NCBI GenBank assembly: GCA_017654855.1
Contig: CM030334.1
Span: 496,001 to 560,000, forward strand
DNA length: 64,000 bases
Origin: Podospora anserina
Lineage: Eukaryota
Direction of reading: 5' to 3'
The notes beneath the pieces are model-generated. The model was not told the origin of the DNA and searched no databases. It saw only the letters and a program-made list of their open reading frames with translations. Numbering within the stretch: position 1 is the first letter of the stretch; every line of letters begins with the position of its first letter. Shown here one piece after another: positions 1-64,000 of this stretch. Position numbers and translations under genes: made by a program.

Positions 1-1154
1 CAGCGGGGGTACTCGGATCACCGCTCTCGAATCACTCTGGATTGTTGGTTGGATGGTGTTGGCTGCCCGACTATTGGCCGCATTTTCGAGGCCGCACGCT
101 TCATGCTCGAGAAGGAAGCAAGCAAAGGCACTTGTTACTGTCAGCACCCTAGCAGACACTCCTAGCCTCAAAGATACAAACAAAGCTTTGGAGGGAGATT
201 ATTGCAGTTTGAAAGCTGCCGATGAAAGCAAAAATTGGAGAAGAGAAGGGAAGCCCGCATCCGCAGTTTTGGTGGGATGTTGGATTGGGCTTCGACCACT
301 GGGAGATATGCCCCACAATGCGGCGCCAACACGCCGGGAGCACAGTGCGCAGAAGCACGGTCATAATGTAGCCTCCCGTCCCCCACATCTGTCATTGCAT
401 ACATAAAAAGCCAGTTGTTTTTGAATGTCAATCAAGTGATTCCCAGACAAACATTTTGTCTATGATGAAAAAGTGCCAATGAACAAAAGGTATATCTACT
501 GTAAGTCACTGGATATTGAAAATGTGGGCAAAAGGATAGGACGAAACGTGATTTGAACACGTGACCTACCGGACTGCAGCCGGTTGCTCTACCCCTGAGC
601 TATTCGTCCTGGGATTTTGATTTGTTTGATGTAAAACTTTTGGAAGCTTGGCATTATATAACAAGCATATCCAACCAAAATCAGCAGACGTCATGCTTGA
701 TCAATAGCTCCGGCAACTGCAACCCGCCGCACTCCGCAACATGATCACCACACTGCCGCCTCACATCATCGAACAGTAGGATTTGTTCCACGGGACCGCC
801 TAGACCATTCCTTAAAATACGCATGTAAATGATCGACCCTCCACATTCACAACACACACGCTGATGACGCAGCTCGGACTCCCCCATTCGACCTCGGATA
901 TCGGCAGCTTATCATTTTGAAAGAATGCCACCGTTGTGTAGCAGGCAAATGCCACCGAACCATAGTCCGCACGCGTGTCGGTTTAACAACACTGTCATTT
1001 TGACGTAGTTACTCAATACTACGCTATCTGTGTCCAGAACCCTCCAAATATCCTCCTATATCGGCTCCGATTGCTTCTGAACGACCTTTGGAGGTATGAC
1101 AGCCCTGCCGTGCCTTTTCCAATCACCAGTCGCCTGTCCTGGACCAGGTATATT

Positions 1155-2420
1155 TCAAAGACCACTGGATGCCAGAAAGCTGGTAATCTTCTCAAATGAC
1201 TTGGCAGCAGTCGTGCGGAAGTTGATGCCATGCCCCGTTCAGGGCAAGCTTATGGCCTTGAATGCCTTCGCTTTTGAGAAAATACTGGCCCGGGGTTTTC
1301 CAAAGACACCATCGCAACTGTTTTCTACCTGTTAATCGCTGGAGTTCTATGGTAAAAAGAAACTGACTCACTCTGCCACACAGTAAGGGAAATCATATTT
1401 CCCTGAGAGTATCTGTGGAAATCCGGTCGGTTAATCTCAATATTTTAATATATTCAACTGCGCACACTGCCTGGACTGCAGGAGCGCCATGTCGTCACAG
1501 TTTCAACCAAGCCTTGAACTACTTGAGCGATGCACACCGTATTGCTAGTGGTGTGAACATCCTGGTTCTGCTAAGGTCGTGCCACCAACCATCTTGCAGT
1601 CAAACCATCCCGAAGAGCCATGGAAGCACTTTCGCGGGCACATACCGTATCGAGTTGCCTCCCTTTACCCGGTTTCTGGTGGGCAACGATCCGGACGCCA
1701 GCCGCCTCAAGGAACTCCAGCCCGTTCAGATGAGTCGAGTTGTAACTGAAGCCTGTGGTGTTCCGCCAATCCAATCTGTCAACCCCCCATCTCCTCGTAT
1801 AGAGAAAACGCAGTCTTCGGACGGAGCCTACCAGTCAAAACAACCCCATCAACCAGCTTCCTGTTCTTCCTCACGACCTCGGATGAGATCGCGCTTCCAA
1901 AACCATGCCCAACAAGCACAGTTTTCGAAGGCCGCCCGGTACCACCGACATAATGCCCGCCCTTGACCAGCTTTGCCAACTCGGTCAATATGGCCACTTG
2001 GTTCGATAGCTGCGCAACATAACCCAATCCTTGTTCCGACTTCCCCACACCCAACCGGTCATAGTAAAAGATAGACTAGTCCTTGGTCAGCAGCTGGCTG
2101 GGGATAGTAACCATTTCACAATGAAAAAGGATCCAAGCACATACGTCCGGTCAAAGTTTAGCCCATGTGTTCCAAATCACCGCCGTATTTTTACCCTTTG
2201 GATCCGGTTTCTCGTGCCCGGGGCGGCAAAATGTCGCCGAGATGGTGTATGTCTCGGTCACGTTGACGGAAAACGGCGAGAGGACCGAGGTCGAGGTCTC
2301 GGAGGTGTGGCTGGCGATGGTGGCGACAAAGTTAGCGACGTCAAAGTCGGACTCGAAGGGATCAAGTCCGAAGACTGCGTTGTTGGAGCGGACGGTGACG
2401 TGGCTGTTTACTCCGGCGCT
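1155..2420 (-). pseudogene. Degraded fungal alpha/beta-hydrolase gene
   Basis: Minus-strand pieces read TYTISATFCRP...(frameshift ~2175)...GTHGLNFDR / YYDRLGVGKS...VLVGHGFGSAIS...VDGVVLTG / GFSYN...; the C-terminal piece reads ...SLP*TGHGINF...FLASSGL* with an in-frame TGA at 1239-1241. The nucleophile elbow is GHGFG instead of GHSxG. The 5' boundary is approximate. Confidence 0.7.
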
Positions 2421-2594
2421 TCCCCAACCCGAGCTAAGCTATACTTGTGTCAGCCACAGGCACATGGCTTAAGCCAGAGGTGTTTTCCCGAACTATCTAC
2501 TGCGACCACTGATGCAATGGAAATATTTGCAACCGGGAATACGAGAACTATGTAGGTGGAGTCTCTCTCTTCTGGAAAGACTATGTAAGTAGGT

Positions 2595-3073
2595 ATGTTG
2601 GCTGGCGAGGCACCCGAAACAACACTGCCAACGCCAGATCAGGGGCGTGTCAACGTCGCGGAAACCATCGCCATGATCGAACCCGATATCCCAGGAACGG
2701 GAGGCTACGGGATTGGCTCCATTTCCGAAGAGACCAGAAGAGCCGTTTCCAATCCTCAACCTCGCTGCTGTAGAAAATGATAGGAACGGTGTGGACGCAA
2801 ACGCTCCAACCTTCAAGGCCATCATGGCCTACGCTGATCTTCCAGGCGCGGCGCTCGCCAACGACCTGAACCTTGTTGTCCTCTCAGGGGATGGTAGAAA
2901 GCATCGACATGGAATCAATGTGGTCAGGGCTTCCTCGCCGATGCCAAGAAGCCGTCGGGCAGGTTGTTTAGTGAGATGTGACCGGGGATAGTGTTCAGGT
3001 CATGGTTAAGCTGTACCGTGTAATGTTGGCTAATGTACCGTTTGCGTACGCTTGGAAGTTATTGCGAGCGTAA
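2595..3073 (+). pseudogene. Remnant of the C-terminal region of a subtilisin-like (S8, Kp43-type) serine protease
   Basis: PTPDQGRVNV... then a frameshift near 2735 to ...AYADLPGAALANDLNLVVLSGDGRKHRHG, ending ...VPFAYAWKLLRA*. This resembles the QGxGRVN / NDLDLxV / RHGN motifs of the Kp43-like C-terminal beta domain. No catalytic domain is visible upstream. Confidence 0.55.
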
Positions 3074-3403
3074 GACTTAGGTGTTGGTTGACATTGTTTG
3101 AATTTGGATATCTTGGAGGCATCTTGACTGCCCTTAGCTAGTGAGAACTGTTTTTTCAACCCCTGACATGAATTTTATTTGGCATATGCACTGCATCTCA
3201 CTGTGGACCAGCAGTGCTTCCCGTATTGCATTTATACAGCTGCATACACCGATGCAAAAAGACAAGATTTGTAAGATACGTGAATAGAGGTAGTTGGTAA
3301 ATCCCGACTTTGCTGCTAATGGTGTTGGTTCACCATGCACTGTTTCCTCCTCTATCCATCTCACACGTATAAGAAGTACCACTGTACCAGCAACCGAGCA
3401 CCT

Positions 3404-4783
3404 CTAGCTCGGCAACTCCATAGCACTGTGCTGCGGTCTTTGGCTACCTATGTTGTCCTCTTGACCCGTGTCATGACCGAAGTGAGTTGAGTGTGGCTCC
3501 AACTCTGTGCTGACGAATGCCGGATAACCTTGGTGGGTGTAGTGGGCAGAGTAGCCATGCTGGGGAAAGTTTGTGGCGTAGTTGCCTTGGGCTGGATAGC
3601 CCTGTGAAGAGAATACTGGGGGGTAAGGATATGGCGGTGACATGCTTGCTGTATAGGGCTGGTGATGCATGGCAGGTCTCCCCATGCCATGGTCTGACAA
3701 TTCAGATAGACGTGAATAGTGTGGAGACGTGGGCGAGCTGGCTGCGAGCTCTGATCTCAGAGTCTCAGGGCGCGCCTTACTCTCCGTAGATAGCTCGCCG
3801 ACCACTGGTGACGTTTCTGTAGCCAACGCGGCCGCTCCCTCACCCTTCTCCCAATTAGCATGCTCCCCGTGATCCGCTCCAGAAGCCGAATCATTAACGT
3901 GCCTTCGATGGCGGAGAGTACGAATGGCAAACAAGGCGCCCAAAATTAGCATTAAGCCCGCAACCGCTCCGAAAGCAACGCCGACCTTCTCTGCAGTTCC
4001 AAGACCTCTGAAGGGCGCGGCGACAACAGGTGTTTCAGTGGCTGAAGGGACGGCCTGGAATTCATTGGTTGTCGTTGCATATGAGGCAAAGGCCAAATCG
4101 GTATCGGTGTTGGAAGAAGTCGCCGACGACAAGTCAGACGTGGTAGTGGTCAACAACGAGTCAGAAGTGGTAATGGTTACCTCCTCGGTTGTTCTGGTTC
4201 CTGTTGGAGTAAAGCTGTCTATCCACTGTATAGAATCCCCCAGGTTCAATGGGAGACTTGCGAAGCGATTGCCGATTTGGTTTTTTGCCGTCAAGACGAT
4301 ACGGGATTCGATGGCAGGGCTCGCCTCGGCACTGCACAAGCAAAGATCATCAGATTCCTGCTCTTTGTTGCGGAGGGCTTTAGGCTTCCCTTTTTCTGCA
4401 CACCCAACCCTTCGAATGGTCAGTAAGAAGGGCCCTACCATGAAGTTGGCTACAGTGTAAACATACCACAGACCTCTGCCATCCTCATCGACGGTCGTAT
4501 TGCAGAAAACCATTCCCATCCATGGCTGGTCTGAATAAATCTTCTTATCGGGGCAGCTCGAGTCCTCGTATGTGCTGTCGGTGCAGCCCGCCATGTAGGT
4601 GAGGCTTCCACCATAGCTAAAGCAAGCGTGGCCCTCAGCAAAGCAGAAACCAGCCTTCCCACAGCACTGGACGTGTCCAAAAGCAGCATTGCCACAAGGT
4701 ATAAAATCCGAGTGTGTTTCTTCATCAGGACCCCAGTAGCAGGTGCCGTGGGAGATGTTGATGTCGTCGTCCGAGTCCCCCAT
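3404..4783 (-). CDS. Single-pass membrane protein: Cys-rich N-terminal domain, Ser/Thr-rich stalk, one TM helix, cytoplasmic tail
   Basis: 459-aa ORF with CY...IPCG...QCC...C...C...YMAGCTD..Y.D..CP, a T/S-rich stretch, and TM VGVAFGAVAGLMLILGALFAI followed by RTLRHRR. A probable in-frame 57-nt intron lies at 4410-4466 (GTATGT...CTGAC...AG). Confidence 0.8.
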   Translation of the reverse strand: MGDSDDDINISHGTCYWGPDEETHSDFIPCGNAAFGHVQCCGKAGFCFAEGHACFSYGGSLTYMAGCTDSTYEDSSCPDKKIYSDQPWMGMVFCNTTVDEDGRGLWYVYTVANFMVGPFLLTIRRVGCAEKGKPKALRNKEQESDDLCLCSAEASPAIESRIVLTAKNQIGNRFASLPLNLGDSIQWIDSFTPTGTRTTEEVTITTSDSLLTTTTSDLSSATSSNTDTDLAFASYATTTNEFQAVPSATETPVVAAPFRGLGTAEKVGVAFGAVAGLMLILGALFAIRTLRHRRHVNDSASGADHGEHANWEKGEGAAALATETSPVVGELSTESKARPETLRSELAASSPTSPHYSRLSELSDHGMGRPAMHHQPYTASMSPPYPYPPVFSSQGYPAQGNYATNFPQHGYSAHYTHQGYPAFVSTELEPHSTHFGHDTGQEDNIGSQRPQHSAMELPS

Positions 4784-6006
4784 TCTTGCCTTCTTTGTGT
4801 TGGTTGGTGATGGATGACGTGACTGCAGGACAGAGGAAAGCAGTGACAGGCCCCGCCGTTGTTGGTTGGAAACACCGGGTTACCTTATCGAAGTTTGCAC
4901 TCTGCTGCCGTGTGACTGCCTGGAGGCACTTTTCAGACGGAACCGCCCAGTCAGGTCGGGCAGGAGCAACTATTGTGTACTTACCGTTTCCATGTTGTGG
5001 CCACTGCCACAACCGACAACCACTTGCCCGGTGAAAGCAGTCAACCTTGCCTGCTCCTGCCATTTTGATCCCGTCCATATCTTCTCTGCGACTTTCTAAC
5101 GGGATGAAAGTCGCTCAACTTGGAGCCTAGAGCCAGAATAAAAGCCTCGTCGATGCCCGGCACCAAACCAGACGCTGGGCTGTTGCACTCGTCACTCACT
5201 TCAGATACCCTATTGGAGATTCTACCATGCAACGCTCCACGTGTGATGGTGCTCCCGAAGACAGAACCCGTTGATTCTGTGTAATGTTACCCCCGTACTG
5301 AGGCTTGGTTTGGCTGAGGAACCCAACCCATGACAATCCCAATTCCCCTTTGTTTTACACGGAACCAAAAGGTGAGCTGGGTAGACAATGGGAGCAAGTA
5401 TAGATTAGACATGCAACAACAATAGAAATCCTGCTCAAAGGAATCTATCTGTATTTGTTTGAAACCTGAATCATAGAGTTCAGTCGATGGAACACGTCAT
5501 AGACAATGAGAGCAGCCATAACCCGAACCCTCAAAGGTGGTCTTTGGAAGGCTCGGCGAGCTGTAAGAGACTTGTGTCGGGGTGATTGATCTAGAAGCAG
5601 TTCCTGTGATTCAAGAAATTGCCTGGATCTAAGATATTGAACAGGTGAGTTATTCTTCGCATGCATTATACATATATCTTGGTCTCTTTGCGGCACACCC
5701 CCAGTGGTCCGGTGTTGGCTGCTTGCTGACTCAGCACTGGTGTCTTAACCCACGCATCTCTCATTTTCCCCTTTCTCTCCATCTTTTCTTGAAATGACTA
5801 GGCATGTAAAAGATAACAAACAGCTCACATTGTTTGCAGAAAACACAGGCTTTTAATCATATTCTGACCAAATCACATAGCGCCTTTTTCCATTTTGCTA
5901 GACTTATTCTTGAAATAGATAACGCGACACCCAACCTCCGACTCAACCTCGCTCCTGAAGGTGTGAAGAACACCAGACGGCCTAAAGACGCTCAGTGACA
6001 AGCGCC

Positions 6007-7180
6007 ATGCCTCGTCAACTCCCGTGGAAGATCAATCAAGATGGACAGACATCGGTGGAAACCAGACAGAGTCCCAACCCAACATCAACTCGCAGTCCGG
6101 CTCCTTCCAATCGCCCCTCAAGGCCTTCGACAGCCGCGCCAAACCCGAGATCGTCGCATGAAAGATTCAACGCTCCTAGACCCAGCGCTGGTCGCAGAGG
6201 TCGTTCACCCTCAACATCGCCACCGCCAGAACCGCCAAGTGAGGAGTAAGTCTCGGGCCCTGCGTTGCTCTACAAACAAACCGCTAATTATGCCGACCAG
6301 GCTCATGATTGAAGGTGTCGACCATGACGACCGTTATCGCATGGTAGAGGATGAATTCCTCGCAGTGGCCGGCGAGTTTACACGCCATCTTCACGCGGCA
6401 GAATACCAGCGTTTGAAAGGCCTCGCCAGATCCCAGAATGCTGATACCATCTCGAACATCTCACGCCCCGTCACTGGCGAGATGACCGAAATGGTCAAGA
6501 GCCGCCATGCTGCGCTCAACATTGCATCGAAACGACGAAAGGGAATCACTCAGCTGAAGGGACTATCCCCTCAGACAACAAGTGATACCGATGATGAGGA
6601 AGCACCGTCACGAAAGCAGCCGAATCCGAATTCCCTCCAGGGACTAATGGACAGCCCGCGTAAGCAAGCTGTACCGCTGACTTCGGTTTCATCCCTGCTC
6701 CAGGGCTCAAGCCTCCGGGAAACAAGCCCTTCAAGTGGACGCATGGCTCCTCCTGGTTTGAGGAGGGCAGAGTCAACCTTCTCGGTCCCGATCAAGCGAG
6801 AGCCAACCCCAGACTCTGATGATCTAGACAGCCAAGCACCTTGGCCAATCAGGCGAACGTCGACACGGCCATCCATCAAGCGCGAAATGACAGCAGCTCA
6901 GGAAACATCATTCGCTGACTTTCCTGCTCCGCAGCCCAGAGCAAGATCCCGCGCTGCTACCATTGAGCCATCAAGAGCGATATCACGTCCGCCAGAGCAG
7001 TCCCAAAGACAGGCAACTCAAGATACAAAGCAACAGGACGACGACGATGACGACAACGATTTCCTTTCTCGTATTCGTGCTAGAAGACTAGAACAAAGAC
7101 GGCGCCGAGAATCCAGAGCACAGCCAGGAATCAAATCCGAAACTCAGGAAGCAGCCCTTGACGATATTCCATTTGTCTGA
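6007..7180 (+). CDS. Hypothetical fungal protein, largely low complexity
   Basis: ATG at 6007 (MPRQLPW...), intron 6246-6300 (GTAAGT...CTAAT...CAG), then an exon with DDRYRMVEDEFLAVAGEFTRHLHAAEYQRLK ending DDIPFV*. Confidence 0.75.
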
Positions 7181-7309
7181 GTGAGAACCTGTTGCTACGA
7201 TTGATTGAAAGATGACTCAACTTCAGTCTGAGATTGATATGCACGCTACCCATACACAAGAAAAAAGAAACGACAAAGATGTTACAGCATGACCCGCCTT
7301 GTTGCTTCT

Positions 7310-8572
7310 TCAACCCTTATAAGGAGTCTCAAACGGCCTTTCCGCCTGGGGCGTCAGTCTCGCCAGATGTCTCCGCTGGGCATTCTTCCAGTCGATCAGC
7401 GCCGAGTGCTGGGTAACTCTGTTGTCCCAAACGACAACGGTGCCTTCCTCCCACTTGACACGGGCTTGGAAGTCGGCGCCGTAGGCGAGATGGTCGTAGA
7501 GGAACTTGAGGAGGACGTCGGACTCCTCCTTCTTGAGGCCGACGATGTCACGGGTGACTGGACACGAACACCATCAGCGGATGTTGCAAACAATAATGCA
7601 AAGAGACGGGGATGCTTACACTGAGGATTGACGTAGATGGCCTTCTCGCCTGTGACGGGGTGGGTTCTGATGATGGGGTGCTCGTGGATCACGGGCTCGC
7701 GGCGGACGATGCCGCCCCTCAAGGCCGAAGCATTGGCCTGCTCGTGGGCAGAGTGGGTGGCCTTGAGGCCGTGAAGACGCTCCTGGAAGGCAGGCGAGAG
7801 ACGGTTGTAGGCCTCGGCGGCGTTGACGAAGAGGGTATCGCCGCCAGATTCGGGCTTGTCGAAAATGTACAGGAAGGTGGTTCCAGGAGGCTGGGCCTCG
7901 TAGGAGACGTCGGAGTGCCAGGCTACGGACGAGGTGCGGTTGGCGAAGAACTTGTCGACTGAGTTGTCGCCTGCGCCGCGGTGGACGAGGTGGATCTCGG
8001 GGTAGCCTTCTGGCGCGCCGCTGGTGGGGTGGATGTGGTGTCTGCCGAAATAACCGCCGAACTCGAGGGCTTGCTCGATGGACAGATCGCGGAAGTCTTG
8101 GTCGCGGAAGGCGACGACCTTGCGCTCGGCAACGAAGCGGGCGAGCTCGTCTTTGCCGGCGTCGCTGAGGGTGGAGAGCTGGATGCCCTTGACTTCGGTG
8201 CCAATGGTTGGGGTGAGGTGGGTGACGGCTGTGCTCTCAGGGAGAAGGTTGGGGAAGGATGGGTCCGCGTCTTTGCCGTGCTCGTAATGCTCAAACGGCT
8301 GGAGTGGGGGGTACTTGTCGTTGGGGTTCCAAGTTGGGAGGTAGTGCGGGTACTAGGAGATGGGAAGGTCAGCAATGCGAAGGCCAGACATGAAGTCCAA
8401 CGCTGTATCGACGGCATACCTTGGCGGCTTTGTGGCCCTTCAGGCCGGCTTCAGCATCCTTATCGAACTTGGTTGTGGCAATCTCCTTGTACGGACCCGT
8501 GGTGGCGTTGAGCTTCAAAGTGCCGATGTTGGGGACCGTGGTGGTCTCAGTTTCCACAGCGGAGGGGGCCAT
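7310..8572 (-). CDS. TauD/TfdA-family Fe(II)/alpha-ketoglutarate-dependent sulfonate dioxygenase (JLP1-like)
   Basis: MAPSAVETE... with introns 8353-8419 and 7558-7619. Motifs include WHSDVSYE (HxD), GGDTLF, HPIIRTHPVTGEKAIYVNPQF and WDNR, and the protein ends RLTPQAERPFETPYKG*. The long + strand ORFs here are antisense shadows. Confidence 0.93.
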
Positions 8573-9156
8573 TGTGTCTGTGAAGTGTATATGGTGAAAC
8601 AATCTCAGACTCTCAAGTCTCGAACTGCTTTGGATAGAGTTAGGATCCGTCTTTCCAGCACACGCGACATCACCCTCCTACTTATAAGCTTCCGACAGTC
8701 CCTTCAAGGCAGTACGTCCTCTACCCCAGATCACGACATCCCGCTCCCGAACTATGTGGGGGTTGGATTGGCAAGAAAGGGTGGGCTAAGATGGGTCATC
8801 AGAGGATGGCATAGCACATGGATAGGATTGCGCAAACAGTTTGCCGTTCCAGTCGACGAGCTCTTCTTCGGCTTTTGGTGGTACGGCACCTGTCCCTGCC
8901 GGTCTCTCTCCTATCCTGCTGACCAGAAAGGTGGACGGTTCATGCCAAACTCGTGGCAGGCAAGGGTGCCTCTAACCAGTGCCGACTGTGGCTTATCCCA
9001 CCAATCCGTCACATCTGATAAGAACTGCGAGGCAAGCCGGGACCGTGAACGGCAATGGACAAAGGGGCAACGGCCTTTACGTCGGATGGAAGGCTTAGAG
9101 GGTGCTGGGAGAGCTTGTGTATGGAGCGATGCTTGATGTTGCTAGACGCGGAGCGA

Positions 9157-9794
9157 ATCACGTCATATCGCGTATCGGGGACTAGTGCCGCCCATCGGTT
9201 TGTTGGTGCGCAGTGGACAGCACATGTTTTTTGTTCTTCTTGGATTGGCAGTCTCGTTGAATTTGATAAACTTCCCCAAGAAAGCACGCAATTCCTTGGG
9301 ACGGGGTGAGTTGAAGAGAACAAGGCTTATTCCCGCCGTTTTGTATCTTGGGTGGTGTTTAAGGACGGGTTAAGTCCGGGGATCACGGCGAGCTGTGGTC
9401 ACTGGGTCCGGAGATAAGACCTTTTGCGAAGGGCTTTGGAGACGTTTATGGGATTGGCGTTGTGGTCTATCAATGAACATGAAAGAGAAATTAGTCAACG
9501 TGGGTGGGAAGTTGTGTAAGTAGTAGGTAGATACGTTGTATCCAAGGCACTTGGTCTAATCAGTGAAGTATGAACAGAAGCCCTAATCTGTTCATTCCTG
9601 GGAACTTCAGTTGTCCCTGTGAATTTGCCCAAACATATTGCGTGCTAGAATGTAAGAGGAGCCTTTGTCCATGAAAAATTGTAGTGAGTGTCTTCGTCGC
9701 AAGTACTGTTGACGTCATTCTTAGTGTTGGGGGAATGCAACGCTTCTATTCAGGGGTAATTCTCGCTTAGTCATCGTCAAGAGAACGGCGCCAT
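9157..9794. promoter_or_regulatory. Candidate CYS-3/MetR-type bZIP sulfur-regulator sites upstream of the sulfonate dioxygenase
   Basis: ATCACGTCAT (9157), TTGACGTCAT (9709) and ACGGCGCCAT (9785) each differ by one base from the ATGRYRYCAT consensus. Confidence 0.35.
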
Positions 9795-10089
9795 GCTTGC
9801 CCCTGAAGGTGAATTTTTGATAGGTGTGTAAACATATAGCGCGGAAGAAAACCCCGGGGACCGAAATGTACCTTATTTCGGTGAAGCCTCATGCGGGCCC
9901 AAGTATCACAACACCGAGTGGAAGGATCAAAATATGTGTACGAATCAACGCTGGTATCTGCTAGCTATTGGTAGGTCTATGAATCAAGCAAGGACCCAAG
10001 GTATAAGTTTGAGCACTATGCACTCGCCAATGTAAACTGAATGCTCTTCCCTCCAGCTTTTAAGGAAGCCGAGAAAAAAAAGAAAACAC

Positions 10090-12387
10090 CTAGAGCCACC
10101 AGGCCCAAATGAACACCAACCCGGCCCAGATACCCCAAATGGTGTAAACCGTCACGAAATCCAATCCTCCACCCCAAATCGGATTACTTCTCTCCTCCCA
10201 GCGCTTTGCCTCCTCTCTGGGGCGGAATAGAAAAGAGGTGGGCGCCCCCGGTCCGTTGTGGACTTTCTGGAGCAAGTCATGGTTCTCGCCGACGTTGGGG
10301 GGCCAAATGGCGTACTTGATCGGAGTAAAGCAGGCTATCGCAAGAACAATGAAAGCCTGATTTGAGGGCCAGAAAACCCAGAGCAGAATATTGAGGAGCT
10401 TCTCCGTGTTGTTTGAAGCCTCGGGAAGATTCTTCACAGCGACCCAGGCCGTGACGAGTATGGCTGTGACAGCCACACAGTGCATCCAGACACCACATTC
10501 AAGAAGGATGTGGTTCAGTCTCTTCGACAGGCCTCCCCGCCGCGCTGGAAAGCGTTCGAAGAGCTTGTCCTTGAGACTGCCAGTTGAGACGAAGGCAGCG
10601 GCGCTGGATTTCTTTGACTGAGTGGAGTTGAATAGCCCCGGGAAGTATGTCTTCATGTAAGCAACTGTGTAATGAGGGCTTAGCCACTTTGTCATGCCCC
10701 AGTCCATGATCGAGGCTCTATACCCTGCCATGACGCCGATGTGAACGTGATGGAGATAGGAAAAGAATACCGAACCGGCATGAATCCTGAGCAACCGGGT
10801 CAGCTCCTCCGATCTGTCGGGAGACGTAACAATGAGCGGGGTCTTGGTAAGAAAGAGGAGAGGGAAAAGGATGAGCTGAAGGGTGGCGAGGTGAGGCTTC
10901 AGATGCATCATCATCAACCCAACCATGGTAACGGGCGCTTTCCAAACCAGCTTTTCCAAGAGAGATATCCAGGAGTGCCCTGAGAGTTGATGAAGGTCCT
11001 GCACGGCAAGGTTGCTGAGGTACCAGCGAGTGTATTGCTTGAGTTGTGCCTGGTAGGTATCAGGGACCAGGCCACATTGCAAATACTCGGCAACAGCGGC
11101 GGTAATCCAGTGGTTGGTTTGGCCCAGAAGAAACTGCGTGTAGAAGTCCTCGCAGACACAGGTTGTCGGAAACTGCCCACCAGGTAAGTCATCCAGGGCT
11201 TTCCGGCGCATGACCCAGCCTGAGCCGGCGCATTGGCCCTTCCCCGCTTGATCTTGGATGGGGTGGTAGCATTTGACACGGAGAGAATTGGATTGGTTGG
11301 TTGGGTCGTTGTCGGGAATGTTGTAGAAAGTCTACAAGTTAGTTGTTAGTTGAGATTTCCAACACCACCGCATACTCCAAATGATCAAAATCGTACCTGA
11401 ACCCCGCAAACCAAACCTATCTCTTTTCCGTCCTCCTGATATCCCCCAGCTGGGTAAAAATGGGGAATCGTTGCTCTGAGCCATGCTCTGTCGGGAATCA
11501 TGTCTACATCCAGCACGGCGATCAACTCCGCTCTGCCTCCAGGAAGACTGTCGATGAACTGAAGGGCATTGTTGAGATTGGCGGCTTTGACTCCAGGAGG
11601 CTTCTCCGTTGCTTTGCCGTAGTTCGAGGTGTAGAATACATTTCCGACTCTGCTTCGGAGCGCAGCAAGTCCGCTCTCTACCGCGCTGTCTCCGCCATCG
11701 TCGGTTACAATGACCCTCAGTTTGTCGAGAGGATAATCGAGATCGAAAGCAGCAAGAACTGTTCCGTAGACCATAGCTTCCGATTCTTTGCAAATGCAAA
11801 TAACCACATCGACAGACGGGAGATTGTTCTCGCCCAACAGCCGAAGACGAGGACGCCAGGTGCCGAAAAAGCTGTAGCTTTTGATTTGCCACGCAACGAG
11901 TAGTTGGTCAACTAAATCTCTGTTAGACTATCCCCTCAAAATACGACACATAGGTAGCAAACTTACCGGCCCACAGAATCTCGACAAGAAAGAACAGCGT
12001 TGCCGAGAGCATTTGCAATCTTGACAGGGCAATGTGGCTTGACTCATCGCCTGTCCAGTAAGAGACAATAGTGCGTCCCTGGTAATATGCAGCCCATAGC
12101 AGAAGCACCGCCGGTAGAGTAGCTGTAAACGCGACGAACCTCACAAGGTAACGCTGCCACATATGAGGACAGAAAAGAACCGAGGACGTTTCCTCGGAGT
12201 CGGTAAGGGCTTGGATACGGGCCCGCAAATTACCGCCGTCGATTGCGTTCCTGTCGAACTTTTTCTCATTGACGTGCTTGTTGTTGGTTTTCTTGGAGGG
12301 ATAGTTGGCTTGGGACACGTCCGTCGACCGAACCCAAGTCGAGGTCTCGATGCCGATGGCCTCGTTCTCGTTCCACGAATGTGACAT
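10090..12387 (-). CDS. Processive membrane glycosyltransferase family 2 (cellulose-synthase-like)
   Basis: Three exons (introns ~11912-11966 and ~11331-11397). It has two N-terminal TM segments, LPSVDVVIC, LDYP, VTDDG, KAANLN, DVDMIP, Q.FYN, CAGSG, CEDF and QYTRW (D,D,D,QxxRW signature), and several C-terminal TM segments. Confidence 0.9.
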
Positions 12388-12987
12388 TGTGAGCGGTGAT
12401 CCTCAAGGCAGGCGGTTTTCCGCGGTAGAGGGAAGACAGCCGGGGTAGCTGCTGACAATGAGGGTGTGTAACTCGGAGGCCAGTAAGACAACAGAGTTGC
12501 CAGTTTATGTACCGGTAGAGGGCACCCTGGCGCCGCCGGTGAGGTGGGTCTGAAGCAGAATTTTGGAGTGAATATCTAAGGTGAATATGGATGTAAAGCG
12601 AACATTCGGAGTGAATAAGGTCAAGAGAGCAACTCGAAACGTTGTTCCGTCCCAACCACCCACCCAAGCAACCAACAAACACAAGCTGTGTGCGCACAAT
12701 CTTCATAGAAGGCGCAGAGTGGTCACGACCGAGAACACATTTAAACAGAGAAAAATTGCTGCTAATGTCTCAGAGCCCTCGTGGTAGAGAAAGGTCAGCA
12801 AATTGGAACTCGGGATGGGATGTTTGATTGTTTCATGATAACCGGGCATCCTGTGCACCTTGCCAACTGAAAAACCACCTGACATCCCAGGTCAGCCAGA
12901 TCGAGTATCTTGCATCCCGTCACACTTGTCGGTGTGGTGGACTTTCCTTTTTCACATGTCGATGATGGCATAGGGGACCTCTCCTAT

Positions 12988-13845
12988 TTATGCACTATTC
13001 TGATATAGCGGACAGACCTCCACTTCTCTTTGCCAAAGAGCCCAAGGTCTCCTGACGGTGTCCTCGCACATTTCCGATGCCGCCGTGGCTTCTGCTTTGC
13101 TCAAGAAATGAATACCTGGATCTGCACCGGTCGGAAAGGTGCCTACCACGGCCATGGCGGCATTTTGCATGATGATGGCCTCCTTTTGCACCGCGGCATT
13201 TTGGGCCGTATATATCGCCTGGAAGACGACATTTTGTAGGTTGGAGGCCACAGTAGTAAAGCCGTGTCCTCTCATGAGCACCACGGTTGTTTTCGTATCG
13301 ATAAACTTGTAGGCCAATTTCCGGCCCAGAAACTCGTCTTTGACCAGCAAGCCGCTGCTCCCACTCCCATCATCTGGTGGATTTTCGGAGTGAGCCGGCC
13401 CCAGCCTCATCCCCTCATGATTCCTGGTGTCAAATACAGGGCATCCTTCAGGGCGGAGGAAACCAGCGAGGTGGATACACGGCCGTAGTCGTACTCGATT
13501 GATGGTGAATGGCAACACAGCCTGACAATGACTGTGCACAATGGCGTTGACACTCGGGTACTGCCTGTAAATTTCCGAGTGAATGAACCTTTCGCTAAAC
13601 AGCTGATTTTGGTTTGACGTGTCTGTCGGCTTGGCCCCGTCGATGGTCAGGGTTATCAGATCATCAGCGCTGGAGACCAAGGCAGGGGCCATGCTGCGGG
13701 ACATTATGAAGGTATCTCTCATTAGGGGATTTCGAACAGAGAGGTGGCCGTACGCATCGAGAACACGGTGGTAGTGGAGGATATGAAGGGCCGTGATGAA
13801 GTCGTGTTCGAGCCGGTCGAACTGACGCTCGTTGAGCGTCTCCAT
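12988..13845 (-). CDS. Class II aldolase/adducin-family metalloprotein
   Basis: VLDAYGHLSVRNP, SERFIHSEIYR, IVHSH and VVLMRGHGFT (Zn-binding His residues). The likely start is METLNE at 13845; the ORF-track start at 14007 is probably over-extended. Confidence 0.9.
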   Translation of the reverse strand: METLNERQFDRLEHDFITALHILHYHRVLDAYGHLSVRNPLMRDTFIMSRSMAPALVSSADDLITLTIDGAKPTDTSNQNQLFSERFIHSEIYRQYPSVNAIVHSHCQAVLPFTINRVRLRPCIHLAGFLRPEGCPVFDTRNHEGMRLGPAHSENPPDDGSGSSGLLVKDEFLGRKLAYKFIDTKTTVVLMRGHGFTTVASNLQNVVFQAIYTAQNAAVQKEAIIMQNAAMAVVGTFPTGADPGIHFLSKAEATAASEMCEDTVRRPWALWQREVEVCPLYQNSA

Positions 13846-14429
13846 AGGGGCCGTTGTCAGTTTCTGCACCTGGCCGATGAGTTTATCTCGGGAGTTGGAT
13901 GAGCAAGGGATGGGAAAGCAAAGTGAAGACAACGAATGTCTCGGATGACGACGCCATCTGGGGACCGGAAACCTGGAAAGCTGAGGCCCTGTCCAGCACA
14001 CAGACATGAGCAGAGCGCAAACTTAATCTCATGTTGGGTGTCTGTATGTCGTCATCCCGGTTTTCGAGGCCATGACTGAAAAGCTTTGCGTGCGTATGTG
14101 TAGCCGGCGGCACGAAAGGAAGATGTTATTATCAGAACCCTAACCCTTGCGCGATTCGACCCCCACCATTCCCCACTTTACCCCCACCTTTGCTTTCCAA
14201 CTCTCGACTCTGAGCTTTCAGATTGGAGCTTTCAAGTAATTTTACAAGAACAAACCGTGGCCAATCCAACAACAACGTCTGGGTTAATTATCAGCATCTG
14301 TCATTTGCAATCATCACTATAGACTTTCAGCTTTCTACTCCATATGACGTTGCATTTATCGGTTGGCCGATGATCTCCTGAGTCTGTGACGTTCGAGCCT
14401 CATCTCTTCCTGCAGCACATCTGCCCCAC

Positions 14430-16767
14430 ATGGCGCCTCGACCAGCTCGACGAAGCGCGAGGGGTGTGAGGAAAAACTACAATGAGGCAAGCAGCATTGT
14501 GCTCGATGACGACGAGGAGCCGATTCAGGTCCCGGATAACGACAGGGATATCGACGACGACTTTGGTTCCGGATCCAACGGTGTACCTGACTTTGACGGA
14601 GACGGCCATGGCGCAGACGATGACCCTAGAAGCGATGGCGATGAGGTAGACGAGGATGGGAATCCAAAAACGACCACAGCTTCAAAGTCCCAACAAAAAG
14701 GGAAGCGGAATGCCGGTGCCGGCATGATACAGTCTCGCAAAGGCTTCCACGACATCCCCCACTACCCTTTGGAAACGCGCATCGTGACCCGCGTGTATGC
14801 CGGTCCGCTTAGACGCTATGCTCGCTATTCGGCCCTCAGAGATTCCATGTACGGTCCTGAGATCCCTCGCATCAGAGTTATTTGGGCTTTGGAAACCAAA
14901 TGGAGCGCCTTCCCCGTTCTGCCTCCCAAAGCCGGCGCTTCAGAAGTCAGAGGCATCATGCCGAGCCCTTGGGTTCCGCAAGGCTTTGAGAAGAACCAGA
15001 CATTAGCAGCATCAAAGTGGTATGAGGGGTACCACCTTCATTGTCCCGTTGAGGAGCTCCAGGTCTGCCATCACGTTGCCGCCCACCAGGGGGAAAGTCT
15101 GGTACCAAACGCAAATGGAGAGCTGGTGGCGCTGCTGGGGCCATGGGATCGCCAGCGAGAGTTCATTCTGCCTCGGCGCGGAAGCTTGGAGATAGCAGAA
15201 AACGGTTCGCCATTTACAGAGGATGATATCGTCACAGATGGTGAAGAAGCTCGATCGAGAGGGTGGATGATTGATGTTGGGGGCATTCCTCTGGCAATAG
15301 CTTGGGCACCTTTCTTCCTCAGGAACAACAGACAGGTCCTTGCGGTAGCTACCATCCCTTTCTCGGACCAAGATTCGTCCCTCGTCGTCGAAGAGAATTC
15401 CGGCAACCATAATGCTACTTCGGAGATCCAAGGATCTGTCCAGTTTTGGGAATTCGCTGCTGAAGAAGACAGCAGCAAGGAAGGGATGGCAACGCCTGCC
15501 AAACGACCTTCCCGTCTTCTGGGGGCAAAGTGCTTTTCGTGGGGCCGGCCCAAGCGTATGCAATTTTGTCCAGTCCCCATGGACGAGTCCGCGTCGCCTT
15601 CAACCAACGGCATTCTTGCTGTGCTGTGCAGCGATGGAAGAGTCCGCGTCATAGATTGTAAGGCGATCCATGAAGATCAAGTACCCGATTACGGTTCGTG
15701 TTGCCCCAAATAGTTCGGCCCAAGACGAGTGCTAACCCGTTACAGCTTGTATGGAGGCACCGATGGTCACGTTTGGACAGGACAATGACTACAACGTTGA
15801 GGTTACCTGCCTAACCTGGGCTAACACGAACCGCCTCGCGCTTGGTCACAGTGATGGATCAATCACGCTGTGGTCAGTCTATCCCAAGACGCTGCTGCAG
15901 CGCCACGGTGCTCACACGACCTACGTTATCGACATCTGCTCGGCCTATCCGTCGAATCCATATCTGGTCGCCTCCGTCCCCGTGGGCGGCTGCGCGACTT
16001 TGACCGACATGTCACACCCCAGCTCCGAGTTCACCTACTTCCCGGTTCCGGCGATTAGCTTCCAGCCCAATCTGCTCTGTTGGAACGAGTCGATGCAAGG
16101 CTTCATGGCGCTGTACCCCTCGTCCACTCCCAACACCACCATTGCGTTTCTCCATCATCGCTTCTTCGCCCAGGCCCGCAGCATCTGCACCGGTCCCAAC
16201 ACGCTAACCTGTGTCTCGGTTGGCACGACGCACCCTTTTATTCTTGTCGGCTGCGCAGATGGGTCGGTCTTCGCTTGCAACGCACTGCAGAAGTTGTTTA
16301 AGCAGAAAGGGGAACCACTGAGGAAACTCAAGATCTTTGAGCATGAATACAGACCAGTCGTCGCTACTCGGAGTAGCCAGGGCAATTCCATCCGCGGTGC
16401 AGTTCGGATACTCCAGGGATACTTGCCCGAGGTCAACGATGACCCGCGAACAGAAAAGAGAAAAGAAATGGACCGTAAGAAGAGGTTGGAGAGGGAGAAA
16501 AAGAGCAAGTACACAGCCAGCGGGAAGAAGAAGGGTAGGCCCAAGAAGAATGCTGGTCTCGAACCTGAACAGCCTGAAGAGGAGCACGACCTTGAAGGGG
16601 AGCTGCAGGAAAAGCTCGCGTCCAGGGTCGTAATCCACGAGCCACTGACCAGAGTCACGGCCGTTGCGTGGAACCCGAATACTAACTTCAGTTGCTGGGC
16701 TGCCAGCGCCATGGCTTCCGGCATCATCAAAGTCATGGACCTGGGCGTGGAAGACTTCAGAGCGTAA
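14430..16767 (+). CDS. WD40-repeat protein, probable RNA polymerase III factor TFIIIC subunit (Tfc6/Sfc6-like)
   Basis: Two large exons joined by an intron ~15693-15745 (GTTCGT...GCTAAC...CAG). Acidic/basic N-terminus, WD-like repeats (LAIAWAP, VTCLTWA...LALGHSDGSITLW, ILVGCADGSV, VTAVAWNPN...WAASAMASGIIKVMDL) and a KKGRPKK AT-hook-like motif. Confidence 0.75.
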
Positions 16768-17380
16768 AGAGCTCAAGAGCCAGAGACTCGGCGAAATCAC
16801 TCTCAGCATGGACCCTGCATACGGCTCATGAAGAGCCCCTGAATTGAGGTCGGATCGACGGGATCGAGAGTTGTGGAAATCGAGAATGGCCGTGTCGCAG
16901 TCGGCGTTCAGGGGCAGTCGCAGACGGGCTACGGGGTCGGAGCCGGCGACCGGGGTGGGTTGGCCCAGATGGTTCGCTGTTCAGGTACCGGACTCGCAAG
17001 CCCCGCAAAATCCCATGCTATCGAGAGCAACCTTCCGGAACCGTTCTTGAAAGGCCGTGGATTGCCAATGAAGATCTGGCCGGTTCCAGTTGAGCTCAAG
17101 TCTACAGTGGGTGTGCCTTTTTTTGACCTCATGAATGATACTCTGGCGAGCTACGTGCTTGCTGCATTGCAACAAGCAAGCACCAGTAGCAACGGTTTGT
17201 CAGTGTCGTGCTACCCTCCACATGCACCTTTGTCTCCCAATGTAACCTCAAACTCGGGCAGTTTGAAGTTTATGCTCTCGACACTCGAGATGCCCGGGAA
17301 AACACCACACCACCACCAGGCCACGGAACAATTGTCAAACGGCCAAACGGTTAGACGGCTTCCCGGGTAAGAGCGGGCTG

Positions 17381-17404
17381 TCTCTCTCTCTCTCTCTCTC
17401 TCTC
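17381..17404. repeat. (CT)n microsatellite
   Basis: Uninterrupted TC run. Confidence 0.9.
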
Positions 17405-17726
17405 GGAGGAAATACCCAAATGCCACCCTTCGGAAGGTGAAATGGGAAATTAGTTGCATTATCAGTGCTGCCCCTGGTCTACTTCGGTTGGATGATGAGC
17501 TATTTGGTACTTTGCTATGCAAATTAGATATGTTCAATATGCATACTCTCTGTATGTGTCTGGTGTATGTACGCGTCCTTTTGTCTTGTGGTTCGTTCGT
17601 CGTGATGAAGTGGTATCCAGTAACATGCTTCCATCAATACCCTCAAATTTCCTTTTTCCAAAAATAGTTTTATTTTTGGCGATGTCTTCTTCTCCTCTCA
17701 TGCTTGCGTCCTGAGTTGAGCCGAGA

Positions 17727-19273
17727 TCATGAAGCACACAATGCTCCGACACCGGTAGAATGGTGAAAGTCAAAAGCCTTTGTCATTCCGTATAAATGCG
17801 AGGCCGCGGCAAGCAAGACAAAGAGGTGGAAAAGCTGATGAGAACTTCCAAAGATGTCAAACTTTCCTGGGAAGCGACGCTCTGGGAAACGAGCCTATTC
17901 CATGTCTTTTCGTCAGTCTTCAACCTCTCTTTCCCTGTCCGCACCGATCTTGGTAACACAGGGAGTGCACCCGCAAACAGGAGAATACTGACCGCATATA
18001 GGAACGCTCCAAAAATATACAACGCCCCTTGGAAGATGACCCAGTTAAGACCCATTCTTTTGTTAAGCTCGTCGTATGTGTAGAGAGTGATTAACGCATG
18101 GATAATAGGCAATACCCCTGAGAGACCCAAAGACACGAACATGAGGGCACGGTAAGGCCTCCAAGCGGGAGTGCGGAAGTGGTCGAACCACGATACCATG
18201 ATGCAGCCAGAGCCTAAGAGGCAGATCTGTATCGGTTCAGTCAGCTTCTCTTCAACGTCAAAACACCAAACACCTTCCCCCCTATCCAACCGTGCCCCTT
18301 TTTCGTCCAACAAGTGTTCCCCCATCCCTTCCTTACTTTTTCACAGTGACCCCTATTTTCAACGGCACCGCGCCTTTCCCCTGGCTATCTTGCGAACAAC
18401 GCCACCAAAACCTCAAGCGAGAACACTATCACAACAACTCGAGTGAGAAGCCCCAGGTCTCTAGCGAGATGACTTCCAAAGGCTCAAGTGAGAGCGACAC
18501 TGTTCCCCTCCTTATACAGATTTCCCCCATAACCTGACCAACAAGCACACACATTTCCCCTTCCATCTTTGCACAATCCCAGCCCAATTCTTCAAAACAG
18601 CACTTTCCCCTCTATCTACCTTATGTCCCCCCGCACACGTCCTACGAAACAAAAGACCCTCAAGAAAAAACGAAGAAAAACTTACCGCTCCCAGATACAC
18701 CGTCAGCTTCCCAGGCTCGCACCAAAACCCATACCACAGCGCCGGCACGTAACTCCCCACTATCAAGAAAACGATGCCGGTGTAGTCGAGCTTGTTCCCC
18801 CACTTGGCCACCTTGTCCGAGTGGTTGCTAATCGCATGGTACGTCGCGCTCATCCCCAGGCACAAGAAGGCGCCCGCGAAAAAGCAGGAAAACACCAAGA
18901 TGTCGGCCGAGGAGGCGGTGTCAAAGCGGGGGTGGATCAAGCGATACAGGTATGCGGCCAGAATGACGGAAAAGAAGGCGCCGAGGAGGTGAGACCAGAT
19001 GTTGACTGATTCGTTGTGGAGGTAGAACAACGACCTGAAGGAGGCGCGGAAGGAGTACGAGGTTGGGCGGTAGCCGCGGAGGATGGAGGGGTTGTCGCGG
19101 CGCCATGGCTCAAGTTGGTCGAAGAGGAGGAGTTCGAGCCTGTGCTCGATGTCGGTGGCGGTTTGGACGATGGTTTCGGTGAGGGAGGGGCGGCGTTTGC
19201 GGAGGCCGGAGCCGGTGCCGGTGCCGGAGCCTGGACCGGTGGTGGCGGGATTTTGTTTGGCGGGGCCGGGCAT
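17727..19273 (-). CDS. PAQR/haemolysin-III family membrane protein (IZH/adiponectin-receptor-like)
   Basis: WRRDNPSILRGYRP, LHNESVNIWSHLLG, SATYHAISNHS, KLDYTGI, PGKFDIFGSSHQLFH, ending ...GALCAS*. Introns lie at 18227-18685 (459 nt) and 17895-17992. Confidence 0.93.
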
Positions 19274-20071
19274 GGCGGTTGAAGGGACGGCTGGTCGGCT
19301 GGCTGACTACCTACCCACTTTGGTGTGACAAGTGTTACTCTGGAGGTGCTCAGAGGCAAGAAAAGGGGCATGTAACGATATTTTGCATTTGTTGTGAGAC
19401 TGGCTTCTGGGTTACCATCCGATCTTTACTTGATTTTATGTCTCTGTTCATGAACATACATATCGCTGTTCTGCGGGATGATGACGACGACCAGATAGAC
19501 CAAGAATCCATTCCCTGCCAACAATGCTTCAAGATGGCATGGTTTGATGTGCTGTCTGGGCGTGGTTTTGTTGGGATTTCGAGTCGTTTGAAGGCTGTCC
19601 ACCTGGCAGAGGTTGAGCGAGATCCACAATAAATGCCGAGGCCGCCGCAAACTGGGAGGAGCCGTTTGCATGTGGGAGCAGTTGCCAGCTTCAGCGGTCT
19701 CTACCGTAATTGACCCCGCTGTTAGTAGCTGCCTGCCCGTGCACCGCAGAGCACTAACGGGGTGTGCCATACTCCATAGGTACGTAGGGATAGGTACTCA
19801 ACACCATCGATGGCCTCGACCCCCCAGGCTCCCCAACTCAACCTCTCAGAAATTCACAATGACGCGGCCCAACTTCCTTTACCCAGCCAAAGGTCCAACC
19901 AATATTTACCAGCTACCAGCAGATTATCCCTTTACCAAAAGTCACCGTTCACAGTGCTACCATTTCCGTTCGCTTTCATTCCGCGGTTCGCTGTTCGCTT
20001 ACCTGTCCTTTCTCTCAAATCGCTTCCAGCAGCAAACGGATGTTCGATGCCGATCAATTGCACGGCATCAC

Positions 20072-20687
20072 AATGAAAAGCTCTAGCCCCAACGGAGACC
20101 GATCCTCCATCCTGACCAAAAGCAAATATCACGGCATTTCTCACCCTCAACGCCCGCAGGTGCACACCAACCACCAGCTCTTCCCAAAAACTCAACGCAA
20201 CGGTGTCATGTCCCTGGCATATTACCTGCAGACCCCGATAGTGAATGTGGGCACACAAATGGAACCATACACTGATGAGTCGGGTCTCGCCCCAGAGCAG
20301 TGTCGTCTTCGTTTCCTGGAAACAGATTACCTCTGGCAGAGAAGCTCGGGCGTTGCTACCAGCTGTTCTTATTACACGCCACTGTCTCCAGATACCCGGA
20401 TCAACGAGAACCACGGTCAACTCTATTTCTATTCTTGGACATGCCAAAAAGTTCCCTGTGGAACCCTTCCATATGATGACCAACGACGACAAGTGTCAAC
20501 TTCAGACTACCAGTCGGTTGTGGTGATGGCTTCAAAGATCGCATCGCCAACATGCGCCAAAGTGAAAGTGCAAATGCACTCCATCTCTTTCATAAGAGCC
20601 GATGCAGTGCGGCTTAAGAACCGCAGCATTTCACATTCTCATGCCCGTTTTCCCGGCCAGCCCTTTGGTCTTGGCTATCCGATGTAA
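20072..20687 (+). CDS. Possible orphan ORF (~200 aa)
   Basis: Open frame from an ATG near 20072 to TAA at 20685-20687. It contains no recognisable motifs and may be non-coding. Confidence 0.2.
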
Positions 20688-21433
20688 CAGCTTTGAATCG
20701 AGTCTCCTGTCTAGTGGACAACTACCGCCATCGCGCGTGCGGGCTAGGGAGTGAGAGCCAGCGTTCTCTCTGGAGGTTGGGTGAGGAGAGGACTTGGAAA
20801 TCACGACGGTGTCGGTCCAAAAATAGCAAGGCTCCTCCCGCAACTTTGTGTTCAGAGTCAACTCGGTTTATTGCGGCCTTGGACCGCCGATGACCCAAAC
20901 TGGCTTGACTACGCTATGGATATAGGCACAATTATTCACAGTGCAACCTTACTCTGGGGTTGTTCACTTATCGTCGTGTCTGGGCGCCTGACCGAGACTG
21001 GCCCATGGCCAAACGACGCCTGTTGACGGCCCCGGATAAATAAGCCGAACCATATCGCCATTTGGCTCTCACCCTCGTTGCTTCATCTATTCCATATTGC
21101 TCACAGATTGTCGCCACCAAACTCACCTCCACAGCATCAACCACATCACAGCTTCGGGCGTTCCTCGCGTTGTTCTGGGAGCGGGGCCGGTGCGTCGATA
21201 TCATTGCAGGCTTCTATTAATACTCTCACCGGGGGTTGTGGTGAAGATGGCGACACTGGATATGCCATGGCGAAACGGGTGACGGGCAGGGGACGGGAGA
21301 AGGCGAGGATTGTGTATATCAACACATGGGAACCGCCACCTGATCCGGGCTCTTGAGATACACGACGTCAATCGTGAACCCTCAGGAGTCGACAACGATA
21401 TCTCCCCCTCAAAACCAGCTCCGCCGCCACATC

Positions 21434-24400
21434 ATGGCCGGATCTGTCTTCGCCCTGTCCCTTCTCGGCCTGGGCGCCGTTCAAGCTGCTCCATCGGCCC
21501 CGACTGTGGAGACTCGGCAAATCTGGATCGGAGATGGTGGAGGCGTGTTCTGGCCCGGCCCCGATCAACCCATTGCACCCTGTCTCGAGAACGGCTCCGG
21601 CGCCCCTCAGGCTCCATGCCTCCTCCCACCTATCCCTGGTGATGTTACCCTTCCACCCGGATTCTACCTCCCTCCCAAGGACAAGAGAGACGCCGAGTCG
21701 GTCGATAAACGTCAGATTTGGATTGGCGATGGCGGATCCCAGTTCATCCCAGGACAAGGCCCTCTCAAGCCTTGCTTGGTGACGATCCCCCTCAAAGGTC
21801 AGCCGCCGTGCTTGTTGGGACCAATCCTCACCGTGCCCAAGAACAAGAGAGGCGTCGAAGCCCGCCAGACACTCATCATCGGAGGCCCTCCGGGCTCTTT
21901 GAACCCTGGCAACCCAGGCCTTCCCGGGGGTGGCATGCCCGTCTGCCTGCCGTCTGTGCCGCTTGACCAGCAGCCTCCATGCATGCTTCCGCCCATCAGC
22001 GGCGGCGGTGGCGGGCTCATCCTGCCTCCCAACTGGCCTGCCCCGAGTTTCCCGCCCAAAGAGAAGCGGGAAGCCGAGGCCCCTAAGCCACCCAAGCTTA
22101 CCCTCCCGCCTGACTATGCGACCAACACCAAGCAGGTGATTGTGCGACTGGAGGCCCGCCTCGTCGCCTTGCAGAATAAAAAGTACAAGACCAAGCAGGA
22201 CATCGAGTTGATCAAGGATCTCAAGGAGGCTCTGCTCTACTTGGCCGGCATCACCAACATCTCAGCACCCCCTGGAACCGGTACTTCTTTTACCCCAGGA
22301 AAGCGCAGCGAGGACGTCTTCCAGCTCCTGCCCCCCGACTACATCACCAACACCAAGAAGGTCATCGAGACGCTGCAGAGGGAGCTGATCGTCCTGCAGA
22401 ACAAGAGGCGCAAGACCAAGGATGACATCGCCAAAATCCAGGCTATCAAGGATGCGCTTCTCTACCTGGCCGGCATTACTCACATTTCAGCCCCCCCCGG
22501 GTCTGGCAGCACCTTCACTCCCGGGAAGCGTGATACCTTCAAGCTCCCCCCTGACGCCACGACCAACCCCAAGAGGGTGATCGAACAGCTGGAGAAGGAG
22601 CTGATCGCCTTGCAGAACAAGAGGCACAAGACCAAGGAGGATCTCCAGCTCATCGCTGATTACAAGGCAGCTCTCCTCTATCTGGCCGGCATCACCAATA
22701 TCTCGGCCCCCCCTGGATCCGGGAGCACCTTCACTCCCGGCAAACGTGATGTCTTCAAGCTTCCCCCCGATGCTACCACCAACCCCAAGCGCGTCATTCA
22801 ACAGCTTGAGACAGAGTTGATCGCCTTGCAGAACAAGCCGAACAAGACCAAGGCCGACTACGAACTCATCGCCGACTACAAGGCCGCACTTCTTTACTTG
22901 GCCGGCATCACCAACATCTCGGCGCCCCCCGGGTCAGGCTCCACTTTTACCCCTGGCAAGCGTGATGCCGTGTTCAAGCTTCCCCCTGATGCTGCCACGA
23001 ACCCCAAGAAGTTCATTGTGCAGATCGAGAAGGACCTTGTGCTTCTCCAGAACAAGAAGAACAAGTCCAAGGCGGACCTCGAGCTTATTGCTGCCTACAA
23101 GGCTGCCCTCCACTACTTGGCCGGGATCACCAACATCTCGGCCCCCCCTGGGACTGGAACGAGCTTCACCCCGGGCAAGCGCGACGTGATCTTCAAGCTC
23201 CCGCCTGATGCTGCTACCAACCCCAAGAAGTTCATTGTTCAAATTGAGAAGGACTTGGTGGTCCTGCAGAACAAGAAGAACAAGACCAAGGAGGATTACC
23301 AGCTGATTGCTGCTTACAAGGCTGCTCTTAAGCACCTTGCCGGCATCACCAACATTTCCGCGCCGCCTGGGTCAGAGACTTCCTTCACTCCCGGCAAGCG
23401 CTCGCCTGTGGTTGATGTCAATGCCGTTGGCGCTTATGAGAAGCTTTGCCCCAACATCAAGGGTGCCCAGGATGCCCTCCAACAGATGCTGCTCAAGGAC
23501 CAACTCACTGCCGAAGAGATGGTTGTCGTCCGGGCGCTTATCAACTTCCTCAGGGGATGCGGCGTTGAGCCCGGCGAGGGTCCCAGTTATGGCCCTATCT
23601 TGACGGTTCCAAAGCGCAACACCCCGGTGCTCTCTGCCGAGTTCGACCTTGCCGGTCTCGAGGAGGCCTACAAGGAGCTTCTCACCACAGCACAGCTCGC
23701 TACTGCTGCCGGCCAGCCCTCCTTCGCCAACTGGATCACTCTCTCCACCATTGCTGACATCCTCGAGCTGTATGGCGTGAAGGTCGACCGCTCCCTTCAC
23801 GTTCTCACCCCTCTGCCGAAGCGCCAAGCCGACAGCATCACCATTGGTGGCCGGACCTGCAAGGTGATTGACATTCTTGGCCTCCGCGCTGCCCTTGCGG
23901 CTCTCCAGATTGCCTACGGTGAGGACGTCACCAAGGCTCCCACCACCATCTTCCTCATTCAGCAAGTCATTGTCACCGCGCTTCAACTCTGCGGCCAGTC
24001 AGTTCCGGGCTGGACCGTCATCGTCCCTGGCAATCCCGTCCCTGGTGGTCCCATTGTTCCCCAGCCCACTGTCCCCGGCGGACCTTTGGTTCCCGAGCCA
24101 AACGTCCCCGGGTCGCCTGTCGTTCCCCAGCCCACAATCCCCGGTGGTCCTTTGGTTCCTGAGCCATACGTCCCCGGCGCGCCCATCGTCCCTCAGCCTA
24201 CCATTCCGGGTGGTCCACTCAAGCCTTCGGACAAGAGGCAAGCTCCTGGTCTGAGCAACGCGACAGAACTTCTTGCTGCGCTCAACATCCTCGAAAAGGC
24301 ATACGGCACATACGGCAGCGGGACAATCCCGGTGCCTGTTTGGTTGATCATGGTGAATTTGGTGACGATTCTGCAGACGATTCCGGGAACGGTGGTGCCC

Positions 24401-24451
24401 GGGTGGCCAGTCTTGGGACAGGGTAGCGTTGTTTTGACTCCGTCTCCTTAG
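21434..24451 (+). CDS. Secreted Kex2-processed repeat polyprotein (1005 aa, intronless)
   Basis: Signal peptide MAGSVFALSLLGLGAVQA, regularly spaced KR sites including KR-EAEA and KR-DAES spacers, six tandem repeats ending FTPGKR, and C-terminal Pro-rich 11-aa repeats. Third codon positions are strongly C/G biased. Confidence 0.92.
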   Translation: MAGSVFALSLLGLGAVQAAPSAPTVETRQIWIGDGGGVFWPGPDQPIAPCLENGSGAPQAPCLLPPIPGDVTLPPGFYLPPKDKRDAESVDKRQIWIGDGGSQFIPGQGPLKPCLVTIPLKGQPPCLLGPILTVPKNKRGVEARQTLIIGGPPGSLNPGNPGLPGGGMPVCLPSVPLDQQPPCMLPPISGGGGGLILPPNWPAPSFPPKEKREAEAPKPPKLTLPPDYATNTKQVIVRLEARLVALQNKKYKTKQDIELIKDLKEALLYLAGITNISAPPGTGTSFTPGKRSEDVFQLLPPDYITNTKKVIETLQRELIVLQNKRRKTKDDIAKIQAIKDALLYLAGITHISAPPGSGSTFTPGKRDTFKLPPDATTNPKRVIEQLEKELIALQNKRHKTKEDLQLIADYKAALLYLAGITNISAPPGSGSTFTPGKRDVFKLPPDATTNPKRVIQQLETELIALQNKPNKTKADYELIADYKAALLYLAGITNISAPPGSGSTFTPGKRDAVFKLPPDAATNPKKFIVQIEKDLVLLQNKKNKSKADLELIAAYKAALHYLAGITNISAPPGTGTSFTPGKRDVIFKLPPDAATNPKKFIVQIEKDLVVLQNKKNKTKEDYQLIAAYKAALKHLAGITNISAPPGSETSFTPGKRSPVVDVNAVGAYEKLCPNIKGAQDALQQMLLKDQLTAEEMVVVRALINFLRGCGVEPGEGPSYGPILTVPKRNTPVLSAEFDLAGLEEAYKELLTTAQLATAAGQPSFANWITLSTIADILELYGVKVDRSLHVLTPLPKRQADSITIGGRTCKVIDILGLRAALAALQIAYGEDVTKAPTTIFLIQQVIVTALQLCGQSVPGWTVIVPGNPVPGGPIVPQPTVPGGPLVPEPNVPGSPVVPQPTIPGGPLVPEPYVPGAPIVPQPTIPGGPLKPSDKRQAPGLSNATELLAALNILEKAYGTYGSGTIPVPVWLIMVNLVTILQTIPGTVVPGWPVLGQGSVVLTPSP
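22070..23401 (+). repeat. Six coding tandem repeats (~216-237 bp; 72-79 aa)
   Basis: Each unit reads LPPDxxTNxKxxIxxLExxLxxLQNKxxKTKxDxxLIxxYKxALxYLAGITNISAPPGxGxxFTPGKR. Confidence 0.95.
24041..24226 (+). repeat. Coding 33-bp (11-aa) Pro-rich repeats, ~5.5 copies
   Basis: PGGPIVPQPTV / PGGPLVPEPNV / PGSPVVPQPTI / PGGPLVPEPYV / PGAPIVPQPTI / PGGPLKP. Confidence 0.9.
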
Positions 24452-25574
24452 AGTGGTATCGGGGTTGGGAGTGTTATATGATATCCAGAGAAGAAGGCGG
24501 CGAGACAAAAAGGGGGCTTGATTCAGCGATGGGTCGGGTTTGCGGGTGGTGCTAAAATCCCCTTTTTGAAGTCTTTTTATTTATTTTCTTTTACTTTGTT
24601 CTAGTCAAGCTCGAGGTGTATCCCTATTTTTCCTTGACACACGCGCGTAATCTTTTTCGCGTCTGGTCTTCCCTGTTCTTTTTAGGCTTGATTGACTCCT
24701 CTTTTGTCTTTTGACCTGGTCTTTCCAGTCCAGGTACCATCTGTTCGTGACTGTGCTCTCAAGGTGCTGGTTAAGCTTATAGCTTCATACCATTGATACA
24801 GGGCTTTGCTTGCCATCGGTGATATGCCTTTTAGATCATGATACATTCCACGTGAACCCCCTGATCTCTTTCGTCTCATCACGCATGGTTTACTTCCATG
24901 CCCGGTTCAACAGCGTCAGCATTGGATAGTTACAGTAGCTCGCCCGCCATGAGACAGCACTGATCAAGTGGAAACACATGTCAAATCCTTTCATCTCAAC
25001 CCTTGTCGCCGTCTTACTTACTCATATGAGAACCTAATCTTCATATTTTCACATAAGAATACCACGATCTCCTGTCGCAACAATAACAACCTCCCAGTAA
25101 CGACTAGAAACTTCTCTCCGCATTACGCCCATCGCCTCTAAACCTCCTGCCATCAAGCTCCCGGCGTCATTCCCCCCCAATCGCTTGAGATCCTGTAGTG
25201 GCAATTTCCTCCGGGGATCCTCTCAACGGCTGGGTCCAAGGCTGACAGGTATATACTTCTGACACGTCCCCTCCCCACAGATGCCGTGGTCTAAGATCGT
25301 CACTCCACGCCGTCAGAATGGGTCGACAGCGTGAAACTCAATACTTCTGTCAAGGGCTCAAGCTACCGAGCGACGAACTCCCACATGACATTACCATCAG
25401 ACAACCGTGGCTTAAAATGGGTTGAGGGGGAAGATGACTCGTCCGTTTATCGGGATTCCCCGCAGGCCGTTGCTGAATCTATGTTGGTGTGCTTCTACGC
25501 GTAGGGATCGTATCGTCTCAGCCACAGAGGACTCGCGAGGACTTCGGATGCAGGCTTTATGCTTCTCACGACTG

Positions 25575-26677
25575 GGACCTATTCACAATTCTTGACCTAC
25601 GTTCGACCTACGCTGGACCTACGATGGACCTACGATGGACCTAGCTGGGCCTTGGTGTCTCTTTTTCCAGCGGTCTTTGGACCTATCCTGGACCTTTTTG
25701 GACCTAGAATAATCATTTATCGGACCGTTGGGCCTTTCCTGGACCTGTTTTTCCCCCCCCCTTATCCGAGAGCTGTTCAGCCCTCTTGCCACCCCCCCAA
25801 GACTAAACCTTCTGGTCTAACTGAAGCCACTCCCCAAGCTCCGGAGAAGCTAGGTCCAACGCGATTGCATATACAAGTCCATGAGGTCCATTAGGTCCCT
25901 TTATTTTTTGTTTTGGGGTTCACAAGACAGACAGCTCCCTAGGTCCGCGCCACGTTTCACGCGGACCTAAAACGACTGGACCTAACGGTCAGAAAACTCG
26001 GGAGCATCTCCTCGTCGCTTGGTTTACTGAGGCGGACGACCAACTGAAGCCCCTTAGACCCATTGGCACTCGGTTTTGTTCTCCTGTAGGTCCCCACTCG
26101 TAGGTCCAAACGGGGGGGGGGGCGTGTGTGTGATGGATGGAGGACGTCTGGTGTTTACTTTGCTTCCATTTCCGGATGCAGCCAGCCCCTTTTACCACTT
26201 CCCCCCTTTGACCGAGTCTGAGAGACATGTAGACAACCTTGGAATCATGCAGAGGGGCCGCGCTCTTCTCCCCGGAACCGGCACTAGGTCCGGTAGGTCC
26301 CTTTCGCCGTCTCCCTCACGAGCACCTGACCCTCACAGCAACGGTTCGTGTCGCATCCTGGACGGACCTAACTCTCTTGTTCATGGACCTACACCACCAA
26401 CCCACATCTGATCAGTCAGCAGCATCTTTTCCCTCCCGTGGAAAAGCTGTGCCACATCTGCCTAGGTACGGTAGCCCCTCTCCCTGTCTTCTCAACTCAC
26501 ATGAGCGACCGGCCGCATGCAGCTCCACCGTCTCTACTGCGCAACAAAAGCCTGCCGGGTTTTCCTCAAATTCACAATCATGCATCATGGATGGATGGTG
26601 GTGTGGGTTGTAGGCAAGGACCAGACCATAGATCGAAAGCATCTGGACCTTTTCCCATACCACCGTAGTGTAGGTCC
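25575..26677. repeat. Dispersed GGACCTA/TAGGTCC motif field with an 11-bp tandem array and a 10-bp inverted repeat
   Basis: I counted 18 exact 7-mers in both orientations. TGGACCTACGA-like 11-bp units run ~25591-25645, and TAGGTCCGCG-N10-CGCGGACCTA lies at 25940-25969. Confidence 0.85.
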
Positions 26678-26929
26678 AAGGCAGATAGAAGAAAACCACG
26701 CCATCAACCGCTTTTTTCAAATCAAGTTTCTTTTCTTTTTTTTTTCTTTTTTTGGGTAAGGGGGGGGGCGGACATATGGGGTGTGTTTGATGAATACCGT
26801 CGAGATAGAGGGGAACAAGCCGGGCATGCCGGCAGTGTCTCCTACTGGTTTTTCTAGTAACTGGGCACACATCTCCACAAGCAAGTGGGTTGATATTGCA
26901 TGCTGCATCATGCTGTGCGGCAACCGATA

Positions 26930-26931
<2 letters not shown>

Positions 26932-26967
<36 letters not shown>
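26932..26967. repeat. (CT)n microsatellite
   Basis: Long TC run. Confidence 0.9.
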
Positions 26968-26971
<4 letters not shown>

Positions 26972-29900
26972 AGAATCTGGAGATAGCCACACAGGCAGAC
27001 AGACAGCTATGGTGGAGAGATAATAGGGAAAATGCCCGTGATAGCCGGCCACACACACCACCTTTAGTTTGAGGAACCAAACCAAATTTGCTGTTGATGT
27101 GGTAGGTAGGTAGTATGCGGAGAAAAAGAGTCAAAAGACAAGAAAACTGAAGAGTTGCACTGCCACACCAAGGCATGGTCTGGTGGGAGAAAGTATGTAC
27201 GCCAAGGAGGCGAAAAGCAGGAAACGAGATCCATCATGAGCATGTTTGTGGCTTGCCTATTTTACCCCGTGCTCTGCATGTTTTATCGACGGCTATACTC
27301 CGGTCGTTGGAGCTGCTGTGCATGAGGTCTGAGAGGCAGCAATCTGCAATCCTCGTAGGTTGGTTGACTCAGGCACCCGCCTACCAGCCAAGAGGGAGGT
27401 CGGAGTCGTCCCAACTCTCTTTACCTGAGCGGTGTGATTTAGACTTCCAGAATAAATCTCCATTCCCCTAGCTTTTGCCTAGGCAGTAGTATACTTATGC
27501 AAGATTCAACAACCTGGGCTGGAGGTATGCCGGCCGGCTGGTTCATCACATCTTGTCCAGTCCCTCCTTGGTGATCTTGGTCAAGATCTCTGCGGTCATC
27601 ATTGTTCGGATATTAATTCCGGCAGCACACATGATGATGATGACTGTGTCCGCTCCTACACAGAGTACGGACTGACAAGCTCACACTTGTTGAGACGGAC
27701 CGGACCGGGCTTACTCTCCGCGCCGCTCACCTTGGTGTTGGTGTCAGCCCCCAGACTCTCTCTCCGCAATATATGTAGGTTCGTACATAGGTCTGTCGGC
27801 GGCGTGGAGCTTACCGCAGACAGAACCGAACACGGCATAATATCAATGTGTGCGCTTGTGGCGCTGTTCACACTCAAATGTTTCCAAAAGCTTCGCAAGC
27901 TCCATGAAGAACGTCTTGATATCCCCATTCAGGCATGACTTTCACACCTTGGATCGTCAACAGCTGGAAATCAGAATCGGACTGGTGATAGCGCACCAGT
28001 AGCGCAGGTAACACCACGTCTTCCGTCTGCACCAGACCTGCAAGCCTGCGCCTTGACGGTTCAGATTTCCCCTTTCTTTGTCTCGTGCAGCATGGGAAGG
28101 CGGACTGGACTTTCAAAGACCCAGAGCCATATCACCCAACCCACATGCCATCCCAATATCAGAACAGGATGCATTGCCGACAAGCCGCTGCGTGTCTCTC
28201 TCACTGGTCGACTTCCCATCTTCACCGCCATGTTTTCCAAAGCCCAATCGAAAACGGCGGCGCCGGGTGGTTGTGCCTTCATGCATCTGCAATCGTTTGC
28301 TGCTTGATGGTTGACAGTCGCTGATTGGTGTCTGGGCCAAGAAAGCCGATGATGCAGCAAGAAAGAGGTGCTGTGTGGCAGCCCAAGCACGCTCCGGCGG
28401 GGACGCTAATGCAAGCACTTAAGCACTCGCGTCTTGATCCCCTCTCTGTCTGTCTTGTCTTGTCTTGTCTTGTCTGGCCTGTGGTGGCCCAGCTGGGAGC
28501 GGTTGCATTCGGGTCTGTTTCTTGTTCAGGCTTTGGCCCTGTCTTGTTCTGGTCTTGGTTTTCTTTGCTGATAAGCAAAAAAAGAGAAGCAGGAGAAGGC
28601 CCGAGGGAAGCTAGTGTCAGAACCCCGCTTGGGTATTGTCAAAGTGTCATGTCAATCGCTTGCTGTCAGTGCTAAGACAGGCTACGCACGGTAGGTCGCC
28701 TTTTTTGGCCACCCGTCCATCATCACCTCACCGACACCGAGGCCTTGGGAGAGGCGGCCCGGCGTTTTTGTTTCCTTTGTTTTCCGCCAGACCGGTTCCA
28801 AGCGAAGAGCAACACGGGAGAGAGAGAGATAGCGCCATCCACAGAGGCGGGACGGTTGCTAGTGACGAGCAGGAATTTCTCGAATTTCTCAGCAAACAGA
28901 CAAAGAAATGAGCAGTTATTCAGATTGGGGGAGGGCCGATGACGCGATTTGTTCAAGGGGAAAGTGCCTATCACGTGTGGGCTGCCCCTCCGGTTCTGTC
29001 GGTCAAAGATCTGAGTAGGTCGTGTCGTATGCTGTAGACAAGAAGGAAAAAACTCTTCGGGTCACACACTGGCGAAGATCAGGAGAGGGAAATTTGTCGA
29101 GGCCAATCTTGGCGCCACTGGGTGTCATTGTGGTGACCAGTGGTGGTTGGAAAAGAGGGAAGCTGGGAAAAGGAGGGGCACGAGAGAGAGAGAGAGAGAG
29201 GTTGGGCCGATGGAGGGGTAAGTCGATGAGCAGCTCTGAGTGGCCCATGCTCCACCACACCGCCTGCTTTTCCCCCTTCAGTTATGAGATGAGGTGAAGC
29301 GTGAGGCTGCCAGCCATCATACTACAGGTATCATAACAAATAACAACCTGATCGACTTACTGGGTTGCAGCGTAGGCTGTAGCAAATAGCGCGCTTGCCG
29401 GAGAAAGCCCACCGCCTTCTCTGACTCTACAATGTTAATTTACAACTGCATCTGGGTCCTGGGAGAGATCACCGTCTGATTGGACCTCAGCACAGCACGC
29501 CACGTCGCCCTACATTTCTGGACAGCAGCATATACATCCGTACCATGCGCGCATGCATCATTCATGCATGCATGCAGCCCTAGATTTTTCCCCCTCTTCT
29601 CACTTGCCCCGATGTGACTGGTCCTCTACGCCCGATTGTGGTGCTGGTGTGGTTGCGGTGAGGTCCATAGTGGGTGGTATCGCCAATCTCCCTTCCACCA
29701 CACAGCAAATAGGATGAACGGGTTGGGTGGAAGGCTGGCCGATGCGCGTCACCCAGACTGTTTCCTTCTGTCCCGTGCCTTTGTGACCTCGTCCGACGGG
29801 CGTAGATTGACTGAGATATCGGGACACAAGGTGTGTGACAGTGGCAACTGCAACGCGAGGCGACGGCACACTGCAACGGTACGGTACTTGTTTTCGACAG

Positions 29901-31154
29901 AACCGACCGAAAGAGCGACAGATGCGAGCCGTTTCCTTTGACCAGTCCAGTCATTCTTCATCATCATCCTCATCATCATCAGCATAGAGCACCAGTCACG
30001 TGTGGCCACTGCCCCTGAATGACCAGTTGCTGTTTGTTTGTTGTGGTGGTGCTGTTGTGTCCAGAATCACTGGACAGCAAGCCCAAAAAGTAATTGTATT
30101 TTCAAAACGTATGTAGTGTTTGCCGCGCGAGAAACAACACCCCACGCCGGCGTGTCTGGGCTCTTGACCCAAAAGCCGTGTCTAGCAATAATTTGTTCCC
30201 TCCCCTCGTCGCCATGGTTCCATCTCTGCATGTTAACCCCCCTTTCCACAAGAAACGTAAACGTAACGTAATAGTAATGGCAACCACAGCGAAACAAAAG
30301 CGTAAAAACTGGTATCATCATGCCTCGGGCAAGAAACAGAAAAAACCGCATGCCTCTCTCTCTCTCTCTTCCACCCCTTTCTATTGCCGATAAATGATGC
30401 TCAAAAAAAAACGTAAACATATTTCCAACGTCGATGTTTGATCCTGACTGCCAACACATGGCAGAGCCAGAGCAAAGAGAAAATTGATCCAAGTGTCCAC
30501 CGGGGTATTAGATAGAAAAAAAAGACCACGTCAACAAAGCCCTTCCCCCCCTCCCCCCCAAAAAAAAGATCCGCTGCTCCTCCATGTCCTTCTTGGAACA
30601 CGTGGCAGTGAAAAACTCCAAAAATGTATCCCATTCCCCATCGATCCGAGTGCGCCGATATTGATGCAATCCCTATACGGATAGTTATTCCCCAAAACAA
30701 AAAGAAGCAGGAGAAACACCGCCGACCGCTTTCTTTCCCCTATCCCCCAGGGTTTGATGTGAAACCCAACTCCACGCTTTGTATCCAAAAAAGACAAAAT
30801 ACCGTCCCGATCCTGCCCCACTTGTAGAAAATACATTTTGGTTTTGATAGAAAATATAGACATTGAAGAAATTTGGTTCCTTTTTGGTGTTCCGGGTCTG
30901 AAGTCGGCTTTGGGCGCTCCTTGCCGTGGCAAGAAGAAAACGAAAAGGCTACCGGGTATATTATATTCGAGAATGAATGAGAGAGACGCAAGAAAAATGA
31001 GATAAACGTTGTAGGTGATCAAGCTTTGTGTGCATGATCTTCGCTCGAGGTATCGAGCCGCGAGGGTCAAAAGACGAAAGCGAATAAACAGAGGATCCGA
31101 GGCAAGAAAGTCCAATCCTGGCTGAGGGGGGGGGGAGAGTCCAAAGAGTCCGGC

Positions 31155-32707
31155 TTAGTAGCAACCTTGCATGGCAAACAAGGGAACCTGATGATGGAAT
31201 GGAACCGGGTGGTGAAGCTGCGGTGGTTGAGCAAACTTCAACATGTCCCAGACATACTGGTGCAACTGTTGGAACTTTGGTGGCGCGCATACCGGCTGGA
31301 CAGGGACATGCAAGGGCTGCACTGGATGCACTGGATGCATATACTCCTGTTGGGGGTGGTAGGCCACAACTCTGGGTTCCTCTGGTGCCTCGTAGATGGG
31401 CGGGGTCTTGGCCTCTGGGATGTCCTCGAACAAGTCGTCTTCGTCCTCCTCGAGGTCTCCGATGCTTGAGCATGACGAGGTGAGTGATCCTTCGTCGGAC
31501 GAGCATGTCGACTCTCCGTCTGACGAAGCAGGGGAGAGCGGCTCATCGTAGTCGAATTCGTCGTCGTCTTCAATAGCCGATCCATCGGCAACGTAAACGG
31601 TGGTGTGCCCCGGCGAGGCCGGCGGCGTCGACAGAACCTGTGCTGTCGGTTGTTCGGTGAACTGGGAGCAGGCGAGTATCCTCGCCCGCAGTTCGGAGAG
31701 GGTGATTCTCTGATCCGGGTTCCGGGTAAAAATCCTTCCAAGGATGTCGTTCAACTCGTCCGATACGGGAAGGATAGTCTTGAGAAAATCCTGGCTTCTC
31801 GCGTAGGCACGGTAAGTAGAGTCTTCATGGGATGCTTGCTTCCACGGGTTGCGCCCGCAGGTGAGGTTCACCAGGACGACGCCAAGGCTCCAGACGTCAT
31901 TGGGGGCACAATAATAAAAAGGTCTCCTTGACGAATGGTCCAGGCATTCTGGAAGGGAAGGAAAAGAGAAGCGTTAGTGGGTGCCCAGGGCGAATTGACA
32001 GGAAGCTTAGAGGGGTGACACCTACCTGGTGACATGTAAAAGGTTGAGCCGCAGCCGTAATCATCGGACCGCTCCGAGGCAATGGCCAGGCCAAAATCTG
32101 CCAGCTTGACAGTCTCTCCTTGGTCAGATACCAGAATGTTTTCCGGCTTCAGGTCCCGGTGGTAAATCCCCAGGTTGTGGCAGTGCTCCACGGCGTCCAG
32201 GATCTGGAGGAAAACCCTCTTGGCCAGTTCATCCTTACCAACATAGCGGCCGCACTCGGTGATGTTGTAAAACAGGTCACCTTCGGGGCAGTACTCGAGG
32301 ATAACGTAGGTGCAGTCAGGAAAGTCGATGATCTTGAGCATGGACACTACGTTGGGATGGGCTGAGGCGGTGTAGTGAAGCTTGATCTCCCTGGTCTGAA
32401 AGGCGACTTGACGACGATCCAGCGGGGTCCCGTCGGCATTGAACTTGCTAAGGCACTTGACGGCATAACGAACATTGGTGTGGATGTCGACAGCAGAGTA
32501 GACGACGCCATACGCGCCGGTTCCCGCGATGCCCGTCAGCTGGAGCGAGGGCGTGATGAACTTTCCTAACCTCTCCTCGGGGGCAACGGGCACATATCGC
32601 GGTTGCTGGTGGTGGGCGGCATGATACTGGTTTGGAATGGCACACCTCTGACCGAATGCTGGTGATGCTGGCGGAGTGGGATATCCGAACATTGGAACAT
32701 GCTGCAT
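31155..32707 (-). CDS. ran1: Ser/Thr protein kinase, Ran1/Pat1 (Sks1/Vhs1)-like
   Basis: [20 protein letters not shown]...[35 protein letters not shown] (split by intron 31949-32025), PNDVWSLGV and NLTCGRNPW, followed by an acidic and Pro/Gln/His-rich tail. Confidence 0.88.
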
Positions 32708-35700
32708 GATCTGGGGAAGTGAGGTGACTGGGTTGGTTTGCGTTGTGAGTGGGCCTTTGCTTTGGGCAATCCGGCCTTCCAGGTGTTAAGAGAGTGCGGA
32801 AAGGAAACAAGTGTAGAAATATGTAGTCAAGAGAAGAAACAAGCTATTCCCCGAAAAAAAGCCTCGGCTTAGGGATGGGTTGTGTCCTCAAGAGCAGAAG
32901 ATTTAAAATAAGGGCTTCCTTTGTTCTCCCACGGGCTGACCTCGGTGACTCTCCTCGGGTGAGCAGGCGCAGGTCTGGTGGCCGCGTCCGGGCTGGGCTG
33001 GTAACAAAGGTGCAGGCAGGTCAAACTTGAACCGAGTGAACGAGTCAAGCCGTCGTGATTAAAGGTGTGTAAGGTCGGCAGAAAGGTGAAGAAAAAGGAG
33101 GAGTCGGAGCAGCAGTGGTCGGCAAAGGGGTGGAAGAAGGGGAGTTCGTCGAGATTAAAGAGTGTCGAGAAGGGCGGTGGAAGAGGGGGAGTGAAGCATC
33201 GGTGATGCGGGCTGGATGGAATGTCGATGATATTTGTCGATACAGATAGCAGTGACTGGCTCGCCCGCTGGTCTCTGCCGCCCCGTTCTCCGTCAAAGGC
33301 CGGTACCAGTTGTGCCCCCCTGCTTCCCTGCCCCCTTCCTCCTTCTGCTTCCTGGTCCCTTGCCCTTGGCCATCTCTTTGAATTGCGTGGTTTCGCCGTC
33401 GTGATCCCGCGGCTTGATTGGCGGGCGAAGCCCATGTCAGACTGGGCCCGGTGGACCAAGAATTTTCTCTGATTGACCAGACATGGGTGGCCCCCGGTAC
33501 GTATCTTGTGTGAGTGTGGCCCCTTCGATGCCCTGGATGGGCACAGGCCAGCACATCCTGTCTTCAGACCCATGGCACAATGCGCCAACCTATTCTTAAT
33601 CTTGGGTGCGCGGCGCTAGTGGTGTGTGGGTGCTGGTAGTGCTGGTGCGTGCTCGGCGTGCTAGTGGTGGCCAAGATGGAGGGGCCTAATCCTCAAGAGG
33701 CTTTGCCGCTAATGCACAGCGAGAGTGATTTGTGACGACGAGCCATTACGAGGACAAGGGCTGGGCTGACACACACAACACACGCCCACTCCACGTCGCC
33801 CGCTGTCCACTCAGACGATGTGTGTGTCACTCACGCCCCTCGAGAAGCGAGAGGAAGGTGTGTCTTGGCTTGGGAATGGGGTGTGGTTCCATGGTCTGTC
33901 TGTTTCTCTCTGTCGGACACTCATCACTGGGCGACAGCGGCTGGGGGAAGGCAAAAAATGCCATCTGCCGCCGGTCTGTCGCTCACCCTGGGCAGTCTTT
34001 TCTCAGGAAATGATGACGGAGAATTCGATAGGCAAGCCGACTAATTGTGGCTCAGACGCTCTCAGACTGGGGCCGGCAATCTATCGAATCGAGCGAAATC
34101 CCTAGCTTCTGGGGAAGACGGCAACCGTCGAGAAGTTTGTGCTTTGCACGTGGTGACTGTTTGCGCGAAAAGTCAGCAGCTCACCAAACCAAGGGTCTCC
34201 CTTCCTGTGGCTCATCAGTTGTCGATGTGTCTCTCTTAAACTGAGCAACCGGGTCCGGTCGAGCCGCACCGCCCCTCAGTGCTCCGTAGTGCGGTTTGTC
34301 ACAATCGTCAGTTGATGATGATGATGCCTTCCGTGAATGTTCCAGCGGACTTGGAGGGCTAGCAAAGCCGAGAGTGGCCCCTGCGCCTCTGATCAGAGTG
34401 GGAAGGGATTCACCAGACCTGCAGAGTGATATCCTCTTGCCGTATATTTGATGCGAGATAGGTAAGTAGCACGCCCGTAATATGGATAAACACCCCAAAC
34501 ACCCAGTCTGGCATCGGTGTGGTGTGCGGTATCACCTTGTCAGCGCTCAATGGATGTGAATGGGCGCACCTTGGCAGGGCGCCCGACGGTGGGTCGGCTC
34601 ATCAGCTTAGCGATGAGCTCACACCAGAAGGCGGCCAAAGCCACCGATGTCTCGACGCCGTCGTGCCCAGCGGGACGATCACGCTCCACCAAATGGCCCC
34701 AAATGCCGTTGGATGATGGGGTCATTGAAATTCATCGTCATAAGCTATGTGTCTACCATTATATCCGAAAGGATCTGAAGGATGGGTCCCAAGGAAGGAA
34801 AAAGGCATCAGCACCAGCATCATCCAATCCGTCCGACGGCGCCTCGTCTGACCCAGAGGCACACCACTTTGCTGCTCTGGGACAAGTGAGGCTGTCAACC
34901 CCGGTCTGCTGCCCCAGAACTTCAAAATGGCCTGTGCAGGAAAACAGAACATCCCGTCATCGGTGGCTTTCCCAAACATCAACAATTCAAGCAGAGGCAC
35001 GTGAATCGCGGGTGATATTTCTCGACGAAACATGACCAGTGTGCGAGGGTGTTTCATCGCGCCGAGGTACATTTCCTGTCTGGTAATCTTCGTAGGTGGT
35101 AGGCACGTCCAATATTGTATGTATCAATATCAATATGGTTGTAGATCTGTGGCACAGGCATCTGGAGAAAGCCGTCAGCTGGCAGCGTGTTGTGCCGTTG
35201 GTTGGCTTTTGACAAGAAGAACAGGCGCCCAGGCCGCAGGTGGCCGCTTCAACAAGAACGTCATATTTTCTCCCCCAACAATTCGTGTGCAAACCGCGGG
35301 CCGTTTGGACAGACCACCGTCGCAGGCGCCATCTCAAAAGCTGCCAAAAGGCCAACCCCGGTGGATCGGGGAGAGGGTCTTGACATCGGGTCACTGCATC
35401 ATCCATCAAGCGGCTCGACGGTTTTAGTAGCAAGAGCAAGAGGAAGAGAGAAGAATATTGGTCAGGTTCGAAACTCACCGCCGTCTACACCCGCGAACCC
35501 TCATCGGACCAGTCAGAGTCTCTGCCTGGGCTCGGCTGAGATTGCTGGGTAGCACGATGGCAACCTTTCGTGCGCGGGAATCAGGTCCTGGACCATGGGA
35601 CGCTTCGAGAAACCCTTCTGACAGACCAGTGGTCCAGTATTGCCTGCGCGTCACTGAACGGCCGGTGAAAAGCAACATCATCCACTTCATCCACATCATT

Positions 35701-38700
35701 GGCTGCGCCCGCAGAAACATCCGCAGCGCCACCAATCCGCAGGCGGTTGCAGAGGTCGCCCGTTGTTATTATGGCCTCGGCCCTCGAACGATCCGTGACG
35801 ACTGCATCAAATGCCGATACTCACTCTAGAATTTCGGTAGACGAACCACAGCACCCGGATTTACCACACCATTTCCATCCTCGGAATCCAGGGAGGAAGC
35901 CATACAGTCAGAGTCTCTGGTCGTCTGATATTGTGCATGCCTTGGGACAGGCCGCAGACGCTTCTCAAACGCTGCGAAGGAGGTTAGTGGCGATCATGAT
36001 TCACAGCAACACAGCATCATGCACTATCTGCCGGACCTCGCCCGTAGCCAGTCACACACGATCAGACATGGTCCAAGTCGCGAAGCAGGAAAGACAACAG
36101 CGTCGATCTTTGTTGAGGAGGGGTTCACAGGGTCTTTTCTCCATCATGCCATATCAACGGCCGTTTTGACGCTTGGCGGCACCGGCGGGGTCTCAGGTAG
36201 CATAAGAAAAGAAGAAAAGAAATGCCCTTCGAGAAACTCAGTCGAAACAACACCCCGCCAAGCGAAGGGGAAAACGGCACATCCCGAAACTGATGGTGGA
36301 ATGTTGTGCTAACGCTTCGTCGTAAGCGAGCATTGCGAGTCTGGGGGGTATCTCGACCGATAAAAGCCCCTCGACTGTGTAGTCGATGCTACCATGTACG
36401 AAATAGGGGCTTGTTTCTGGTTAGTGCTAGTTGCATATCACCACCCTTCCACCAACCAGCCTCCCCTCGGTCGAGAATATTGACCCGTGGCCCAAGGCAA
36501 ACATGGAGCATCGCGAGAGAATCTCGATGGCAGGAGGGGCTACAGGATTAACAAACAGTCACGATATCAGACTTTTGCATCATTCTGAAGGGATTCAAAC
36601 CCGTGTAATCGGTTTCATTCGGCTCACCTCACCATCCGCAGGCGTCATGATGAACCGACGATCCTCTTTTTGGTGATCAGCGAGAAGGCCAGATCAAAGC
36701 TCGAGCGTCATAGCTGCGATACCAATAAGCATCTCACAGCGATGCTTATTCCATCACACCTATCGGAGGATGAGATCGACGCTGCGCCGCCTGCTCGTCG
36801 GGACTACTATCACACAACTCCCAAGGCCTTCCCGTGGGTGCGTGAACTCCATGTTTCCTCACCACCGGGTTGTTGTGGATTCTCGCACGGACAGCATCTC
36901 CGTGTTGAACCACCGGAGCAGGACCTCGCTCCGAAGACCCGACCCAGCCGATCGGTGGTGGGGGTCTGAGCTGCTTTTTGAACGACGTCTGGAACTCCAA
37001 CCAAGTAGTAATAAATTGCTCTTCATATATTTCATCGTCATTTTGGATACACCACCAGAGGCACGGGCGGTACAGTTTGCTGATCGTGATGACAGTTACA
37101 TACACCTCTTATCAAATCAAGTAGATCGTCACGCTCTTTGGTCCTCACATATTGCGAGGGAATCAACAACACCGAAGCCTGCTGCTTCTCTCCCCTTTGT
37201 GGATGAGAGGGTGATTTTTGCTTGCAGATTCTTTGTCAAGATGACGAGGATGGGCATGCCTGTTACGACAGGCAAGCTGTTTTGCACGAGACATCATACA
37301 GTGACGGCATCGTATGGGTATCGAATGCCCCGGAGTATAGTGTTCTTTGGCACTGTTTTCGGCTAACCCAACGATGACCTGTCCCATCACGTTATACTGG
37401 CTTCTCCGAGACCTAGCACAATGTCTATGGCATGTCTGAAAATCGGTGCGAGTCTTCCAGTCACGCCTTGGTCAGCATTCTAGGATGGACAGACAACCCT
37501 ATCCTTTCTCTCAACCTTCGAGAAACTAGTTGTAGGATCTCCTCAAGCCTCTTCCCTGTTCCTTCTTCCCAGCCTAATTCTCAGGCCGTTCATCAGGTCC
37601 ACATGGGACGTGCCAACACGGTCAATATGATCAAGCCCCATCCAACCAGCTCTCTAAGGTTTGCATCTTTTGACATCAAGTGATGTGTCGCTACAAATCT
37701 TCCCCGAGAAGTGCAAAGATCGGAGTTTGGCTGTTTGATGACCGAACCGGGCTGAAGTGGGCTTTTTTTGAGTTGGCTGGTGGCCGCCTCGCACCACAGA
37801 AAACACAGGAAAAGCTCAACAGTTAGACTCCTCTCCGAGCGGCTCGCAAAGTACACAATGGGCAGAATTACCACCTTTGGCATCTTCTGTACCTAGGCAC
37901 TCAAACATCATCAAGGGAGGGCAACCTGCTCTTTGCCCCCTCTCCACTGCCGCATCATCCCAAGGCTCGGGGCCTGCCAACCAGCGGCACATTCAGAGTT
38001 GTCTGCGGCACGACGCTGAGAAAGGTCTCAAGAAGCATGAGGGGAAGAGTCGGCGGGTGTTGTGGAACCGGTCGCGAGATCTGGCCTGAGTCAGTCCGCC
38101 AGTTCTGACTGACTGTTGACTGCCGCCGCTACGGACGGTTATATGCTGTGTAATATGTGGGTGACGGCTGCACGACAACAGAAACAGCGACGACACCCCC
38201 AGTGAACACGGTTCAAGGACATGATCGCGGACCTTTGCCGCCCACCGTCACATGAAAAGCTGAGAAACAAGACCTCGCACCGCAAAGTGGCTTCGGTGTC
38301 TACGTTTGAGACTCAGCAGAACAAGTCCCGAAAGCCTTGGGGGTCAAGAAGCACGGTGAAACGGGAGGCAGGGTAACAGCGAGGGTGTTAAAGTCAGGCA
38401 TATGAAGCGTGCAACGGCGGGCGGAACACTCTTCGGCAGCCTACATCTTGCTTCCTGCCCGGAGCCGATGGTTTGGTGTTGCCGTCCTGTCCTACCGGTC
38501 ACGGTATTCGTTCTGTACAAGGCCATCAGCCAGCCGGGGGGTGGGCGCTCACCCAGCCTCAACCAGCACCAGCCTTGCCATTCAATGTCTGTCCACATAT
38601 TGCACCCGCCGCCCGTTGTCCCCCCGTGGAAGTGTCTCTGTTTCTCTCGGTCTAGGCGCCACAAGTCTGCTGCCCATCGCCCGACCGACAGTCGCCCAGA

Positions 38701-40722
38701 CCACCGGAGCGCCCAGTGCCCAATGCCGTGCTACCTTCGGCGTCGGTGGTCACCCAGTCAAGTCATCTACTCAAGACGAGACAAGACGAGGCGAGGCGAC
38801 ACGGCCGTGTGTTGAAGTTCGTGGTGCCGGTAGCTAGCATGTCAAGCAGTTCCGGGCTGAGAATGAAAAGAGCAGAGACCGCACAAGGCGAGGTAAGCTA
38901 CTGCCGCCTGCAAGAGCACCGTGGTAAAGTGGTGGGTGGTCAGTTGCACGACCGACCAACCGTTTCCCGTTCGTTTCTGCTTTCATACATATGTGCTGTT
39001 CCACGGTTTTGTGCCACAAGCCGAAGGGGTCCTTGTTTTCATTTTTCTTGCACACACCCCTTTCTCAAACTCTGTTACTGTGCCTACCCCGGACCATCAA
39101 CCATATGGTGAAAGGGTTCGCCAAAGTCCGAAGTCATCGGTGGGTAAGGTCTCGAGCCCCCAGCTCCTTGCCGCCAACAAGCATTCCCTCGGTCGAGTCA
39201 AAAGGTTGGGAAGGAATCCATCGGAAGGTGGAGGCGGCGCAAGGGTAGGAAGGCAAGGCAAAAAAGGGGCACAGCACCTTTCAAAGTCCCTGTGTGCATA
39301 TCGCTCCTCTAGCAATGCTTGGACATCCGGGACCTAAGGCTCCTCGGGGAATGGTCAAGTCATTAAGACTATTTACACTACAACATGCCTCGCGGCGTGA
39401 TACTGCCCACCCGGTAGTTTAGCCACCTATGTGCATACCATACGGACCTAGTCACTGCAAAAGTGCTCTCTCTCCTCCCCAATTCGCTCATGACTGGTGA
39501 TGATGATGACAAGGCGTGTGTAAAATTCCCACCCCTAACAAGTAGCCTCCCAAACACAGTCAGCACCACATGTCCATCTCCATCTTCCAGCAACTGCAAC
39601 CCAGCATAAGCATCGCAACCCTTTCCACACCACAGTTAACCTCCACGGCATTTCCCGCTCCTCATCCTGCACAGCTTCTCCTGTTGACACCCCCCTTTTC
39701 GGATCCATCACCCCCAACCCAAACCACCCATCAGAACCAAGGAAAGCAACTACCTACAGTGGCTAACCGACATCAAACTCCCCGAAGTCCCAGAACTTCA
39801 ACTGCAACAGCAGACGTCGGTCTCGGTCTCGGCTGTGGTGCTCTTAAAAGACAACGCACTCACTAAACCACGAGACACAAGCTCACGGAGGTAGTACTAA
39901 AACATTCAACACTCCCTGCTTTGATTCTGATGAATGCCCAAAGACAAACCCGGCGAGAAAGATGCTCACCCAAACCGAGACAAAACACTCAGAAAAGAGA
40001 CCACCACTTTCAGATCCTGGCATGATCGTAAGCTTCTGCTGCACAGCCTGAAACCTACAGACCTACCCGCATATGCATCCAATTTATTACACAGAGCGGC
40101 AGTCCTACCCAACCGTACCAGTCATGAAGTGACATGAGCCTGTGAGCCTGTGGGCCTGCGATAGTTCTTGGTTTTGCATTTCTTGTTTCTCTCGAGTTCC
40201 AACGCGGCTGCATGGAATGCATTTTATACAAGCAGAACCGGAACCATTATCCAGGAAAAGATTCCCTTCCAAGAAAACAAGAGAATGTGTAAAGAAAACA
40301 AGAGAATGCGTAAAACAAACAGTAAAATCACCAGGTTTACTTCTAATCTAATCCTTGTGCCTATGCATATGTCCCTTTGGCAGTGTCATGTCGGGTTGTG
40401 CCATGTTTATACCACCCTCATGCTAGAAAAACAACATCAACTCCGGTCCAGTTCCGGTCCCCTTGATTACCCAGCGAGTCCAGTTGACCCCATGGAGAAA
40501 CGAGTCTTCAGGGTGTCCAAGATACAACCCTGTTTGCAGACGATATCGAAACAAAAGCCCCCCCTTCCGTAAACAAGCCAGCCATCCGGCCCATATCTAA
40601 ACCTAGCCATCCAGCCATCGCCGCAAAACGACATATGCAAGAGGTGGGGAAGCGCCTCCTCTCACCGGGGCAGCATGTAAACATGCCTCTTCTCAATGGC
40701 CGGACCTAGTAGAGGGCCCGCT

Positions 40723-43866
<3,144 letters not shown>

Positions 43867-44500
43867 TGTACCGACCGCCTTGCTCTGAGTCTTACTGTCT
43901 GCCCTGTTTTCCACCAAGACCTTTTTTTCCAGCGCAGCTGGCAACCAATCTGCGCTCTGCTGTGGAGGAGGAGCAAACAAGTGTCAGCCGTGAACTGTCA
44001 ACGCAATAAACCAAATGTGGAGGGCTGAAGCCGACCAGTCAAGTGTTTCCAACCTCTCAAGCCTTGTGGGTGATGGTGCTGTGGATTCAGGGGATATGAG
44101 TGATATGATGCAATAAGACAAGATGATCTGATATCTGCCCTGCGAACTTGGTGTGCTGATGATGATGCTGACCTGACTCGAGTGGAGAAAGGCGAGAGAT
44201 GAAGTCGCTGCCCACTTGAAAGTCCCCAGGTGCGACGCGGGCGCGCATGCCACGGCATTGGGCCTTAGACTGGGGCATCCGTGCGTCAAAAAGGTGCTAA
44301 AACGAATATGCCGGTGTTCTACCGGTTGACCGCCCGGTGATTGTGGACCTCCTATTGTGACTTGATCTCCACTACCAGCGTTCTCAACCGCGGGGCAAAT
44401 CATCCTAACAAAGTTCACCAGGCTCCTGATTTCTTTGCGCCAGTTCACCAGCATCAACCACACCAACATCTTTTACACTTCTACACAAACAAAAGTCATC

Positions 44501-45002
44501 ATGGGCGGACAAGGCAGAGAAGGCAAGTGTCGCTGTGTTATCATCCCCCTCCAAAGACCTCACTAACCTCTGCGCGCTTACACAGGTGGCAAGGCCAAGC
44601 CCCTCAAGGTCAGTCTCTTTCTCGATCGATAGTGCACCGAAAACCAAAGCGCCGACTAGATAATACGCAATGAGCCAAGGACTGACGGACAACGACAGGC
44701 CCCCAAGAAGCAAAACAAGGAGCTCGATGATGAGGACAAGGCTTTCCTTGAGAAGCAGCGTGCTGGTACGATACCCCCAATGCAATATGCGCTCCCGCGC
44801 AGAGAATGGACAGCAACTAACATGATTGGGCCAACTGCAGCTGAGAAGGCCAAGAAGGAGATGGCCGCCAAGGCTGGCGGTAAGGGACCACTGGTGAGTC
44901 GTCCTGTCATCAGCCATCAGGGGAGTCAGATCAGGCCTAACCTTTCTTTGTGTTGTGTAGAACACCGGTGCCCAGGGTATCAAGAAGTCTGGAAAGAAGT
45001 AA
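44501..45002 (+). CDS. tma7: Translation machinery-associated protein 7 (5 exons; missed by the ORF track)
   Basis: Exons 44501-44522, 44586-44608, 44699-44765, 44841-44893 and 44961-45002 assemble to [68 protein letters not shown]. The first intron is GC-AG. Confidence 0.93.
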
Positions 45003-45736
45003 ACGGTGTACCCTCTGTGGGGCTTCGTTGGGAATGGACACTATTAGGGCGTTTTGGGGGTTGTGGGTTGCGGGATTGTTATCAGGTTAAGGGCTCAGCT
45101 CGGCAGGTAGCAAAGGTGCTCGGTGATGGCTTTGTGGCGCAATAGAGATTCAGTCAAGTGCTGACTGCTTGCTGCTTGGTATGCATGGCATCTTTCCTGT
45201 CTTCGCTAGTGCGCTGTCGGAGATGTCTCTGACCCAAAACTGCCGCTGAACCTCATGAGGTTGGCATGGAGTTGTAACAGCAATATGTTTTAACGTTCCT
45301 GTACGCGACATGTACACGAGAGATCACCCCATCCAGAATGATATCTACAGCGAGATCTTTGCTCCGTAAATACTTCACCAAAGTATATACATGATGGGGG
45401 ATGGGTAACGTACCCGAGCCCCACACCCAAAAGGAATTACATGAAATTATACATGCACCTCGGAACCCTCTCTCTATCCTCTTTTTCTAGAACCTGCGCC
45501 TAGTCTTCTTGTGTCCCCATTGAAATTCGTAGCGTGACGTGATGTGAACGTGATTTGGCGTGCTAGAAGCCAAACAGTCCACACAGACTTAACCTTGAAA
45601 CAAGGTGATTACAGCAAATCTATTCAGAAAAACAACGCCCAAAGACCATGCTTATCTACCCAAATGCAATGATTGTTGTGCTTAATCACCACCCAACCAC
45701 GGTTTGCTTCTATTCATCATCACTTATCCAAGGAGA

Positions 45737-48700
45737 TTAGCCCCTATAGGTGTTGCCACCATTGCCGCCGCCCGGAGGGCCTGGTGTTCCTCTCCGCGGC
45801 CCTCTAAAGTAGTCATATTGTGTCGGGTCTTGACTTGTCGCTGGCTGGCCAAATTCTTGATCGCTCTGCGGAAGGCCGCCATAGCGGGGCCCCCCACCAA
45901 AGATGCCAGGCGGAATGGTAGGAACACCAGGTCTGTAAGTCCCAACGTCACCATCATAGCTCCCGTCTCCCGGGCCACCAGCAGCCGGTGTGGTGGGATA
46001 ACTCGATACCGGCATCAGCGCGGCTCCCTGCACCAGGTTGGCACCACTATCATTGCCAAGGCTGTATAAAGGACTCCTGCTGCGACTGGGCACCTCATGT
46101 GCGCCCAGTATGGGGGGTGAGTAGACGGATGGGCCCGCGTAGCCACTGGATGATGGCCCAGCCCCAGGGTCGTTGTACGGTGACAACAGCCTGCGATTGG
46201 CGCCGAAGCCCATTCCTCCACTCGGCGTTCCGGGTCGGGAGTCTGGCCCGCTCATCATGGTGCCCGGCGTGCCCGGCCGATGGATGTCTGATCCAAAGAG
46301 CTCGCCTGCACCATGGTCTTCTGCGAATTCGTCGCGGTTCTTGTAAAATTCAAAGTCAAGACGTGATTCGGGTACCACTTCGAAACCAGGCATGCTCGGC
46401 GACGCCTTGCCAGCCTTGCCGGACATCATGGAATCCATAACGTACGTGTCGCTGTAGCCGCTGACAGATACCGAATCTCCCAGGCCACCCGCTTCCCTAC
46501 CGTCGCTCAGCCGCCCTTGATAGATGCTCGCAAGAACATTCTGTGCCTTTGCGTGAACCATGGGTGTGATGAGGGGCTTGTAGAGAGCCGGATGGCCAAA
46601 ACGAGCCGCAAGACGATCGTTCCGCATACTTTGCTCCTTGACATTCAGCCCTTCTTCAGTCCGTCCTTGCTTGGTAAATCTCGTCGCATAAAAGTGGATC
46701 TTATCATCGTAGACGCGGCTGCAGACTATCTTGAAAACGATCAACAAGATGGGCAGCGGTGCCAGAGCATATACTTGGGTCCGATCGACTTGGATGCCAC
46801 GGACCCAAACGACCAAGAAGGTGACCAGGTTGGCAAGAAAGGTCCCGAACAGGAAACGGTTGAACAGCACGCGCCAGAACATGCCTCCGCTTTCCGTCTT
46901 CGTAACGAAAATGTAGAGCAACAAGTACTTCTTGAAAGCCACATCGATACAGAAGAACAGTGCTGCCGCAGGGAGGACAAGAGGCTGAATGGGGGCATAG
47001 CAGAGGGCGACGGTGGCGTAGAAAAGGAAGTAGTTGTAGTAGCTGGCGTAATCAAAGGGCGGTGGTGCTGTGAGCTCGATCAGTTCCCGAGGCGTTGGGT
47101 TAGAGAACTTTCGCACAACGAAGCTGTAGAAGAGAGTCCACAGTTGCGCAAGATCAATCGCCGCACCGAGCTGTCTCTGCAGGAGCCATGAGACCCAGAA
47201 AGGAGACACTTTGATGAGTGAGAGGAACAGGAGAAATCCGAAATCGGCTTCGTAGATGGCCTTCCAAGCATCCTGACCGTTGTTGGTCCTCTGAACAACC
47301 GTAGCAGTAAATCCCCAGATGGCACTGAAAACGGAGAAGATGAAGAGGTTGTTGAAAGTGAAGAAGGCGTACAGTTTCGCGACGACATGGCGCTCTCTTC
47401 CCGTTTTAGTCTTATCGCCTGCTCTGATGGACATGCGGCGGAAAGCAATCGGAAGTAGCAGGTAAACAAGTGACATGATTGCCGGAGATGCGATACCCTG
47501 AACAATGGACCAGAATTGGGGGCTGCTGGCCAGTTCGTCCCGGAACTCTTTCCATACCAAGCCCAAGTTACTCAGATTGACCAGGAAGACGGCGATGAAA
47601 GCATTGGGAACAATCCACAGAATAGTGAGAACCGCCATCCAGAAATTGTTCCACAGGCGCCTCCTACGGCGAGCTGATGGACTCAGTGGCATGTTCTCCC
47701 AGATGATGTCGTTTGGCCGAGGAGCCAGCTTGATGATCGCACCTTGAGGCTTCTTCTTCCGACACAGGTAGGCGATGGAGTGTGTCTCGGAGATATCTGA
47801 GTATGACGCAAAACCATACGGCATGGTCACTCTCTTATCCACCCTTTGCCGAACATCTTTGATCTCGAGCTCCAGCAGCTTGATGCGCTCGGTAAGATAG
47901 TCAATGGCGTCGACTTTGTGGCCCTTGGGATAGCTTGCGTATGAGTGGTCCTTCTTGGAAGGTCGACAGAGAGGTCTTGCTGGTGGCAGGTTTTTGGGGT
48001 CCTTCAGATAGACTGCCAGGACCTTTTCGAGCTTCCTGACTGTCTTGCCATGCGACTCAATGAGACTTGGGAGAATCCTGACATCACGAGCGATGGCAGT
48101 TCTTGAGAAGGAAGAGCTTGGGACCACACTATCGATGATTCGAGCGATACCCTCGTCTGAGCCTAGGTTCTTTGGAATATCGTACACCTAGAAACGCACA
48201 GTGTCAGCCAAGCACTCCTGACTTTGTCACATGGTATAACCACGATGGAGTGCAAAGGGGGTGTTCCATACCATCAGCGTACGGCTGTGCAAACTGTGTT
48301 GATACTCCTCGCTCTCGTAGTACTTTCGCCTCAACTGGACAACCTTTCTATAGTTCCACCAGAGAAAGACACAAACAACAATGTCAAAGATCCAGGCCAC
48401 GCTGACACTCGCCCACTGAGCCGACCCCCACACCAAGTTAGGTGTAATCTTGGAGAGCCAGTTGTCTTCGATGCCCACGCGAGTCGTTGCAGTCCAGTTG
48501 ACAGGAATCAAGATAGCGCAGCCGAGAACTGTGAGAATGGCAAATATGTTGCGGCACATCCTTGTAAATCGCATAAAGATGGTGGCGTCCATCCCAATCA
48601 AGTTGACCATATCCTCCTCGGTTGTCTTCCACAACGGGGTAACCCAAGCAAAGAAGCCCTTCCCCATCGGCGGCGGGGCATGTTTTTCGTCGGCATGTTT

Positions 48701-48940
48701 GAGCTTCGGCGCATATACAACACTATTGAACGGTCGGAGAATCGAAAAGAGGAAGGCGATCACGGCTGTGGTTCCGATGGAAGAGCCCAGCGCAGCAATG
48801 ATGGCAGTTTTTTGCAACTAGCGGTTTGTTCGTCAGCGGTCTTGTGTTGTCAAATCGACATGACGGGATAACGGTACCTGTGTTGAAAAGGGATCAGCCA
48901 GCAAATCCAGGAGGATCTGCCCAGGATCCTTTTCCGCCAT
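45737..48940 (-). CDS. OSCA/TMEM63/CSC1 (DUF221, Rsn1-like) calcium-permeable stress-gated channel
   Basis: Start GCCACCATGG at 48940 (MAEKDPGQILL...), introns ~48818-48877 and ~48188-48271. Motifs LRPFNSVVYAPK, GMDATIFMRF, SLHSRTLM, APRPNDIIWENM, TPRE...PPPFDY and TESGGMFW, with multiple TM segments. Confidence 0.92.
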
Positions 48941-51198
48941 GGTGGCTCTGGGCTGAAAGTGAAGCAACGCCCTCGAAGGGCAAGATGAGTAAAGGAGGTC
49001 CCCAGATTCCGAAAATCAGGGTCCAAAGCGGATGGATGGATGGACAGAAATCGAGCGGCAGCTACAGTCTAATCAATCTGGCCCGGCTGTATACCCAACC
49101 CGTGCCCATTCGTTGTTGCAACCAACCCACGCGGGCTGCCCCTTTATCGTTCTTTATCGTCACGTTTCAAATGTTGTCGTGCCGTCGTGAACAACGGCAG
49201 CTTTGGTTCGCCCAAAGCCGGACGATGTCGTCGTGCAAGATGTCGCCGAGCGTGCCTCGAATACCTATGGCTTCTGGGTTGTGTGGGCGTGTTGTCGAAG
49301 CTGGATGGAATTCGGGGAGAAGCAGCGAAAAACGACGTGGGTGACGTATAGGACGGGCGCCAAGGCGCGAATGCGTTGGGCTTGGAGGATCCCAGAGACA
49401 AGCGATCTAGATCGGCATACTTTTTGGACTATGTATTCCAGTATTCTGGAAGTTTTGGAAACTTCCACGAGGTTGAGGGGGCGCCCGAGGTGCAGCACGC
49501 AAATCAGGACAAAGAATAGGCGCGCAAAATCACAGGAAAAAGGAGTGTCAGGAGGAATCGAAATCAAAGCGAGTGGTATTTTCGAGACCCCCCCCAGGTA
49601 GCGAGTGAATATGGAATGGCGTCTGTTGGGTGGAAAAAACACCGACTGGAGTTTGGAGTTCTTGGTGTTCGCCAGAGCTGGGGAAGGAGGCCCAGACACC
49701 GGCGCTATCCCGCCCAAGGCCGTGCACAAGTCAGGGTCCCAGGCCCGGAACGGTTCCTCCAATTTTTTTTGCTGCGTCACCGCCTGACAACCTGTCTAGA
49801 AGGATTTAGGGACTGCAGTACGATTGGCCACCCCTAAGAACTCCAGATGACCAAGCTTTCCGGAGTGTGGTGTCGAGGCAAAGACGCAGCAAAAAGTATA
49901 CAGCTTGGCCCAATGACCGGTTTTGCATCCACGGCATCTTTCCAAGATCCGTGTTCTATTTTGGCACTGCCTCTCGATTGGGATGCATCACTGGATCTGG
50001 GCGCCCCACCTGGACCCTGTGGGCGTGACATCCCTCAAAGAATACGAGCTTCATCCACGGCCCAAAACCTGGGTACCTATCCCCATTGCTAACCTCCTCG
50101 CCAACTGTTCTCTGTTGTGGCAGTCGATCACTCATGAGGCCGCCTGAGGGGCCACTTGCTGTTTGAAACAGTGTTTGCGTGTTCCCATTCCTGCTGCAGG
50201 CCGTTGCATGAACTCCAAGCTTCCATTTAGCGTTGGTGGCAGGATATCCCCGGGCCCGGCTCTTCTTCCCGACCCCGTCCCTTGCCGACTGACTGGCGAT
50301 CATTTTACCCTTTGATCGACAAGATCCAGCAACAGCTTCTAAACTCCGCGTGCAAAATATTTATCGCGAGAATGAAAATGGTGGCGTATATAAGTAAACA
50401 TTGCCAGCAAGTCCAGTGGAAGGGAGAAGCTGCGGGCTGGGTAAGGGAACTATGCATGACATTTGAATATGGGACGAAGCTGAATCCGACAATCGGGCGA
50501 GTGTCGTCATGCTACTGGCCCCGACCAACGTTGACGACCCGGAAGGCATCAATCGGGGGTGTTCGGCAGGCCCGGTTGGCCGGCCATGACCTTTCAACCA
50601 GCCAACGTGCTCACCGGAAGTCAGCCTCTTCAAGCCACCCACCACATTTCCCTCAAAACACCCTCCATCTTCCTGGATACGGAAATATTCTCTTTTGAAC
50701 TCACGGAGATAACAGTCTATGCTCAATTCTGTCAGTCGTGTCCGAGGGAGATTTGCCGCAACGATAAGAACATCCAGCTTTGGTTCATATAACCGCGTTA
50801 GACAGGTGATGACAATGTGGATTCATCATGTCTTTTGTTGGCCTCCTCCATCTTTTCCATTTGCAAACCAGATGTCCCGGTTGAAAAACGGACAAATATA
50901 TTTCACGCTTCCAAAGGATAGAGACGCCCCTGATCATCCCCTGAAGCATTCAGCTCTTTGGAAGTCTTTGCGAGAGGCCATGGTGTTTTAGATGGCACCT
51001 GAAATATACCAGATAGCTGTTGGAAGACTTATGAGTAGCTCTAACAAGGTGATCTCCTGACAACTGCTGCTTATTTACATCAGAATTCTGGAGAAATCAC
51101 ATTCCCAAATCAAATCCAAAACGATCCCAAAGAAAAGGTCGAGTGTCGAGCATAGATGTTAGTTGTTCTCAGCCTTAGCTTTCCCTCTCAACCGAGAC

Positions 51199-51829
51199 TT
51201 ATACCGGACCTTGGCTTCTTGTCTTCCTCGCTGTACGTCCAACTGATGTGAGAATTTTGCGTTCTTTCTGCTGTTTCTTGGGCCGGCCGGGGCCGCGTTT
51301 TTTTGTTGGTATCTCGCTCTTATTCACGGCGTTGGTGATGCTGATCTCGGGTTGAGCCTGCGTTTCGCCGAGGTCACCGTTGCTATCCCCGAAAGCCTCC
51401 TCTGCCTTTCTCTTTCCGCCCCCAAGCGGCGGTATAGATGCTGCTGTTTTAGTCGCTGCTGTACTGTCCGGGGCCACAGGAGCTTCACCCATCTCAGCAT
51501 CGTCGTCCCTGGTGTTGCCATTAGCACTAACAGCTGGCGCATGAGCGGCTTTGTCATTTTTGGCATCTTCTGCCACCTTGTCAGTATTAACCTCCGTAGA
51601 CTCAGCTGAAACGTCCGAGGTAGCTGCCTCCGTGCTTTTCTGGGGTGTATCCGTCGTCTCAACGTCTTTGGTGGTGCCGTTTGTCACCGTCTTGACTAAT
51701 GCGGCTGGCAACGTGACGGATTCGGGGGGTGTAGCTTTGGTCTGGCCGCTAGGCTCGGTTTTGGCGCTGTCCAAGTTCTCTTCTGATGTCGACGGCTCTG
51801 CGAGGCTCTCTGAAGTTGGAGCCGAAGCT

Positions 51830-51863
<34 letters not shown>

Positions 51864-52302
51864 TTAGGGTAGCTGAAGACGGTGCGGCGATACGTGACTC
51901 CACAGGACCGCCTGATGCAACTGGGGCGACCTGACCAGTTTTGTCATTGTCGCCGGTTGCTTTATTGTCAACATCGCCATTCGCCACTGCATTGATGTCG
52001 GCCAGTTTTGAAGTTTCGCCGACATCAGTCGACCAAGCCGGCGGTGCAGAGGTTAGCTCTTGATGGGTGACTACCGATAAGCGGAGACTTGATGTTAGCA
52101 GTGGACAGTAGCATACGCGTATCGAAGCCCTCGCTGTCACGTGTCACCACCTTAATCGTTCTTCAACTGCGTAACTGCGTGCCGACATCCATTGGGATCT
52201 CATCCGTCATTTGGACGCGCAAAGCTGAGCCCATTGACGAGTGATGATGGCTATTCCGCGTGGGGGAGGCTGTCTCGTACCTTTCTCCGCTTCCCCAGAC
52301 AT
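51199..52302 (-). CDS. Low-complexity nuclear protein with a C-terminal AT-hook
   Basis: Short exon MSGEAEK at 52302, intron ~52071-52280 (GTACGA...CTAAC...TAG), an Ala/Pro/Thr/Glu-rich body, a GKRK NLS-like motif, and KKRGPGRPKK...VGRTARKTRSQGPV*. Confidence 0.75.
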
Positions 52303-52834
52303 TGCGAACGAAGGCCGAAGTGCGATTGTAACAAGCAGCAATGACGTAACGTCGGAGGACTTGGCGCTAGATAGGGAAAATAGGAATTGAAGCACGGCAA
52401 TTGTCAACAGGCCAAATTGGGCGCGAGGCAGAATGATAGCTGCTGTACTGTAACTCGATGACAGGTTGACAATTTGAAGTTGATGCAGAAGCACGCAGGA
52501 GGGCAGATCGCAGAGGTTGAGACGGCAGCAGCATGCCATTGTCTTTTTGTCTCGAGATGCTCCCGTTGCACAGACAAATCAGGATTGGTTGGATCTCATC
52601 ATGGATCTGCGGCTCTTGAAAACATGACGGGATCAGGAATGACATGCCACACTAGTGTGCATCCATTCTACACATCATGCCATGAGCTAGTCTTCACCTT
52701 GGTTGAATACCGCCTCTCGCCATCTCTCACCTCATCATTCACTTAACCTCACCGTGGGTGCTCACGTCCCAGTTCCATCTTCACCGGGGTTTGTATTTAT
52801 GCTTCAGTGTGGAGGAAGCTATCCAGCCACCGCA

Positions 52835-54383
52835 CTTGGCGGGGTTGGCGGGGCTCGAACGGGTATGCCAGGGTGCAGGTGTCAGGCTAGAATTCTCTAC
52901 ACCCTTCTACTTATAAACGTTCCTGAACCAAAAACCTCATGGCGGCCTATCATTTGCTTCCTCATGCCCACGATGGGGCCAATGGATATGCATTCGGTGA
53001 GACAAGAGTGACAAGGCCCCAAAGACTCAGGCTGCCCACGCTGTTGCAGAGTCTGTCGTCCGGGAGGCTGCTAGCGCACCCCACGATGATCGGCAAGCAC
53101 CCTCACTGGACACTAGGTCGTGCAGCCAAAGCTCGCTGTCATTTTTTTTCGTGGTCTGCTGCCACCTCAACGAGGAAAGGGACGAAAAAAGAAACCTAGA
53201 ATCATGCATGAGAGCATGCCGCACAGCTATTATAAGGCTTCAACGGCCAATCGGGCCAATGACATGTTGCTGTTCCCACCACCGTCCACATATCCCGTCA
53301 AAGCTGCATTTGTTTCTGCTTGAGGGCCACTTTGATTGAGTCGGCTGTGGCCAATGCTTGCCGGTTAGCCGTCTGTGCCGTCTCCCCAAGAGGGAAGGCA
53401 TTTAACAACACCAATACTTCTGAGATTCGTCTAAGTGTCTTGTCGATTCGAAGGGAAAACTCTCTGCAAATTGCAAAAGCGAGCTTCTGTTGGTCCCTGC
53501 CGAGAATAACCGGAGATCCGTCCCCTGTCCAGAGGCACTCTGCAAGGCTGTTTATCGCTGGCTTCGCTGTTCTCACGACGTCGCAGCATCTGAGGGATTG
53601 CGTGACGCTAGCGGGGCAGCAGAGTCTGAATCTGGTCTGAATCTTCCATCATCGCCCCCACCATGGAGCAGCAGACGGAGAACACCAGCCACTCACACCA
53701 CCCGCCCAGCTCGGGCCAAGACATGTTTGGTTATCACACTCCCGACCACGTGCCATAGCGCGCATCTGAAGCTGTTTCTCTGAACAAGAGCGCGTTAGTA
53801 GAGGCGGGCGGAAATGCAAGCAGCGGTTGCACGGCGGGGTCCGGGGCGCAGTCGCCGGAAGCCATCGCTGCGGTGCGGTCTAGGAATGGAGCCTCGAGGC
53901 ATCACCGCATCCGACCACCTGAGGAGGTTTGAGGTTCTAGAATGGCAGCAACATCGCAAGGTGCCAAGGCTGAGGCCAAGAGCTCTTGGCGAAGAGGAAA
54001 AGCGGGCATCCCAGCCCTTTGCCAATCCCGCGTCTGGCTGGCCCTATCAGAGCCCGGCTTGGAGTGTGTTAGTCTTTGTCGAGAACCAGGGGATGACGCT
54101 CATCTGTCTTCAGTCGCCACCCGATTGCAGTCTTATCACTCCTACCGAACGCCGCCGTCACCCACAGCGGGGCTCTCGAGGACGTATGCCACGCCCAACT
54201 GCTTGGCTCGCCCAGCATCTCGCAGCATTGAGCGGGTTTGAAGAGTCAATCCAAGGTCCGAGGCAGCTGTGAGAGCCGGGATGGAGTTCTTGGGGCTTCT
54301 TGGCCTGCTACCCGCCAAGTCCACTGTTGCTTTGGCCGCCGACTTATCGGTGAGCAGCATGCAAAAAGATGCTGGGCCCTGGC
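52835..54383. promoter_or_regulatory. Cluster of PacC (GCCARG) sites upstream of the ENA ATPase
   Basis: GCCARG on either strand at 52835, 52867, 53715, 53963, 53975, 53985, 54202, 54299, 54314 and 54378. Crz1-like GAGGCTG (~53064) and CAGCCAC (~52824, ~53686) are also present. Confidence 0.6.
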
Positions 54384-54720
54384 CGGTACCTCGACGGAGC
54401 ACCCAGTTTCTGTGCGGTTACTTAAACAAAGCAGGTACCCCGTCATTCCCCCGTGATCCGGGACTCGCTTCTTGCGTCACTGTCCAGAGGAGGAAAAAAA
54501 CAAGCTTCTCTCCCCCATCGTCCAAGCTTTGTGCGTCGTTGGCTCCACGGCGTCAAACTCCATCATCAGAGTCCGGATTGTCTATAACGGCCGTCCCTTT
54601 GCCCATCCTGCTGATCCTCCCTACGCAAATGAGACAGACTGCTCAACACTCGAGGTCGTGCTCACCCCGTCAGGTCAACTGGTGAACGTATCGCCCTCCT
54701 CCCCTCCCCCAACCGCCAAC

Positions 54721-57700
54721 ATGGCCGGCGAATTCCCCAAACACCCGTTCCTCCTCACCCCGGAGGAGACGGCGCAGGCTCTGGGGACCGATATCGACAA
54801 GGGCCTCACCTCGGCCCAGGTCAAAGAACTCCAATCCAAGTATCCTACCAATGAACTCGATGTAGGCGGCAGTATCGCCTGGTACACCATCTTTATCCGC
54901 CAGCTTGCCAATGCCATGATTCTGGTATGACCCCTCCCCCTGAAGCTTCCCAAACAAGCTTTCGCACTGCGGGTGCCATTGACTTAAGTGGCGCATCGAC
55001 TGACAACTGTGCTAGGTCCTCTTCTTTGCCATGGCCCTGAGTTTTGGCGTAGGAGATTATATCGAAGGCGGTGTCCTTGCTGCCGTCATTGTGTTGAATG
55101 TGTCCATTGGTTTTTATCAAGAATATGGCGCCGAGAAGAAGATGGATGCGCTCCGTGCGCTTTCTTCCCCCTCTGCCAACGTGCTCCGCGACGGTAAGAT
55201 GCAGGTCATACCAAAGTAAGTTATGCCCTTTCAAATGCCGCTCTCCTCTGTTCAAGCTGGTCTGGTGCTGACCAGTTTGCTCCGCCAAATAGTGCCGAGG
55301 TCGTTCCTGGTGACATCATTGCCCTCAAAATGGGCGATACCGTTCCAGCCGACATGCGCATGTTTGAAGCCATGAACCTCCAGTGCGACGAATCATCCTT
55401 GACAGGTGAGGCCATGCCCATCGAAAAGATCACCACCACCGAGATCTATGTCGAGGGCGGTGAGAAGCTGGCACAGGACGAAGGTGAAGTCGGTATCGGT
55501 GACCGCATCAACATTGCCTATGCTACCACTGTTGTCCAGAAGGGCCGTGGCCGTGGTATCGTCATTTGCACTGGCATGCAGACCGAAGTTGGAAAGATTG
55601 CCGCCTCGACCAGCAAGAAGAGACGCAAGCCCGGCAGGTCCATGAACTGGAAAAAGTACGGAAAGGCTGCCCCGGTCAAGGGTGCCTTCAGACGCACCTA
55701 TGACTTCCTCGGCAAGTTCCTCGGCTTGACCGAGGGTACTCCTCTCCAGATCAAGCTGGCGAAGCTGGCGTACCTGTTGTTCTTCTGTGCCATCGTCCTG
55801 GCCATGATCGTCTTCAGTGTCAACAAGTGGCCCAACCCGCTTCCCAGCGAGCTCGTCATTTATGCCATTTCCACCGGCATCGCCATCATTCCCGAGTCTC
55901 TCGTCGCTGTCTTGACTATTTCTATGGTTGTGGCCACCACTGTCATGAGAAAGGCCAACGTCGTTGTGCGTGACTTGTCAGCTCTTGAAGCCCTCGGAGG
56001 TGTGACCAACATTTGCTCCGACAAGACGGGCACTCTTACCCAAGGCGCCATGATCGCGAAGAAGGTGTGGACACCTGCCTCCAACAGCATCTACACTGTC
56101 AGAGACTCGAAGAGTCCCGCCGACCCCACTCAGGGACGTGTCACAGTCTCCAGCGCCGACGTTCCCGCCCAAGAGGAAGAGGAGAAGCGCGATTATGACG
56201 AAGAGAGAACGACCGCAGCCATCAAGTTTGATGGTGTCCCCGACGAGAAGCTCAACCCCAAGCCACAATCATCCCCCGAGGCCGAGGCTGAACTCACCCC
56301 CGACCTCCGCATGTTCCTCCTCTCGGCAGCGCTTTGCAACCTTGCCACAGTGCGGTTCGACGACAAGGAGGAAAAATGGAAGACGACCGGCGAGCCCACC
56401 GAAATTGCCCTGCAGGTCTTCGCTCACCGGTTCGACCTCGGCAAGAAGAACGTGGAGGCGACCGGATGGAAGCAGACGGCTGAGTTTCCCTTTGACAGCT
56501 CCATCAAGCGCATGTCCGTCATTTACGATGCGCCCGAGAACAACGAAAGCGGATTGAGCACCGAAAACAGCCATATCTTCACCAAGGGCGCCGTGGAGCG
56601 TATCATCGACCTATGCTCCCACGTCGGGACGACCGATGTACCCATGACCGAAGAGTACAAGGAAAAGATCCTCAAGCAGATGACCGACTTTGCATCCCAG
56701 GGCCAGCGCGTTCTCGCCATTGCCTATCGTGCCTGGAATGGCCGCTACGTCGCTGGCAAGAACGACGGCGTTGACCCCTCTCTCCCCAAGAACGATGAAG
56801 CCCAACGGTCCGCGGTGGAAAAGGACCTCATTCTCCTCGGCTTGGCTGGTATCTACGATCCTCCCCGCCGCGAGACCACTCCCGCCATCTTCGACTGTGC
56901 CCAGGCCGGCATCAAGGTGCACATGTTGACTGGCGATCACCCCGAAACGGCCAGGGCTATTGCTAGGGAAGTCGGTATCATCCCCCGCGACCTCAGTGTC
57001 CTCCCCGCCGGTGTTGCCCAGTCCGCTGTGATGAAGGCTACCGACTTTGACAAGCTCACCGACGAGGAGATCGACGCCTTGCCAGAACTTCCTCTTGTTA
57101 TTGCTCGTTGTGCGCCCGAGACCAAATCTCGCATGGTGGAGGCCCTTCGCCGCCGTGATGCCTTCATGGCCATGACTGGTGACGGTGTCAACGATGCCCC
57201 ATCCTTGAGCCGCGCTGATGTCGGTATCGCCATGGGATCCGGTTCCGACGTGGCCAAGTCTGCCTCCAAGATTGTCTTGACGGATGATAAGTTCAACTCG
57301 ATCGTTGCCGCCATCCGCGAAGGTCGCCGCATGTTTGCCAACATTCAGAAGTTCGTCCTCCATCTTCTCAGCAGCAACGTTGGTGAAGTCATTCTCCTGA
57401 TTTGCGGTCTCGCCTTCTTTGACGAGTCCGGCATTTCCGTCTTCCCCATCGCTCCCCTCGAAATTCTCTGGATCAACATGGTCACTTCGTCCTTCCCCGC
57501 TTTCGGTCTCGGTCGTGAGGCTGCCAGTGCCGAAGTCATGCGCAAGCCCCCTCACGACAAGAGGCGTGGTGTGTTCACCAACCAGATTATTGTTGACATG
57601 ATCGTCTACGGTATTCTTATGGGCGCCACCACACTCTCGACCTTCATCATTGTCGTGTTTGGAAAGTACGATGGCCAGCTGGGCAGGGACTGCAACAAGC

Positions 57701-58275
57701 ACTACTCGGAGGGGTGCATTCCCGTGTTCCGCGCCCGCGCTGCTGTTTTCGCCGAACTGACCTGGATGATTCTCCTCACCGCCTGGGAGATCAAGGACCT
57801 TCGCCGGTCCATGTTCCGGCTGAACCCCGATTCCGAGTCCAAGTTTCCCTTCTTCAAGGACGTGTACAACAACAAGTTCCTCTTCTGGGCCGTCGTCATT
57901 GGCGCTGTCTCTGTGTTCCCCACGGTGTACATCCCCGGCCTCAACAGGAACGTCTTCAAGCACACCGATATCAGCTGGGAGTGGGGTGTCGTTTTCGGCA
58001 TGACCATCTTCTATGTCTTTGGTATCGAGGTCTGGAAATGGGTCAAGCGGACGCTTAACATTCTGGATGACCACAAGGTCAGACAGGGCAAGTGGTCGCA
58101 GGGCGAGGAGGGTCAGAAGATGCGGTTCGCAAAGTCGATGTCCTTCTCCAGCTTGAAGAGTTGGGCCTCCAGATCCAAGGCTCAGTCCAACGGCGGCTTG
58201 ACTCCAAGCACCACGCAGCCGCGTTCGACTTCACAAGCACCCCAGAACCGGGTGCCACAGATCTCGCCGGTTTGA
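54721..58275 (+). CDS. ena1: P-type IID Na+/K+-efflux ATPase (ENA)
   Basis: Introns 54925-55015 and 55216-55292. Motifs DESSLTGEA, IIPESLVAV, ICSDKTGTLTQG (phospho-Asp), FPFDSSIKRMS, TKGAVE, MLTGDHP and MTGDGVNDAPSL. Confidence 0.95.
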
Positions 58276-59072
58276 GGGAGAGACGACTGAATTAAAGTAA
58301 CGGTTGATATGTGGCGTATGGGACGATGCGCTGCTGGCCACGCGGCCGGGTCATGTTGCTTTTGCGTATATCTGAGTTGACGATGTTGATGAACGATGAT
58401 ACCACGCATATTTTGAAGCATGTTGACGAAGAAGATGCGAAGGGATCGAGATAAACAAAGGCTCGGTTAACCCCCTCCTATTATCGAAGGAAGACTGTTT
58501 TGGGGGCGTGCGCTATCATGAGTAAAAGGCATCTTGATGCCGTGGTTGTTTTGTTGCATTGTATTTTGTTTTATGATATCCAGCATTTGATCGAACTGTT
58601 TGGTTGGCGATGGTCTGGGCAAATAGGTACTGCCCTCAGGATCAGTAGAACATAGCGTAATGTTTGGCTGTTAGCATTTGGCACAATGGAAATTGAAAGT
58701 CTTTACATGGAATTTTGTTCATGGGAAAGTGTTGAACTTGAGAGGGATTTTAAAACAGGTTCGTGTGACGAGCTTCCATCGAGATAAGATTGTAGGCAAG
58801 TACGTAAACCCCGGGGAGAGTCCAGACCGCGGTCAACCCCTGAGGAAAGGCTCCCATGCCACTCTGGGGAGGTGTGGGTCCACAAGCTCAGGGCGCGCTA
58901 GTGTGTAATTGGGGGAACGCCGCGTCGCCAATTAAGGACACGCGCAACCATCCCGTCCCGCCCAACGTCCAATTGACAACGAGACACAATCTTCTGCCTT
59001 TTCTTGAATCATCACTTCGAATCGACCACCAACTACTTTCCCTTCCTTAGTCGAGCAGTTACCAATTTCAAA

Positions 59073-59881
<809 letters not shown>

Positions 59882-60054
59882 GGGGCTTGAGGGAGGGAAG
59901 AAGCTGGAACTCGTGGAAGGGATGAGGTTTGGGATATTAATTCTAATGCTGATATTTACACTGTTTGGAAAGCGAAAATGAAATGGCAGAGATGATGAAT
60001 GTCAGGAGTTATACGCAAAAGATTTTCCGATTTTCCTGACACGGCAGCACTTAT

Positions 60055-60972
60055 CTACATGTTCCTACCACCCGTTACGCTGATTGTTTGTCCGGAAATA
60101 TACGAGCTCAGGGGGGAAGCGATGGCCAACACAGCACTCGCAGCCTCGGTCGCAGTGCCGGGTCTCCTGAGTGGGATGTCCTGGTATGGAACGATGCCTG
60201 GAGGAGCTTGCTTCTGCTTCTCCGGGATACCCAAGGCAACCTTCTGCCCATCAACCTCAACAAACGCACCGGCCTCCTTATTGGCCGTCAGTCTCGTCTC
60301 GATATGCCCAAAGGCAATCGTGTTCGCCCTCACGCCGAACGCAGGGCCCCATTCCTTTGCGATGGTCTTGGTCATGCCGATGACACCTGCCTTGGCGAGC
60401 GCATAGTTGATCTGACCGGCGTTCCCGTGGACACCAGAGGTGGAACTGATGTTGATGATGTTTCTTGGCTCGCCGTCCTTCACACGGAAGTAAGGGGCTG
60501 CCTCGCGGATGATTTTGAAGGGGACGGTACCGTGTAGGGCTACGATGGTGTCCCATTGTTTGTCGGTCATCTGTCCACGCCGTCAGTATTGTCCACTTGG
60601 GGGGAAGAAGGAGAGAGGTACCTTGTGAAGAACCGCATCCCAGGTAAAACCAGCATTATTCACAATGATGTGGATCTTTCCACCTCCAAACTCGGCTGCT
60701 TTAGCCACCAATTGTTTGATGTACTCGTCCTTGAGCAGGTCTCCTGCCACAGCGATGGCCTGGCCGCCACCGGACCGGATCTTGGAGGCTACCTCTTCGG
60801 CTTTGGCGCCGTCAATGTCAGAGACGACGACTTTGGCGCCCTCGTTGGCGAAGAGACGTGCACACTCGGCCCCGATACCCTGCCCTGAACCGGTGATGAT
60901 GGCGACTTGGTTGTGGAGGAGACCTTTGGGGTAGTTGAGCTGGCGGGAGAGCTGGGCGGCGCGCTCAGCCAT
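60055..60972 (-). CDS. Short-chain dehydrogenase/reductase (3-oxoacyl-ACP reductase-like)
   Basis: IITGSGQGIG, VNNAGFTWD, intron ~60571-60621, NISS, YALAK (YxxxK) and SYISGQ...VTGGRNM*. Confidence 0.92.
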
Positions 60973-61611
60973 GCGCATCTTGATCACGGAGGTCATGATG
61001 GCAGAAGTTGATGATGCAAGTGTCAATGGGTCAACGAGAGCCAGAGATGAAATGGTTGGATTTGTGATATGTAGAAGATGGACACTGAATCGCTATATTT
61101 CTCTTGATATATATAGGAATACATGTTAACCCGAAACTGGGGGGGGGGAAGTGACAGCCATCTCCGCACGGGAACAAGCCCGGGCAAGAGGATGCCGAGG
61201 CATTTCCCCAGATTCGAGAAACTTGGGGGCTGCAGTTACCCCATACCCCGCGCATCACCACCTCATCTTTGGGTTAGGTTAGTTGGGGTGTTTTGGTTGC
61301 GTTCAGGGGCAAGTCGCTGGGCTGGAGGCGTGTCAAGAGATCCGGGTCAACCTCATTTACTGATCTACCTAGAATCAATCCAACCTGAGAGCCAGCCGTA
61401 ACAGACAAATCGTAACTTAATGGCTCCCACGGCTCTTGATGTTTTCATGGTCAGGGGAAGATGGATTAGATGAGAACTGCGCTAACCCCGCATTCCAGCC
61501 CTGCGGAACTTACAACTGGGCACCCTCCCCACAGAATAATTGGCACAGCAGGTAAGTTAACCCAATATTATACTGTGAACCATGCCTCAAAAGTAAATTA
61601 ATAGGTCTTTA

Positions 61612-61737
61612 AACTATCTCTGAAGACCTCTGAACTATCTTTTAAGGCCTGTTAATTATCTTAAAAGGCCTACAAACTATCTTTAAAGGTGTATTAACTA
61701 TCTTTAAAGGCCTAACGATTATCTTTCGAGGCATGGT
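61612..61737. repeat. AT-rich 21-bp minisatellite, 6 degenerate copies
   Basis: AACTATCTCTGAAGACCTCTG / AACTATCTTTTAAGGCCTGTT / AATTATCTTAAAAGGCCTACA / AACTATCTTTAAAGGTGTATT / AACTATCTTTAAAGGCCTAAC / GATTATCTTTCGAGGCATGGT. Confidence 0.85.
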
Positions 61738-61957
61738 TTATATGATATAATATGGATTTAACCCACTTTCGATTGCCAATTATTATGTGGTGAGGGACCT
61801 GGCGCAGGGATCGAGGGCAGCCAAACAATCCACAACTCAGCCCAAATCCCACCGTTGACATCGACGCCGTTTGAACCTTGATGGTTTGGCATTCAACGCA
61901 TGCAGAGAAGACGCCTCTCAAACGCCACCCGATAGAAGGCACACACGGAGTAGTAAG

Positions 61958-63004
61958 ATGCAGAGAAAAGGTGTCAGAGCCTTCTCGGGCCACAGCTACG
62001 GCCACACAGGTCACCATCATGGCGGCGGCGGCAACCACTACTCCCGTCTCAAACCAGTCGAGCTCGACCCCCTCTCAGAATACGGCCTCCCCTCTAAAGG
62101 CGAAAAGAGACTACTCTCTCCCAAAGTCCAAGAGTCCTACTACTCCAAAATAGCAGAACGCTACCTCGCCTTCTGCACCGAAGCCGGCGACAAAGACAAC
62201 CTCCAAAAACAATTCGCCCGCCTCGCCGTCGCGGACACCACCCCCTCTTCCTCCGCCAGCTCCCCAGTCATCTCCGTTCCCCCATCCCCCTTAACCTCCG
62301 CCCCTCCCACCGCATTACCGCTCCCAACCCCCACCTCCCTGCCCACCGGCAGCTTCCCCGACATCACCTTCATCGCCACCGACAACAGCAAAGAACAAGA
62401 CCAATCCGGCTCCCTCCCCTCCATCCTCTCCGCCCTCCGCAAGCTCCGCGAGGCCCTCGTCGCCACCCAGCGCCGAGACCCCTTCACAATCCAAGTCTAT
62501 CTCTTCGCCATCCGCCTCGGCATCCTCGCCAAGTCCTTCGAGTCGTACTACCCGGCTCTGCTCTACCTCCTCCGCTCTGTCCACCCCTTCTCCAACCTCA
62601 CCTCTGTCGAGCTGGCCGAGTGCGTGTCCTATCTCGTTCTCGACACCGCCTGCAGAAGGCAAGACCTCGCCGGGGCGTTTAAGCTGCGGAAGGAGTACAA
62701 GTTGAAGGACAAAAAGGTGGACGCGGTGCTCAAGGCGCTGGTGGGGGACAACTATGTGCTTTGGAGGAGGGTCAAGAGGGGGGTGGATGGGTACCGGGTG
62801 AAGCTGATGGAGTTTGCCGACGGGGATGTCAAGAGGCGGACGTTGATGGCGATGGGGAGGGCGTATTTGAGCTTGCCGAGGGAGTTTTTGGAGGGCCAGA
62901 TGGAGGAGAGCTGGGAGGGGCTGAGGAGCAAGTATGGGGTTGGGTGGGAGCTCGGCGGGGAGAAGGGGGAGAAGGTGGTTATACGGAAGGTTGGGAGGGG
63001 ATGA
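61958..63004 (+). CDS. Conserved fungal protein with a SAC3/GANP- or PCI-like helical domain
   Basis: MQRKG... RLKPVELDPLSEYGLPSKGEKRLL..VQESYY..I.ERY, LRKLREALVA, F.IQVYLFAIR, and AMGRAYL...W..L....GVGWEL (winged-helix-like PCI tail). Confidence 0.7.
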   Translation: MQRKGVRAFSGHSYGHTGHHHGGGGNHYSRLKPVELDPLSEYGLPSKGEKRLLSPKVQESYYSKIAERYLAFCTEAGDKDNLQKQFARLAVADTTPSSSASSPVISVPPSPLTSAPPTALPLPTPTSLPTGSFPDITFIATDNSKEQDQSGSLPSILSALRKLREALVATQRRDPFTIQVYLFAIRLGILAKSFESYYPALLYLLRSVHPFSNLTSVELAECVSYLVLDTACRRQDLAGAFKLRKEYKLKDKKVDAVLKALVGDNYVLWRRVKRGVDGYRVKLMEFADGDVKRRTLMAMGRAYLSLPREFLEGQMEESWEGLRSKYGVGWELGGEKGEKVVIRKVGRG

Positions 63005-63643
63005 GGGATAGGGGGTTATATATGGGAAGAATGGCATAAGATATCGGTGTTGGGATAGGATATGGTTTCAACATGTTTGGCTGGGACGAGGAACGACCAT
63101 TGGTATACTATACTACTCATGATGTGGCACGGCATGGCGAGCGTCAAGGGATAGAAAATGGTGGCTTTGGCAGTGAAGTACAGATTAGGGATATGGGATT
63201 ATGACATGATTAATGATAATACCGCGCCTGGCTTAAAGGTCATCGTTTTTCTTGATTGACTTCCAATCGAGGGAGTTTACAGAATCGTTTGGCAGCATCT
63301 TCCAACTATTAGAGAACGACACTGACATGCTTGGTTGGAATATATACATTTCAAGCCACGAGCGGTCTCAAAAGTAACGCGGGCCATCGTTAGCCCCATG
63401 CTATACGGAGAAAAAAGCCAGTACAAAACGTCCATGGCCCCGGCTCTCCACCATATTGTTACACTGCGCATGCGGCTACAACAAGCCAAGAAAGTAAATT
63501 ATCAAATTGGGTATTTTCAACTTCCGCAAAACATCAAGCAACGCCGTCCCTCACGCCCCGAGCTTCATTTACTGTCCACCCAGCTCCCCCTTATCACAGC
63601 GATGCCCTAGGCCAAGCTCAAACGTCCTCCCACTCGTTCAGAT

Positions 63644-64000
63644 TTAGAGGAGAGCAAAGGCAGCAGCAAGACCACCAATGGCACCCAAGCCGGCGGCGAC
63701 GGTGGGACGGGGGCCGAAGTTGGTGCTGGTGCTGGTGCTGGTGCTAGAGGCATCCTGAGCATCAGCGTCGGTCTCGGTCTCGGTGGCGGACGACTCCTCA
63801 GGGGCATCAGTCTCGGTGGTGCTGGGAGCATCGGTGGCCTCGGTGGTAGCGGTACCGGCGGGGGTGGTCACGGCGGTGTCAGTGTTGGCAGCGGTAGTGG
63901 CACGAGTCGAGGTCCTAACGGGAGTGGTGGCCGAGGGGCTGACAGTAGCGCAGGTCACAGCGGTGGGGAGATCATTGACACCGAAGGCCTTGCAGAGCTG
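63644..64000 (-). CDS. C-terminal part of a GPI-anchored Ser/Thr-rich cell-surface protein (possibly CFEM type); 5' end lies outside the window
   Basis: ...SSAKPS/LCKAFGVNDLPTAVTC at the edge, a Thr/Ala/Glu-rich stalk, and a GPI signal N-FGPRPTVAAGLGAIGGLAAAFALL*. Confidence 0.75.
   Translation of the reverse strand, partial: QLCKAFGVNDLPTAVTCATVSPSATTPVRTSTRATTAANTDTAVTTPAGTATTEATDAPSTTETDAPEESSATETETDADAQDASSTSTSTSTNFGPRPTVAAGLGAIGGLAAAFALL

Follow-up and report, generated by a model that had tools for sequence, protein, structure and literature searches.

A 64,000-nt stretch of the Podospora anserina genome (assembly GCA_017654855.1, contig CM030334.1, positions 496,001 to 560,000 of the forward strand; hereafter the window, whose coordinates are used throughout) carries six tandem protein repeats at 22070-23401. 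An earlier note, made from the sequence, had described them as basic helix-loop-helix hairpins that would be released by Kex2-type cleavage and could bind membranes or self-assemble. What kind of gene encodes these repeats, and what would the released units be for?

A repeat block in the middle of a large precursor

Read in frame, 22070-23401 corresponds to aa 213-656 of a 1005-aa open reading frame (21434-24451, + strand), less than half of the encoded precursor. Judged from sequence, this block forms the central part of a single large secreted precursor with the layout of a KEX2-processed repeat protein (KEP), whose modules run in the order signal peptide, three A peptides, six B hairpins and the further hairpins C, D, E (followed by a Pro/Gly tail) and F. 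The earlier note had overlooked that the four segments downstream of B appear to carry the same domain. All modules lie on the + strand. A putative signal peptide (about aa 1-18; boundary inferred from hydropathy, KD19 1.63) and a short pro-segment ending in ETR (aa 19-28) occupy 21434-21517, followed at 21518-22069 by the three A peptides (aa 29-85, 94-139 and 145-212), which start with Gln, are rich in Pro and Gly, contain two Cys each and are separated by short acidic spacers. The predicted hairpins are B1 (22070-22306, aa 213-291), which starts with an EAEA Ste13-type spacer, B2 (22307-22531, aa 292-366), B3 (22532-22747, aa 367-438), B4 (22748-22963, aa 439-510), B5 (22964-23182, aa 511-583) and B6 (23183-23401, aa 584-656), then C (23402-23617, aa 657-728; net charge -3), in which a Cys pair flanks the two helices, and D (23618-23824, aa 729-797; net charge -5). 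Module E (23825-24238) comprises a hairpin with a Cys pair (aa 798-872) and Pro/Gly-rich 11-aa repeats at 24050-24216, and no helix of the precursor is more hydrophobic than that in F (24239-24448, aa 936-1005; KD19 1.87). The second helices of D, E and F are hydrophobic (mean KD 1.1-1.8, with 0-2 charges), against 0.55 for B5 and -0.17 for B6. The number of 11-aa repeats after E varies widely across the family, and they are strongly expanded in some thermophilic Chaetomiaceae homologues.

The precursor gene was the sole match in the 36-Mb genome when its own protein and two distant homologues were used as queries. No intron was seen: in three of four runs a single unspliced contig spans the full coding sequence (20834-24714, 21118-25487 and 19851-24685), and among the pieces listed for run X21 only one, of 172 nt, falls on the gene, which we do not take as evidence. 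Since the neighbouring gene has spliced joints and a poly-A end in those three runs, and their depth is low at 25700-27300, we read them as RNA and the precursor gene as transcribed and intronless, with contigs that carry neither strand nor expression level. These contigs continue beyond the coding sequence by up to about 1 kb (ending at 25487 in one run and at 24685-24714 in two others). The RNA at 24452-25500 suggests that the 3′ UTR is long or alternative, or that a separate transcript lies there.

The neighbouring genes are of housekeeping type (PAQR/HlyIII, WD40, kinases and a P-type ATPase among the 21 window ORFs scanned), and a kexin gene (Peptidase_S8 plus P-domain) is found on contig C1 of the same genome. 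At 16900-19600, upstream of the precursor gene, a spliced transcript of the + strand (GT..AG joints 17911-18002, 18043-18109 and 18947-19020), which in one run has a poly-A loose end at 19521, overlaps the PAQR/HlyIII gene on the - strand (CT..AC joints 17893-17992, 18226-18686 and 19399-19460); the two look like a sense/antisense pair.

Sequence conservation of the B repeats

As first reported, there are six in-frame units, each ending in the near-invariant tail ISAPPG-x4-FTPG-KR. Their 68-aa cores align without gaps, with 37 of 68 positions invariant, pairwise amino acid identity of 0.60-0.90 and nucleotide identity of 0.67-0.80; TRF detects a 219-nt period (5.7 copies, score 962). Synonymous divergence exceeds nonsynonymous divergence in all 15 pairs (pS 0.45-0.66, pN 0.08-0.26), and the block is therefore an old protein-level repeat under purifying selection rather than a chance arrangement. 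Units 3 and 4 share an amino acid identity of 0.90 at pS 0.66, yet nucleotide identity between B repeats never exceeds 0.80. A nucleotide identity of 0.80 lies near the threshold for repeat-induced point mutation (RIP), and no RIP signature was found in 22070-23401 (TpA/ApT 0.55).

The finer sequence claims stood up for the most part. The helix sequences given for the repeats match unit 3 exactly, the NIS sequon is present in five of six copies (HIS in unit 2), and internal dibasic sites occur as NPKR in units 3 and 4, NKRR in unit 2 and NKRH in unit 3. The Lys-rich loop is real, but its formula NKxxKTK does not extend to unit 5, which reads KSK, and units 4-6 have three further loop sequons (NKT/NKS) that had been overlooked. 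The label ‘basic’ is weak, as units B1 to B6 have net charges of +3, +2, +1, 0, +3 and +3 with 6-8 acidic residues each.

Comparison with 155 distinct B units from the family removes several of the properties that had been read into the local copies. The median net charge is 0 (range -10 to +8), with 81 units at or below 0 and 37 at +3 or above, so that a cationic character is not general; the consistent positive charge expected of a cationic amphipathic antimicrobial peptide is lacking (0 to +3 here, family median 0). The tail sequon occurs in 48 of 155 units, which does not amount to a conserved glycan. Internal KR or RR is present in 61 of 155, and the idea of copy-specific sub-processing was set aside, the internal Arg following a conserved Lys at variable positions and being present in 15% and 22% of units. 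Amidation, suggested from the G-K-R ends, also fared poorly: Gly precedes the dibasic site at 205 of 233 B ends but at 2 of 76 C ends and 5 of 81 D ends, and a review (PMC6529398) describes the amidating enzyme PAM as absent throughout fungi. A profile search of this genome gave no PF01082 match (the control was likewise without signal) and one PF03712 match, a Rho-GDI. Gly before KR is specific to B ends, and amidation could still be specific to B; a Pro-Gly cap that stops trimming would be a simpler account of TPG-KR.

Modules B to F as one family of hairpins

Profile comparison with HHalign connects the modules at high probability (B-C 97.8%, B-D 94.0%, C-D 97.4%, D-E 95.9%, D-F 96.4% and E-F 98.5%), with C the closest paralogue of B, against 0.2-1.1% in eight reversed-profile controls. 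Direct alignment of B with E or F fails (13% and 18%), and the A peptides could not be aligned to the other modules. Modules B to F are thus predicted to be one hairpin domain family, which gives this precursor ten paralogous hairpins.

The AlphaFold model of B3 alone (pLDDT 67.7) bears out the proposed helix-loop-helix hairpin, with two helices at residues 13-28 and 35-56 (pLDDT 72-83) and a low-confidence tail; a Foldseek search, proposed as a companion check, returned no specific fold (best E 0.87), and the best VIA match (Z 6.9) was among generic hairpins. Helix 1 of B3 is amphipathic (moment 0.49). Helix 2 of B carries a conserved stripe of Ala42, Ala46 and Tyr49 beyond its core residues, a candidate partner surface, and self-assembly of B hairpins is plausible. 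A complex prediction for four B3 copies, run without alignment use, gave a score of 0.03 and a mark of 0.32, values that weigh neither way on binding.

The chain from B5 to F was modelled as six hairpins (pLDDT 75, pTM 0.60; C-F helices mostly 85-95, linkers of low confidence). Modules D and E (model residues 223-346) align structurally with four-helix bundles (rmsd 3.4-4.0, Z 4.3-5.6, 104-114 residues superposed), scores that assign no family and are taken as evidence of packing in the model only. That arrangement is a common one, and neither the D nor the E consensus has a conserved ExxH, the di-iron ligand motif of ferritin-like four-helix bundles. Residues 159-474 align to seven-helix bundles over 151 residues (rmsd 5.5, Z 5.5). 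B5 and B6 each match only on their own, so that B may not join the modelled C-F core. The whole B5-F model has no specific fold match (Foldseek best E 1.1, VIA best Z 5.7 and 5.6), and the uncleaved solenoid envisaged as the contrary outcome found no counterpart in these searches. Since fold searches covered B3 and the whole B5-F chain, the C-F part alone could have a known fold. The best PDB sequence match had E 0.005 over 47 positions, and ESM Atlas queries gave no usable match, a result that bears on neither novelty nor absence of relatives. Two Pfam matches, DUF3853 (23.2 bits, cut-off 22.1) and, in one homologue, PSII_Pbs27, were rejected because they pass only by adding up weak repeats.

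Homologues across Sordariomycetes

Homologue searches returned overlapping sets of 31, 98, 104 and 82 proteins, from which low-complexity Pro-rich noise (5 identifiers and 22 of the last 23 matches of the 98-protein search) and near-identical cluster members were dropped for family counts; two fused models and four weak matches were further excluded from the profile and piece-end counts. Named homologues come from Sordariales, Coniochaeta, Phialemonium, Phaeoacremonium, Thozetella, Xylariales, Verticillium, Colletotrichum, Stachybotrys, Cephalotrichum and Zalerion, the closest being 1005-aa proteins of the Podospora anserina complex. By sequence comparison, the homologues are spread across Sordariomycetes, saprobes and pathogens alike, and are strongly conserved. 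No functional name is attached to any of them; nearly every one is annotated as ‘hypothetical’, and the handful of other labels (prefoldin, fused models) seem to be automatic.

Among 149 proteins examined, 147 contain modules, and A+B+CDEF is the commonest architecture (58 of 147). Copy number per protein ranges from 0 to 7 for A and from 0 to 6 for B, with six B units only in this precursor. Two copies of C are found in no protein, of D in four, of E in one and of F in one; repeated E calls arise from the Pro/Gly tail and are not taken as extra hairpins. D is accompanied by E in 113 of 115 signal-bearing D proteins, a count in which the tail inflates the E calls. In Verticillium and Colletotrichum, the smallest members consist of D+E only. 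B is the sole hairpin type in 25 of 170 signal-bearing proteins, some of them partial models; in P0053 and P0070 only B-type hairpins were called (5 and 3 copies), with A and C-F not called. Four Xylariales members (P0061, P0071, P0197 and P0200) have hairpins that combine an E/D-like Tyr-Gly loop with a B/C-like tail and look like intermediates between module types.

The cleavage layout proposed for the B units holds throughout the family. KR or RR is kept at 83 of 87 A|B, 126 of 130 B|B, 78 of 78 B|C, 70 of 74 C|D, 76 of 89 D|E and 67 of 80 E|F linkers (84-100% depending on the linker type), and 135 of 146 Met-starting homologues have a hydrophobic N-terminus, as scored by hydropathy. At least two Cys are found in 227 of 230 A units and 88 of 89 C units. 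Predicted pieces share their termini: 753 of 1095 end in hydrophobic-x-Pro-[GSDTN], against 48 and 65 in two controls, and 410 of 908 start with hydrophobic-x-hydrophobic-[GP], against 47 in the control, both patterns having been picked after inspection of the data and the pieces not being independent. The C-terminal pattern fits 8 of the 13 pieces of this precursor. Gln starts 336 of 908 predicted pieces.

Comparison with known systems

The precursor has a hydrophobic N-terminus, repeated KR/RR-bounded units (six B, three A) and a kexin in the same organism, the features by which KEPs are recognised. With the KEPs described in PMC6339444 and PMC7329392 it shares the signal peptide, KR-bounded repeats, a Ste13-type spacer and Gln starts, and it differs in its folded hairpins of about 70 aa, its several paralogous types and its fixed single-copy tail. 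Le Marquer counts 2 KEPs for P. anserina (PMC6339444), and this gene may be one of them; the motifs of the precursor were not found in the supplements searched for that paper, and nine orthologue accessions are absent from Umemura Table S2 (PMC7329392). A search of main texts, mostly of open-access papers, found general work on KEPs but no published description of the family, which is apparently an undescribed variant of the KEP precursor class.

The Rep1 repellent peptides of Ustilago maydis reportedly form amyloid-like fibrils. They resemble our favoured functional model in being Kex2-released repeats that assemble into structural surface material, and differ in that the units here are predicted to be alpha-helical hairpins, a comparison by description and not by sequence. 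Candidalysin is one short cationic lytic helix, whereas B has two helices, is near neutral and is amplified. PMC9769878 describes fibril formation by the Kex2-released, KEP-type Rep1 peptides and, for Candida albicans Ece1, which contains candidalysin, a polyprotein of non-identical KR-bounded pieces, some of them hydrophobic, as here. Dikaritin RiPP precursors of the ustiloxin type also combine a signal peptide with Kex2 repeats, but the cores here are far longer and no UstYa/DUF3328 gene lies on this contig (none of at least 18 genome matches on C4, and none among the 21 window ORFs scanned). Animal amidated prohormones share the G-K-R ends of B; fungi are described as lacking the amidating enzyme (PMC6529398), and Gly is largely confined to B ends. 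A hydrophobin was rejected, as the eight-Cys pattern is lacking (B has no Cys here, and A, C and E have two each) and there is no Pfam match; so was a bHLH transcription factor, given the secreted layout and the lack of a Pfam HLH match.

Expression of homologues

The Podospora name of this gene is presumably Pa_3_1520, as inferred from orthologue locus tags and the naming convention. In PMC4835503, the Pa_3_1520 row is blank in all four bacterial-challenge columns, which we read as not regulated and which speaks against an induced antibacterial role. The Verticillium homologue VDAG_03441, a D+E-only protein without a B unit, has FPKM values of 267 in conidia, 24.7 in germinating conidia and 4.3, 16.1, 26.9 and 32.6 in microsclerotial stages, and appears in the paper's down-regulated list (PMC4035056). 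Its enrichment in conidia fits a spore-surface role. For the Sordaria orthologue SMAC_08584, PMC3472292 records expression in each of eight samples, and none of the four comparisons calls it differential; its counts vary greatly (1181 in the first column, 45 in the second). These data give no support for a spore-specific role and are neutral to adverse. Otherwise, locus tags in the main texts of open-access papers yielded nothing except one T-DNA insertion table row for VDAG_03441, which is absent from the one supplement of PMC3852263, and the main text of bioRxiv 2024.12.09.627484 makes no mention.

Proposed mechanism and alternative explanations

We give about an even chance to the reading that the precursor supplies a cleaved kit of co-assembling hairpins that forms a coat or matrix on the spore or hyphal surface. 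Cleavage, assembly and function would, as we infer them, run as follows. Cleavage of Kex2 type very probably takes place: Kex2 would cut after each KR and Kex1 trim the basic residues, Ste13 would trim EA or DA starts, and Gln starts would cyclise to pyroglutamate, as in the KEP biology outlined in PMC9769878. Processing would yield about 13 pieces, with Pro-rich ends resisting exopeptidases. From the model and the conservation, the hairpins may be half-bundles that pair non-covalently, D and E forming a four-helix core on which C and F would pack, although this packing is predicted for the covalently linked B5-F chain and not for separated pieces. B could be a soluble subunit of variable dose that pairs with itself or extends the core, and the copy number of A and B would tune the amount of material per transcript. 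That four of the five hairpin types, C to F, are kept almost always single points to assembly after cleavage rather than simple amplification. The least certain step would be the last, a structural coat or extracellular matrix on spores or hyphae. More tentatively still, the family may represent a new kind of fungal surface material, in which Kex2-separated paralogous hairpins reassemble as a C/D/E/F core of fixed stoichiometry, with A and B at variable dose linked via terminal motifs that the pieces have in common; on the spores and hyphae of Sordariomycetes it would be the alpha-helical equivalent of hydrophobins and repellents.

Yeast killer toxins are likewise Kex2-processed, and the precursor could instead encode a multi-subunit membrane-active toxin or antagonism factor, whose hydrophobic D, E and F helices stay buried until insertion into a target membrane and whose B units act as carriers, chaperones or lytic peptides. 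The hydrophobic second helices of D, E and F, the amphipathic helix 1 of B3 and the Kex2 processing shared with candidalysin (PMC9769878) fit such a factor, but it seems unlikely to us given that B is near neutral across the family, that the Podospora orthologue shows the blank bacterial-challenge row in PMC4835503, and that single copy and strong conservation in saprobes and pathogens would be unlike most toxin loci. The modelled four-helix packing of D+E with hydrophobic inner helices and the Pro-rich tail retained in most members would also suit a soluble carrier or emulsifier, in which paired hairpins are apolar-lined bundles binding lipids, phenolics or hydrophobic surfaces and the Pro/Gly tail binds polyphenols. 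HsbA-like behaviour is the model for this role, which we regard as quite improbable: the conidial enrichment of the Verticillium homologue (PMC4035056) agrees with it, but there is no Pfam HsbA or lipid-binding match, and it leaves conserved cleavage at every linker and the amplification of B unexplained.

The residue after KR is Asp at 90 of 233 B ends and at 52 of 76 C ends, Pro precedes KR at C|D in some Podospora-group relatives, and C to F fold together in the single-chain model, as might be expected of a largely uncleaved or partly cleaved wall protein arranged as beads on a string. Against this stand the dibasic sites at 84-100% of each linker type, the shared piece termini, the frequent Gln starts, the low-confidence linkers and the lack of any solenoid match, and we think it has only a slim chance of being correct. 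Slimmer yet is that of a pheromone- or hormone-like signalling precursor, possibly amidated: the repeat-and-KR layout, the EAEA spacer before B1 and the Gln starts recall one, but the units here are predicted to fold into domains of 70 aa, fall into six types and are conserved across orders, Gly is not kept in the paralogous modules, and PAM is described as missing in fungi (PMC6529398).

Implications

Most described KEPs give short identical peptides; this family appears to give folded domains of about 70 aa that fall into five related types, of which four stay single-copy across orders. It is encoded by a single-copy gene in genetically tractable saprobes and has a reduced D+E form in Verticillium and Colletotrichum, with conidial enrichment in the one expression table found. 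If the family builds a coat or matrix, it would constitute an additional fungal surface system; a multi-subunit lytic factor would instead represent an additional system of antagonism.
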